Below, piece by piece: positions 1 to 64,000 of a stretch of 64,000 nucleotides of DNA. The stretch covers positions 161,820,001 to 161,884,000 of the forward strand of contig OX597816.1 of NCBI GenBank assembly GCA_951406725.2, read 5' to 3'. Both the position numbers and the translations under genes were made by a program. This stretch comes from Octopus vulgaris. Taxonomy: Eukaryota. Each line of letters begins with the position of its first letter. Within the stretch, counting starts at the first letter, position 1. The notes under the pieces were generated by a model, which ran no database searches, had not been told where the DNA came from, and was given only the letters and a program-made list of their open reading frames with translations.

Positions 1-565
1 TCATCATCATCGCCGTCATCAGCATCATCGCTATCATCATCGTCAACAACAACAACGAAGACACGAGGAGGAGGAGGAAGAAAAAATGAAGAAAATAAAG
101 AAGATAAAGAAGAAGAAAAACCAGGAGAACAACGAGAAGAAGAAGAACGAGAAGAAGAAGAAGAAGAAAGAGAAGAAGAAGAGGAAAAAAGACGAGAAGA
201 ACGAGAAGAAGAGAAAGGAAAAGAAAAAGAACTAGAAGAAGAACGAGATCAACAGAAGAAGAAGAAGAACGAGAAGAAGAATAACAGAAGAAGGGGAAGA
301 AGAAGAAGAAGAAAAAGAACGAGAAGAAGAACAGAAGAAGAGGAAGAAGAAGAAGAACAGAAGAAGAACAGAAGAAGAAGAAGAAGAAAAAGAAGAAGAA
401 GAAGAAGAAGAAGAAGGAAACGAAGACGAAGGAGAAGACGAAGAAGAAGGAGGAGGAGGAGTAGACGAAGAAGAAGAAGAAGAAGAAGAAGAAGAAGAAG
501 AAGAAGAAGAAGAAGAAGAAGAAGAAGAAGAAGAAGAAGAAGAAGAAGAAGAAGAAGAAGAAAAA
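1..565. repeat. (TCA)n then long (GAA)n purine-rich microsatellite
   Basis: Directly visible triplet repeats; pure (AGA)n at about 468-560. Confidence 0.95.
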
Positions 566-895
566 TACTACTACAACCACCAAAAATAACAAGAACACGA
601 AAATTACAAATAATGAAAAACAAAAGTAAACAAAAAAGAAAAACAGAAATAGCGAATGCACAAGAAAATTCTTCGAAAATGTAAAAGTTGCGAGTCTTTG
701 TTTTAATTCCATAGTGTTTTACAGACAAGAATGGAGGTTTTTGCATTCTTTATTGAGTTTGGTAGAACGTGGAGAAAGCATGATAAGTCTATAGAATAAA
801 CACCACTGGCTGTCCATTATGATGTCCAGGTGGACGTTACCAAAATTCCTAATTGGTCAGTGCTGAAATAATTGCTGACAGAGGCAAAACAAAAC

Positions 896-1052
<157 letters not shown>

Positions 1053-1697
1053 AATTTCTTGCTGGACTGATACTTGGCAAAAATCAAATGAAGACGAGGA
1101 TAAAAACATAATGATACGCGTGGAAGTAGACATATATACTCGTAAAGGCACATATAAATACACTTATGAATACGTATATATATATATATATATATGTGTG
1201 CTTACAGACATATACGCGATGTATATATAGATGCAGATACAATTATATATATATATATATATATATAAACACACATATATATAAATACATACGCATACAC
1301 ATATACCTTGTCCACGAACAAACAAACAAAGGAACTAACAAACACAACTGAAAATAGGTACATATAAATGTACTTATATGTACATTTATGTATGTATATA
1401 TGTATGTATCTATCTATCTATCTGTCTGTCTGTCTGTCTGTCTATCTATCAATCCATATATATATAATATATATATAAAACACACACACTCACACACACA
1501 TATATATATATATATACACACATACATATGTATATATATACGTATATATCTACACACACACATATATATACATATATAAACGCATACACATACGTATATC
1601 GTATATGCATGCATACATACGTACACATGTGTGTGTAAGTGTGATATGCATATATGTGAATGTACGTATCCTTTTGTATGTATGTATGCATGTATGT

Positions 1698-1728
<31 letters not shown>

Positions 1729-1976
1729 AATGTGTGTGTATGTATATATGTATACTTATGCATGTACCTATGTATTTATGTAGCTGTCTAATTGTTTATG
1801 TAAGTATGTATATGTGTATGTTTATTATACAGACTTATACAGAACAAATTGTGTACGAGATGGGAAGGGTTAGAAACTGAGTGTGAGACTAGAGAAAAGA
1901 TAAAAGCTCTGTAGATAGACAGATAGGTCAAAAGATTGGTTCAGAGAGAGAGAGACACAACAAGAAAATTAACAGG

Positions 1977-2030
<54 letters not shown>

Positions 2031-2193
2031 GAGAGAGAGAGCAGAAAAGGAAATAGTTTAACGTGGCAAACATAAGCGCCTTTCCTGAAACAGTGAATCT
2101 AAAGAAAAATCTATACAATGAAATAAATAGCAAAATAAAAACAAAAAAAATTAACGAAATGAAATCAACACACACATATACATGCATACATAC

Positions 2194-2269
<76 letters not shown>

Positions 2270-2571
2270 ATACAAACAAGCGCAAATACATAAGCGGAAA
2301 GAAAATAGTCAGAAGAAGATGAAAAATAAAAGCACGTAGAGAAGATAGAAGGCGGAGACTGCGTGAGGAGATAAGAAGCAAGAGAAGAAGATGGGTGACG
2401 GGAGAGGATAGCAGACGATAGAGAAAATCGATATGGGAAGACAGGTGTAATAAATTAACTGAAGATCTTCTGAATCACTTCGTTACCGAATTTTTTTGTT
2501 TGTGCTTTAGTGAGTCAGTTTATGTAGGCGAAAATGTTTGTTTATACATACATACATGTATACATACATAC

Positions 2572-2606
<35 letters not shown>

Positions 2607-2662
2607 CACATGCATATATGTATGTCCGTATTTATATGCGAATATCTATATGCACATATGTA

Positions 2663-2711
<49 letters not shown>

Positions 2712-2875
2712 TCATATATATGTAGATATATATATCTATATATACATACATACGTATATATATATATATTTATACACACACATATATGCATATATTTTTT
2801 ATAAATGTAGATAAATATATGCATATATATTTGCACTGACACGGATATGTGAATATCTTTAGATACATACATTGA

Positions 2876-2917
<42 letters not shown>

Positions 2918-3597
2918 CATAAATATATGCACATATATTTATATATAGACATACGCCCACATACATACACCTACCTATATGCATGTATGCATTTATATAA
3001 ATACACACACATATAGATATATACATATATGTATGCGTGTGTGTGTGTGTGTGTGCATATAATTATAGTAACAAGTTGACGACTCAGATCTGCATTGCCA
3101 AAAGTTTCACAGATGCAAACACCACGTGTCTTCGTGAATGAAGCTGATTGTTATTCAGAAGGCATGACCGCCTCGTCTCTTTCAGTAACATAAATCTGAA
3201 TCGAACAACTTTTAGTACGAACATATAAGAACCAATACGTGAGTTGAGCGGTCTGGTATTCTTTTCTTATTCGAGCATACCTATATACCTATATATATAT
3301 ATCTATCTATATATTCAACAATTGAGGGTAAAATTAATTAATTATTAATCAATTTCACCAAGTGTTCAGTATGCAAAGGGACCATTTAAGGCGAATTCAA
3401 ATTATTACATTATATAAAAGGGCTTAGTAAAATAAATTACTTTGCCGCATACTGAACTCATTAGAAATAGCAGCTAAAAAACTTTTTTAAAGTTATTTCT
3501 AATACTTAAAGAAAATCTCTCTCATATAGTGCTTGTTTAACTCAACTCACGAAAGTTTAGGGGTAAAGACATCAAAAAATCAAATGCAAAGGTTATT

Positions 3598-3649
3598 TGA
3601 GAACGTACGTTTCAAGATTAGTCAACACTACACTTCTATCATCAGCTCA
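3598..3649 (-). ncRNA. Type I hammerhead ribozyme motif (unit 1)
   Basis: Minus strand TGAG-CTGATGA-tAGA..TAGT gttg ACTA..TCTt-GAAA-CGTACG-TT-CTCA; 4-bp stem I, palindromic stem III, GUU site, U.U mismatch at base of stem II. Confidence 0.7.
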
Positions 3650-4158
3650 GAAACTCCATTGGTTTGGATTTGAAAACACTGAAAGTGAGAGCATACCCTT
3701 CCGGCTTCTCATCGCTTTCGAAGATCTGCTCGTAACTAACAGTGCCAACAAACTCAAACATGCAAGCGAAGAATTTCAGTTCTCCCCTTTCCACCAGCGT
3801 GGGTTAAAATCAGCAAACACTATGCTTATTTCGGTAAAATCCGAAGCATTAATTAGAGGGAGATTAATTATAATTTCAACAATTGAGGGTAAAATTAATT
3901 AATTATTAATCAATTTCACCAAGTGTTCAGTATGCAAAGGGACCATTTAAGGCGAATTCAAATTATTACATTATATAAAAGGGCTTAGTAAAATAAATTA
4001 CTTTGCCGCATACTGAACTCATTAGAAATAGCAGCTAAAAAACTTTTTTAAAGCTATTTCTAATACTTAAAGAAAATCTCTCTCATATAGTGCTTGTTTA
4101 ACTCAACTCACGAAAGTTTGGGGGTAAAGACATCAAAAAATCAAATGCAAAGGTTATT

Positions 4159-4210
4159 TGAGAACGTACGTTTCAAGATTAGTCAACACGACACTTCTAT
4201 CATCAGCTCA
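4159..4210 (-). ncRNA. Type I hammerhead ribozyme motif (unit 2)
   Basis: Same motif 561 bp away with one substitution in stem II. Confidence 0.68.
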
Positions 4211-4727
4211 GAAACTCCATTGGTTTGGATTTGAAAACACTGAAAGTGAGAGCATACCCTTCCGGCTTCTCATCGCTTTCGAAGATCTGCTCGTAACTAA
4301 CAGTGCCAACAAACTCAAACATGCAAGCGAAGAATTTCAGTTCTCCCCTTTCCACCAGCGTGGGTTAAAATCAGCAAACACTATGCTTATTTCGGTAAAA
4401 TCCGAAGCATTAATTAGAGGGAGATTAAATATATATATGTACGTGCCATCTCTGACGAGTACATGGTATTAGTTAACAACCCTGTTACCTAATATCCGGT
4501 TATCTAATAACCTGTCTATATGTATATATGTATAAATATGTACATGCATATGAATACACACACACGCCCACACACGCACGCAAACATGCGCACACACACA
4601 TATTTTGAAGTATATTTGCCACCTAAACGTGGCTAACCCTTAAGGTTTGATGCCACTGTTGCTTGTAGCCCCAGGAATACATTTCCAGCTGGCTATAGAC
4701 ACACTACATATATATATATTTATATAT

Positions 4728-4800
<73 letters not shown>

Positions 4801-4803
<3 letters not shown>

Positions 4804-5002
4804 GTGCAATGGCCCTCCATAGGGCAGCGGTCTCGCGGTTTCGATTCCCAGACCGGGCGTTGTAACTGTTTATTGAGCGAAAATACCTAAAGCGCGACAA
4901 GGGTCCGGTAGGGTGGTGGTGGCGAGTTCTACTGTACGTTTTCACCACAACTTTCTCTCACTATTTCTTCCTGTTTCTATTGTACCTGTATTTCAAAGGG
5001 CC
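4801..5002 (+). mobile_element. tRNA-derived SINE family C, 5' part
   Basis: Homologous to full copies at 52423-52786 and 57757-58142; B-box GGTTTCGATTCC. Confidence 0.8.
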
Positions 5003-5035
5003 TATATATATATGTATATATATATATATATATAT

Positions 5036-5352
5036 ATACGACGGTTTTTTTTCAGTTTCCGTTTACCAAATCCACTCGTATGGCTTAGGTCTGCCCGAGG
5101 CAATAGCAGAAGACACTTCCCCAAGGTGCCATGCAGTGCGCCTGAACTCGGAACATTATGGTTGGAAAGCAAGCTTCTTACCACATAGCCACTTCTGTGC
5201 CTATATATGTACGATGGTCTTCTTTCAGATTTCGTCTGGCAAATCCACTCACAAGGATTTGGTCAACATTAGGCTATGGATGAAGATTCGCACCCAAGGT
5301 GCCACGCAATGGGACTGAACTCGAAAACATGTTGTTGGGAAGCAGGCTTCTT
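5036..5352 (-). mobile_element. Two partial copies of tRNA-derived SINE family A (head of the second continues at 7225-7260)
   Basis: Reverse complement of the 19801-20209 consensus. Confidence 0.8.
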
Positions 5353-7224
5353 TTATTCATTAAATTGGCCATAAGGGCCTTACAAAGAAAGGAATCTGCG
5401 GGCTGGACAAGGATATAATGAGATGAAATGATAGACGATATGATAATAATGAGGGCAACAGAAACGTCCGTCGATTGCTGTTTGCCCGAGCACATTGTTC
5501 TTTATAAGTACCATTTTTGAGGCAACAAACCTCTTACATAGTTCAAAGTAAAATATCAATGAGGCAATAAACCTCTTACATTTACAACAAGATAGCCATT
5601 GTGAGGCAGTAAACCTCTTACACAAGTCAATTATAAAATCAATAAAACAATATAAATGAGGCACCAAGCCTCTTACTTTAATTAATTACAAATCTTCCTG
5701 CCCGACTAGACTTCTCGCCTTGGTCAAACACCTGGACGGTGTCAAGTCGGGTCGCTTTAATACAAAATTAAAAGTGTCTGCTGGGAAGGAGTTCATTATC
5801 CTACACAGATCCGTTTCCCATATGACCTCCGCAGCCACCTGCGAAGGCCAATCAGAGTCCTCCGTGCAGGACAGAATCCCCTCCCTTCGCCCCTTCCTTT
5901 TAAAGTTCTTAATGAAGTGTTCTATTGTCCCTCCCTTATGGAAGAGGACCACAAATTCCTCCTCCACAGTATGGGAATCTACAGTTTCAACCTTCGGTGG
6001 CACAACCTCCACCGAAGGTACTTCGGGACACGCCAGCAGTGTATCACAAACCGCCGGCAATGTTCCATTTTTCTTGTTTTTCTTTTTTTCCTGAGCCACG
6101 GGAGGGTGTTGTTCCTCCGCTTTGTCTAGCAGATCCTCCCTTCCTCCCGCAGCCTTCGGATCCTTAGGTGGGCAAAACAGCTTTTGATCCCTTCCAATCA
6201 GCCGAAGGCAGAATGTTCACGTTTAGGAGCTTGGTACTGCTGCCACACAGATCCCGGTGGATAGTATCTTCTATCCACTCGGGCTCAATTCCGGGTGGCA
6301 AACCGCAGACCCAAGCCCTTGTCAACTTCTTCCTACAATAAGTGGGAAGAAACAAAATTTCCTTGCCCTCCAGGGGTTGGCTCGTGAATTCGCAAGCTAC
6401 TTCGGGGGAAGTCAAACAGCAACCACACCGCTGCATATTTGATTCCCCGAGAGATAAACTTAATGGTTGTCTTATATTCTGCCAACTCCTTTTCAATCAT
6501 TTTTTCTCGAAGACGGCGATGGTGTCGAGGGTCTTGGAGTAAGTCCTCAACACCACCGTCTTCTTTTCAAATTCCTGTAACCATTTTTTGGATTGTGTAA
6601 TTTCCCATTCCATAAGTTTATCTTTGTTCTTTGCCATGTGAAAAAATTAACAGTTCAAAACACGATTCACAAAAATTAAAATAAAAGAGAAAAACAAAAA
6701 GGTCTTAACAAAAAGGAAGAAAAAATAAACAGTTCAATACAGCGTTTCAAAAATAAATAAAGAGAAGAAAGAGTGAGAGTTCAAAACACAGCAAAAAAAA
6801 TTTAAGCTACACGGTACTCCCGGCCTTCAACTGGAACACAGTTTCTTACAATCATTGTCCAATTCCTCGAAATCATATTTTTTTTAATTACACAAAATTA
6901 AACAGGAACAGTTCTCACAATTAATTGAGAATAGCACAATTCTCAAATTAAATTGGAAGCGGGATACGTCTCCAAACAGCAATTCTCACAATTGAACGAG
7001 AAAAACAAAATGCTCTACTGCAAGCAGACCAAAGCCCAGAATCCAGTGAGGACTCCTTGCTTGTACAAAAAATAAATATCACAAACAACGAACCACCACT
7101 GAACCTAAAAAGCAAAAAGTCTTACCTTACAGTAGAGCCTCTTTCTGTAACGAACTTTCGTCCGCTGTAAACCAGCGTGACGACTTCGATGGCATAATGA
7201 AGACGATTGAACTACCGGAACCGA
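5353..7224 (-). mobile_element. ORF1-only non-LTR retroelement (L1/Tx1-type ORF1 remnant, HAL1-like), frameshifted
   Basis: Near-perfect 13-bp TSD AAGCAGGCTTCTT (5340-5352) / AAGCATGCTTCTT (7225-7237); broken ORF from ATG 6637 to about 5686 including the RRM-like LPTYCRKKLTRAWVCGLPPGIEPEWI; AATAAA at the 3' junction; no RT motifs. Confidence 0.6.
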
Positions 7225-7349
7225 AAGCATGCTTCTTACCATACAGGCACGCCTGCGCCTAAGATGTCAAACTTTACTTGTAAAGATCGCTTGAATATCA
7301 GGAGAAACATCATTAGGTAAGAATAATAAATAACACCTTATCTGCAACA

Positions 7350-7511
7350 CCTATTCTAAGTCCTGCTTCGAGAAGCAACGAAATACTTGAGACAGTATCG
7401 AACTCGTGTCATTCTGGTCCAAATCTCAGTGCTTTATACGTTCACCCATTATTACAGACACCAGACAGCAATACCTTTATGAATAAATAGTATGTGAAAC
7501 CAGAATATATT
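7350..7511. repeat. About 160-bp segment duplicated at 8785-8943; contains a decayed tRNA-like B box on the minus strand
   Basis: CCTATTCTAAGTCCTGCTTCGAGAAGCAACGAAATACTTG at both loci, offset 1435. Confidence 0.85.
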
Positions 7512-7799
7512 AGTAAATATCAAAGACTTTCGTCAGAGATCTATTACTTGGTTACTGATACTATATATGTTTGTATGCGCACGCACGCACACACAAATAC
7601 CCCCCACACACATATACATACATACACACACATAAACACAGACACATACACCACGCACACACATACACACACATACACGCACACACATACATATATAGGT
7701 ACATACATACATACACACATACACATACACACACATTTTTTATAACTCTTTTCGTCATACATTTATAACCAGGACACTGAAACACACAGACAAACAAAT

Positions 7800-7830
<31 letters not shown>

Positions 7831-7975
7831 CATACATACACACATACACGAACACTCACATATACGCACACACATACACACACTCACACGCACACACACA
7901 TATAACTCTTTTCGTCATACATTTATAACCAGGACACTGATAACACACAAATACACAATACACACACACACACAC

Positions 7976-8022
<47 letters not shown>

Positions 8023-8314
8023 ACAGAGTCAATTGTGTGTGTCTTTGTATAGGCCGTTGTGTTGAGGGTCTTTCGATTTGGTGTTTTACTTTACTCTTCT
8101 TATCCTAGTCCCTCCTTCTTTTCTATTTTTCTGTCTGTCTCTCTGTCTCTCTGTTCTCCCATCCATTGTATCATTCTTTCTCCTTTTCTGCTCTTCTCTT
8201 TGATCTTCTTAGCGGAAGGAGACAACACTAACAAGGGGAGAAGAGCGAAGTGGGAAAATGCATAACAGAACGGAAAAGAGATAAATATAGGTAGAAACGA
8301 ATATACATACATAC

Positions 8315-8345
<31 letters not shown>

Positions 8346-8947
8346 AAGGGAGAGAGAGGGGGAGACAAAGATAGATAAAAAAGGGAAAAAAGGGGAGGTC
8401 AAAAGATAAGGGGAAATGGTGGAAGGTGATACAATAGTTGAAGACACGACCATCATAAACTATTGGAATTAGGTAACAAAAGACTTCAACAGTTACAGAG
8501 GAATAAAGTGCCTGTGACCAGGGTTTCAAAAGTATGTTATTATTATGACAAAATAAAGGGAATACAACAGTGCATGTGTATGTGTATGTGTATGTGTATG
8601 TGTGTGTGTGTCAGTGTGTGTACGGCAATAACATTCCCATGATGCAATTGCTGAAGTCACAATACGTGATCAAATATTAACGCGGAAAATATTTGGGAAA
8701 CTAAAATTAATGTTAAGATAACGGCCTATGACATGGTAAGTCAATCAAGAATAATAAAAAAACATCCTTTCTGCAATACTGGAGCCTATTCTAAGTCCTG
8801 CTTCGAGAAGCAACGAAATACTTGCAACAGTATCGAACTCGTGTCACTCTGGTCCAAAACTCAGTGCTTTATGCATTCACCCATTTTTAGACACCAGACA
8901 GCAATAGTTTTATGAATAAATAGTATGTGAAACCGGAATATATATAT

Positions 8948-9001
<54 letters not shown>

Positions 9002-9004
9002 CTT

Positions 9005-9188
9005 TTGTGTCAGTGTTTGTCACCCCCGAACATCGCTTGACAACCGATGCTGGTTTATGTCCCCGTAACGTAGCAGTCCGGCAAAAGAGCCGATAGAATA
9101 AGTACTAGGCTTACAAAGAAAAGTCCTAGGGTGCTCCAGCATAGCCGCAGTCAAAATGACTGAAACAAATAATAGAATAAAAGAATAA
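9005..9188 (+). mobile_element. SINE family A, 3' half
   Basis: GCTTGACAACCGATGCTGG...GCAGTCAAAATGACTGAAAC. Confidence 0.8.
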
Positions 9189-9354
9189 AATAATATATAG
9201 CATGCATACATACATACATGAGATACATTACATACATGCATACATGCGTACACACATACATACATACATGCGTACACACATACATACATGCATACATACA
9301 TACATACATACATACATACATACATACATACATACATACATACATACATACATA

Positions 9355-10262
9355 CGCGGATTGAACAATAACGCGGATTGAACAATATAATCAAAAACAA
9401 TCTTAAATGTTAGTTTTTATTTTACGCAGTTGGTCCATCTTTGGCGTCAGTAACATCCATCTAGGAATTGACTCGTACAGCTTCTGAACAGTTGCTAAAG
9501 GAATTTTGAGCCATTCTTCAAATAAAATCTGCTCTAGCTTTTTATTTTGTTTTCTACTCTAGGCACAAGGCCGGAAATTTTGGAGTATGGGGGCAGTCGA
9601 TTAGATCAACCCCAGTACGTAACAGGTACTTAAAATATCGGCCCCGGAAGGATCAAAGGCAAAGTCACCCTCTGCGGAATTTGAACGCAGAACGTAAAGA
9701 CAGACGAAATGCCGTTAAGCATTCGCCCGTCGTGGTAACGTTTCTTATTTCTTTACTACCCACAAGGGGCTACACACAGAGGGGACAAACAAGAACAGAC
9801 AAACGGATTAAGTCGATTATATCGACCCCAGTGCGTAACTGGTACTTATTTAACCGACCCCGAAAGGATGAAAGGTAAAGTCGACCTCGGCGGAATTTGA
9901 ACTCAGAACGTAGCGGCAGACGAATTACCGCTAATCATTTGCCAGTTGTGCTAACGTTTCTGCCAGTTTTCCGCCTTTGCTCTAGCTTCTTAAGCGACAA
10001 TGGCAGAAGGAAGCGACCCCTCATTTGCCATTCCACAGTACACCACAGATGTTTAAATGCTTGATTGTATTGAGATCAAAGGATTGTGGTGGCCAATTCA
10101 AGGGGTCTGCTTCCGTTTTGCGCTCTTTTCCAAATCAGATACTTCACACAATTTATTTAAATATATCTGCAACCCCATCCCACAAAAAATACTCCCCCCC
10201 CCAAAAAAAAAGGTAGATGGCCGTATCATGGAGGGCAATACTATGAACACTGTCATAATGGC
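9355..10262 (-). pseudogene. Tc1-family transposase C-terminal fragment interrupted by a SINE
   Basis: Minus translation [13 protein letters not shown] (WPxxSPDLNPIE motif) ... LSLKKLEQILFEEWLKIPLATVQKLYESIPR; frameshifted. Confidence 0.8.
9541..9977 (-). mobile_element. Dimeric SINE family B (Nin-like central domain) with 11-bp TSD
   Basis: TSD TGCTCTAGCTT at 9530-9540 and 9978-9988; two units each with a CCTTTCATCCTTTCGGGGTCG-like domain and GTTCAAATTCC B box. Confidence 0.85.
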
Positions 10263-10378
10263 TGCTAATTTTGGCACAAGGGGTAAGACGATTACGTCAA
10301 CCCCCGTGTTCAACAGGTATTTATTTTATCGACTCCCAAAGAGGAGGAAAGATAATGTCGACCCCGGTGATCTATCTG

Positions 10379-10515
<137 letters not shown>

Positions 10516-11019
10516 TTGATTTAGATTTTCAGAAACGTGTCTTTCACGAAGCTGCCTCTGTCACATCTAAAATGCATATTGCCTTATTCTTTTCCTTCGC
10601 ATTTCTTTTCGCTCTCTCAATCTCCAATTATTCTTTGATATCCTTGTTGATTTTCCTCATCTCGCTTTTTGTTTTGCTTTCCCTGATTCAAATTTTGGTC
10701 TCCATACGTACATACATAGAAGTTTATCATTTAAATATATATGAGCATGTCTAGATATGCAACTATATGCATGAGAATACATACATAAAAACATACAAAT
10801 CTGAACATGCATTCAAACATACATACATACATACATACATACATACATACATACATACATACATACATACATACACATAAACAAAAATACCCTGTTGTTG
10901 ATGTTGAAATTCCAATGAAGGAGCCTTGGATCTAGTTTAGAAACCGGTACTTTCTCTATTGGCAAGAAAACTTGAAATAAACTGAATAATGACATAGATG
11001 CATAGATACATACATACAT

Positions 11020-11076
<57 letters not shown>

Positions 11077-11142
11077 CATATATATGTGTGTGTGTATATA
11101 TATTTGTGTGTATGTATATATATCTATATATATATATACATA

Positions 11143-11181
<39 letters not shown>

Positions 11182-12091
11182 CTCCCTGCATACATACACA
11201 CACACATATATATATATATATAATATATATACATATATTTTCCTCTATTTATGTATACCTATATTTTTCAATCTAAATATCTCTCTATCTCAATGTGTAT
11301 ACATATTCTCTCTCTCTATACACACACATATACACACACATATACACACACATATATTTACATATACACCGCACACTCACACATTCACTGATTTCTTTCA
11401 CACACCACACACCCCTGCTTTATTCTCTTTCCTACAATTTTCCAGATCCTTCACCACTTCATTTCCCCCCTTTTAATCCAAACTTCATTCTCTTTTAACG
11501 CATTGTTCCTCCTCCTACATTTCTCATTTACCCGCTTCTCTATTGCTTTTATCACGCTTTGTCTGAAGCTTTTCTTCATTTTTCTCTTACGCTGTTCCTT
11601 CATTTTCTTTCAATTACAATGGCGGCCTATCTTTTCCTTGAATGATTTTCATGCTTTTTATTTTCTCTCACCCTCCATCGTCTGTTGACAATGGTTCTTC
11701 TACTCAACTCACTGTTTCCATCCCTTTGTCGTAGGCTTCGTCGTCGCCGCCCGAAGTACGCAGATATATAGCCATTAAGCTATACTCTATGTATATGCAT
11801 AATGTATGTATTCTAAGCGTGCATATATACGTACGTATCGATGTATATACGCTCGCACGTGTGTTTTTGTGTAGTGTATATACATATACATACACGCATA
11901 CATGCATACATACATACCCACACACAAACATACATATGTACATACACATATACACACACAAACATACATACATATGTACAAACATATATACACACGTACA
12001 TACACACAGACGCACAGAGACACGGACACGCATGCATATGCATATGTATATATATATATGAGTATATATGCATACATGCATACTTAGATCC

Positions 12092-12124
<33 letters not shown>

Positions 12125-12158
12125 TGTAATATATATCTGAATCTACCTACCTACCTAC

Positions 12159-12286
<128 letters not shown>

Positions 12287-12394
12287 TTATATATATACAA
12301 ATACGTTTCTATGTCAATAAGACATTTACATGAGGATCTGCGTTAGTGTGAGATCAGAGAGATATAGAAGGATAGAAAATGAGAGCAAGAAACA

Positions 12395-12425
<31 letters not shown>

Positions 12426-13875
12426 GGGCGAGATGGAGGGAGAGAGAGAGAGCCATTTCGTTATATAGGCTGACATTCGAACCCTCAGTCATGTGACACC
12501 CAGATGAGAAATTTCACGCCCTTCTGCACCTCAAGCTCAGCCCCTTAAGAACATGATGTTGCTCCAAAATTTCTCTTCCCCACACATACACACCAGCCAA
12601 CGTTCACCTATTGTCATCGACATCCAATACTCTCCCTCTCCTCTACTTCTCCTTCTCTCTAGTCTGATAAAGGAAAGACACAAGGAGGGACAAGAGAGAA
12701 AGCAACAAAGAAACTGGAAAAGCACTTGTGCCGGTCGATCTTTGAGAGTGCTGTTATAGTGACAGCGACAGCATTTTAAAGGCTGCCGTTTCTCTAAGAC
12801 CTGCATTGATAAGAATCAAACTGCTTTAGATTTTATACACTTATTCAATATTCCCTACAGAAAGACATTCTGATCTCATGGCATTGTGCCTCTGTTAAGG
12901 TGCCATTTAGAAACGCAAAGATGTGCAAAATCCATAGGGCAATTTCTAAACTTGTGTATTTGTTTCACAATAGGATTATCGCCATCTATCTTTTATGTAT
13001 GTATGTATGTATGTATGTATGTTTGTATGTATGTATGTATGTATGTATGTATGCATGTATGCATGTATGCATGTATGTATGTATGTATGTATGTATGCAT
13101 GTATGCATACACACATATATGTATATATATAAAGATATGTGTATATATATATATGTATACATATACATACATATATATATATGTATATATATGTATGTAT
13201 GTATATATATGTATATATATATATATATATATATACATATAGATTGATAGATATGTATGAACACATACATACATTCGTAAATGCATACAAAAAGGAGTGT
13301 GTATATATATATATGCGGTGCCCCAGCATGGCCTCAGCCGGATGGCTGAAACAAGTAAAAGAGTAAAAGAGTAAAAGAGTATATATATATATATATATAT
13401 GATAAACATGGTATACACATGTATACAAATATATATATATACATATATATGCACATACATACACAAGCACACACATACACACATACACATATATATGCAT
13501 ATGGACGTATATATTCATATTCAAAGAGAGAGAGATGGAGAGATAGACGGTGGGAAACCCGCTTTGTTTCGTGTGTATGGCCATATCTAACAACTATGGC
13601 TGTGTACACGCATCACTGAAGATAAATGCTAATAAGGGTCCCTATAAAAAAAAACAAATAGAAAGGAAGAAAAACCGAAACGAAAAAAATGACAATATAA
13701 AAAAAAACAAAACAAAACAAAACTGGGAAACGAAACGAAACACAAAATGTGTTTGGTTCTATGGCCGTGAGTAATTATATGTTCATATTATCTTATATGT
13801 TCATATATGCCTATATATATACATGCGTACACATATGCATACATGCATGCCTATATGAATACACGCAAAAATACA

Positions 13876-13916
<41 letters not shown>

Positions 13917-14068
13917 GTATATCATCCTTTATATATAATATATGTATGCGTTTCTATATGTATATGTATATATATATATCCATACATACACACAATACAT
14001 GATGTATATAGCAGCCTCTATACATGAGATATATATATATATGTGTGTGTGTGTATAGATATATATAC

Positions 14069-14157
<89 letters not shown>

Positions 14158-14158
14158 T

Positions 14159-14201
<43 letters not shown>

Positions 14202-15037
14202 TACATACATATATATGTGTATGTATGCGTACATACATACATGCATACGTACATATATACATACATACATACATACATACATGCATACACATATTATTCT
14301 TTCGACCCTTTCCTGTTTTCCGCTTTCATTCACTTATTTTATTCCTCTTCTTAACCTGCCTCGCTTTCTCTCTCTTTCTCTCTCCCCCTCTCTCTCTTCG
14401 TGTCTCTTCCCTCTCAGATATGTCCATATATCTGTCCATGTGTCTGTCTGTGTGCCTGTCTGCGTACATCTCTCTAGAACTTACAACACCGATACAGATA
14501 ACAACCCTGAATTATGGTTGATAGTTTTGTAACTGTTACATACCTATGTCGTCAACAGCAGCAACAACCACACTGTCATAGCAACAGCCGCATAACATCA
14601 ACAACAGGTATACAATACCTGCAAGAGCCTCACAACAGTAACAATAGTCACACAACACTCACAACAGCTACGCAACTGTAGCAATAGTGTCGCAACAGTC
14701 ACAACATGTTTTGCAAACAACTTGCTCATGCAAGTGCTACCAGTCGAGGGTTCCGCATACCGGAGCCAGCAAGTGTATGGGGTCATCAGGTGAGAATGCG
14801 TGCCGTTTTGAGGCCTCCCGACGGCATAAATGCCCCCCCCACCCTCACTGATATGAGGCCCCGCTTGCTACATCAACTGGTTGTCAAATAAAGCTCAATA
14901 TTCTTCTAGCCATCGCTCATCGTCTCCTTTACATAACCGAAACAATAGTTGCCCGACAATAACGACCATATAATGGTGACAATGACAACACCATCATAGG
15001 ATTTTGACAATAGCAAAGAAGTCGATGTGCTTGTGTG

Positions 15038-15112
<75 letters not shown>

Positions 15113-15152
15113 GAGAGAGTTGGTATGTGAAAGCACCTGGTTGGATGTATAA

Positions 15153-15335
15153 AAGACAGACAAGAGTGAAAAAACTACAGAAGGCTTGTGTTATATGGTT
15201 AAAGAATATATTTAAATCGTTATGTTAGACAAATGTTACGCAAAATTTTATAACATTTGTCTAACATAACGAATTAAATATACTCTTTAACCATATAACA
15301 CAAGCCTTCTGTGGGTTTTTTTCACTCTTTTTTGT

Positions 15336-15338
<3 letters not shown>
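15153..15338. repeat. Long imperfect inverted repeat (about 86-bp arms, 12-nt spacer) between (TA)n tracts
   Basis: 15153-15238 is the reverse complement of 15251-15338 with a few mismatches. Confidence 0.9.
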
Positions 15339-15381
<43 letters not shown>

Positions 15382-15383
<2 letters not shown>

Positions 15384-15654
15384 TAGGTGAATGAATTATC
15401 CTAGTATGGACAATTCGGTTAACCGATACCCGGGTAGCAAATTCACGTCAGAAAATTATCACTATGGACTCCATGTGGGCAGTCATCTAAAAGTTTTTGT
15501 TCGTCATGATGCTGACATAAGTTCCTTGTCTTTCCTGATGAGAAGGCGGCATAATGCACCCTTTATTCCTTCGGAATTAAGAATATGCAGTCTTCGAAAC
15601 ATATGTCGAGAGTAAAGGAATTTTGTTAAAATCGTCGTTCGACTCCATTCTTTC

Positions 15655-15660
<6 letters not shown>
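15382..15660 (+). mobile_element. Small hammerhead-bearing element in (TA)n (Penelope pLTR-like)
   Basis: (TA)n on both sides; 5' and 3' ends homologous to 40836-41083. Confidence 0.7.
15530..15612 (+). ncRNA. Type I hammerhead ribozyme
   Basis: CTTTC-CTGATGA-GAAGGC..GCATA...TATGC..GTCTTC-GAAA-CATATG-TC-GAGAG; all stems pair; GUC site. Confidence 0.85.
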
Positions 15661-15698
<38 letters not shown>

Positions 15699-15703
<5 letters not shown>

Positions 15704-15784
15704 ACGAGAGGATGATAACAGTACATACATTATATATATATATATATATATAATGTATGTACTGTTATCATCCTCTCGTCCTAT
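15699..15784. repeat. Perfect palindrome centred on (TA)n
   Basis: ATAGGACGAGAGGATGATAACAGTACATACAT-(TA)n-ATGTATGTACTGTTATCATCCTCTCGTCCTAT. Confidence 0.9.
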
Positions 15785-16377
15785 TTTTAGGATTGCATGA
15801 AGGCATCAGACGTGTTAAAAAATGCTGTTCTCATCTGAGCTGTTTTTATTGCATGAAACTAATAGTAGCTCATAGAAATATATATTGCGCTTATTAAATA
15901 GCACACACACACACACACAGGTATAAACGTCAGTTTGTTAGAAATAAATTTAATACCTACACAGATTAATATATTGGCTGTAAGCTCCTTTCAGGACTTC
16001 ATCCCTTATTGTACCTATAATTGCTCTTTCGTAGCGTGAAAGGCGTTTGAAGAGCTGATATCTTATATTGGAGCATTAGCTCAATTTCCGCTTGTTTATT
16101 AAGAATTTTCAAATGTCGTTTCAATCCTCCACACATCTAGCAGGGTTTTTTTGACAGACATTGCATTGAAACTAGTCAACCGGAATGTGATTCTATTAGT
16201 TCATGTATGCCATACCCATATAGGTATACTGATGCAATCTCATACCAGCGTGAGATATGCACAATTTTGTAAATAAAGAACAAGGAATGAGAGTCTCGCA
16301 ACACTATTGATGTACATTAGTATACTCTAATATACATGCGTACATTCATATATACATGCATTCATGCATACGCACAA

Positions 16378-16408
<31 letters not shown>

Positions 16409-16481
16409 CGAATGTTCGATAGGTGTAGAAAACAAGAGAGTTTGTTTAATTTTTTTTATTATAACATCATACACTACATAA

Positions 16482-16579
16482 TCTTTACACGTGTTTCAAC
16501 AGCGAATACCACTATGTTATGCAATAATCACTGCGTGAACGATTGCAGAGTAACTTCGAAATGTCAGATCTTCAGAAGA
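16482..16579 (-). ncRNA. Type I hammerhead motif with long irregular stem II
   Basis: TCTT-CTGAAGA-[CGAA/TTCG and TGCAAT/ATTGCA helices]-GAAA-CACGTG-TA-AAGA; base of stem II poorly paired. Confidence 0.55.
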
Positions 16580-17107
16580 AAATAGTAATTCATAATTATT
16601 TACCAGCATTAGTTGGTTGACTGTGTTAAGATAGAACATCAATACACGTACGAGCGCGTATATACACAGACACACACACAAACACACCGACACAGACACA
16701 GACACAGTCACACACACAGACACAGACACACAGACACAGACACACAGACACAGACACACACAGGCACATACACAGACACACATACAGACACAGACACACA
16801 TATGCATACATGTATGCAAACATACATTATTTTCTGATGTTTTGCATATACTGGGAATTTCTGAATAACAAGAAATCATCGGAAAAAATGAATACTAATA
16901 AATGCATTAAGCACTACTTATGACTTTATACCTAAACGATGCATTATTTCTCTATATAATTGATTTATACAGGAACAACAAATACATTTGGCCTATATTA
17001 TTTTCTGGAATTTTTACTAGCAGTATATTTTTGAAAGCTTTGAAATTAAATTTCAAAGAAGCAAATTCTTCGGACAATAGCTTTCGTGAATCAAGGCATA
17101 TTGCATA

Positions 17108-17210
17108 TAATATAATATTATACAATATAATATAATGTAATATAATATAATATATTATAATGTAATATAATATAATATAATATAATATAATATAATATAA
17201 TATAATATAA
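17108..17210. repeat. (TATAA)n pentanucleotide repeat
   Basis: Directly visible. Confidence 0.9.
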
Positions 17211-17530
17211 CTCCAACGAAAAGCAGCATAAACCATTAGAAATACTTTTACTTTCACAACAACAACAACGACAATAGTTCGTGCATTTGGGATTGTGAAT
17301 AATGATACAGACAAATGGTTGAGGGCAACTGGAATGGATTGTCCTGTGGAGTTTCAACAGAAAGTTTGCCTCTAAGGAACCGGAAAGATTATTAGAATTG
17401 GTTTTGAACATTTGGAAAATTATCGAAAGCTTGTGAATATGTAAGGTTACAGGTAGCAACCCGCTACTCACATAAATTTTATCAGGAATAAAACAAACTT
17501 GAGACAAGTCGAATAATAGTAATATTAATA

Positions 17531-18095
17531 ATCCTTTCTACTATAGGCAGAAGGCTTGAAATTTGTGGGAAGAGGTTTGTAGATTACATCAACCCCAGTT
17601 TTAAACTGGTACTTTATTTATCGACCCCGAATGGATGAAAAGCAAAGTCGGCCCGGCGGAATTTGAATTCAGAACATGAAGATGGATGAAATATTGCTAA
17701 ACATTTTTCTAGGCTTGCTAATGATTCTGCCAGCTCACCGCCATAATTACAACAACAACAATTATAATAATCATTCATTGGGACTTAATTTATTGACCCC
17801 GAAAAGAAGAAAGGCAAAGTCGACCTTGGCGGAACTTGAACTCGGCACGTAGCGGCAAACGAAATACCTATTCCTTTACTTCCTACAAGGGGCAAAACAC
17901 AGATGGGGACAAACAAGGACAGACAAACGGATTAAGTCGATTATATCGACCCCAGTGCATAACTGGTACTTAATTTATCGACCCAGAAAGGATGAAAGAC
18001 AAAGTCGACCTCGGCGGAATTTGAACTCAGAACGTAGAGGCAGACGCAAAACCGCAAAACATTTCACCCGGTGTGCTGACGATTCTGCCGGTGGC
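17531..18095 (-). mobile_element. Cluster of about three SINE family B units
   Basis: Repeated GACCCCGAAAGGATGAAAGGCAAAGTCGACC..GGAATTTGAACTC-like blocks. Confidence 0.85.
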
Positions 18096-18139
18096 CGACT
18101 TAAATACAATAATAATAATAATTATTATTATTTTTAGTT

Positions 18140-18700
18140 ACCGCTGGGACTCTAGTTGAGGGGACATTACAAGGACAGTTTACAATTTGTGTGGGAGTTA
18201 TCAAAGAAGTGAGGAAGAAAAGGAGAGGAAGGTGAATGAGATACAAATAAACAGAGTCTACAATATATTTAAAAACATCTTCGAAGCAGTCCTTCTCATA
18301 CAGGAAAATCTCCCTCTAGGGCCAACCAAGGAACCTCAGCAACCCGGTATCACCCTGACCATGAAGGACACACGCCTTCACCCGACTGTTGTTGTCCAAT
18401 CTACAGGCGCATGTTTGGAGTAAACATTTTTGCTACATTCACCCACTTTTCATGAGTTCGATGGCGGAAAGTATTTTCCTCACTACCCTCACTTTCTTTC
18501 TAAGTAGAATATAAAAAAGTCGATGAAGGATCAACCGAAAAGGAGAGTGTCTGATAATAATAATTTCACCATAAACCTAGAACGAGAATAATAAATATCG
18601 TTAATTCCAGATTTAATTATCTGTCCAGGAATAAAAATGGCGGAAAGGCTAAAGATCAGTTATGGAAAAAATAAGTCCATACAACCGCCTGTCCATAAAC
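18140..18700 (-). mobile_element. Decayed 3' end of an L1/Tx1-type LINE (ORF2 C-terminus plus 3' UTR)
   Basis: Minus strand with frameshifts reads FFIFYLERK/VRVVRKILSAIELMK/KWVNVAKM, then a UTR ending in an AAT tail; assigned by resemblance only. Confidence 0.4.
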
Positions 18701-19412
18701 ACACACACTCGCAAACACATAAATGCAGTCACACACACTCTCACACACACAATGCAAACATATAAATGCAAACACACACACACGCTAACACAAAAATGCA
18801 AACACACACAGGCTCACACACGCACACATGCAAACACATAAATGCAAGCACACACGCACACGCTAACACATAAATGCAAACGCACACACAATCACACACA
18901 CACACACACATAACTGCAAACAGACACACATGCAAACACATACATGCAAGCACACACTCACACACATAAATGCAAGCACACACACACGCGCTAACACATA
19001 AATGCAAAGACACACACACTCACATAAATGCACACACACACACACACACACAAACATAAGCAATTCATAAACAGAACTGTAGAATTTATTGATACTTAGA
19101 TATTCCTGTCCATCCGATACGAAGATGGAATCGATAATCAGTAAATGAACTCGAAAATATGATTAAGAGTTCTTGATGTAAAAATAGATTATCGAACAAT
19201 CTTTTATTCTTCCACTGGTTCCAGTTGTTGGGCTGCAACCATGCTGGAGCAGCTCCAACAAGGGAAAGAGTCAATCACATCGATCTCGGTACACGTTTTA
19301 GTCTGCTATTCATTTAATTGTAATTTTCGTATTGTGTGTATTTTGTGTGTAAGCGCTTTCCTTGTTCAACTTTCCAAACACGTGATCTGGGATAATCCGT
19401 ACAGGAAAGATT

Positions 19413-19646
19413 GCTTTTAGCAATGGCATCGAGTATTTCTGGTTTAGTTTCGGATTTAGAATTCTTATAAAATGTCTGTATGTTAGAGGCTCAGCAACCA
19501 TCTAAGGGATAGTAAATATCCAATATACGCTTTTAGTAATGACATCAAGTATTTCTGGTTTAGTTTCGGATTTAGAATTCTTATAAAATGTCTGTATAAG
19601 TTAGAGGTCCAGCAACCATCTAAGGGATAATAAATATCCAATATAC
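19413..19646. repeat. Tandem duplication, 2 x about 117 bp
   Basis: GCTTTTAG.AATG.CATC.AGTATTTCTGGTTTAGTTTCGGATTTAGAATTC at 19413 and 19529. Confidence 0.9.
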
Positions 19647-19800
19647 TACTGGATGTAGATTTGACAACCCTGTGATAGAAACAGCTGTAAGAGTTTGGTA
19701 TTTGTACACTCATTTATTCTTATTCGTTTATTTTTATTTATGTATTTATTTACTTATTTATTTGCTTATTTCATTCGTTTATTTGGATCACTTAGACATA

Positions 19801-20209
19801 GGCGCAGGAGTGGTTGTGTGGTAAGTAGCTTGCTAACCAACCACATGGTTCCGGGTTCAGTCCCACTGCGTGGCAACTTGGGCAAGTGTCTTCTGCTATA
19901 GCCCCGGGCCGACCAATGCCTTGTGAGTGGATTTGGTAGACGGAAACTGAAAGAAGCCCGTCGTATATATGTGTATATATATAAGTGTGTGTGTATATGT
20001 TTGTGTGTCTGTGTTTGTCCCCCTAGCATTGCTTGACAACCGATGCTGGTGTGTTTACGTCCCCGTCACTTAGCGGTTCGGCAAAAGAGACCGATAGAAT
20101 AAGTACTGGGCTTACAAAGAATAAGTCCCGGGGTCGATTTGCTCGACTAAAGGCGGTGCTCCAGCATGGCCGCAGGCAAATGACTGAAACAAGTAAAAGA
20201 GAAAAGAGA
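19801..20209 (+). mobile_element. Full-length tRNA-derived SINE family A (probably the abundant octopus OR-type SINE)
   Basis: GGCGCAGGAGTGG head with A/B boxes (GGGTTCAGTCCC), internal TA/TG microsatellite, AGTAAAAG tail; more than 10 copies in the window. Confidence 0.9.
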
Positions 20210-20557
20210 GATATGATTGTAATCAATTAATAAATAGATACAATTGAATGATTACAGGTTGATGTTTGTCGATTGTTTATCCCCTTCATTTTCTTATAAA
20301 CTTAGATAAACTTAGATATGTTTCGACCAAAGATTGGTCCAGGCCATGTCTAACTTAATAGCACCACCTGATAGGATTATAAGTCAAGTTTTGTTTATGG
20401 TCCATTCAAGTAGTGAGTACTTGTCGAGTGAGTTATATGCAAGTATGGGTGGCTTATCCGGTATTCCTTGAAGAAATCTGTCCAGACTCCGTTTAAAGTT
20501 GATGGGATCCTTTTCCTCTTTGATCTCTTTCGGGACAATGTTAAACAGGCCCTACCC

Positions 20558-20705
20558 TTTCCATCTACCAAATCCACTCACAAGGCTTTGGTCGGCCTCC
20601 CGTGGCTATAGTAGAAGGCACTTTCCCAAGGTATCATGCAGCGGGACTGAACCCGGAGCCATGTGGTTGGTAAGCAAGCTTCTTACCACACAGCCATACA
20701 GCGCC
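20558..20705 (-). mobile_element. SINE family A, 5' part
   Basis: Homology to 19801-19950. Confidence 0.8.
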
Positions 20706-21049
20706 TTTTTTGCAATTTGGTGGTTGTCTTCAGCTGTTGATGGTCAGTGATTCTTTAATTATTTATCGGAGATTCGATGACTAATGTAGAATTGGAAGGC
20801 TTCGTTTGGCCGAATGTAGGATGTTGTGGTTTCTAGGACTATGGGTGACAACAAATGGAATATTCATATTTGTGTCTTTGTTTCCACCGTCCACGTGAGT
20901 GTTTCTCCGTAAGGCAAAGGTTAGAGTTTCTTTTGCTTTGTTTAAGGCATGATATATTATGGTTTTATATTTTTGGTATTTTTGTTTCCGAAGGAATATG
21001 TTTAGTTCTACCAGCCGTGTCTCTCAATTATTTGAGCCTGTAACTATTG

Positions 21050-21252
21050 AGCAACATATCTTGCAGAATCATTAGCATGCTGGGCAAAATGCTTAGAGTC
21101 ATCTCGTCCATCTTTATGTTCTGAGCTCAAATTCCACCGAGATCGACTTTGCCTTTCGTCCTTTTGAGGTCGATAAAATAAGTACCAGTTGAACACTGGG
21201 GTCAATGTTTTTTGACTTATCCTCCGCTCCCCCGAAAATGTTTTGGACTTGA
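21050..21252 (+). mobile_element. SINE family B
   Basis: TCAAATTCCACCGAGATCGACTTTGCCTTTCGTCC..GTCGATAAAATAAGTACCAG. Confidence 0.8.
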
Positions 21253-22452
21253 TTCAAAGAACTCAATTGTTAAAGGGGAAGTGTTGTGGATGATCTTAAA
21301 AACCAGGTCTTCCTGTAAATTCGTTAGTTCCATTTCTGCAGTACTTTATTTTGTAACCAGAGGTTCGAAAATTGGTCAGCTACCACTGGCACCATCTATC
21401 ACATCAACCAGCAATGAATTTACATGAAAGCAGTTCTTGTAATTTATCTTTGCATTCTTCAAATTTGTGCTTTTTTTCTTTTAATTCAATATCAGGGAAT
21501 GAAGGAATGGATCTACTCTCCACCTGAGATCAGGAAAGTGATTACCATTTTTTTGATAATATTTCTTTGAAAAAACTCATTTTATTCTGAAAGCCGAAAA
21601 TTATTTAAAGCCAGAAATACAATCTGATCGTTTCCCTGGAGTGCCAAGTTGAGAATTCGTGAATGATTTATTCCATCAGTTAAGAATATCAGCTTTTGCA
21701 TCCATTCATCATTTTCCAACTGAGGAATATTTTCTTTAAGAAAAGTAATAATAGATTCCAAAAGATCCACAACCACATTCAAGACCCTGCTGGTTGACAG
21801 CCACCTTACAATGTCTTAGGTACTTCTCTGGGTTTATCTTCACGCTCCGGTTCATCCACAGAATTTCTGAAACGTCGATGGATCTTCTCAATTAAGCGGA
21901 TAAAGTTGAAAATTTGAAGAACTGCTTTCGTAACTAATTCATACTTGAAGTATCTGGCGGCCAGGTATTCAAAATAAATAATGCAATGAATTGGTAGAAA
22001 TTCTAGAAAACTGAGATCGCTTTTCATAAGTTTATTAAGCCTGATTTCTCCTCTCCACCTCATCATTATAAGTGTTCCATTTGTTGCAACACTTGATGAA
22101 TTTAATCAGTGAAACACCGACGTTTCTTAAGGCTCTGTTCGCTGCGTATTTAATGTTAACACTACGAGTTAGAAGTTATATTTAAGGAGATGGAACGGAC
22201 AAATGTAAACTTTAAACTTTTCAAGAGCAAATCTGAACGAAAGGGAATTCTTTAAATTATTTTGCACTTTGTCTGTAACATCAACCCTGATGTAGAAAAC
22301 ATGTGTTTCTGTAGCATTTCCAAGACAGTTACTTCTGCTATTAGTCGTTGAAGTTTTGTGTTTTGTAGATATAACGCAGCAGCAATTTCAGTCATATTCT
22401 TCTTATTAATTTCTCCATCAAAATAGAGACACGAACAATATTTCCCATCATA

Positions 22453-22628
22453 CATTATTTACATTATTTACATTCTCGGATATTTGTACTCATCTTGTTT
22501 GTTGTTAACACAACGTTTCGGCTGATATACCCTCCAGCCTTCTTCAGGTTTCTTGGGGAAATATCGAACCTGGGTTCTCATTCCTGAGGTATTCTTCGAT
22601 GTTGTTGTTGTTGTTGTTGTTATTATTA

Positions 22629-22704
<76 letters not shown>

Positions 22705-22896
22705 CATTATTATTATTATTATTGTTCAGATCACTGCTTGGAATCGAACTCAGAATCTTGGGGTTAGTAGCCCGCGCTCTTAACCACTACGCCACATGCC
22801 CGTTAACAACAAACAAGATGAGGACAAATTTCCGTCGAATGTAAATAATGTAAATAATGTACGTAATTCCTCATCTCTTAAATATAGAACTGTATA
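22453..22896 (-). mobile_element. tRNA-headed hammerhead-containing SINE-like element with inverted 3'-end copy and 10-bp TSD
   Basis: TSD TCCCATCATA at 22443-22452 and 22897-22906; tRNA-like head 22727-22801 (A box TGGCGTAGTGG, B box GAGTTCGATTCC); (AAT)n; hammerhead; 22802-22861 is an inverted copy of 22451-22509. Confidence 0.8.
22507..22552 (-). ncRNA. Minimal type I hammerhead (Penelope-type, loopless CG stem III)
   Basis: GAAAC-CTGAAGA-aGGCTG gagggtatat CAGCC-GAAA-CG-TT-GTGTT; one mismatch in stem I. Confidence 0.7.
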
Positions 22897-23176
22897 TCCC
22901 ATCATAGTTGAAAAAAAAAAAAAGAAAAATCTAGCTTCAGTCTTCTCTGTCGGTTTTCTTACTAAACATTGCCAGAGGTGTTTACTGGCTGTTTGGATAT
23001 AATTTTAACACATTTTAATTATTTTACCTTTATTATGACTAAGGTGTAAAATCAATCATGCAAAAAGTATTTCGCAATTTGCTTCATAGTAGCGTTTTAA
23101 GTTATCTTTGTGCTTATTGCTTTTGTAATGTAAATGTTATGTTAGCAAATAAATTAAAACCCCTGATTACTTTTGA

Positions 23177-23390
23177 TTACTCTTTACTTGTTTCAGTCAT
23201 TTGACTGTGGCCATGCTGGAGCACCGACTTTAGTCGAGCAAATCGACCCCCATGAATTATTCTTTGTAAGCCTAGTATTTATTCTATCGATCTCTTTTGC
23301 CGAACTACTAAGTTACGGGGATGTAAACACACCAACATCGGTTGTCAAGCGATGTTGGGGGGACAAACACAGAACACAAACACACAGACA

Positions 23391-23438
<48 letters not shown>

Positions 23439-23592
23439 TACATATATACATACATATGACGGGCTTCTTTCAATTTCCATCTACCAAATCCACTTACAAG
23501 GCTTTGGTCGGCCCGAGGCTATAGTAGAAGACACTTGCCCTGAACCCAGAACCATGTGACTGGTAAGCGATCTACTTACCACACAACCACTC
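23177..23592 (-). mobile_element. SINE family A
   Basis: Reverse complement of the family A consensus with an internal deletion. Confidence 0.85.
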
Positions 23593-24599
23593 AAATAATA
23601 TTTTACCAATGATTGCGTTTATGGAGATGGCGTGTGTGTGGTCGAGCTTAGATTAATTATCTAAATTATGCTACTTCTGGACGATTCCCATAGTGTACTA
23701 AAATCTTTAAATCCCAACAACTCTTGTTTTCACTTCTTCAACACTTCTCTGTATCTTTTGTTGACTTGAAATTTCTCTCAGCCCTCTGCGTCCGATCATT
23801 CTGTTCCTCACTACTGAAGAACAAAGCCTCATTAAGATCTAGTAACAAAATTAGTATTAAATTACTACACGTACATTAAACAATCTGACAGTAAAATACT
23901 GATGTCTATAATATTTATAATGCTTACAAAGACATGTAACGCTACTAGCTGTAATATTTTGTACCAGCGAAGCCTTTTCATTGCCTTGAAAACAAAGGCA
24001 AATACAGTCGACGTTCTAAGCTAAGCTGAAAATGCTTGTTCTAATATAGAAATCGGAGAACAAAGCGTTTATTATTTATGCAAAATGTAGCCAGATTAGA
24101 GTTTAAATTAATAAACGCATTTGATAGTCTTTAAATTCTTAAATTTGGAAATAACTAAATGTATTAAATGCTAGAGGCATAGAACAATTACAGTAAAAAA
24201 AACCTGAGTTTCTCGACAGCAATTTACTCAATATTCGCGATCATTCGTCAGCTGTTGTAAGTATTAAACATGATTGGAACACCCGACAGACGGTAGCGAG
24301 TATCAAATAGATCACTGTTGAGGAGAAACTCAGAGTTCTGAATATAAGTGTTCCATCTCTATATCATTTAATACAATGCTTCTGAAAATATCTGATGTGG
24401 CGTACCGGCAGTTTTTTTTACCAATGTAAATATTTCTTAGTAATATTAATTTATACTGGAAACAATATATATAATGGATGTAATAAAAGTTGACAATGTT
24501 TTTAATCTTATATTTATTTTGTAAACAAATAATACAATATTACATAAGCATTTTATAAGCATTTTATAATGTTACTTTCTTTTCGGGAAACTCGTCGCG

Positions 24600-24662
24600 T
24601 ACCGGTAGCTAATGGCTCGCAGACCGGCATCGGTCCCAAGACCACCACTTTGAATAGCAGTG
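24600..24662. mobile_element. Possible hAT-type transposon terminus
   Basis: CGGTCCCAAGACCACCACTTTGAATAGCAGTG resembles CAGTG.TACTCAAAGTG..GGTCC hAT/MITE ends; partner end not identified. Confidence 0.3.
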
Positions 24663-24667
24663 ATTTA

Positions 24668-24747
<80 letters not shown>

Positions 24748-24786
24748 ACTGTATATATATATACATATATATATATCCATACAATC

Positions 24787-24853
<67 letters not shown>

Positions 24854-25375
24854 AAACAAAGGCGTATTCAAATTTCCAGTTAAACTTCGATTAGATCTTT
24901 AATGCCCATGACCAGGCAATGAATGAACGCCACACTATCACAACACTTACCTTGTGCTGATGATAAACATATGGTCATGGATATTCAGGAGTTATCACTT
25001 TTTTTGTCTTGAAAATAAAAATTCCACTTGGCTGGGGAACAAATAATCGAACCCGCACCGCTTAGCTGCGCTTTGCCAGAATACCTCATGCAATACAATG
25101 TTGAACACCCAGTATAATGTATAATGTTGACATAGGATGACTGACTATGCATGCTGTCTACTGGACTCTGATCTAAGATCTGTAAGGAAGCATAACGTAG
25201 TAAGCACATGCACACATCTACACACATGTACATTCTACATGCATCTCTGCGTGTACGTATGCGCATATATATATATATATATATATGTGTTACTATTGTG
25301 CAGTTGGAGAAATTGCTATTGTATTGTGGTAATATGATAGATTTCCTGTAAGATGGCTGAACTGATTGTAATGTT

Positions 25376-25490
<115 letters not shown>

Positions 25491-25617
25491 TAAGTGTGTG
25501 TGTTTAAATATATAATATATATATATGAATATATATATATATATATATATGCATATATACGTTTGTATATATGTATAGATTGTATGTATATATATATATA
25601 TAGTATGTATATGTATA

Positions 25618-25687
<70 letters not shown>

Positions 25688-26320
25688 TGTATATACATAT
25701 AGTATGTATATATATATATGTTTATATATATATTTATGTATCTATATATATATATATTGTATGTACGTACCTCTCTCTCTCCCTCTCTTTCTATATGTAT
25801 GTATGTATGTATGTATGTATATAAGCACACACATATCCTCTTTATACAATACAATTTTACAGTTCCCCCTAGTAGTAATGTTGCTGTTATGCAATAGATT
25901 CCTTCTTACTTTTCTTCTCTTCTCTTCTATTATTTATTTCGATTCTCGAATCTTTTCATAAACGGTAGATAATCCGAAGTGAGTTGCTTTATCATGAACA
26001 AGTCTGAAAATGAAAGCTTGATCAACAAACACGCTGCTATGTTAGAATCCATTTCCCATGGACATTTCAAGACGTACATTAGATAACAATAGATGAATCG
26101 TTTTCAGTTTCCTACGATTTTTTTTTCGTCATTCCTATCGGAATCGGTAAGACTTTGCAACTACTGTATAATGAGTTAAACCAAGAATGTGTTTATACCC
26201 ATGGCAGAGTGCCAAATATGCTGCGAAACCAAGGAATTGGCGTTCAAACTCATGCATCATTATCTGAATACTTATTCATAAAAAGTATCTGTCTACCGAT
26301 TTAGTTGTGTAGTGGTCATA

Positions 26321-26484
<164 letters not shown>

Positions 26485-26602
26485 CTTACATATGCTCAAG
26501 TTCTCAAACTTTGATTGAATGTTCTACAGAACACGATTAGTACTTTATTAGGAGGTAACTGGAACTGCCATCACAAATAATATCTATATATTAACACAGG
26601 TT

Positions 26603-26878
26603 TACCTACCTACATGCCTACCTACCTACTTACCTACCTACCTACAAACCTACCTACCTACCTACCTACCTACCTACCTACCTACCTACCTACCTACCTA
26701 CCTACCTACTTACCTACCTACCTACATACCTACCTACCTACCTACCTACCTACCTACCTACCTACCTTCTACCTACCTACCTACCTACCTACCTACCTAC
26801 CTACCTACCTACCTACCTACCTACCTATCTCTACCTACCTACCAACCTACCTATCTATCTACCTACTAACTTACCTAT
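26603..26878. repeat. (CCTA)n microsatellite
   Basis: Directly visible. Confidence 0.95.
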
Positions 26879-27132
26879 TTATTTTCGTATCATGCAGCAG
26901 AAATTTCATTCGAAAGAAGAAACTGTTTACCGACAAAAAAAAAATTATATTTATAATAGCCATCTATGTATCATACTTAACGAATATACACCTTTGACAG
27001 TCACGATACTATGGACTTTGAGAAAAACTCTATCAGAGCGAAGAGAGCATTTCCCAGCATGCCCCACAAGAATGTCAAACACGTTTCGGTTTCCTTGAAT
27101 CTTTTCGATGATGTGTTGTCGTTAATCACATA

Positions 27133-27551
27133 GGCGCAGGAGTGGCTGTGTGGTAAGTAGCTTGCTAACCAACCACATGGTTCCGGGTTCAGTCCCACTG
27201 TGTGGCATCTTGGGCAAGTGTCTTCTGCTATAGCCCCGGGCCGACCAATGCCTTGTGAGTGGATTTGGTAGACGGAAACTGAAAGAAGCCTGTCGTATAT
27301 ATGTATATATATATTTATGTGTGTATGTTTGTGTGTCTGTGTTTGTCCCCTTAGCATTGCTTGACAACCGATGCTGGTGTGTTTACGTCCCCGTCACTTA
27401 GCGTTTCGGCCAAAGAGACCGATATAATAAGTACTGGGCTTACAAAGAATAAGTCCCGGGGTCGATTTGCTCGACTAAAAGGCGGTGCTCCAGCATGGCC
27501 GCAGTCAAATGACTGAAACAAGTAAAAGAGTAAAAGAGAAAGAGTAAAGAG
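27133..27551 (+). mobile_element. Full-length SINE family A
   Basis: Near-identical to 19801-20209. Confidence 0.9.
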
Positions 27552-27780
27552 TATACCTAGAAGAAATCTACCCCTTCCGATGCATAAAAAAACAGTGAAT
27601 ATTGCATTCACTAGCACTGGCAAGCTATCTCGGCACAGTGTAGTTCCTCGATTATCTCTAGAGGCCTTGCTGTATCGGGAGGGCCACATCTCTATCATCT
27701 TCCCCGCCACTTATTTTTAAAACTTTGTACGCCATGCGTATGTCCCTTCTTTTTCAGTGCATACTCTCTATACTTACTTT

Positions 27781-27892
27781 CTTTCCTTCTTTCGAGGTCG
27801 ATAAGTTAAGTATCAGTGAAACACTGGGGTTGATGTAATTGACCAGTCCCCTCCAATCAAATTTCAGGCCTTGTGTCTATAGTAGAAAGGAT
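27781..27892 (+). mobile_element. SINE family B, 3' part
   Basis: CTTTC..CTTTCGAGGTCGATAAG..AATTTCAGGCCTTGTGTCTATAGTAGAAAGG. Confidence 0.7.
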
Positions 27893-27914
27893 TACTATTA
27901 TTAATATTATCAGT

Positions 27915-28430
27915 ATTGAGTTAGGGAGCAGTGCATGCCATCAAAGTGACCCTAACCCTAAAATATACAAATCTCAGTATATCCATCAGGATTACCCAGC
28001 TATCAAGGGCACGCCAGGCACATAGACCACAACCATATATGTACGACGTGGTGATCTCATATCAAGATAAACAGCACATGACCTTGCAGGTGAGGCTCAG
28101 TTAGAATTTTCTTCAGCTCAAAAGGTCCTTGAATAAGGTTTGTTTATTGATGATAAACGAAACACCCGTGTTTCTAGACGCCAAAAGAATTCCTCATGGC
28201 TATGATGTTCTCCCACTATTCCTGCGCGTGATCAGAGATGCACACATCATCAGCCACGAAAAGACATGCTCAACTGGCTAAGATCAAGCAACTGACAAGC
28301 AAACCTTTGCTACTAAGCAGAATATTTCTTGTAGACCATCTTTATGCCAAGTCAAAACTATGTACGTGATAGCACTTCCAATCAGTTAAGATCAGAAGCC
28401 ATGAGACTCACTGTCTGGTACAGCATCAGG
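27915..28430 (+). mobile_element. Unclassified interspersed repeat flanked by ATT/ATC triplet arrays
   Basis: First about 105 bp match the reverse complement of 37073-37180. Confidence 0.6.
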
Positions 28431-28481
28431 TTACTTTGCTGTTGTTGTTGTTGTCGTCGTCGTCGTCGTCATCATCATCAA

Positions 28482-28526
<45 letters not shown>

Positions 28527-28587
28527 TATTGTTGTTGTTGTTATTGATATTGTTACCATTATTTTTATTATTACAATCATTATTACC

Positions 28588-28621
<34 letters not shown>

Positions 28622-28651
28622 TTATTATTATTGTCATTATTATTATTATTA

Positions 28652-28719
<68 letters not shown>

Positions 28720-28817
28720 CATAATTATTACTTTTTGTCCAATGGTTGACGTAAGATGTTACGTTATCATCTCGACAAATCTCCCCTGCTTAACCCTGTG
28801 CTTTATTATCATCATCA

Positions 28818-28864
<47 letters not shown>

Positions 28865-28924
28865 AATATTTTCATATGCACACAATAGATTAGACTGTTA
28901 GAAAAGAAAAACTCCTAACATTGG

Positions 28925-29580
28925 GCTACAACAAGTAACACCAAGAGCCCTCTTAATTATCCTGGCTGTCCCTAATAACACCGCTTTCTGGAGCTGTACT
29001 AAACTGCGTTTAATGCCTATTTCTTTTATTCATCTGTTCAAATCTTTCGGAATAATTTCCAATGCACCTATAACTACAGGGATACACTCTCCATAGTCTC
29101 AGTAATTCAATGGCTAGGCCCTTGTACTTTGCTATTTTTTTCTATACCTCTCATATTGATTTGTTTCATCATTTGGAACTGTAAAGTCAATCATCGGGTC
29201 CTTTCTATTCTCTTTATTTACTGCTACTACTAAATCAAGTCTTCTAGCTTCTATTACTCTGTCAGTCTGAATGTTAAAGTCCCACAACATCTTATATTTC
29301 TTACTTTCTAGTACTTTACTTGCTTCGTGTTCATACCATTTATCAGTGTGGTCAAATCCTAGCTTTCTACATAACTCCCGGTGGATTGCTGTCCCTAGAT
29401 TGTCATGTCTTTTCTTGTATTCTTTCTGTGCCAGCATGTTACATTCACTTACTATATGAGTAACGCTTTCCTCTTGATTTGCATAACCTACATTGGGAAA
29501 TCTACTTGGTCTTTGTCTATCTTGGCTTTTATCCAATTAGTCCTTAATGCTTGCATTTCCATTCCACATAATACGATTTT
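28925..29580 (-). pseudogene. R4/Dong-type non-LTR retrotransposon C-terminus (zinc knuckle remnant plus restriction-like endonuclease)
   Basis: ESVTHIVSEC..LAQKEYKKRHD..WYEH..LWDFNIQTDRVIEARRLDLVV..MIDFTVP. Confidence 0.85.
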
Positions 29581-29811
29581 AAACCTATCAACATTGATTA
29601 GAAAAAACCGTCAGTCGAAAGAACCAATGAAAAGAAACCAATTTCAAATGTGTGTCTGTCAATGTAAAATGTATTTTATACATATAAACTTTATTTTGTT
29701 CCATTCTCAATCTAAAATATCCGACGAATAGGAACGTGAAACTCTGCGTAGCAGTTTTTTGTGATATTTTTGTGTTCTTTGAAGCTTTCCTCACCACCTT
29801 ATTTAGTAAGA

Positions 29812-29879
<68 letters not shown>

Positions 29880-29886
<7 letters not shown>

Positions 29887-29929
29887 GATAAGCACCAACG
29901 CACGAAACTCCCGCACCCTGAGTCACTAT
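29880..29929 (+). ncRNA. Decayed type I hammerhead (core CTGATAA)
   Basis: ATAGT-CTGATAA-..-GAAA-CTC..GAG-TC-ACTAT; stems I and III pair; G8 and stem II mutated; abuts (TA)n. Confidence 0.5.
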
Positions 29930-30569
29930 TTTGCTTCTGTTAATTATTAATAAAAATAAAATATCTATCTATCTATCTATCTTGTTTTTTGTGTTTCTTT
30001 TTTTTTGTGTTTTTTTCCCTTTTATGATCCCTTTTGATCGAAAACCTACCCCCCTTTTTTTTCTACCCCAAAAGAAAAGCTCTACTTTGTAATCTGTCCC
30101 GTCTGTGTGCAGCCCTGTGTGTCTAATATAGAAACATATCTATCTATAACCAAAAAATGGCTTCGAGGGATATATAATCCTGGTTGTTACCGTGTTGTCT
30201 CTTATAGCGGTTCGCAATGCTGTCTAGTCACAGTGAATGTTGAAACTCAAGTTAGTTAAAATTTACTCTACTCGGTTAATCCTCACTTGGTAAATCGAAA
30301 TGCCCTTATAAGGACTGCATAGTCTCTGTAGAGAAAATAATGCCATTAATAAAGATCAGCAGAAGTTGGATGTGCAAATTTCAGTCCTCTTGATCTTTAT
30401 AAATTTCAATAAGTATCGGAACTGTTGCTATAGTAACGAAGCTAAATCACGCAGAGTAAAGCCGCTTCGCGCAGACTGACCTTGAACTCTACTGTTCATG
30501 CGCACAAAGTCTTAACTTTCTAGCTCACTTCCGCTTGGAAGGAACGTATGTAGTGTGTGGTCGTTACAT

Positions 30570-30790
30570 TGAACACTAATGTGCATCAAAGTTTGCCTAA
30601 ATCTTGGCGATACTTGCTCAGAAGCCTACGCAAGGTTGCAGAAAGTGTATGGAGAAGAGTGTTTGAGCAGAAAAAATTTCAATAGTGACGAACGTTCTGG
30701 GAGACCTGCAATCAACTAAACTGAGAAAAACATCGCAGATGTGTGTGCTGCTGTGGCGGGATATTGTCGAATCCCCGTCTGTGAGTTGAG
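30570..30790 (+). pseudogene. mariner transposase N-terminal HTH fragment
   Basis: MCIKVCLNLGDTCSEAYARLQKVYGEECLSR ... DERSGRPA ... TEKNIADVCAAV. Confidence 0.8.
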
Positions 30791-31206
30791 TTGGAGAAGT
30801 AGGGCGGTGGGGTGGTAGGTGAAGGGAAACGAGTGACGGCTGGGTGAGTGCGGAGAGAGAGAGCAGATGCACGGTCCACGGAACATACTCTGGCAAGGGC
30901 GGTGTGGATAGTGGTGAAGGGATATCAACGTAGGATGAAGTGGCGAGCCATGAGTTGAGACTGAAAGCCTGCGTAGACGGAGGTATTGGGAATAGGGGAT
31001 GGAGAGTTTGGTGTGTTTAGAATAGGAGGAGGAAAAGTTGAGGTAAGCGTGTGAGTCTGTGAGTTTGTAGTGGTGGTGAGAGTTGAGTGATGAATGCTAA
31101 ATACATATATATTATATATAATGTATATATATGTATATATATATATATATACATATATATAATGTATATATATAACAAATTATGTATGCTTATATATATG
31201 CGCGTG

Positions 31207-31248
<42 letters not shown>

Positions 31249-31373
31249 CATGTATATATGTGTAAATACATATATACCTGCACACACACACATATCGTAG
31301 ATATATACCTACACACATTATATATATGTATATATCTATATCTATATATTTATATCTATATCTATATCTATAC

Positions 31374-31404
<31 letters not shown>

Positions 31405-32167
31405 CCTATCTATCTATATACAAAACGTTATGACGCATGAAGAAACAGACATGACATACCTACACTTAACTGCATCTATACGCTTCCTCAACTTTCATTC
31501 TTACACTTATATTTAATTACTCATATACATGTATAAAATGCATGTCGCTGCATATATTGTATCGCCAGGACCACAAAATAAAACCGGTTCACATGAAGGT
31601 AAGAGCGAATCCGCTTCAACATTATGAAGCCGGCATACTGATAGACAGAGACATGCATCCCTTTGCAGGCTTCTACAGACGTTCAGTGATTTTTTTTTAT
31701 GTATATAGATGAATGTAAGTATTTAAAGACCTTCGCATTCATATACACCATTTGCATACATTCATACACTTATATATGTATATGCAATCTATTTGTAGAG
31801 AGACACCTATTCACGTGGCTGCTGACAAAAGCTATCAAATACGCAGATATAGAAATAGGTGTTCATACGCATACGGATTCGTATTCAAGATACTGATGCA
31901 AATGCTCAACAACTCTTGATCAGATTTGAATATGTATATGTATATGTGCATATAAATGTGTGTGTATGTATGTATATACATACATACATACATATATATA
32001 TTTATGGGTGTATATATATATATATATATATATGTGTATATATATATGTATATATATCTATATCTATATATTATATACGTGTATATATATGTATATATAT
32101 AAATATGTATATATGTATGTACATATTATATATATGTATATATATCTACATCTATATCTATCTATCC

Positions 32168-32235
<68 letters not shown>

Positions 32236-32896
32236 CACTGACTATATATATATATATAACTATCTATATATATATATATATGCGGTAGGAACGATTAAGT
32301 ACACACGCATGTTATATATATATCTATCTATATATATATGTATATATACACATGTGTATATATATGTATGTATATATCCAGATCAATATATATATATATA
32401 TGTATATTTATATCTATATATACATATGTATATTTATATGTGTACATATAAATATACATATGTATATATAGATATAAATATACATATATATATATATATA
32501 TATATTTATATATGCACACGTATAAACACTTACATTCGCACACAGACACACACATATATATGGTGAAACAACTCGACACCCACTCAAAACGATGGTTTGA
32601 AAGAATGGCAAGATGGTAAAGCTGAAAACATAAAACGTTATAGGAATTGTATAAAATCGTGTGATAGTGTAGAGACCGGAAATGATATGAGGAGGGTCTG
32701 GAATTACCTTTCTCAATGTCATAGTCGTGTGTCATGCAAGAGATTTATTGAGATCGAACGACGAACGCACAAAGACTCTACAACAATGGTAAGCAGAATT
32801 AAAGATATAAAAACCAAACTGACTAGCAATAACCCTAATGTTCTTCAATCCGTTAATACTTTTCAGAAATCCATTACAGAATCTCTTCGATAAAGT

Positions 32897-33395
<499 letters not shown>

Positions 33396-33809
33396 CTTTT
33401 TGTTTCTGGAAAAAAAATCGCTAAAATTTCCGAAGTGTGTTTAATATGTGTTTTTTCTCTTGCTTTACATCTTAACTTCATATTTTTGATGTACAACAAC
33501 ATAGATATTCCCTTAATGGATTGTTTAAAAAAATTGTTTAAGCTATAGGAATCTTTTTTTCTCTATAGTCAAGTTTGCTGGAGGGAGCAAGGCTTATCTA
33601 GTGAATTCTTTTGTATTGACATACATGAAGCAGACGAATATTAATCATCCTCGATGTCTATCGTATAACGCTTCTTCTGCTTGAGATTAACTTCTCAGAT
33701 TAGTACCCATTAACTAGTTAAATAAATTGAATCAGTATATGGTGGCAGTCCAAGTCGATAGGATTGTCAGACTGTTGACCAAACAAGCAGTTTATATTTG
33801 GCCGTATAT

Positions 33810-34600
33810 GCTGTACCGTATGTACATGACTCTTGACTCTGTGTTGAATTCTGTGGAAATCTTTATGACATTCTGTGAAGCTGTATGTACATTGTTCTTG
33901 GCGATGTGTGTATAGAGATCTTGACATTATATAGAAACCTGCGAACATGGATTATGACAGAATGTGAAATAGTATGTAGATGGATGCTGACTAAGTGTAG
34001 AAATATGCGTAGATATTCCAAAGTGTGGATTTGTGTATACATCGTTCATGACATTTTGTGAAACTGTACATAAGGCTTTTAGAGCAGTACGTATATGGAT
34101 CTTAGTGCTGTGTGGAAATATGTGCGCATGGATCTGAACAAAATATGGTACTGTGTGTCTACATGGTTCATGATATTATGGGGAAACGTGTGGGCCTGTA
34201 TGTGCACGGATCTTATGCTATACAAATGTGTGTATATGGTTCTTGGTCCTTTATAGAACTTTGTGTACAGGGATCTTGGCACCGTGTGGTTATGCATTTT
34301 CTCATTGTGTGGAAATGTGTGCACATCGGTCTTGACAAAATGCGGAACTGTGTATACATCGATTTTACCATTCTGTTGAAACGTCGTCTGTATATAGATA
34401 CTATGTGGAACAGTACGAACAACGAAGTGTAGATAGATTTTGGCAAATACGGACATGCGTGTATATGTATCTGACAAGTGTGTGGAACTGTGTGTCTTCA
34501 TGGATCTTGACACCATTTGGAAAAGTGTGCATACGGATCTTTACTCCACGTTAGAACTGTGCGTACAAGGTTTTGGAGTTATATGGAAGTATGTGTATAC
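33810..34600. repeat. Highly degenerate about 33-bp minisatellite
   Basis: Approximate consensus ATGGATCTTGACACTGTGTGGAAATGTGTGTAC; several units measure exactly 33 bp. Confidence 0.7.
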
Positions 34601-35164
34601 AGCAGAAAAATGGCGTTTTGGGAGAAGGAAATGGTGTGAATACATGCAACAGAGTAAACTTTGCCAAAGGCTTGCAAGAACGAGGTGGTGGTGAATAGGT
34701 AGATTTCGTGTTAGGACCGATAATTTTCGTAAGTATTGCTCACTGCTGTGAGAAATGAGGAACTTTCACCCAATTCTCTAACTGTCAATGATGGCTAACA
34801 GTCTGACTTGATTTAGGTATATAAAAACAAAAAAGGTAGTCTTGACTTAGGTATAGTAAATGTAGAGTAAGACTTGATCTACATATGCTATTTGGTCTGA
34901 ACTTAGATATACAAATAAAGAGAAAGTCTTAAGCTAGATGTTCAGCAAAAGACTTGACTGAGATATAGTGAATGTTGAAGAAGATTACTTAAATATACCA
35001 TATGAAGGGAAAGTCTGCATCAAGATACATACATATCCCATATGAAGAGGAAAACTTGATCTCGTAGCAATGCTAGCTGGTTAAGAAGTGTTGAGATAGA
35101 GGTATTAAATTGACGGCCATTGAATTAGAACTCTTAATGTAATGAACTGAGACAAATACATACA

Positions 35165-35672
35165 CCTTGCAAACTTAACGACTCTGTTTGCTCAACCCGT
35201 CTAAAATCGGCCATGATTCGATGATATAAACTTTGTTTTAATTTGCTTTAAAGTGGAGGCGCGTAGCTTAGTGGTTAGGGTGTCGTAAGATTGTGGTTAG
35301 GGATCGTAAGATTGTGGTTTCGATTCCTGGACCGGGCGACGCGTTGTGTTCTTGAGCGAAACACTTCATTTCACGTTGTTCCAGTTCACTCAGCTGGAAA
35401 AAATAAGTAACGCTGCGATGGACTGGCGTCCCGTCCAGCTGGGGAACACATACGCCATAGAAACCGGGAAACCGGGCCCATGATCCTGGCTAGGCTTTAA
35501 AAAGGCACATTTATTTTAAATTAAAAACTTTCATTAAAATTTCATGTAGTTTATGTTCCAAACACCAGCATAAAAATGACAAAGTCATTTAATTAATTTC
35601 TGCATTATTTTAAAAATTGATTGAATCAAAGTCAGTGTATTTCAACAGAAATATACAGTAAGAAAAGGATTA
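35165..35672. mobile_element. Probable TTAA/piggyBac-type MITE interrupted by a SINE
   Basis: AT-rich body split by the SINE; right end AGAAAAGGATTAA resembles AAAGGGTTAA; left end decayed. Confidence 0.35.
35253..35512 (+). mobile_element. tRNA-derived SINE with V-domain-like central sequence
   Basis: GTGGAGGCGCGTAGCTTAGTGG head, GGTTTCGATTCC B box, GCGATGGACTGGCGTCCCGTCCAG. Confidence 0.75.
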
Positions 35673-36300
35673 AATATTCACGATGCTGGTTGACACCGTA
35701 TGTCAGATGTACGTGAGTAATGTTAACGGATATCGACTGGCAATCCTCACGGTGCTCTGAGACCTGAAACTGGCATGTATTTGATTGAACGATCGAATTA
35801 GTACCAGCAAATGATTGGTTATTTATTTTTATTTTTAGTTTTATATCACATTTTGTGAACAACACTGACGTTGATTGCGAGTTTTCGACAGAGCAATCAC
35901 TGGTTCACTGCACACGACGAGATTTAGTGAGGACTTCGTCTGAAAGCACCAGTTTTTATCGGGTTCATTGCCGACGTCAACATTGGCGAAGCACACACAC
36001 ACACACGACAACCTTCTGTGCAGTTTCTGCCTACCGAATTTCTTTCATTTAGCAAGCTGCCACTATGATGAATGACTTCCCAAACGTACCTCAGAAGGAT
36101 ATCGAACCGAAACTCTCGTGGATCCGTGCAAACATTTTGACTACACAACCATGTCTGAACTCGTAGAGATAAAAGGACAAATTCTATTCCAGAAAGGTTT
36201 GAATTCCGAATGCAGCACTGAAATTTCTTGCATCTATATTTAAAGTACTTGGTCCACTACAATATACTTTGGGCTTACACAATGTTTGCAAATCTTATAA

Positions 36301-36517
36301 TAATCCTTTCTACAATAAGCACAAGGTTTGAAATTGTAAAGGATGGGGCTACTCGATTACATCGACCCCAGAGCACAGCTGGTACTTATTCTATCGAGTC
36401 CGAAAAGATGAAAAGCAAGATTGATCTCGGTGGAATTTGAACTCAGAAAGTAAAGAAGAACAAATGCTGCTATGCATTTCGCCCGGCGTGCTAACAATTC
36501 TGCCAGCCGACCGCCTT
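36301..36517 (-). mobile_element. SINE family B
   Basis: Homology to other family B copies. Confidence 0.8.
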
Positions 36518-37073
<556 letters not shown>

Positions 37074-37341
37074 GTGCCTGGTCTACCCTTATCAGGCGGG
37101 TAATCATGATGGGTATACTGGGCTTCGTATATTTTATCCCAGTGTCACTTTGATGACATGCACTGTCCTCTCACTCAATAATGATGATGATGATGATGAT
37201 GATAATGATAATGATGATGATGATAATGATGATGATGATGATGATGATGATGGCGACCAATTCCTAATTCGTCAGTGCTGAAATAATTGCTGACAGAAGC
37301 AAAACAAAACAGCAACAACAACAACAACAACAACGATAATA

Positions 37342-37405
<64 letters not shown>

Positions 37406-37430
37406 TAATAATAATAATAATAATGATAAT

Positions 37431-37870
37431 ACACACAGATAGTGAAATTAAGGCCAATAGGCCGGATATAGTTGTGAGAGATCATCGAGAGAAAAACGCT
37501 TTCTAATCGATGTATCAATACCAACAGATGACAATGTTTCTCTAAAAGAAATGGCGAAACGTTCAAAATACAAAGACCTGGAAATAGAGGTAACTCGAAT
37601 GTGGAACCTAAAAACAGAAACTATTCCAATCTTAGTAGGCGCATTAGGTATGATAAAAAAAATATTCAAATAAATATATAATAAAATCACCAGGACTAAC
37701 AGGTATGTATAACATAGAGAAAATAGTTCTACAAGGCACCGCACACAACATCCTACGTAAAACACTTTCATTAGAGTAACCATAAGAGCATCACAACAAA
37801 TCACAGCACATACCCAAAGCACACAGAGCTGTGCTCGGTAGTGCAGTGAAAGCACGTGATAAAAATAACT
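37431..37870 (+). pseudogene. R4/Dong-type retrotransposon 3' end (RLE domain) embedded in (TAA)n
   Basis: HTDSEIKANRPDIVVRDH..FLIDVSIPTDDNVSLKEMAKRSKYKDLEIEVTRMWNLKTETIPILVGALG. Confidence 0.85.
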
Positions 37871-37890
37871 GAATAGTAATAATAATAATG

Positions 37891-38110
37891 ATAATCTTTT
37901 CTACTCTAGGCACAAGGCCTGAAATTTAGTGGCAGGGGACAAGTCGATTACATCACCGCCAGTGTTTCACTGGAACTTTATTTATCGATCCCGAAGGGAT
38001 GACAGGCAAAGTCGACCTCGGCAGAATTTGAACTTAGAACGCGAAGACGGACGAAATACCGCTAAGCCTTTCGCCCGGAGTGCTAACGTTTCTGCTAGCT
38101 CATCGTCTTC
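37891..38110 (-). mobile_element. SINE family B
   Basis: Homology to other family B copies. Confidence 0.8.
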
Positions 38111-38145
<35 letters not shown>

Positions 38146-38191
38146 TATAATAATAATAATAAAAATAATAACAACAACAACAATAATAATG

Positions 38192-38226
<35 letters not shown>

Positions 38227-38346
38227 TTTTAATAATAAAGTTTACTTTATTAACTACTAAAGGTTCAGAAAAAAACAAAACAAATATTTGGAACAGTACA
38301 AGACAATACAATGTGGAGCTACATAAAACGAACCGTGTATACATTG

Positions 38347-38408
<62 letters not shown>

Positions 38409-38648
38409 AATAACAGTTATAAATTTATCTTTCTATGCAAAGGAAATGTACAATATCAAATTTAGAAAACCATGATTAAGTTATTGATAATTACAACATA
38501 CATACATACATACATACATACATACATACATACATACATACATACATACATACATACATACATACATGTATGTATGCATGTATGTATGTATGTATATGTG
38601 TATGTATGTATGATATGGTATGGTATAGTATATATGACTGAATGTTTG

Positions 38649-38702
<54 letters not shown>

Positions 38703-38799
38703 CATATATTTGTAATTAACAATAATACACACATATTTAGATATATATGTAAGTATGTATATATATGTGTATGTAAATATGTATATATATGTACATATA

Positions 38800-38857
<58 letters not shown>

Positions 38858-39550
38858 TATATTATGTATGTAGGAATGTATGTATGTATTTGTGAAAACG
38901 ATAGAAGAGGAGCAAAATATATGAAAATGTGAGATATTTGCAAAATATCGATTGAGGTTGTTATTTATTCAATGAAATGGTGATGTGTAATGTAAATGGG
39001 GAAAGTACGATTGTTTGAATATTAATTAATAAAACAAGGAATGAGTAATGAAAGAGAAAGGATGGTGTGTAGAGAGGAAGAGGAAGAGGGGAAGGGGAAG
39101 GAGGAGAGATATAAGGAATAGATCCGGAAGTTAAGAATAAGTCGAGAGTAGAGGAAGAGGGAAAGGGAAAGGAGGAAGGATGTAAGGAAGAGATGTGGAA
39201 GTTTAGAATAAGTCGTAAGTAGAGGAAGAGAAAGAGGGAATTGTGTAGAAGGGGAAAAGAAGAGAGGAAGAGAGAAAGAGAGAGGGTGAAAGGAAAAAGA
39301 GATGAGAGAGGGGGAGTGGGAGAGAGATGGAGTGAGCAGGAGAGAGATGGAGATAAAGTAAAAGAGGCTATCTGAGTCTGAGACCCCGTTCGGTCACGAC
39401 ACAGACCATGGGATTGCACCTAGAAAGTTACTCTCCCCGGACCCTAAGTAAGGCAGGTGTAAAATTTGAATGAAATTGGTTGTGTAGTTCTCAAGTTTTA
39501 GGGAAACACACAGACAGACAGACACACATTCTCAGTTTTATATATATATA

Positions 39551-39692
39551 TCACGTGATCACGTGACCGACCAGACCATCAGATGTTGCTACACATCGCT
39601 GGTCACAATGCGTTTTGCATTGTTTGAGCCTTCGAACGACGCCACCCCGCTGGCTAAGCGAGCAGGCCAACAGAAGAAAGAGTGAGAAAGAG
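39551..39692 (-). mobile_element. 3' tail of a SINE/LINE-like repeat ending in (TCACGTGA)2
   Basis: Begins with a CTTTCTCACTCTT junction similar to family C but has a different tail. Confidence 0.4.
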
Positions 39693-39699
39693 TATATAT

Positions 39700-39823
39700 A
39701 TAAATCCACTCACAAAGCTCGGGGCTATAGTAGAAGACACTTGCCCAAGGTGCCACGCAGTGAGACCGAACCCGGAACCATATGGTTGGTAAGAAAACTA
39801 CTTACAATACATCCACTCCTGCG

Positions 39824-39865
<42 letters not shown>

Positions 39866-40272
39866 CGCAGGAGTGGCTGTGTGGTAAGTAGCTTGCTTAC
39901 CAACCACATTGTTCTGGGTTCAGTCCCACTGCGTGTCACTTTGGGCAAGTGTCTTGTACTATAGCCTCGGGCCGACCAAAGCCTTGTGACTGGATTTGGT
40001 AAACGGAAACTGAAAGAAGCCCGTCGTATATATGTATATATATGTATGTGCATGTGTGTTTGTGAGTCTGTGTTTGTTCCCCTAGCATTGCTTGACAACC
40101 GATGCTGGCGTGTTTATGTCCCCGTCACTTAGCGGTTCGGCAAAAGAGACCGATAGAATAAGTACTGGGCTTACAAAGAATAAGTCCCGGGGTTGAGTTG
40201 CTCGATTGAAGGTGGTGCTCCAGCATGGCCGCAGTCAAATGACTGAAACAAGTAAAAGAGTAAAGATTAAGA
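39700..40272. mobile_element. Head-to-head SINE A pair: partial minus copy 39700-39826 and full plus copy 39863-40272 around (TA)n
   Basis: CCTGCGCC-(TA)n-GGCGCAGG. Confidence 0.85.
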
Positions 40273-40835
40273 GTATATATATATATCTATATACACATAT
40301 ATATAAACACATACACACATATATGTATATATATATATATATGCATGTGTGTGTATATATCTATGTATGTATATATACACATACTTTGTGTATATATATA
40401 CTTTGTCGTTCCGTTAAGGTAAGATCAATAAAGAAGTATTCCATCCAGTGAGAGATAATATCATTTATTGTACACAATATGAAGATACGAATTGCTAATA
40501 GATTCTGGCTTTGGAGACACGGGTCTAAGCCGGTCTTTGTAACACGCTTTGCGTCCCCTGGCAATCTGGAGGCTCTAAGCACATAGTCTATTCTATATGA
40601 AAATCTCGTGTATTCTTATTTGCAAATAGAATAGACCATGTGCTCAGAGCCTGGGATTGTTTGGAGACATAAGGCCTGTTATAAAAGCCTGCCTAAGCCA
40701 GTGTCTTCAAAGGAAGAAATTATTAATAGTTCGCATACATACGTACAGACATACGTACATACGTACATACATGCATGCATTAATACATACATAATACATA
40801 CATACATGCATACATACATATATACATACATACAT

Positions 40836-41083
40836 AAGTAGTTGAATGAATTATCTTAGTATGGATAATTCGGTTAACCGATACCTGGGTAGCAAATTCA
40901 CGTCAGAAAAACACGGTTGAAGCTACATGCCAAGGGCAGATATCACGTGCTTTCGTGTGGAAATTTGTGTGTTTTTTTAATACAAATAAATGAAAGAATG
41001 GAGTTGAACGACGATTTAACAAAATTTTTTTATTCTCTAAATCGTCGTTCAACTCCATTCTTTCATTTATTTGTATTAAAAAA
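40836..41083 (+). mobile_element. Second copy of the 15382 element, lacking the hammerhead and with an inverted 3'-end duplication
   Basis: 40836-40910 matches the start of the 15382 element; 46-bp arms 40973-41018 and 41038-41083. Confidence 0.8.
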
Positions 41084-41656
41084 TATATATATATACATAC
41101 ATATATATATATATATACATGCGCGTGAATATATAACACAGGATACATGAGATCGTACGTTACGAAGCACTGCGCTCCTGAAATTTGTGCCGTAAAGTGA
41201 AATTGCGTAACGCGATGTATATTTTCCATTGACTTCCATATTAAATGGAACTCAATTGCATTATTAGACTATTTCCATATATGTACCTCTGTAGATACTC
41301 ACACGCGTACACACATACATAGACACGTGTGCAAACACATTTACACGAATAGACACCCTCACATGTATATGTATGTATGCACAGCCTTTCTTTCATTATT
41401 TTTTTCATTCTCTTAAAGACGCTGAGAGAATTTTGCTAATAGAATTAGGATTGGAATTAATTACAAGAACAAGAAACGTTTCCTTCTTTTTTTTTTTTGA
41501 ATTTTATTTCAGGATTAACTAAATGTTTTCCACTATCACACACACACATATATATATATATACATATACATATATATATATATATGCATATATATATATA
41601 TGTATATATATATATGCATATATATATATAGGTTTTCTGACGATTCTTTCTTTTAT

Positions 41657-41687
<31 letters not shown>

Positions 41688-41719
41688 GGTATACGTATAT
41701 GTATGTATGTATATATATG

Positions 41720-41777
<58 letters not shown>

Positions 41778-41801
41778 TATACATACATACATATACGTAT
41801 A

Positions 41802-41837
<36 letters not shown>

Positions 41838-42584
41838 CGTGTATATGTATACATACTTTTTCTGAATGTCTCATTCATCAGTATAACTGCATCGTTTTTT
41901 TTTCCCCATTTCTCTAATATAAGTATTTAAAACTCATATATTTGTTAAGGTTTCGTTTTATTAAACGAATTCTATAACGAAATTTTTCTTTTTCCGTAAG
42001 GCAACTTCAATGTCATCAAGATTAAAACTGTAATGTTTAAATAATTTAAAGAGTTTATAAGCAACATTTATCGAATAAAACGGATATTAATATTACCAGT
42101 TACTCTCTGCGCATGCTCCGCATATTGATACAATTTCAATTCTTCTGTTTGGTGTTCCTTATACATAAAAATACTTTGTGGTTTATTGTAGAAAAATTTA
42201 GATACAGTAATGGCTCAAAGTTGAAACTCTACTAATTATTTGTTCACCTAGCTGTAGATTAATTTCTGGGTAAAATAAACATGGCTTCTTTTTATCTGCA
42301 CAATTCGCCATATTGGGGATTAACTGCTGCATGTGATGCTTCTTACTTCTGTCTTCAATGATACCAATGATACTATACAAACTATTTATTGTACAATCCA
42401 GAATATGTGTATATATGTTTACATAGGCGCAGGATGTGTACTTTAGGAGCACGTTTTGTTGGCACAAGATTTCGAGTTCGGTTTCTCTGCGCGGTAACTT
42501 GGGAAAATGATTTCCGCCATAGCCTCGGACCGACCAGTACCTTGTGAATGAATTTGGTTGACTGATCCTGCGTGGAGGCCAGTC

Positions 42585-42673
<89 letters not shown>

Positions 42674-42674
42674 C

Positions 42675-42710
<36 letters not shown>

Positions 42711-42711
42711 C

Positions 42712-42772
<61 letters not shown>

Positions 42773-43269
42773 GCAACAGTCCCTACATATATACCTACAT
42801 ACATACATGAATACATACATGCATACATACATATGTACGTACATACATATATACATACATGCGTACATGCATACATACATACATACATAATACATGCATA
42901 CATACATACATACATACATACATACATACATACATACATACATACATACATACATACATGCATACATACATACATACGTGCATACAAACAAAAGCTCGTA
43001 TAGTTAAATATGTACATTCAAAGCTAAGAAGCACAATTTTTTCTTCTCGGAGTTTTATATTACAAGAAACTCGGACAAGACAAGATCTGACAGAACTGCG
43101 CGTCAACATGGGTAAATGTATAAAAATTATACCCCAAATATTCAGTATATTTGTATAGTCTCGTTTGTACAATTAGATATCTTTCTTTCTACTCCTTTTT
43201 CTCTGATACTCATAAATTACCATGTGTCTGGTTTCGTATATTTGACCCCTGTAACAGTATGCAATAAAG

Positions 43270-43368
43270 TGTTCCCTGACGATACATTGCAGTTAAGTAT
43301 CCTAATTCGCTTGGGACATCTAATGCTGAGTTCCAATTAACTACAATGGCGAAACGTACGTAGGAACA
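43270..43368 (+). ncRNA. Type I hammerhead ribozyme
   Basis: TGTTCC-CTGACGA-taCATTGcAGTTAA...TTAACTaCAATGgc-GAAA-CGTACG-TA-GGAACA; 6-bp stem I; first two stem II pairs mismatched. Confidence 0.7.
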
Positions 43369-43851
43369 AAACATCTATACTGGTGTTTGTCTTAATTTCC
43401 GCCACGTATGCTTTACATACAATAACTAGCGACATTGCTAAGTACAGTGGTTGACGAACCACTATATTGGAAGGCGAAAGGATAATGATAATTTATGTTG
43501 AGCTCAAACTCATACACTAGAAGCCTTACCTATAACTGTGCACAAATGATATATGAATGTACATGTATACAAACAAACATATACAAACATGCTGAAATAA
43601 ATGTAGGCAATAGAATATAAAGAAACGCTTGGATATAGATCTCCAATTATGAATACTCGCATATAAAGTTTTATTACGACATACATACTAACCGTAAACC
43701 CTCCATCATAATATTCAAAATGGTTTGTTTTTATACTGAAAAAATCTACATACATCTATGTTACCACACTTGATGTATGCATGTTTATTCGAATATATTT
43801 GGGTATCAGTATGTATATACACAAACACATAATACATAACGCATACATACA

Positions 43852-43897
<46 letters not shown>

Positions 43898-43935
43898 TGT
43901 ATGTATGCGTTATGTATTATATGACGGTGGAGGTG

Positions 43936-43980
<45 letters not shown>

Positions 43981-44250
43981 AAGACAATATAAATTTGAGC
44001 ATGCTGATATACATACGTATCCACGTATATGTCTGTATATATACATAGCAACACATACACAGATATCCACACTTAACATGTATACATATATAAAAGGAAT
44101 ATATATCGTCTCTCTTACTCTCGCTATATTTTTCTTTGTCACTCTATCTCTATCTGTCTGTTTGTCTCTCTCACTCTCTGTTCATAATATACATATGTCC
44201 ATAGTTTATAACATAAATAATATATATATATACGCACACACAGACACACA

Positions 44251-44294
<44 letters not shown>

Positions 44295-44859
44295 CATATA
44301 GATAGATACATACATACCTAAATAATATAACATACATACACACATACATACACACATACATACATACGTACATACATAATATATATATATAATATACATA
44401 CACACACATACACGAACATATATACATACATACATACATACATACATGCATGCATGCATACATACATACATACATACATACATACATACATAAATAGATA
44501 GATAGATACATACATACATACATACATACATACATACATACATAAATAGATACATACATACATACATACATACATACATAAATAGATACATACATACATA
44601 CATACATACATACATACATACATACATACATACATACATACATACATACAGATACATATGCATTACTTATATTATCACTCCTGTCTGCCTGCAATTCTGT
44701 CTGTCTGTCGTCTCCATCCGTATCTCACCTTCTTTGTGTATTTGTGTTTGTGAGATGAGTGTATGTATGTGCAAGTATCTTTGTATACAGACACACGCAG
44801 ACACATATATATACACATAGAAACATACAAACATACATAGATATATATATGTGTGTGTG

Positions 44860-45240
44860 CGTGTGTGTGTGTTTGTGTGTGCGTGTGTTTGTCTGTGAAT
44901 ACGTGTATGTGTGTCAATACATGTATGTGTGTGTATATATAAATATACATACATACGTGTGTGCGTGTATGTAGTTGTGTGTGTGTTTTTGTGTGTGCGT
45001 GTGTTTGTCTGTGAATACGTGTATGTGTGTCAATAAATACATGTATGTGTGTGTATATATAAATATACATACATACATACGTGTGTGCGTGTATGAGGTT
45101 GTGTGTGTGTTTTTGTGTATGCGTGTGTTTGTCTGTGAATACGTGTATGTGTGTCAATAAATACACGTATGTGTGTGTATATATAAATATACATACATAC
45201 ATACGTGTGTGCGTGTATGTAGTTGTGTGTGTTTGTGAGT
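44860..45240. repeat. About 120-bp compound TG-rich tandem repeat, three copies
   Basis: GTTTGTCTGTGAATACGTGTATGTGTGTCAATA occurs three times. Confidence 0.85.
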
Positions 45241-45634
45241 GTATGTTGTGTGTGTGTGCCTCGTTTTTATTAAGAACGATAACTCTGAAGATTTAATAGG
45301 AGTGCATTTTTCATGAAACATTTGCAGCAACCAGCTTTAATTAAATATTTAGGGTTGTAAGGATAATTCAACTGAAAGTAAGGAAGAAAAATTGATTTTC
45401 TATCAAACGGGGTCCTGACATAACATGCATTTACCACAGGAGGCCATGAAAAACTCTCGTAATCCAGCGTTGGCAATAAACTGTACCGCATTAGAGGATA
45501 TAAAAATAGAGCACTCTGTGGATTTGAAATGATAGAGTTATTTTGTCTCTTTGTTTGCTGGCTGGCTGGTTGGTTGGTTGGTAGGGAGAAGGGAGAGGAG
45601 TGCACGTGTATGTATGCGTGCTTTTAATATGTAT

Positions 45635-45679
<45 letters not shown>

Positions 45680-45700
45680 AACACACATGCGTATACACAC

Positions 45701-45758
<58 letters not shown>

Positions 45759-46369
45759 ATAGGAAGGTAGATAGATATATAGATATATACATCTATATAT
45801 GTAAGTATGTATGTATATATATATATATATATATATATACATACATACTTACATATATAGATGTATATATCTCTATATCTATCTACCTTCCTATACACAC
45901 ACATACACACGTATATATGTATGTCTATACACACATGCACACACGAGCACACACACACATACATGGATATATATATATATATGTATACATACATGCATAC
46001 ACATATATATATGTATTTATCTATCTCTTTCTATACACACACATACACACACATACACATATATATGTCTATACACAACATGTACACACATATATGTATG
46101 TATGTCTATACACAAAAACACACACTCTCTCTCTTTCTCTCTCTTCATCTCTCTTTCTCTCTCTTCATCTCTCTTTCTCTCTCTCTCTCCTTTCTCTCTC
46201 TTTCTTCCTCTCTTTCTCACTTTCTCTCTATCTTTCTCCCTCACTCTCTCACACACACAGACACTCAATCTCAAACACATGTGCAAATGTGAGTTGTTTT
46301 TTGTATGTATAAATTTATGTAACTATCCTTCTGTCGATGTGTAGATAAGGGTGTACGACATGCTGCTAA

Positions 46370-46581
<212 letters not shown>

Positions 46582-46967
46582 CGCATGCATATACGTGTGT
46601 GCGTGTTGCTGGGTATATATAGATATATAAATATGCGTGCATGGTTACAAGTGTATACTTATATATGTATGCATAATATGAATGCAAGTATGTATTTATG
46701 TGTATATATAATTTATATACAAATATATATTGGAGGCACACGCATGTTATATAGTTACACACATATATTTATATTTGTTTATATATGTACACACACAGAT
46801 ATATATAGGTAAAATAGCACAAATAGAATGGGGAAATAAGACAGTTGGGTGACGAGAGATGTTACGACACTTCCAAAGGTGTTGGACAAAATGTAAATAC
46901 AAGCAGTAAAATAAAATTAGTTGAGCACAATGAAATCAACTAAGCGGAAACGTGAACATTTATGGAC

Positions 46968-47009
<42 letters not shown>

Positions 47010-47119
47010 ATGTATCATATATATATATTTATATATGTATATATACATACATACATATATATATATATATGTGTATGTATATATATATATTTATATAAAT
47101 ATATATATATATATACATT

Positions 47120-47312
47120 TATGGGGGAGAATTCACAAAAAAACAAAACATGAAGACATGTGGTGTAGACAACAGACAGATGTATTACTTTAACGCTAGG
47201 GGAATGAAAAAGTCTATAACGTTTCGAGCCTACGCTCTTCCACAGAAAGGAACACAGAAAGAAACAGGGAGAGAAAATAAAGAATGTGTAGTGGCTAGCG
47301 ATCTATCATGGC
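47120..47312 (-). mobile_element. Small element with a variant hammerhead-like motif (core CTGTGGA) at 47214-47249
   Basis: CTTT-CTGTGGA-aGAGC gtag GCTC-GAAA-CG-TT-ATAG; flanked by microsatellites. Confidence 0.5.
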
Positions 47313-47357
47313 ATACATACATACATACATACATACATACATACATACATACATACA

Positions 47358-47391
<34 letters not shown>

Positions 47392-47404
47392 CATACATAC
47401 ATAT

Positions 47405-47468
<64 letters not shown>

Positions 47469-47863
47469 GCACATATGTATATATATATATATATCTCCTC
47501 TACAAGCCAGCCCCAAACTCAACTCGTCCTGTCGAAAGACCCTTGTCCTACGTCCTGGTTTTGTTTTTATCCTTACCATTATTGTTTTCACGTATTTTGG
47601 GATTCTTATTCGTGTACATCGTCCGTTTTCCGTCCTTGTGTTGTATACATTCGAGGCTTTCTTCCAAGGGATCTAATGCGCTTGGCTTAGATTTCCCTTG
47701 GTGGCTGCCCAGGTCGGAGCAATCTCAAGATTAATCAGCCGAAATTGCGAAGATGATCCGGTTCTTGACTGATGACTGAGGGCTTCGAATGTCCCGTCCT
47801 GTGGTTCTTGTGTCGTCTTCTAAGTGTTTCACGTTCTTGTCCCAGTTTGTATATATTTTTTAC

Positions 47864-47940
<77 letters not shown>

Positions 47941-47943
<3 letters not shown>

Positions 47944-48112
47944 CGTAATTGTGTAGTAAGAGGTTTGTTTCTCAGTCACATGCATCTTGATTCATTTCCA
48001 CTGCGTTATATTTTGGGCAACTGCCTTTTACTATAGCCTCGCGTAAGCCAAAGCCTTTTGAGTGTATTTAGTAGAGAGAAACTGAAAGAAGACAGTCGTA
48101 TAGATACATACA

Positions 48113-48177
<65 letters not shown>

Positions 48178-48860
48178 CTAATGTAGGATAAAATTCTTTT
48201 CGGGAAAAAATTTTTTATCAATGGCCAGCATATCAAAAAACACATTTAAAGGTTAAATTTATAAATAATTTACAAAATAACGGCAAAAGAAAAATTCTAA
48301 TGCCAAATATGCCGAAAAAGACAAAAATTGTTAATAACCATTATGATTCATGCGTCTCGAAACAAACCGATAGAAATTTCTAAAAAATCCGTTATTACCG
48401 TATTGGTCCCAATTTCGGGGTTAATTCATAAGAATTTCCCCCTCTTCAGCGATAAATACGTGAGATATAAGTGAAATACTTACTCATACCCATAGAAAAA
48501 GCAAGTACTAAGTCCTGAGCAGACCTAAGTACCCCAAATATATCCAAAATAGAAAAATATATATGTATATATATGCATATATATATATGTGTCTAAACAT
48601 ATATATATGTAAATATACATACATATATATGTATATCTATCTATATGTTATATATGTGTGTATGTCATTGTGTCTGTGTTTGTCGCCCACCACCCCATGA
48701 CAACCGGTGTAGATGTGATTATGTACCTGTAACTTAGCAGCTTGGAAAGCAGGACTGATAGAACAAGCATAAGCTTATGAATATTCTGGGGTAGATTCGT
48801 TCGGCTAAAATACCAACATGGCAGCGATCGAATGACTGAATCGAGTAAGTGATAAAGGAT
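47941..48860 (+). mobile_element. Old SINE family A copy split by an insertion (48176-48560) in its internal TA tract
   Basis: 5' half 47941-48100 and 3' half 48660-48860. Confidence 0.7.
48395..48455 (-). ncRNA. Type I hammerhead ribozyme (AUA site)
   Basis: TTATCG-CTGAAGA-GGGG..AATTC ttat GAATT..CCCC-GAAA-TTGG ga CCAA-TA-CGGTAA. Confidence 0.8.
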
Positions 48861-48862
48861 TT

Positions 48863-48910
<48 letters not shown>

Positions 48911-48938
48911 AATATACATATACATACATATATATATA

Positions 48939-49551
48939 TGCTAAACCCTTAATTGCTTAGTATTACTTAAATTTTCCTCGAATGGGGCTTTTACATGCCG
49001 AAGACTACTTGGTGTAATTGATAATTATTCCAAATTAATTAATTTCACCCTTCATTGTTACTGATAACCATATTCATCCCAGTAAATGACCACAGCACTT
49101 TGTCTTGGCTACACGCGGGTGGGAAGGGACTGGTGACACAAACTTTCATTCAAACTTTGAATTTGGTGATACTGGCTGTGGCTTCTAGCTCGCTCTGATA
49201 CTGAGTTGAGTTGGTGCCTTCTAGTATCTCAAAATTCAATATACAATCATTCATGATTGTTCGTATCCTGCGCTGATGAGAGAAGAAGTATGGGTAAGGT
49301 CGAATTATCTAATTCTTATGCTTTCCTAAGACTTGATCTCGAAACGTACGTCCGTAGGTGACTTAAAACTGTATGATAGATTGCCGTTAATTCATTCTCT
49401 CTTACCTGTTTGTGTTCGCCTTTCAAATGCTGTGTTTTTGCTGAGATCTCCCTTTTAGTAGAAGAAATAGCTATAATCTCTTTGACTGCTATTTCTAAAT
49501 TCGGTGTGCGGTAAGTCAATTCGTTGCTAAACCCTTAATTGCTTAGTATTA

Positions 49552-49555
<4 letters not shown>
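48939..49555 (+). mobile_element. 586-bp hammerhead-bearing monomer plus 31-bp terminal redundancy, in (TA)n (retrozyme-like)
   Basis: TGCTAAACCCTTAATTGCTTAGTATTACTTA at 48939-48969 and 49525-49555; homologous to the 561-bp unit. Confidence 0.85.
49267..49358 (+). ncRNA. Type I hammerhead ribozyme
   Basis: CCTGCG-CTGATGA-GAGA..AAGT...ACTT..TCTC-GAAA-CGTACG-TC-CGTAGG; canonical GUC site. Confidence 0.88.
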
Positions 49556-49610
<55 letters not shown>

Positions 49611-49614
49611 GTGT

Positions 49615-49945
49615 ATAATGGCAGGGCAAGACTGCTAGGTAGTGGGCCGTATGCTAGAAATAGATCATCAACGATCAAACTACAAAGAAAGTTCTCTAGA
49701 GGAAAAATTCAGCGAACACCAGAACCATATATATTCAAAATGTGACCGCGTATGTACTGTTGGTGATTTTTTTCCTCCGTCTTCCCATCTCTGGATCTTT
49801 CCTTCTCCTATGTTTCCTAAGAAGAGCTCTGCTCGAAACGTTAAACCCTCCTTCTTTCCTTCTTTCCTGAACGTCCAATAATACTATATTTGTTCCACGT
49901 CCTCGCGTTGTTGTGTTCTTTTGTGCTTTCTTGTTTGGATTAACT
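49615..49945 (+). mobile_element. Small element with a decayed minimal hammerhead (49812-49846)
   Basis: GTTT-CCTAAGA-aGAGC tct GCTC-GAAA-CG-TT-AAAC; core mutated. Confidence 0.5.
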
Positions 49946-49956
49946 ATATATATACA

Positions 49957-49987
<31 letters not shown>

Positions 49988-50029
49988 GTATATATATATA
50001 TATATATACACACACATTAATACTATTGA

Positions 50030-50720
50030 ACATTGGGAGGGGCATAATACCGGTAATAATATATATACATATACACACAATTAAAAAAGCCGCAACTAGT
50101 TTCATTCTGTAGAGATACAATAGTTTGATAGATTTATATAACATGCCAAGTGTATCTAAACAATCTTTCAGGTTTCAGTGCATACCATTGGACCTACTTG
50201 AATACCAGGACGCTGATCTATGAGAAGACAAGAAAAAAAATGAATGGAAGAACACTAAGGAGGTTTATGCAAATGTGAAACGAGAAGAAGAGTAGGAAAA
50301 CCAAATCTTTGTTCCGTTTGTCTATAAAATCAAATAATCTAGCTGGTGTAGAATAATATAACGGAGAGGAGACCAAAGTCTGTGGGATAGCAACTGAATC
50401 TGAAGAGAGTGGTGTCCTCCAGTCTAACAAAAGGAACTTGCCTATGTGCTTGCATTTACTATACATTTCGGGCCTACAATTAAATAGTGTGTTGGAATTC
50501 TTAGATTTAAAAAGAACATGCAACCTTTTAGTTACGCATAACATGCATCTCTTTGATCCGTTTACATATGGCGTAGATTTCTCCACGATTCTCCACTCGA
50601 TTGTATGTGGTATACAGTTGGTATTCAGATCGCATACAAAGCAAAACAACTTTATGGCTTTACTTTTATCAAAGTGGTGGAGAGAGGCCGGGGATTTGTA
50701 TAGTAGTTTTTCAAATTGAC
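50030..50720 (-). pseudogene. Penelope-like element 3' end: C-terminal GIY-YIG endonuclease region plus downstream pLTR remnant
   Basis: TIEWRIVEKSTPYVNGSKRCMLCVTKRLHVL..LFNCRPEMYSKCKHIGKFLL fits the PLE pattern IxWxIxxKxxPYxxxxxxCxLCxxEK...LLNxRxExxxxCxH; decayed GAAA-CTAG-TT motif at about 50084-50093. Confidence 0.8.
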
Positions 50721-51002
50721 TTTAAATAAGTACTATTTTAGATTTGATCAACTAAATCTTTGAATGCGGTACTCCAGCATGATCCGCAGTGCAGTATGAG
50801 AATCAAAATGGAAATGTATACCCAAACCCACCAGTAGCCCGCCACATACGTGCACACACACACACACACACACACTGATACACACACAAACACATACATA
50901 TAGACATATATATACATATGTATATACGTGTATATATCTATACTAGCCATCACCGTATTTGTCTATACCTGTATATCTATATTTGTGTGTGTATATATAT
51001 AC

Positions 51003-51040
<38 letters not shown>

Positions 51041-51202
51041 GTATATAATAGAGTGTAATTCAATACGCGAGTGTGTGTAAGTGTATGTGTGTGGGTGGGT
51101 GAGCGTGTGCACAATGATTGAAAAGTGAAAGTAGCACATTAAACATAAATGAAAACGTGCGTACAGCCGGAACTACAGGAATAAGAGGAAGGGAAAGAGA
51201 TT

Positions 51203-51239
<37 letters not shown>

Positions 51240-51579
51240 CGAGAGAGAGAGAGGGTGAAAGAAGGAAAGAGGGAAGGAGGGAGAGAGAAGAAGAACGAGA
51301 GAGGGGAGAGTGAGAGATGTAAAAAGAATATGCAACTTTTAAAGGGAAACAAAATTCTACAGTCGACTTCAGAACAATTGGTTTGAACGAGTGCGATTGA
51401 ATATAATGGTGCATAAAGAACTTCTGGTAAAAGTCTGCAAAGGAAACTATTAAAAGAGTTATTGAAGAACTAAATCAATCAGATTGAACTGATATTAACC
51501 ATTAATTATATATTGTTTGTTTGTCTTTGCATAAAAATTTCTACTTAACTTTTTAAAGTCCCTCCTTTCATTATATATA

Positions 51580-51643
<64 letters not shown>

Positions 51644-51702
51644 TGTGTGTGTGTATATATATGTATACATATATATGTATACAGATATATGTATATATGT
51701 AC

Positions 51703-51733
<31 letters not shown>

Positions 51734-51743
51734 TAATATATAA

Positions 51744-51837
51744 CGGCTAACTCTGATGAGCGCAGGATTACATAATCGGATTGTAACCTAACACTCCGTT
51801 GAACCCTTGGTGCTAAACCGACTGATAAGATCAGCCG
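51744..51837 (+). ncRNA. Decayed hammerhead
   Basis: CGGCTaaCT-CTGATGA-GCGC...GTGC-TAAA (for GAAA)...TA-AGatcAGCCG. Confidence 0.4.
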
Positions 51838-52422
51838 CAATGGATATCTAATACTGTAAATTTCGCTTAATACACACACACACACACAAACATACACAGG
51901 CACACACACAAACACACACACATATACACACATATGTATGTAATCATGTATGTTTGTATGGATGGAAGTATTAATGGATAGTTGAATGTGTTCTTGAGAA
52001 ACAGCAGTGAGAACTTTTAAAGGGTTCCAATATCTCACGAACGTATTTGGACTGGTTTTTAATTTCGTTTACTTCCAAACACTTCGCCTATCTACGCACA
52101 AATTTGTTTCGTCGTGGTGATCGATATGCGCTGTATATGACTAATATCGACTTGCCCCTTGGAGTCAAGAGTTTGAAACACGTGTCCGTCAGTCCAACAG
52201 ATGGTGGTTTAATCTGACTACGTTAGTTTAGCAACGTTTTTTTTTTGTCTCAAGCAATTTTTTTATGGCAAACTGCAGTTTGGACATCATTTGGACAATG
52301 ACGGCCTTCAGTGAAGCTATGGTAGGGATTTGTCACAATGTCAATTAGTCTCCCCTTTTATGGCAGTAATTATCGTTTCTGAATATCACCAAGAAGTGCG
52401 TGCTCATAATAAAAATAATATT

Positions 52423-52786
52423 GGAAGCACTCCGTCGGTTACGACGACGAGGGTTCCGGTTGATCCGATCAACGGAACAGCCTGCTCGTGAAATTAACGT
52501 GTAAGTGGCTGAGCATTCTACAGACACGTGTACCCTTAACGTAGTTCTCGGGGATATTCAGCGTGACACAGAGAGTGACAAGGCCGGCCCTTTGAAATAC
52601 AGGTACAACAGAAACAGGAAGTAAAAGAAAGTTGTGGTGAAAGATTACCACCATCCCTGCCGGAGCCTCATGGAGCTTTAGGTGTTTTCGCTCAATAAAC
52701 ACTCACAACGCCCGGTCTGGGAATCGAAACCGCGATCCTACGACCGCGAGTCTGCTGCCCTAACCACTGGGCCATTGCGCCTCCAC
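52423..52786 (-). mobile_element. SINE family C with 12-bp TSD
   Basis: TSD AAAAATAATATT at 52411-52422 and 52787-52798. Confidence 0.9.
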
Positions 52787-52810
52787 AAAAATAATATTAG
52801 TTATTGATAA

Positions 52811-53028
52811 AAGCAACGAGCTGGCAGAATCGTTAGCCCGCCGGGCAAAATGCTTCACAGCATTTTGTTCGTCTTTCCGTTCTGAGTTCAAATTCCACTG
52901 AGGTCAACTTTGTCTTTTTTTCCTTTTGTAGTCGAAAAAATGAGCAACAGTCGAGCACTGGGGTCGATGTAATCGACTTATTGCCCAAAATTGCTGGTCT
53001 TGTCCCAAAATTTGAAACATACATACAT

Positions 53029-53066
<38 letters not shown>

Positions 53067-53192
53067 ACACATATATATATTTCTTTCATTTGTTTCAGTC
53101 ACTTGACTGCAGACATGCTGGAGCACCACCTTTAGTCGAACAAATCGAACCCAGGACTTATTCTATCGGTCCCTTTTGCTGAACCGCTAAGT
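52811..53192. mobile_element. SINE B (plus, 52811-53016) and SINE A 3' fragment (minus, 53082-53192)
   Basis: Homology to other copies. Confidence 0.75.
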
Positions 53193-53615
53193 TTTATATA
53201 TAATATAAGCAAAAAATCAATATAAGACTTAATTTATTAAACCAAGTCCAATCAATTACATCAGATAAATGAAATGAAGTAGATTAGATGTTCAAATGGA
53301 TTATCCTTTCCTTTCATAATCTTAGAGAATTGTTTCTGACAAAAAGGACCCGGATTTCCATAAAGAGAACACCGTAAAGATCGAATTTGTACTCTTCAGT
53401 AGGTGAGATTTAAAGGAAAATAAACAAAACGACGTTTTAAATATACATCGATTTTTTTTCTTAGTTATCATTATTATAGAGGTATTAGTATATTCATTCT
53501 TCCACTTACGATAATTTGAATCAAGACATAAGAAATCTATCGAAAAAATTTCTATTAAAGGACGAAGATATATTGATCCAGATGAATATGTATGTATGTA
53601 TACATATATGTATGC

Positions 53616-53650
<35 letters not shown>

Positions 53651-53684
53651 TGTATGTATGCATGTATATATGTATGTATATATG

Positions 53685-53715
<31 letters not shown>

Positions 53716-53899
53716 ATATATATACATACATATGTATGTGTATGTATGTATATATACATGCATACATATACGCAGATACATACACACGCATACACATATT
53801 ACTGGTCTTGTGACAAAATTTGAAACCACTATTAGTTTTTGATTAATGTTATATTTTTCCTTATTTTTTGTTTTAATATTTCTATGGGTCCCGGAACTT

Positions 53900-54140
53900 A
53901 TAAAGCTGGAGTGTAACCGGTTTTCATGGCGTATATGTGATTGAGATTACAACTCTCCTTCTTTCTTGAATGGCAGGCTGTTCAGTCGCAGGGTTAACAC
54001 CGCAGAGATTACTGGAACTCACTAAGGGCTGAGCAACGTGAAACGAAGTGTTTTGTATGAGAACATAACGCGTCACCTGGTCCTGGGAATCGAAACCACG
54101 ATCTTACGTTCGTGAATGCAACCTCCTTAACCACTGCACC
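53900..54140 (-). mobile_element. Decayed tRNA-derived SINE
   Basis: Minus strand CAGTGGTTAAGG..GTGGTTTCGATTCCCAGGACCAGG. Confidence 0.6.
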
Positions 54141-54500
54141 ACACAATCCTAAATGCAGGCGGCATCTCTGAGGCAGATCGTGTTTATCAGTCACCTGGAT
54201 GTGTTATCGAGTAATATACAAATTAACGAGGGAACTTCTCGATGGTCACTCTGTCTGTTAGGAATAGCAGTCAAATCAGGCTCAAATCACACTTACATTC
54301 TTAGAAAAGAACAAATTGCGTAATAGGGTCCTGAATTACCTGTACACAGGGGAGAAACCATACGAGATAGTCATGGCTGGAATATCTTTAGCAATAGGTT
54401 TGCTCAATCTGGGCTGATCTAGGGTTAAAGAGCAATAGTAAGAATGACATAATAGTGTACATTTTGCAATTAATGTACTACGAGACTGGTACACAACGGG

Positions 54501-54544
<44 letters not shown>

Positions 54545-54679
54545 GAGAGAGAAAGAGAGCGAGAAAGGGAGAAAGGGAGGGAGGGAGAGAGGAGGGTGAG
54601 AAAGAGAGGGAGGGGAGAATAAGACAGAGAGAAAGAATGGGAGAGAGAGACAGAGAGAGATAGTGATAGATAGATAGAC

Positions 54680-54714
<35 letters not shown>

Positions 54715-54740
54715 TAAATATATATATATATACACACACA

Positions 54741-54796
<56 letters not shown>

Positions 54797-55785
54797 CAGA
54801 TAGGCAGACAGAGGATGTCTCATTGTGTATTCATTGAGGCTGAATGAAACTCTAAATTTTCGAACTTTCCGTTGTCATACCACCAATGATATCTGCTAAA
54901 TTACTAACTCACCTCTCCAAAACGAATTTAGATCAAGGCTAGAAATATCTTCAAACATTGCGTCAATTAATTAATCTCTCAATTGTAAATTAATTAATAT
55001 CTAAAGAAACAGTCCAAGTACTTATACGCAACGTCGAGCGTCAGTAAAGTCTTGGGTTTCCTATGGTGATCCAAAAGAGATATGCACTGGAATGGTAAAG
55101 CATCACTTACGCTTGACCTCTGAAATGATCTGAGGTCAAGTCTGAAAGCAATGAAGCACTTGTTATTTATATAGTGTTCCCGCTGCTAGGCTATTGAAAG
55201 TTAAATATTTAGTAATTAAGTAACCTTCGGCTCTAAACCGGGCCCTACTCGTTTGTTGATTGCGTTGATTCTAAATGACGTCATAGTTAAAGACAACGAT
55301 ATTGTTCCCCTCCAACATTTATTCATATAGATACAGATAATTGATAATTGATGCTCCAATGTCGATAAAGAGACATTAACCACTGTGATTTATATAGAAA
55401 TTTTATTTAACTAACAAATAACTCAAAATACGACATTTTTATTCATAAACTATATTAAAGCAATGTGTGGAGTCAGTTAGTACAAGGGAGATAATCAGTT
55501 CTTCATAAAATTGGGCGGAATTAGTATTGAAATTTAAGTTTGTATTTGAAATTTTGGAACAAGGGCGAACAAGCATTGAATATCCTTATTTAATTTGTTT
55601 TGCTTACTCATTAAAATGTTCTCAACATTTCTAGTCAGTGGTAATCCCATATAGTACTATTTCATTCTTTTTGGAAATCCTCAGCATGACATTACCCAAC
55701 ATTTTATGAAGTGAGACATTTCTTATAGAAAAAGAATAGTTACTGAAAAGCATTTACAGAATGCATTTGCTTTTTCTCTTTTCTT

Positions 55786-56219
55786 ATTTACTCTTTTTAC
55801 TCTTTACTCTTTTACTCTTTTACTTGTTTCAGTCATTTGACTGCGGCCATGCTGGAGCACCGCCTTTAGTCGAGCAAATCGACCCCAGGACTTATTCTTT
55901 GTAAGCCTAGTACTTATTCTATCGGTCTCTTTTGCCGAACCGCTAAGTAACGGGGACAAAAACACACCAGTATCGGTTGTCAAGCGATGTTGGGAGGCCA
56001 AACATAGACACACATACATATACACACACATACATATATACATACATATATATATACGATAGGCTTCTTTCAGTTTCCGTCTACCAAATTCACTCACAAG
56101 GCTTCGGTTGGCCCGAGACTATAGTAGAAGACACTTGACCAAGGTTCCACGCAGTGGGACTGAACCCGGAACCATGTGGTAGGTAAGCAAGCTACTTACC
56201 ACACAGCCACTCCTGCGCC
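55786..56219 (-). mobile_element. Full-length SINE family A
   Basis: Reverse complement of the consensus with an (AGTAAAAG)n tail. Confidence 0.9.
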
Positions 56220-56235
56220 TATATATTCATGGTGG

Positions 56236-56465
56236 GGCGAGCTGGCAGAAACGTTAGCACGTCGGGCGAAATGCGTAGCCGTATTTCGTCTGCCGTTAAG
56301 TGTTCTGGGTTCAAATTCCGCCGAGGTCGACTTTGCCTTTCATCCTTCCGGGGTCGATAAATTAAGTACCAGTTACGCACTGGGGTCGATGTAATCGACT
56401 TAATCCCTTTGTCTGTCCTTGTTTGTCCCCTCTATGTTTAGCCCCTTGTGGGTAGTAAAGAAATA
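56236..56465 (+). mobile_element. Young SINE family B with 16-bp TSD
   Basis: TATATATTCATGGTGG at 56220-56235 and 56466-56481. Confidence 0.9.
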
Positions 56466-56484
56466 TATATATTCATGGTGGTTA

Positions 56485-56780
56485 GAGAGTTCCACTTGAT
56501 CCGATCAACCGAGCAATCTGCTCGCGAAATTAACGTGTAAGTGACAGAGAACTCCACAAATACGCGTACCCTTAACATAGCTCTCTGGAGATTCGGCGTG
56601 ACATAGAATATGACAAGCTGGCCCTTGAATTACTGGTACAACTAATTTTGCCAGCTGAGTGGCCTGGAACAATGTGAAATAAAATGTCTTGTTCAAGGAC
56701 ACAACACTCCGCTGGCAATCGAACTCAAAACCTTACCATCGCGAGCCGAATCTCCGAATCACTAAGCCACACGCCTTCAC
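56485..56780 (-). mobile_element. SINE sharing the family C 3' tail but with a different body
   Basis: GAAATTAACGTGTAAGTG..CGTACCCTTAAC tail; body similar to the 35253 SINE. Confidence 0.75.
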
Positions 56781-57264
56781 AAGGAAAGAATTAACCTCAA
56801 ACTGAAGACCTAGCTCCGAATGTTTGCAAAAGCACAAATAGGGTTAAATACATTTAAAGATCAGGCGGTGTTCTTAAACCGGGCGGCGGATTAAGCCTTC
56901 CACCCCGAACTCAAAACGCAACAAGCCGCCATGAGAACCACAAAGCATCTGTGATTGAATTAATACATAGTTCTTTACGGGTATATATATTTATCGACAC
57001 CCGAAAAGATGAAAAGAAAAATTGCTCTCAGCTGCATTTGAACCAAGAACAAATACGCCAAAAGTTATACGGTAAGGAATTTGTCCAGCACGATGGCATT
57101 TCTACTAACTCGGACCTTACTGATTATGACGGCATTCTACGTGCATGCTGGGATACACAAACGAATACATACGCACACACACACACATACAAACACACAC
57201 ACGTACACATGCACAGACAAACGCACACATATTAACTGCACACTACGATATGCGTATCTTTTAT

Positions 57265-57640
57265 GTTTTACTCGTTTCAGTTAAAGATTGCGGTCATGCT
57301 GGAGCACCGCCTTCAAAGGTTTCGTCGAACAAACCAACCGTAATACTTACTTTTTAAGTCTTGTTCTTATTCCGTCGTTCTCGTCTGTCGAAAAACTCAA
57401 GGTGGGAGGTAAACAAACCAAGATCGGTTAACACGCGGTAAAGACAAACACAACGCAAAGACACACACACACACACGCACACTACGGATTCCTTGCAGTT
57501 TCCGTACTGAACACACAAGACTTTGGTCGACCCGGGGCTGTAGCAGAAGACATCTACTGAAGCCGCCGTGCTGCGGGACTGAACACGAAGCCGAGTGGTT
57601 GCAAAGCGAGTTTCTTATCCACAAATTCATGCCTGCACCT
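57265..57640 (-). mobile_element. Old SINE family A
   Basis: Diverged homology. Confidence 0.7.
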
Positions 57641-57756
57641 TAGAAAGAAATGGCAAGAAATACAGGTAAATTTGAATATTGTACAATAGAATTGGACAGG
57701 AAAGCAAAAGAGAAGACGGCGTAAAAGAGGTGTCTGCTTTTATAAATAATTGAGAT

Positions 57757-58142
57757 TGGAAGCACTCCGTCGGTTACGACGACGAGGGTTCCGGTTGATC
57801 CGAATCAATGGAACAGCCTACTCGTGAAATTAACGTGTAAGTGGCTGAGCACTCCACAGACACGTGTACCCATAACGTAGTTCTCGGGAATATTCAGCGT
57901 GACACAGAGAGTGACAAGGCCGGCCCTTTGAAATACAGGTACAATAGAAACAGGAAGTAAGAGTGAGAGAAAGTTGTGGTGAAAGAGTACAGCAGGGATC
58001 ACCACCATCCCCTGCCGGAGCCTCGTGGAGCTTTAGGTGTTTTCGCTCAATAAACACTCACAACGCCCGGTCTGGGAATCGAAACCGCGATCCTATGACC
58101 GCGAGTCCGCTGCCCTAACCACTGGGCCATTGCGCCTCCACG
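57757..58142 (-). mobile_element. Full-length SINE family C with 19-bp TSD
   Basis: TTTTATAAATAATTGAGAT at 57738-57756 and 58144-58162. Confidence 0.9.
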
Positions 58143-58579
58143 TTTTTATAAATAATTGAGATATAGAACCGAGAGACAATAGGAAAAATATTTAAGTGAT
58201 AAGAGAAAAATACTATCAAGGTAACACACACACACACACAAACGATATATATGGATTTGTGTGCGTCTATACATCCACCCCTCTCCCCCTCTCTCTATCT
58301 ACTTATACATATGTATGTATATTTGTACGCGTGTATGTGCGTGAGTGCATTGTGCGTATACATGCATGTCTATGTATACATTACATGTATACATTATGTG
58401 TGTGTGTATATAATATATATGTACATATATAAATGCGCATATACGAATGTATACATAGATTTACGCATATATGTGTGTGTGTGTGTTTGAGTGTGTATTG
58501 ATATATATATATATATATATATATGTGTATATGTATATAAATGTGATTATGTAAATACGAATACAATTATATAAAGGTA

Positions 58580-58612
<33 letters not shown>

Positions 58613-58617
58613 GTCTG

Positions 58618-58650
<33 letters not shown>

Positions 58651-59394
58651 TTATCTATCCATCCATCCATCCATCTATCCATCCATCCATCCATCCATCC
58701 ATCTATCTCTCTCTCTATCTATCTATCTATATACTTGTTTTGTGTGCATTTGTGCGTTTTTCTTTTATACTCACAAAGCATGCGTACATCACACACACAC
58801 ACACACACGCACACACACATACACATATATACAAACGTACACACATACACATCCATACAAATACACACACATATACACAAGAAAGGAAGAAGTAAAGAAT
58901 AAACGAACGAAAGAATACGGAGAAATGAAACGAATACGAATTTGGTGCAGAAAATAAGAGCATTTTTGTCAATTAAATACGTGGAGTCCGTTTATCAATA
59001 AACTACTTACTGACATATATTCTTCCACTTGTTTAAAGCTTCATAAATCTGCCGTCAAATATTATATGGAGACGGCCCGAAATACAGCGAATCGAGTTAA
59101 GCAACGCTGTAAACATGGCCGCGATAAGAAGCAGCAAGAAACGATAAATTAACGGAGAAAGGCAGAGAGAAAAGATGGAAATGAAGGCGTAAAGAATAAT
59201 AAGAAATGTTTATAAATAAATAATTGATATACATATATGATTTATATATGTATGTATATATACATACACACGCACACATATATACATATATATTGTGTGT
59301 ATATATATATATATATATATGTATGTGAATGTATGTATATATGTGTGTGTATGTGTGTCAGTATATATATGTAATGTATGTATACAAATATATG

Positions 59395-59472
<78 letters not shown>

Positions 59473-59536
59473 GGAGATGTACTTGCATAGCAAGTGACCC
59501 GATCTGAGATCGTGTGCTGAAACAATATATGTATAT

Positions 59537-59580
<44 letters not shown>

Positions 59581-59593
59581 GTTTCTATATCCA

Positions 59594-59642
<49 letters not shown>

Positions 59643-59651
59643 CTCTATATA

Positions 59652-59687
<36 letters not shown>

Positions 59688-60108
59688 CATACATACATAC
59701 ATATATATATATCAGTAGGCCACGCGCCTTTACACATATAAACACGCACACATAAGCCTCTGAAATTGCAATACCCTCTGCTCTGGCATATTCTGATTGC
59801 AGTTTAATTCTGGGCTTATAGCAAAGTGGTTGAAACTTGTCAGCATTGAACTTCATATTGTTTTCTTCAGCACGCTTGTATATTGCAATCCAATCTTTCA
59901 GTAGTTTTCTGTAATCTTAATAGTCCTTCATTGCCCGTGATACTTTTGTATCATCAGAACAACTGGCGGATGTGCTTGGTTGCATGACTGCTGACAGGTC
60001 AGGTCCGGCAACCATCAGAAACAGCAGTGCTCCCAGTACAGTTCCCTGAGGGGCTCAGTCAGTTTAGTCTTGATGTCTCCATTTCCCCTTTCTCCTCCTC
60101 CGAGAGAA

Positions 60109-60165
<57 letters not shown>

Positions 60166-60253
60166 TATGTAGGTCCCGGGTTGAGTCGGGGTTAACCACA
60201 GTAAATAAGGTACTCAATACATAGCAGAGTAAATTAATTTATTTTATAGAAGG

Positions 60254-60304
60254 AGCTTCTACAGGACTAGAACTGTTTCATTCAAATGAAATCATCAGGA
60301 AGCT
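60254..60304 (-). ncRNA. Type I hammerhead (minus-strand mirror copy)
   Basis: Exact reverse complement of 60317-60367. Confidence 0.7.
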
Positions 60305-60316
60305 TGCTGGCCAGCA

Positions 60317-60367
60317 AGCTTCCTGATGATTTCATTTGAATGAAACAGTTCTAGTCCTGTAGAAGCT
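60317..60367 (+). ncRNA. Type I hammerhead ribozyme motif
   Basis: AGCTTC-CTGATGA-tTTC attt GAAt-GAAA-CAG ttctagtc CTG-TA-GAAGCT. Confidence 0.7.
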
Positions 60368-61094
60368 CCTTCTATGAAATAAAATATATAGATAGATAGA
60401 TAGATAGAGAGAAGAAGAGAGGGAGAGAGAGAGAAAGAGAGGGTACCATTGACTACGACTGCCTGACTCCTTTGTTTTAAAAAAACATGCAGCCATTTTC
60501 CTAGTTTACCAACGGTACCAAGGTCACACAGTTTGGGACATGTCACATCGTAATCGGCTTTGGCGAAGGCCTTACCCGAGTCGATATATATCACGTCTAC
60601 AATTGAACGGCTGAGCTTTCATGGTATTGTAGCTGTATGTGGTGGCTCCCTCATGAGTGAAAGCCATGCCTCATTTTAGTGAACACGTCATTTTCTTTTA
60701 GAAATCTGACCAGCTTCCTTCTGACAATGCATCTCATGGCTTTGCCGACATATGAGGTTTCAGAGATAGACCTGTAATTTGTTTCATCTACTCTGCTTCC
60801 TTCTTTGCGGATAGAGCATCTGATATATTCTTTTAATATTTTGGGAAGTTTGCTACTTTGCGAGGAAATTCTGGAAATGTATCTCCAGTGATTTTGCGAG
60901 AGCTTGCTTTCTTGCATGCCTTTCAAAAAAATAGCTGGAAGACAAACACGGCCTGTCACTGTGTTCAAGTTCATCGCATTAATGGACGATATTATACCCT
61001 TTTCTTTTATGTCAATGTAATCGATGGTTGTCTCTTCCTTGTGTGGATCTGAAATATTGAAGAAAGATGCCAAGTTTTGTTCTAGATAAGAGTA

Positions 61095-61196
<102 letters not shown>

Positions 61197-61402
61197 GTAT
61201 ATATGATATATTAATAATATATTATTATTAATATTAGGAAACCAATATCAAAACTCCCCAGAAAGATGAACACGTGTGAAAAATAATTGTTGTATTAAAA
61301 ATATATAAATGAATAAATATAAATATGTATAAAAAAAATATATATAAGTATAAATATATAATGTATATGACAGTTTAAAAATTTTGAATTAATTATTTAA
61401 AG

Positions 61403-61494
61403 CATCTTACGATCGTTTCGCAGAAGAGTTATCCCTTTAATGAAATCCAATATTGATAAGCATTTATAGACAACGCTTCTGCTCTTCAGAGATA
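61403..61494 (-). ncRNA. Type I hammerhead ribozyme in an AT-rich element (about 61200-62180)
   Basis: TATCT-CTGAAGA-GCAGAAG...CTTCTGC-GAAA-CGATCG-TA-AGATG. Confidence 0.85.
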
Positions 61495-61784
61495 TGAAAT
61501 TTGAATTCTGTATAACATATCGAATGGTAGTTTAAAAAAAAAATTTGAAGTAAAACTATAAAAAAGTGTTTGTTTGAAAGATAAATTAAAAATTAAAAAA
61601 TGCTTTTGATGATAGTTTTAAATCCATATATACTTCCTTGGTTATTCTTCTTCAATAATCCATAATATTCATATGTAAAATTCATTATATTATCTTGTAT
61701 TCCAAATATAGTTCATATAGTTAGTTTAGAAATGTGAAATTTGTATGCACTTTAGTATAAGAGTCTTGAAATTCATGTATGTCT

Positions 61785-61968
61785 TCTTGGTAATTCCTCT
61801 GTAGTAATCCATAATACTTTTGTCTTGGTAATTCCTCTGTAGCAATCCATAATACTTTTGTATAAAATTCATTATATTATCCGCTAATCCAAATATAGTT
61901 CATAATACAAAATCAAATTCATTATATTATCCGCTAATCCAAATATAGTTCATAATACAAAATCAAAT
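61785..61968. repeat. Two adjacent short tandem duplications (about 38 bp x2 and about 49 bp x2)
   Basis: CTTGGTAATTCCTCTGTAG.AATCCATAATACTTTTGT x2; ATTCATTATATTATCCGCTAATCCAAATATAGTTCATAATACAAAATCAA x2. Confidence 0.85.
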
Positions 61969-62206
61969 TATATTTTATATTATATGTGAAGTTATAAATT
62001 GGTCAAATTATTTCTTTTATATTTTAATTTTTATAATTGGACGGTGCCAATTAAAATTTTAGATTTTTAAATTTAATGCAATTATAACTGTCCATTTGTT
62101 ATAGATTAGATGTATCCGGGTACATTGGAGTAACATATGTTGTTATATATTTTAATAATAATCAATACATATATTAAGGAGTGACTATGAACGATCTGCT
62201 AGTAAA

Positions 62207-62545
62207 TAGGAGCAGACGTGGCGATGTAGTTGAGAAACTCGCTTAGTAACCACGTGACTACTATAGAAGCCTATGACCCGGGACCGATCAGTGTGATGTG
62301 AATGAATTTTGTAGAATTTTCGAAAATTACGCGCGCGCGTTTCCATTGTGTTTATCCCCCATCGTCGCTTGATAACTGGTATTGGTTTGTTTACGGCCTT
62401 GTAACTTAGAATTTCCGTAAAAGAGACCAGTAGAATAAGTAACAGATTTATAAATAACTACTGAGGTCGATTTGTTTTATTAAACCCTTTAAGGTGGTGC
62501 CCCAGCTTAGCCGCAGTCTAACTGAAACAAGTAAACGGTAAAAGT
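62207..62545 (+). mobile_element. Old SINE family A
   Basis: Diverged homology. Confidence 0.7.
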
Positions 62546-63500
62546 TGAATCAGTGCATCGTTAACTTAAATCCAATATTTGGCCATTGTTCACACATTCC
62601 AATTCTTAAATTCTCTCAATTTTCAATATTTAGTCTTCATTTAACACTGACAAATTTTAACGTTTGCCAAAGTCTCCTTCAGATTTAACGACGTACGAAT
62701 GTTAACTAAAGCAGACGACCGATAATGTATGAGTCAGACGAGATCCTTATTTAATTGCTAGTATTATAGATTAATAGCTAAACTTCACTTTCTTATTCTG
62801 TGATATAAGGATAGCTCGGACGAAGAAACCTGAGTAATGTTAGAAGAATTAAACAATCGATGTACGAAAATAACAGCGAACAAATTGTTTGTTTTTCTGG
62901 CTATTTTCCTTTTCGGAATCAACACCAAAAGACATCTCACATAAACAATATCCAACAAACAGTGTTGTTGAAAAAGTAAACATTGGCGCAGACAACAAAC
63001 TGAGACGGAACTGTCAGAGAAAATAGGCGAGTGAGGACAGAAAGAAACAGGAAAAGCTACGTCCGTTAAATAAAGCTTCTGACCTTTCCTTAAGAGTTTT
63101 CTCCTTTTGTTTAAAATGTCTTATTTCATGGTATGTTTGCCGTTTTGCCTGTTGTTTTGCTTGACTTTTCAAACATTGTTTAGTATTATTTGTTATTTGT
63201 TTCACAACTTTTCATCAAATTTGTTTAGTGAATAGCCAGTGTTACAGAATAAATGCCGTCTTCCAGTCAACCAGTTAAAGAGTTCACATACATTTCAGTT
63301 CTTGGTCGAGACCAGTCAAGTTTATTTACACATCTATGACTTGGAGAAGTGCTTCAGCTTCAAAACTTACCCTTTCGCATTTCCTACAAAAACCAGGCTT
63401 ATGTAAATATGTAAGACATTTTCCTATTTATAATAAACGAGAGTGATTTAGGTAATGCTTTCCTGATTTAGATGAGCTCAATATGACATCAAACATTTCG

Positions 63501-63667
63501 TAGGCATGGCTATGTGGCAAGACGCTTGCTTCCCAAACACATGGTTCTGGGTTCAGTTTCACTGTGTGGCATCTTCGGCAAATCTCCTCTAATCCTCTAC
63601 TATAGCTTCGAGCCAACCAAAGCGTTGTGAGTAGATTTGGTAGACGGAAACTGAAAGAAGCCCGTCT

Positions 63668-63735
<68 letters not shown>

Positions 63736-63760
63736 TGTAGTTGTGTGAGTGTCTGTCCCC
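63501..63760 (+). mobile_element. SINE family A, 5' part
   Basis: GGATTTGGTAGACGGAAACTGAAAGAAGCCCGTC-like block. Confidence 0.8.
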
Positions 63761-64000
63761 TTCGATTTAGATTCCTAACTCCTCCCACATTTTGCGGTGC
63801 AGTTTAACCAAATTCGGGTATCTTAGAGTCGTGATTAATATCGAGCCCGTCTAGCTATTAGCGCGCGTCTACGATGAGTCTACGATTTTAAAAATAATTT
63901 AACATCATTTTTTATTCCATTTTAATGCATAATTTTTCGTGTGTCGATGGCGGCGGAGTTGGCGTCCACTCTCAAACACCTGCACCTGTGTTTGCTTCTC

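Follow-up and report, generated by a model that had tools for sequence, protein, structure and literature searches.

A predicted RNA fold outside the hammerhead is shared by two diverged retrozyme-like repeats of Octopus vulgaris

The window analysed here is a stretch of 64,000 nucleotides of Octopus vulgaris DNA (GCA_951406725.2, contig OX597816.1, positions 161,820,001 to 161,884,000 of the forward strand). It is AT-rich, microsatellite-dense and animal-type in character, with a repeat landscape that I take to resemble that of coleoid cephalopod genomes, and a direct-repeat search of the whole window was dominated by microsatellites. Two elements within it are described in this study. The first is a tandem dimer of a 561-bp unit on the minus strand (3314..4429), with (TA)n on both flanks. 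Its units, placed in register, span 3308-3868 and 3869-4429, the dimer being about 6 nt short of two full units; they are 99% identical, and three of the 6 differing sites lie at the outer edge. The second is a 586-bp monomer on the plus strand (48940..49525), which shows circular permutation with respect to the 561 unit. It has (TA)n before it, and after it a Penelope-type tail of 30 nt (49526..49555), which exactly repeats the first 30 nt of the copy, and then (TA)n again. Such an element-derived tail is found in the 586 copy only, the 561 dimer having none. All four element ends adjoin (TA)n, tracts that are very common in the window, and the GC content of the units is low (34% and 38%).

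A circular global alignment of the 561 minus strand to the 586 plus strand gave 307 identical columns out of 624 (∼50%), and the best local BLAST piece an E-value of 4e-7. Both units are best explained as copies of a single non-coding repeat with a hammerhead, and have diverged and become circularly permuted with respect to each other. Neither of the two unit-derived frames scanned had a Pfam match, and the same was true of all 128 frames scanned out of the 134 selected complex reading frames of the whole window (0/128), so that neither a reverse transcriptase frame nor a partner Penelope sequence was found there. No third member of the family was found within the 64-kb window. A target-site duplication was ruled out as the origin of the 30-nt repeat, because this repeat is homologous to internal 561 sequence. 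Neither insertion starts or stops at the hammerhead site, so the template would have been a circle or an uncut multimer, and the permuted 1.05-mer represented by the 586 copy is compatible with either.

All three units possess a type I hammerhead core (CUGAUGA, GAAA and an NUH site, with three helices) and a palindromic helix III, with one core per unit, on one strand only, in copies integrated in genomic DNA. The motif of 561 unit 1 (3595..3653, minus; CUGAUGA 3645-3639, GAAA) has C-GUAC-G as its helix III and a predicted cut after GUU at 3602. That of unit 2 (4156..4214, minus; CUGAUGA 4206-4200) has a U-U at the base of helix II and a predicted cut after 4163. In the 586 copy (49267..49358, plus; CUGAUGA 49273-49279, GAAA 49341-49344), helix I is 6 bp long, helix II spans ∼60 nt, and the cut is predicted after GUC at 49352. 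The 561 hammerhead, with its GUU site, has a weak predicted fold (z +0.9). Rfam returned no match at gathering score for the units, and no hammerhead family among the 25 weak matches in 3000-4700.

Other hammerhead-like sequences were seen in the window. An element of ∼280 bp (15372-15657, plus, core at 15535), with a palindromic helix III CAUAUG and (TA)n on both sides, is unrelated in sequence to the 561/586 family. Cores at 43276 (plus), 61489 (minus) and 16575 (minus) have a long helix II and the helices III CGUACG, CGAUCG and CACGUG, respectively, and gave no profile match to the family. A compact hammerhead at ∼22450-22850 (minus, core at 22547) lies downstream of a tRNA-like head, at which ARAGORN called no tRNA, and of an (AAT)n tract; an inverted copy of its 3′ part lies upstream, as in Penelope inverted insertions.

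By their sequence, the 561/586 elements show the anatomy of non-LTR retrozymes combined with a Penelope-type insertion signature, and as animal retrozymes they belong to an element class that is already known. They share with metazoan non-LTR retrozymes (Cervera and de la Pena 2020, PMC7229834; Li et al. 2026, 10.64898/2026.07.22.740005) the non-coding tandem or monomeric repeats with one type I hammerhead per unit, the GC content under 45%, the short palindromic helix III and a strongly self-paired predicted circle. The units of 561-586 nt are longer than the circles of 170-400 nt tested for metazoan retrozymes, but fall inside the span of 51-972 bp covered by the 2026 survey. They differ in their long helix II and in the shared structured domain outside the ribozyme, and are known here from DNA. 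With the pseudo-LTRs and non-autonomous derivatives of Penelope elements (PMC4209133; PMC8557442; PMC11167929) they have in common the type I hammerhead with palindromic helix III, the head-to-tail copies, the 30-nt element-derived tail and the insertion into (TA)n; unlike Penelope elements, the units neither contain nor lie near a frame for reverse transcriptase or endonuclease.

Of the 24 listed sequencing runs, 20 contained part of the 561 sequence (9 studies, five organisms; one may be the source of the window); no RNA run was listed among these, which is uninformative as to expression. In four runs, 4594, 1795, 601 and 87 contigs matched one unit, with many variants; such counts and variety fit a large family, contig depth being distinct from copy number. 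The head-to-tail joint from 4428 to 3869 was recovered in all four (11, 1, 2 and 1 contigs). All four runs are read as contigs, from which strand, ends and level are not readable. In each of them, the RNA 3′ edge (3869-3887) exceeded the 5′ edge (4420-4429) in summed contig depth by 7- to 40-fold. This hints weakly at a preferred end or at divergence near 4400; depth cannot rank parts of the unit.

The initial annotation had proposed that compensatory changes reveal conserved RNA helices outside the ribozyme, and the pairings that it described are present. On the minus strand of the 561 unit, GTTCAGTATGC (3364-3374) pairs with GCATACTGAAC (3447-3457), forming a perfect 11-bp inverted repeat (hereafter helix B) that recurs in unit 2 (3925-3935/4008-4018); TTCAGTATGC is also found, starting at 3365, one base away from the 3366 originally given. 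When the unit was shuffled 1000 times with its dinucleotide content preserved, 30 of the shuffles produced a perfect 11-bp repeat inside 100 nt. Helix B (3364..3457; 3925-4018 in unit 2; z -3.5), which closes an inner domain, retains a conserved core of 9 bp in the 586 copy. Its arms there, TTCGGTGTG (49500-49508, annotated at 49501) and CATGCCGAA (48994-49002), sit at opposite ends of the copy and, as had been pointed out, are adjacent only in a circle or tandem. From 561 to 586, one A-U pair is swapped to G-C, a U-A becomes U-G and an A-U becomes G-U, and both of these wobbles are mismatches on the opposite strand. A second helix, the 9-bp hairpin A (AGAAATAGC/GCTATTTCT; 3463..3500, minus), is perfect in unit 2 (4024-4032/4053-4061) and in 586 (49463-49471/49488-49496), with a single mismatch in unit 1, at 3493. 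In the 586 copy it lies next to the 5′ arm of helix B (together 49463..49508, plus).

Being identical in both copies, helix A carries no covariation, and helix B shows one two-sided change. Four random substitutions retain all nine core pairs of helix B in 2% of trials, or in 4% when either strand is allowed, and when the inner terminal pair, which breaks, is included and the observed all-transition spectrum applied, P is 0.36-0.48. Helices A and B are real, and constitute weak evidence when taken alone.

Inside helix B, two further hairpins are predicted on the minus strand. The first, B1 (3421..3446; unit 2: 3982-4007), differs from its 586 counterpart by two two-sided changes, one wobble and one break. 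One contig with a loose end before 3991 has ACC for GCC in the B1 3′ arm, as in 586, the partner arm being out of view. The second hairpin, B2 (3381..3392; unit 2: 3942-3953), shows a G-U to U-G change relative to 586, where it lies at 48975-48986, beside the 3′ arm of helix B (together 48975..49002, plus). The loops of these hairpins are complementary, and define a candidate kissing helix (3384..3437, minus) between AUUUA of the B1 loop (3437-3433) and UAAAU of the B2 loop (3388-3384). In the 586 copy, AUUCG (49519-49523) is predicted to pair with CGAAU (48979-48983) on the plus strand, corresponding to two Watson-Crick swaps and no break.

Among the 108-124 candidate stems in the domain, this loop-loop helix is the sole 5-bp stem with two swaps. 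At least one such stem arose in 11-13% of simulations for the domain and in 68-82% for the whole unit. Among the whole-unit hairpin-loop pairings predicted from 561 alone (12 possible, 3 fully aligned), the loop-loop helix has a P of 0.015, and a P of 0.12 when all stems are considered. The nested fold of 561 prefers the hairpins (-25.4 vs -15.9 kcal/mol) and that of 586 prefers a loop-loop rod (-18.5 vs -12.5 kcal/mol), B1 and B2 having near-zero probability in the latter. That each nested fold takes a different half of the model is as expected if both halves coexist as a pseudoknot, though two alternating conformations would equally satisfy both sets of changes. I consider the odds of a kissing loop between B1 and B2 to be about even. 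The modelled B-domain is a three-way junction with a likely kissing loop, like those of the hammerhead viroids.

Two more stems are shared by both copies. Helix C is a hairpin on the minus strand (3327..3359; unit 2: 3888-3920; 586: 49011-49049), with one G-U to G-C change and one shared G-U. The long hairpin D lies just 5′ of the hammerhead (3662..3759, minus; unit 2: 4223-4320; 586: 49157-49239) and is well folded in both copies (z -3.2 and -6.1), its middle helix reading GGCACUG/CAGUGUU in 561 and GAUACUG/UAGUAUC in 586. In a first MAFFT alignment hairpin D was unmapped and the whole-unit pairs looked unconserved (29 kept, 35 broken), while cheaper gap extension aligned it between the two copies. 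Its covariation reached P < 0.05 in one of six settings only. A covariance model of hairpin D and the hammerhead, built from the two near-identical 561 units, scored the 586 counterparts at 9.4 and 10.4 bits (E ∼1), below microsatellite hairpins. Long near-perfect hairpins at 60235-60386 and 15696-15842, unrelated in sequence, were also matched by covariance model, and the former looks like a miniature inverted-repeat element. A purine-rich motif (CACGC-GGUGG-AAGGG; 4351-4367, minus, and 49112-49128, plus) engages in long-range pairing with a pyrimidine stretch in both circular folds.

Circular folding of each unit independently, mapped through a sequence-only alignment, gave 42-46 shared pairs, with 9 changed, and these correspond to helices A, B, C and D. 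For the core helices alone (36 pairs), neither the breaks (P 0.19) nor the two-sided changes (P 0.31) are significant. With the two inner hairpins added, 8 of 47 pairs are changed and kept, four of them on both sides, and 6 are broken, where chance would give 0.8 two-sided changes and 11.2 breaks (P 0.003 and 0.006, respectively). These 47 pairs were predicted from the 561 fold only and mapped by the sequence-only alignment, and a two-sided change at a gap edge (4018/3925) was dropped before the test. A full model of 25 pairs has 14 unchanged, 3 with one-sided changes, 6 with two-sided changes and 2 broken (P 0.0004), but was chosen after seeing both copies. Energies from alifold that contain covariance terms were excluded from the evidence, and the basis for covariation is two independent sequences plus unlinked variants. 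The initial interpretation is therefore supported in part: the data favour selection for an RNA fold on the ribozyme strand, mostly through pairs that the initial annotation had omitted, its own core helices falling short of significance. Pattern scans for relatives gave 6 and 0 loci in viral sequences, 81 stretches in metagenomes, and 0 and 0 in prokaryote genomes. The viral and metagenome matches were dropped as chance, since a profile search of them, which covered 80 of the 81 stretches, showed nothing beyond the pattern among the 15 best rows per profile (best E 0.005, ∼50 nt).

Because the 561 DNA contains helices A and B as perfect inverted repeats, and helix A does not vary between the copies, the conserved block could also be read as DNA, as a hairpin or cruciform, an endonuclease site or an internal promoter, such as that described in Penelope pseudo-LTRs (PMC11167929). 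The 561 unit indeed folds on both strands, its circular fold having a z-score of -5.2 on each. However, the 586 circular fold scores -6.2 on the ribozyme strand against -0.7 on the opposite strand (60 shuffles for each fold), which is no excess, and G-U pairs accumulate on the hammerhead strand only. Both the G-U pairs and the folding scores thus favour the ribozyme strand in these models, and I consider a DNA-level signal to be quite improbable.

The variants among the contigs bear on the same fold, with statistics that rest on the 40 variants listed out of 75. On the ribozyme strand these break 5 predicted pairs against 12.0 at random (P 0.005), and on the plus strand, similarly, 5 against 9.9 (P 0.03). 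Only 3 of 39 listed variant sites fall within the 116 helix nucleotides, where 8.1 are expected (P 0.027); the terminal pairs with variants 3925 and 3935 were excluded from this set, and their inclusion (5/39) weakens the depletion. The common variants at 3925 and 4053 read as G-U pairs in the ribozyme strand and as mismatches in its complement. Pairing at the inner end of helix B is lost with variant 3935 (21-63%), as it is in the 586 copy, and variant 3949, at 1-2% in three runs and in one contig of the fourth, breaks the outer kissing pair. Indels occur in the helix C loop (3902) and elsewhere. Being unlinked, the family variants are unable to show covariation.

These variants also carry a bias: read on the ribozyme strand, A/G changes account for 20 of the 24 transitions among the 40 listed (P 0.0007). 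The A/G share of transitions in the individual runs is 19/27, 21/28, 23/30 and 26/38, a ratio of about 2-3 to 1 over C/U across 3869-4429 that is a possible imprint of RNA editing or cDNA deamination. The stems might accordingly be inherited inverted repeats, with pair-keeping changes produced by mutational bias in an RNA intermediate (A-to-I editing, cDNA deamination); A/G changes make up three of the four in the helix B core, and RNA editing has been raised for mussel retrozymes (PMC7229834). Between 561 and 586, however, the conserved block has 14 A/G and 17 C/U changes, and editing does not account for the coupled U-to-C and A-to-G swaps seen in both B1 and the loop-loop helix. The same bias would arise from selection for G-U in AU-rich helices, and editing would itself require a duplex in vivo. 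Mutational bias is, in my estimation, an improbable explanation for the conserved pairing.

A role for the domain can be proposed from what the DNA directly displays, namely homology, hammerhead cores, inverted repeats, pair-keeping changes, (TA)n flanks, the 30-nt tail and the joints in four runs. Retrozyme repeats are transcribed, their RNAs self-cleave and are closed into circles by a host ligase, and Penelope enzymes are believed to copy them (PMC7229834; 10.64898/2026.07.22.740005). Cleavage was seen in only one of nine elements tested (10.64898/2026.07.22.740005). A short palindromic helix III favours dimeric cleavage (PMC4209133), and Penelope insertions are marked by tails of 30-40 bp and a bias for microsatellites (PMC8557442). 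In one study, a purified Penelope protein made nicks in AT-rich DNA and initiated copying internally, at two positions of the stem-loop to which the tail was bound (PMC11167929). In the octopus elements, multimeric transcripts would self-cleave, probably as dimeric hammerheads, and a host ligase would close a circle of 561 or 586 nt. A Penelope endonuclease would then nick (TA)n, and the reverse transcriptase would start in an AU-rich single-stranded loop of the domain and run round the circle, yielding 1.05-mers or dimers.

The folded domain, a three-way junction with a likely kissing loop, may in this scheme be the platform on which a borrowed Penelope-type reverse transcriptase docks and starts internally, a proposal to which I give slightly less than an even chance. 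Reverse-transcriptase recognition was one of two functions suggested initially, and appears plausible from the sequence. The 586 copy begins in the B1 3′ arm and ends in the B1-B2 linker, both ends lying inside the helix-B domain, and its tail, running from the B1 3′ arm into the unpaired linker, fits the internal start described for Penelope by analogy. The 561 dimer ends ∼13 nt past (3′ of) helix C, outside domain B, which fits less well and leaves the start site unfixed.

Alternatively, the fold could be under selection because it makes the circular RNA compact and stable (resistant to nucleases, with the hammerhead confined to a separate domain), as does the kissing-loop domain of hammerhead viroids, with the reverse transcriptase starting at any AU-rich loop that offers (TA)n microhomology. 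All of the covariation evidence fits such a role equally, and the insertion ends map to two distinct places on the circle, each AU-rich and beside (TA)n. However, sequence is conserved in this domain besides pairing, with 29-38 identical columns per 50 compared to 13-21 in most other blocks and an invariant helix A, as would suit specific recognition. Domain B also contains both ends of the 586 copy. Circle stability is a serious alternative, if a somewhat unlikely one, and a docking and start platform is favoured over it because the position of the 586 tail fits, albeit that of the 561 end less so.

The other function suggested initially, a ligation signal aiding circle closure, would place the domain, as observed, within the circle-forming unit and account for its conservation. 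However, 100-275 nt separate the domain from the cleavage site, hammerhead helix I holds the cut ends, and RtcB closed retrozyme circles in vitro (PMC7229834). On account of this distance and of the RtcB result, a ligation role is very unlikely.

The architecture of the predicted domain can be compared to that of the pelamoviroids (PLMVd, CChMVd and AHVd), which also combine a hammerhead domain with a multibranched kissing-loop domain on one strand (PMC8865084). Pelamoviroids are RNAs that infect plants, carry hammerheads in both polarities and lack a DNA form, whereas the 561/586 repeats have hammerheads on one strand and genomic copies, and the kissing segments are spaced by 41-44 nt in the latter compared to 30-37 nt in the former. 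The resemblance is one of architecture only, and the repeats are not members of that group. A literature search over listings and main-text passages turned up no account of a fold conserved beyond the ribozyme in animal retrozymes, and the kissing loops met in the passages of the papers checked were those of viroids. If the kissing loop is real, it would mean that an element of an animal genome has converged on the architecture of hammerhead viroids.

How animal retrozymes are recognized by the enzyme that copies them is an open question, on which this domain may bear. A review describes, in its passages on animal retrozymes, repeats without a conserved motif pointing to a helper element (PMC7761336), and the 2026 preprint names the mobilisation mechanism as future work (10.64898/2026.07.22.740005). 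The conserved fold and its compensated loop-loop helix indicate which bases could be mutated and then rescued, and make a prediction on insertion ends that can be measured. The most specific form of the proposal, in which a viroid-like kissing-loop domain in an animal retrozyme docks a Penelope reverse transcriptase and offers an AU-rich loop as internal template start, I regard as unlikely on present evidence; if true, this domain would be the missing cis signal by which protein-free RNA circles hijack a telomerase-like enzyme.

What the first reader, a model, noticed from the sequence alone, without database searches (positions are those of the whole stretch)
48939..49555. Circularly permuted 586-nt relative with a 31-bp terminal redundancy
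Seen: one 586-bp monomer plus a repeat of its first 31 bp, between (TA)n tracts, with a canonical GUC hammerhead. It aligns by eye to the reverse complement of the 561-bp unit (CTGCTATTTCTAA..TTC.GT.TGCGG, ACTTGGTG.AATTGAT..AATTAATTAATTT.ACCCT, CACGC.GGTGG.AAGGG) but starts at a different point of the unit. The redundancy is element-internal sequence, so it is not a host TSD. Inference: different entry points plus slightly more than one round of copying is what reverse transcription of a circular or concatemeric RNA would leave.
Basis: partly seen in the sequence, partly recalled or inferred. Interest (0 to 1): 0.85.

Follow-up and report, generated by a model that had tools for sequence, protein, structure and literature searches.

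The report
Hammerhead retrozyme with a Penelope tail
This is one copy of an abundant, protein-free jumping element carrying a predicted self-cutting hammerhead RNA, and its 31-base end repeat is likely the known 'tail' left by Penelope-type retrotransposon enzymes, which points to the enzyme class that likely moves such animal retrozymes.

Summary
In detail: 48939-49555 is a 586-nt unit plus an exact repeat of its first 31 nt, between (TA)n tracts, with a type I hammerhead (GUC at 49350-49352). It is collinear around the whole circle with the 561-nt near-dimer at 3314-4428 (56% identity) but opens about 90 nt away. Contigs of four public runs show a high-copy family whose substitutions spare the predicted sense-strand fold. 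Because the copy runs through the hammerhead site and re-enters its start, its template was likely a circle or an uncut multimer, which is the published retrozyme/Penelope model. The ends are not scattered at random, though. Other copies reuse both ends, and both units end 15-25 nt after the same ACCCTYAATTG motif, which has a second copy in the unit. The 31-mer matches the 30-40-bp Penelope-like element (PLE) 'tail', and (TA)n is a PLE target; a Hydra-type PLE remnant lies 850 bp away. Verdict: a non-autonomous PLE-mobilised non-LTR retrozyme, a variant of a known kind. Cleavage, circular RNA and the helper enzyme are untested.

The parts
48863..48938 (.). left (TA)n-rich target tract
48939..49524 (+). 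586-nt unit, non-coding, 38% GC, strongly folded on the + strand only
   Evidence: period 586; circular MFE z -6.2 sense, -0.6 antisense, 40 shuffles each; longest stop-free frames 51 aa (+) and 72 aa (-)
48939..48969 (+). first copy of the 31-mer; predicted 6-bp hairpin with an AAACCC-containing loop
48945..48957 (+). motif ACCCTTAATTGCT, first copy (repeated at 49531-49543 in the tail); inferred end-determining signal
48994..49002 (+). 3' arm of a helix that pairs with 49500-49508 across the unit junction and encloses the tail on a circular or tandem RNA
   Evidence: predicted in both units, with one two-sided and two one-sided changes between them
49011..49049 (+). A/U-rich hairpin conserved with the 561-nt unit
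49047..49059 (+). second copy of the motif (ACCCTTCATTGTT); its counterpart precedes the 3' end of the 561-nt array
49267..49358 (+). type I hammerhead: helix I 49267-72/49353-58, core 49273-79, extended helix II 49280-49340, GAAA, 2-bp helix III with GUAC loop, predicted cut after C49352
   Evidence: family variants turn the helix I G-U into A-U and suggest G-C to A-U at 49282/49338 (unphased)
49500..49508 (+). 5' arm of the junction-spanning helix
49525..49555 (+). 31-nt terminal redundancy, read as the PLE 'tail'
   Evidence: size and position match the tail described
49556..49609 (.). right (TA)n target tract
3314..4428 (-). related 561-nt unit as a head-to-tail array of 1115 nt (two units less 7 nt; 3 differences in 554), between short TA-rich tracts, one hammerhead per unit (GUU triplet)

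Best explanation
This is a dispersed, protein-free copy of a high-copy hammerhead repeat (a non-LTR retrozyme) that was likely inserted into (TA)n by a Penelope-like element's reverse transcriptase and endonuclease acting in trans, and its 31-nt redundancy is likely the PLE tail. Shown: unit plus 31 nt, TA flanks, hammerhead anatomy, family abundance, recurrent ends, shared end motif. Inferred steps: (1) head-to-tail arrays such as 3314-4428 are transcribed; (2) the hammerheads cut the multimer, possibly as dimers through the palindromic helix III, and a host ligase closes monomers; (3) a PLE protein nicks (TA)n and starts cDNA internally, 15-25 nt 3' of the ACCCUYAAUUG hairpin; (4) it copies through the hammerhead site, once round and 31 nt more, which needs a circle or an uncut multimer (I put the circle slightly ahead, about 55:45); (5) the 5' end is set at the near edge of the same signal, by endonuclease resolution or a stall. 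The permutation between the two families likely reflects a switch between two copies of the signal, the first having decayed in the 561-nt family.
For: Tail size and place match PLEs. (TA)n is the target of Hydra and Naiad PLEs. Ends recur: 22, 23 and 13 contigs of the three DNA-type runs run through the 10-nt TA flanks, against 130, 149 and 115 contigs only partly laid anywhere, a 3- to 8.5-fold excess over random entry; one X2 contig joins an end at 49545 through 20 TA-rich letters to a start at 48942; X2 record 16 ends here with 9 differences in 75; X10 has a TA loose end after 49549. The motif occurs 5 times in the 64-kb window, all 5 in these two elements; the best match of the tail on the 561 circle (12 of 15) is at that array's end; 13 of 3000 random windows do as well. 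Of 40 listed family substitutions 7 break a predicted pair, 14.9 +/- 2.4 expected, P = 0.001. All 29 bins are covered in 4 of 4 runs, by 1715, 1335, 1124 and 110 contigs. No PLE protein match in either unit, while a Hydra-type endonuclease end lies at 50407-50745. Animal retrozymes are argued to be PLE derivatives.
Against: Terminal bins hold only 7-28% of the depth of the neighbouring bins, so many copies do not end here or such contigs were filtered. Only 24 of 230 loose ends, 40 of 76 variants and 32 of 4314 pieces were shown. The enrichment is biased: TA flanks in the query favour laying of end contigs, and this locus with its alleles contributes some. No contig showed a clean head-to-tail joint of the 586 family; two X3 joints (49540 to 49120, 49540 to 49442) and one X9 joint (48973 to 49538) are unexplained. 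The motif was found after the fact from two elements. The 561 array has no tail and only one copy was seen. No autonomous PLE sharing the motif was found (exact-motif search of the PMC8557442 supplement: 0). Helix II is atypically long, and 8 of 9 predicted Xenopus retrozymes did not cleave in vitro.
Confidence: 0.7

Rival explanations
1. A solo pseudo-LTR or gutted by-product of an autonomous PLE: it has the tail because its parent has, and it is not a self-propagating retrozyme.
For: pLTRs hold type I hammerheads and tails; most PLE insertions are 5'-truncated; an earlier AI note read a similar 278-nt case this way (unchecked).
Against: No PLE protein match in either unit (9 query proteins, hits only at 50347-50745); homology with the 561 unit runs round the whole circle, leaving no place for an ORF; the whole unit is abundant and under 0.5% of laid DNA contigs run on into unlike sequence; selection on the fold extends over the unit.
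Confidence: 0.15
2. One reading: a reverse transcriptase enters a circular RNA anywhere and stops after a little more than one round, so ends are scattered and the 31 nt is an arbitrary overshoot.
For: The two families open about 90 nt apart; in both, the 5' and 3' ends lie near a whole number of units (+31, -7); retrozyme circles are abundant in coral, mussel and axolotl; low depth at the terminal bins.
Against: Both ends recur in other copies and organisms; both families end after one motif; 31 nt is the known tail size.
Confidence: 0.09
3. DNA-level origin: a true 31-bp target-site duplication, or a satellite monomer moved by excision and recombination at TA-like sequence, with the hammerhead as a passenger.
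For: Large TSDs are mentioned for animal retrozymes; the 561 array's ends lie in an AT-rich stretch that resembles the target; the empty site was not seen.
Against: The 31-mer is internal in the 561 unit and at high depth across the family; folding is strand-specific in this unit and variants keep G-U/A-U pairing, as expected for selection on RNA.
Confidence: 0.06

Closest known systems
Metazoan non-LTR retrozymes (Cervera and de la Pena 2020, PMC7229834; Li, Clavereau, Pollet, bioRxiv 10.64898/2026.07.22.740005)
   Same: Non-coding, under 50% GC, type I hammerhead with short palindromic helix III, tandem and monomeric copies, high copy number, strongly self-paired predicted circle with the hammerhead free to fold.
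   Different: 586 nt against 170-400 nt for the invertebrate cases of the 2020 paper (inside the 51-972 bp range of the preprint); helix II extended by about 50 nt; carries a PLE-size tail and a shared end motif, whereas a 2020 review says these repeats show no motif that names their helper (PMC7761336). RNA circles not shown here.
Endonuclease-bearing Penelope-like elements: Penelope/Poseidon (PAc, PMC11167929; Pen2a_Av, PMC3846280) and Hydra clade (PMC8557442)
   Same: 30-40-bp optional tail, internal start of reverse transcription in an AC-rich stem-loop downstream of the hammerhead, AT-rich or (TA)n targets, head-to-tail copies, type I hammerheads with A, C or U at the cut.
   Different: No ORF; no 5'-truncated upstream partial copy; tail 173-203 nt past the cut against 85-92 nt in PAc (111-118 nt into the ORF, cut at +26); the 5' end also recurs.
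Non-autonomous Chlamys PLEs such as MRC1 (PMC8557442)
   Same: Non-autonomous, pLTR-forming, multicopy head-to-tail, microsatellite targets.
   Different: Algal, mostly without hammerheads, and share 3' sequence with an identified parent; no parent identified here.

Membership tests
non-LTR retrozyme | type I hammerhead with intact core in each unit | tested here: met
   both units of the 561 array also
non-LTR retrozyme | no protein-coding capacity, no LTR pair, GC under 50% | tested here: met
   PBS and PPT were not searched
non-LTR retrozyme | head-to-tail tandem copies with a hammerhead in each | tested here: inconclusive
   met by the 561-nt relative; for the 586 family no clean tandem joint was listed, one contig shows two copies separated by TA
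non-LTR retrozyme | multicopy in the genome | tested here: met
   1124-1715 contigs of 82-100% likeness in three DNA-type runs under three organism labels; no copy number
non-LTR retrozyme | loop 1-loop 2 tertiary contact of canonical type I hammerheads | tested here: inconclusive
   helix II is extended and no standard short loop 2 is seen; mussel retrozymes also lack most of these nucleotides
non-LTR retrozyme | self-cleavage | not testable with these tools
   needs in vitro transcription
non-LTR retrozyme | accumulates as monomeric circular RNA | tested here: inconclusive
   X10 (RNA only by guess, contigs) covers 29 of 29 bins; contigs cannot show strand, ends or circles
autonomous EN+ PLE | ORF with RT and GIY-YIG endonuclease | tested here: not met
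PLE-mobilised insertion | 30-40-bp tail repeating element sequence at the 3' end | tested here: met
   31 nt
PLE-mobilised insertion | AT-rich or (TA)n target without a discernible TSD | tested here: met
   further TA junctions; empty site not seen
PLE-mobilised insertion | preferred 3' start sites of reverse transcription | tested here: inconclusive
   ends recur at 49545-49555 with 3- to 8.5-fold excess, but the count is biased and incomplete
PLE-mobilised insertion | sequence shared with the pLTR of an autonomous partner | tested here: inconclusive
   no genome held; exact motif absent from the PMC8557442 supplement as held; a Hydra-type remnant exists nearby but shares no detected DNA

The most novel reading that the evidence does not exclude
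An animal retrozyme circle that carries its own PLE entry signal (ACCCUYAAUUG hairpin): a Hydra-type PLE protein primes there from nicked (TA)n, copies one round of the circle plus the tail, and the family becomes circularly permuted when the signal moves to a duplicate motif. This would name the enzyme that spreads animal retrozymes and make the PLE tail the footprint of a circular template.
Probability: 0.25. Interest if true: 0.75.

Novelty: new variant of a known kind. Interest (0 to 1): 0.45.

Why it matters
Which retrotransposon moves animal retrozymes, and whether the template is the circle, is stated as open (PMC7761336, PMC7229834, the 2026 preprint). A retrozyme that bears the PLE tail, PLE target and a defined end motif gives direct anatomical support for PLE mobilisation. 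As a 586-nt protein-free substrate with two candidate signals, it also allows a simple circle-versus-multimer test in the existing in vitro PLE assay. The classes of element and the more-than-unit model are already known, which limits the surprise.

Tried and rejected
No genome is held for this window, so copies could not be mapped in an assembly. Rfam: 0 matches at gathering score in the window; 12 weak matches at E up to 5 around the element, all to TA-rich flanks, none a hammerhead. Pattern scans found 0 loci in metagenome contigs, viral contigs and prokaryote genomes. No RNA holder was on record; X10 is RNA by guess only, and no listed X10 piece bridges the cleavage site by the 31-letter rule, so nothing is claimed on expression. 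Pfam: none of 9 window ORFs and none of 9 homologues matched RT or GIY-YIG families; the PLE reading of the remnant rests on motifs read in P0075 against the Hydra description and a weak atlas lead. A word-index search for longer relatives found none. A profile of the two units found no third relative in the window. The MAFFT alignment of seven hammerheads misplaced the two short ones and was not used. The TA tract as a built-in 3' end of the older repeat on the left: relatives followed by TA in 2 of 8 cases, no conclusion. Earlier scan notes: none by sequence or place. Host organism: not identified by any search; the microsatellite landscape resembles octopus by my recall only.

Full report
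Observation. The stretch 48939-49555 is a 586-nt unit followed by an exact copy of its first 31 nt, set between (TA)n tracts. It holds a hammerhead: helix I of 6 bp, CUGAUGA, helix II of 4 bp with an extension of about 50 nt, GAAA, a 2-bp helix III with the loop GUAC, and GUC at 49350-49352. The octamer across helix III is palindromic and cofolds with itself. This fits the description of canonical metazoan type I hammerheads (PMC4209133, passages) except for the long helix II. Rfam does not detect it. The pattern occurs 7 times in the window and 0 times in 200 shuffles.

The relative. 3314-4428 on the minus strand is a head-to-tail array of period 561, 1115 nt long, with 3 differences in 554 positions. 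Rotated to the hammerhead, the two units align round the whole circle (357 of 636 columns; score 125 against -62 +/- 15 for 200 shuffles). The array's 3' end aligns about 90 nt past this copy's end: 288 nt against 203 nt from the cleavage site. In both cases the 5' and 3' ends lie close to a whole number of units (+31 and -7). Neither unit has a PLE-like frame.

RNA structure. The 586 unit folds far better than shuffles on the hammerhead strand (z -6.2) and not on the other (z -0.6); the 561 unit gives -5.1 and -4.7, so strand specificity holds for one of the two (40 shuffles each). 34 pairs of 197 and 191 (probability above 0.3) are shared between the units, against 0-11 for slid controls; 27 are identical, 6 differ on one side, 1 on both. 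One shared helix joins 49500-49508 to 48994-49002, across the unit junction, and encloses the tail on a circular or tandem RNA.

The family. One search listed 24 runs, 20 holding part of the stretch, under three organism labels. I laid 4 of them: 1715, 1335, 1124 and 110 contigs, covering 29 of 29 bins in each. Of 76 variant sites 40 were shown; 7 break a predicted pair where 14.9 +/- 2.4 are expected (P = 0.001). Loose ends show a helix I variant with A-U in place of G-U, and A at 49282, which would pair with the common T at 49338 (unphased). X10 is RNA only by guess, so expression is not claimed.

Ends. Through the 10-nt TA flanks of the query run 22, 23 and 13 contigs of the three DNA-type runs, against 130, 149 and 115 that are only partly laid anywhere. 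That is at least 3- to 8.5-fold more than random entry predicts. One X2 contig goes from 49545 through 20 TA-rich letters to 48942; X2 record 16 ends here with 9 differences in 75; X3 record 17 starts at 48939 with 17 differences; X10 has TA after 49549. Of 24 loose ends shown, that is the only TA one. Against this: 206 loose ends were not shown, the flanks favour end contigs, this locus adds some, terminal bins carry only 7-28% of neighbouring depth, and three joints are unexplained. Preferred ends are supported; scattered ends in other copies are not excluded.

End motif. ACCCTYMATTGYT (one mismatch allowed) occurs 5 times in the window, all in these two elements: in the tail and at a second place in the 586 unit, and only at the second place in the 561 unit, just before its end. 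The tail's best match on the 561 circle is that site (12 of 15; 13 of 3000 random windows as good; 17 of 561 windows on the circle, all overlapping that one site). Ends seen lie 15-25 nt from the motif start in both families. The motif was derived after the fact.

Comparison with what is known. A 30-40-bp tail is a PLE hallmark (PMC8557442: passages, Hydra section and parts 1, 2, 52 of the supplement); it is 31 bp in Adineta Pen2a (PMC3846280, passages). In vitro it lies between two internal start sites of reverse transcription in an AC-rich stem-loop, and uncut RNA is the main template (PMC11167929, parts 1-2 of 4). Hydra PLEs have type I hammerheads and target (TA)n. A decayed endonuclease end at 50407-50745 matches P0075 (43% over 76 aa, E 8e-17), a 713-aa protein with the RWK-like, DKT, YRDDG, CxCX5C and CxxC/CxH motifs described for Hydra. 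Animal retrozymes and their circles are described in PMC7229834 (parts 2-4 of 6 and passages); more-than-unit copying from circles was proposed in PMC4209133 and PMC7761336 (passages); PLE origin is argued in bioRxiv 10.64898/2026.07.22.740005 (parts 1-3 of 5; its supplements are closed and could list such tails). My searches for tails or permutation in retrozymes and for octopus hammerheads listed no paper that reports this combination; they cover only the open library, and Repbase-type catalogues could not be searched.

Mechanism. Shown: anatomy, abundance, structural constraint, recurrent ends, shared motif. Inferred: transcription of arrays, cleavage and ligation, PLE nicking of (TA)n, internal priming near the motif, copying of one unit plus tail. 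A hammerhead-cut linear monomer primed at the tail could give only 203 nt, so this copy needs a circle, an uncut multimer or a template jump; the data do not separate these. I put the circle slightly ahead because both ends sit near whole-unit lengths in both families; endonuclease resolution at the tail, as suggested in PMC8557442, would explain that equally.

Verdict. A real feature; a non-LTR retrozyme, likely a non-autonomous PLE derivative, with a PLE tail. New variant of a known kind; interest 0.45.

Noticed in passing
window 50407-50745 (-): Decayed C-terminal end of a Hydra-type PLE endonuclease; 1036 relatives at E up to 0.001, longest ones with RT motifs. No hammerhead found behind it.
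   Followed up: partly
window 15535-15608 (+), 43276-43363 (+), 61489-61407 (-), 16575-16485 (-): Four further hammerheads with intact cores, palindromic helix III and a spacer of 50-70 nt between the core halves (long helix II predicted in three; 16575 folds otherwise); unrelated in sequence to the two units.
   Followed up: partly
window 15382-15657 and 40837-41083: TA-flanked hammerhead fragment and a relative with an inversion whose 3' end runs about 18 nt further: another family with short and long ends.
   Followed up: no
window 60235-60386: Near-perfect palindrome (arms of at least 71 nt) with a hammerhead-like core on each arm, like the inverted junctions of PLE insertions; other inverted repeats at 15145-15346, 39717-39972 and 40485-40736.
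   Followed up: no
window 49611-49935 (+), 22547-22505 (-), 47250-47215 (-): Short fragments with minimal, partly mutated hammerhead cores (GAAACGTT type); the first directly adjoins the right TA tract of the finding.
   Followed up: no
window 3314-4428 (-): The 561-nt hammerhead has a GUU triplet and a U-U opposition at the base of helix II; U at the cut is common in listed Hydra hammerheads.
   Followed up: partly
window 48686-48860, 20019-20209, 27347-27546, 40079-40275, 55793-55997; 19796-19963 family; 9550-9975 family: Several abundant 150-200-nt interspersed repeat families; an old copy of one forms the left flank of the finding.
   Followed up: no
window 29132-29536 (-), 59629-61247 (-): Frames that read like decayed LINE reverse-transcriptase pieces (by recall; Pfam gave no relevant match).
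   Followed up: no
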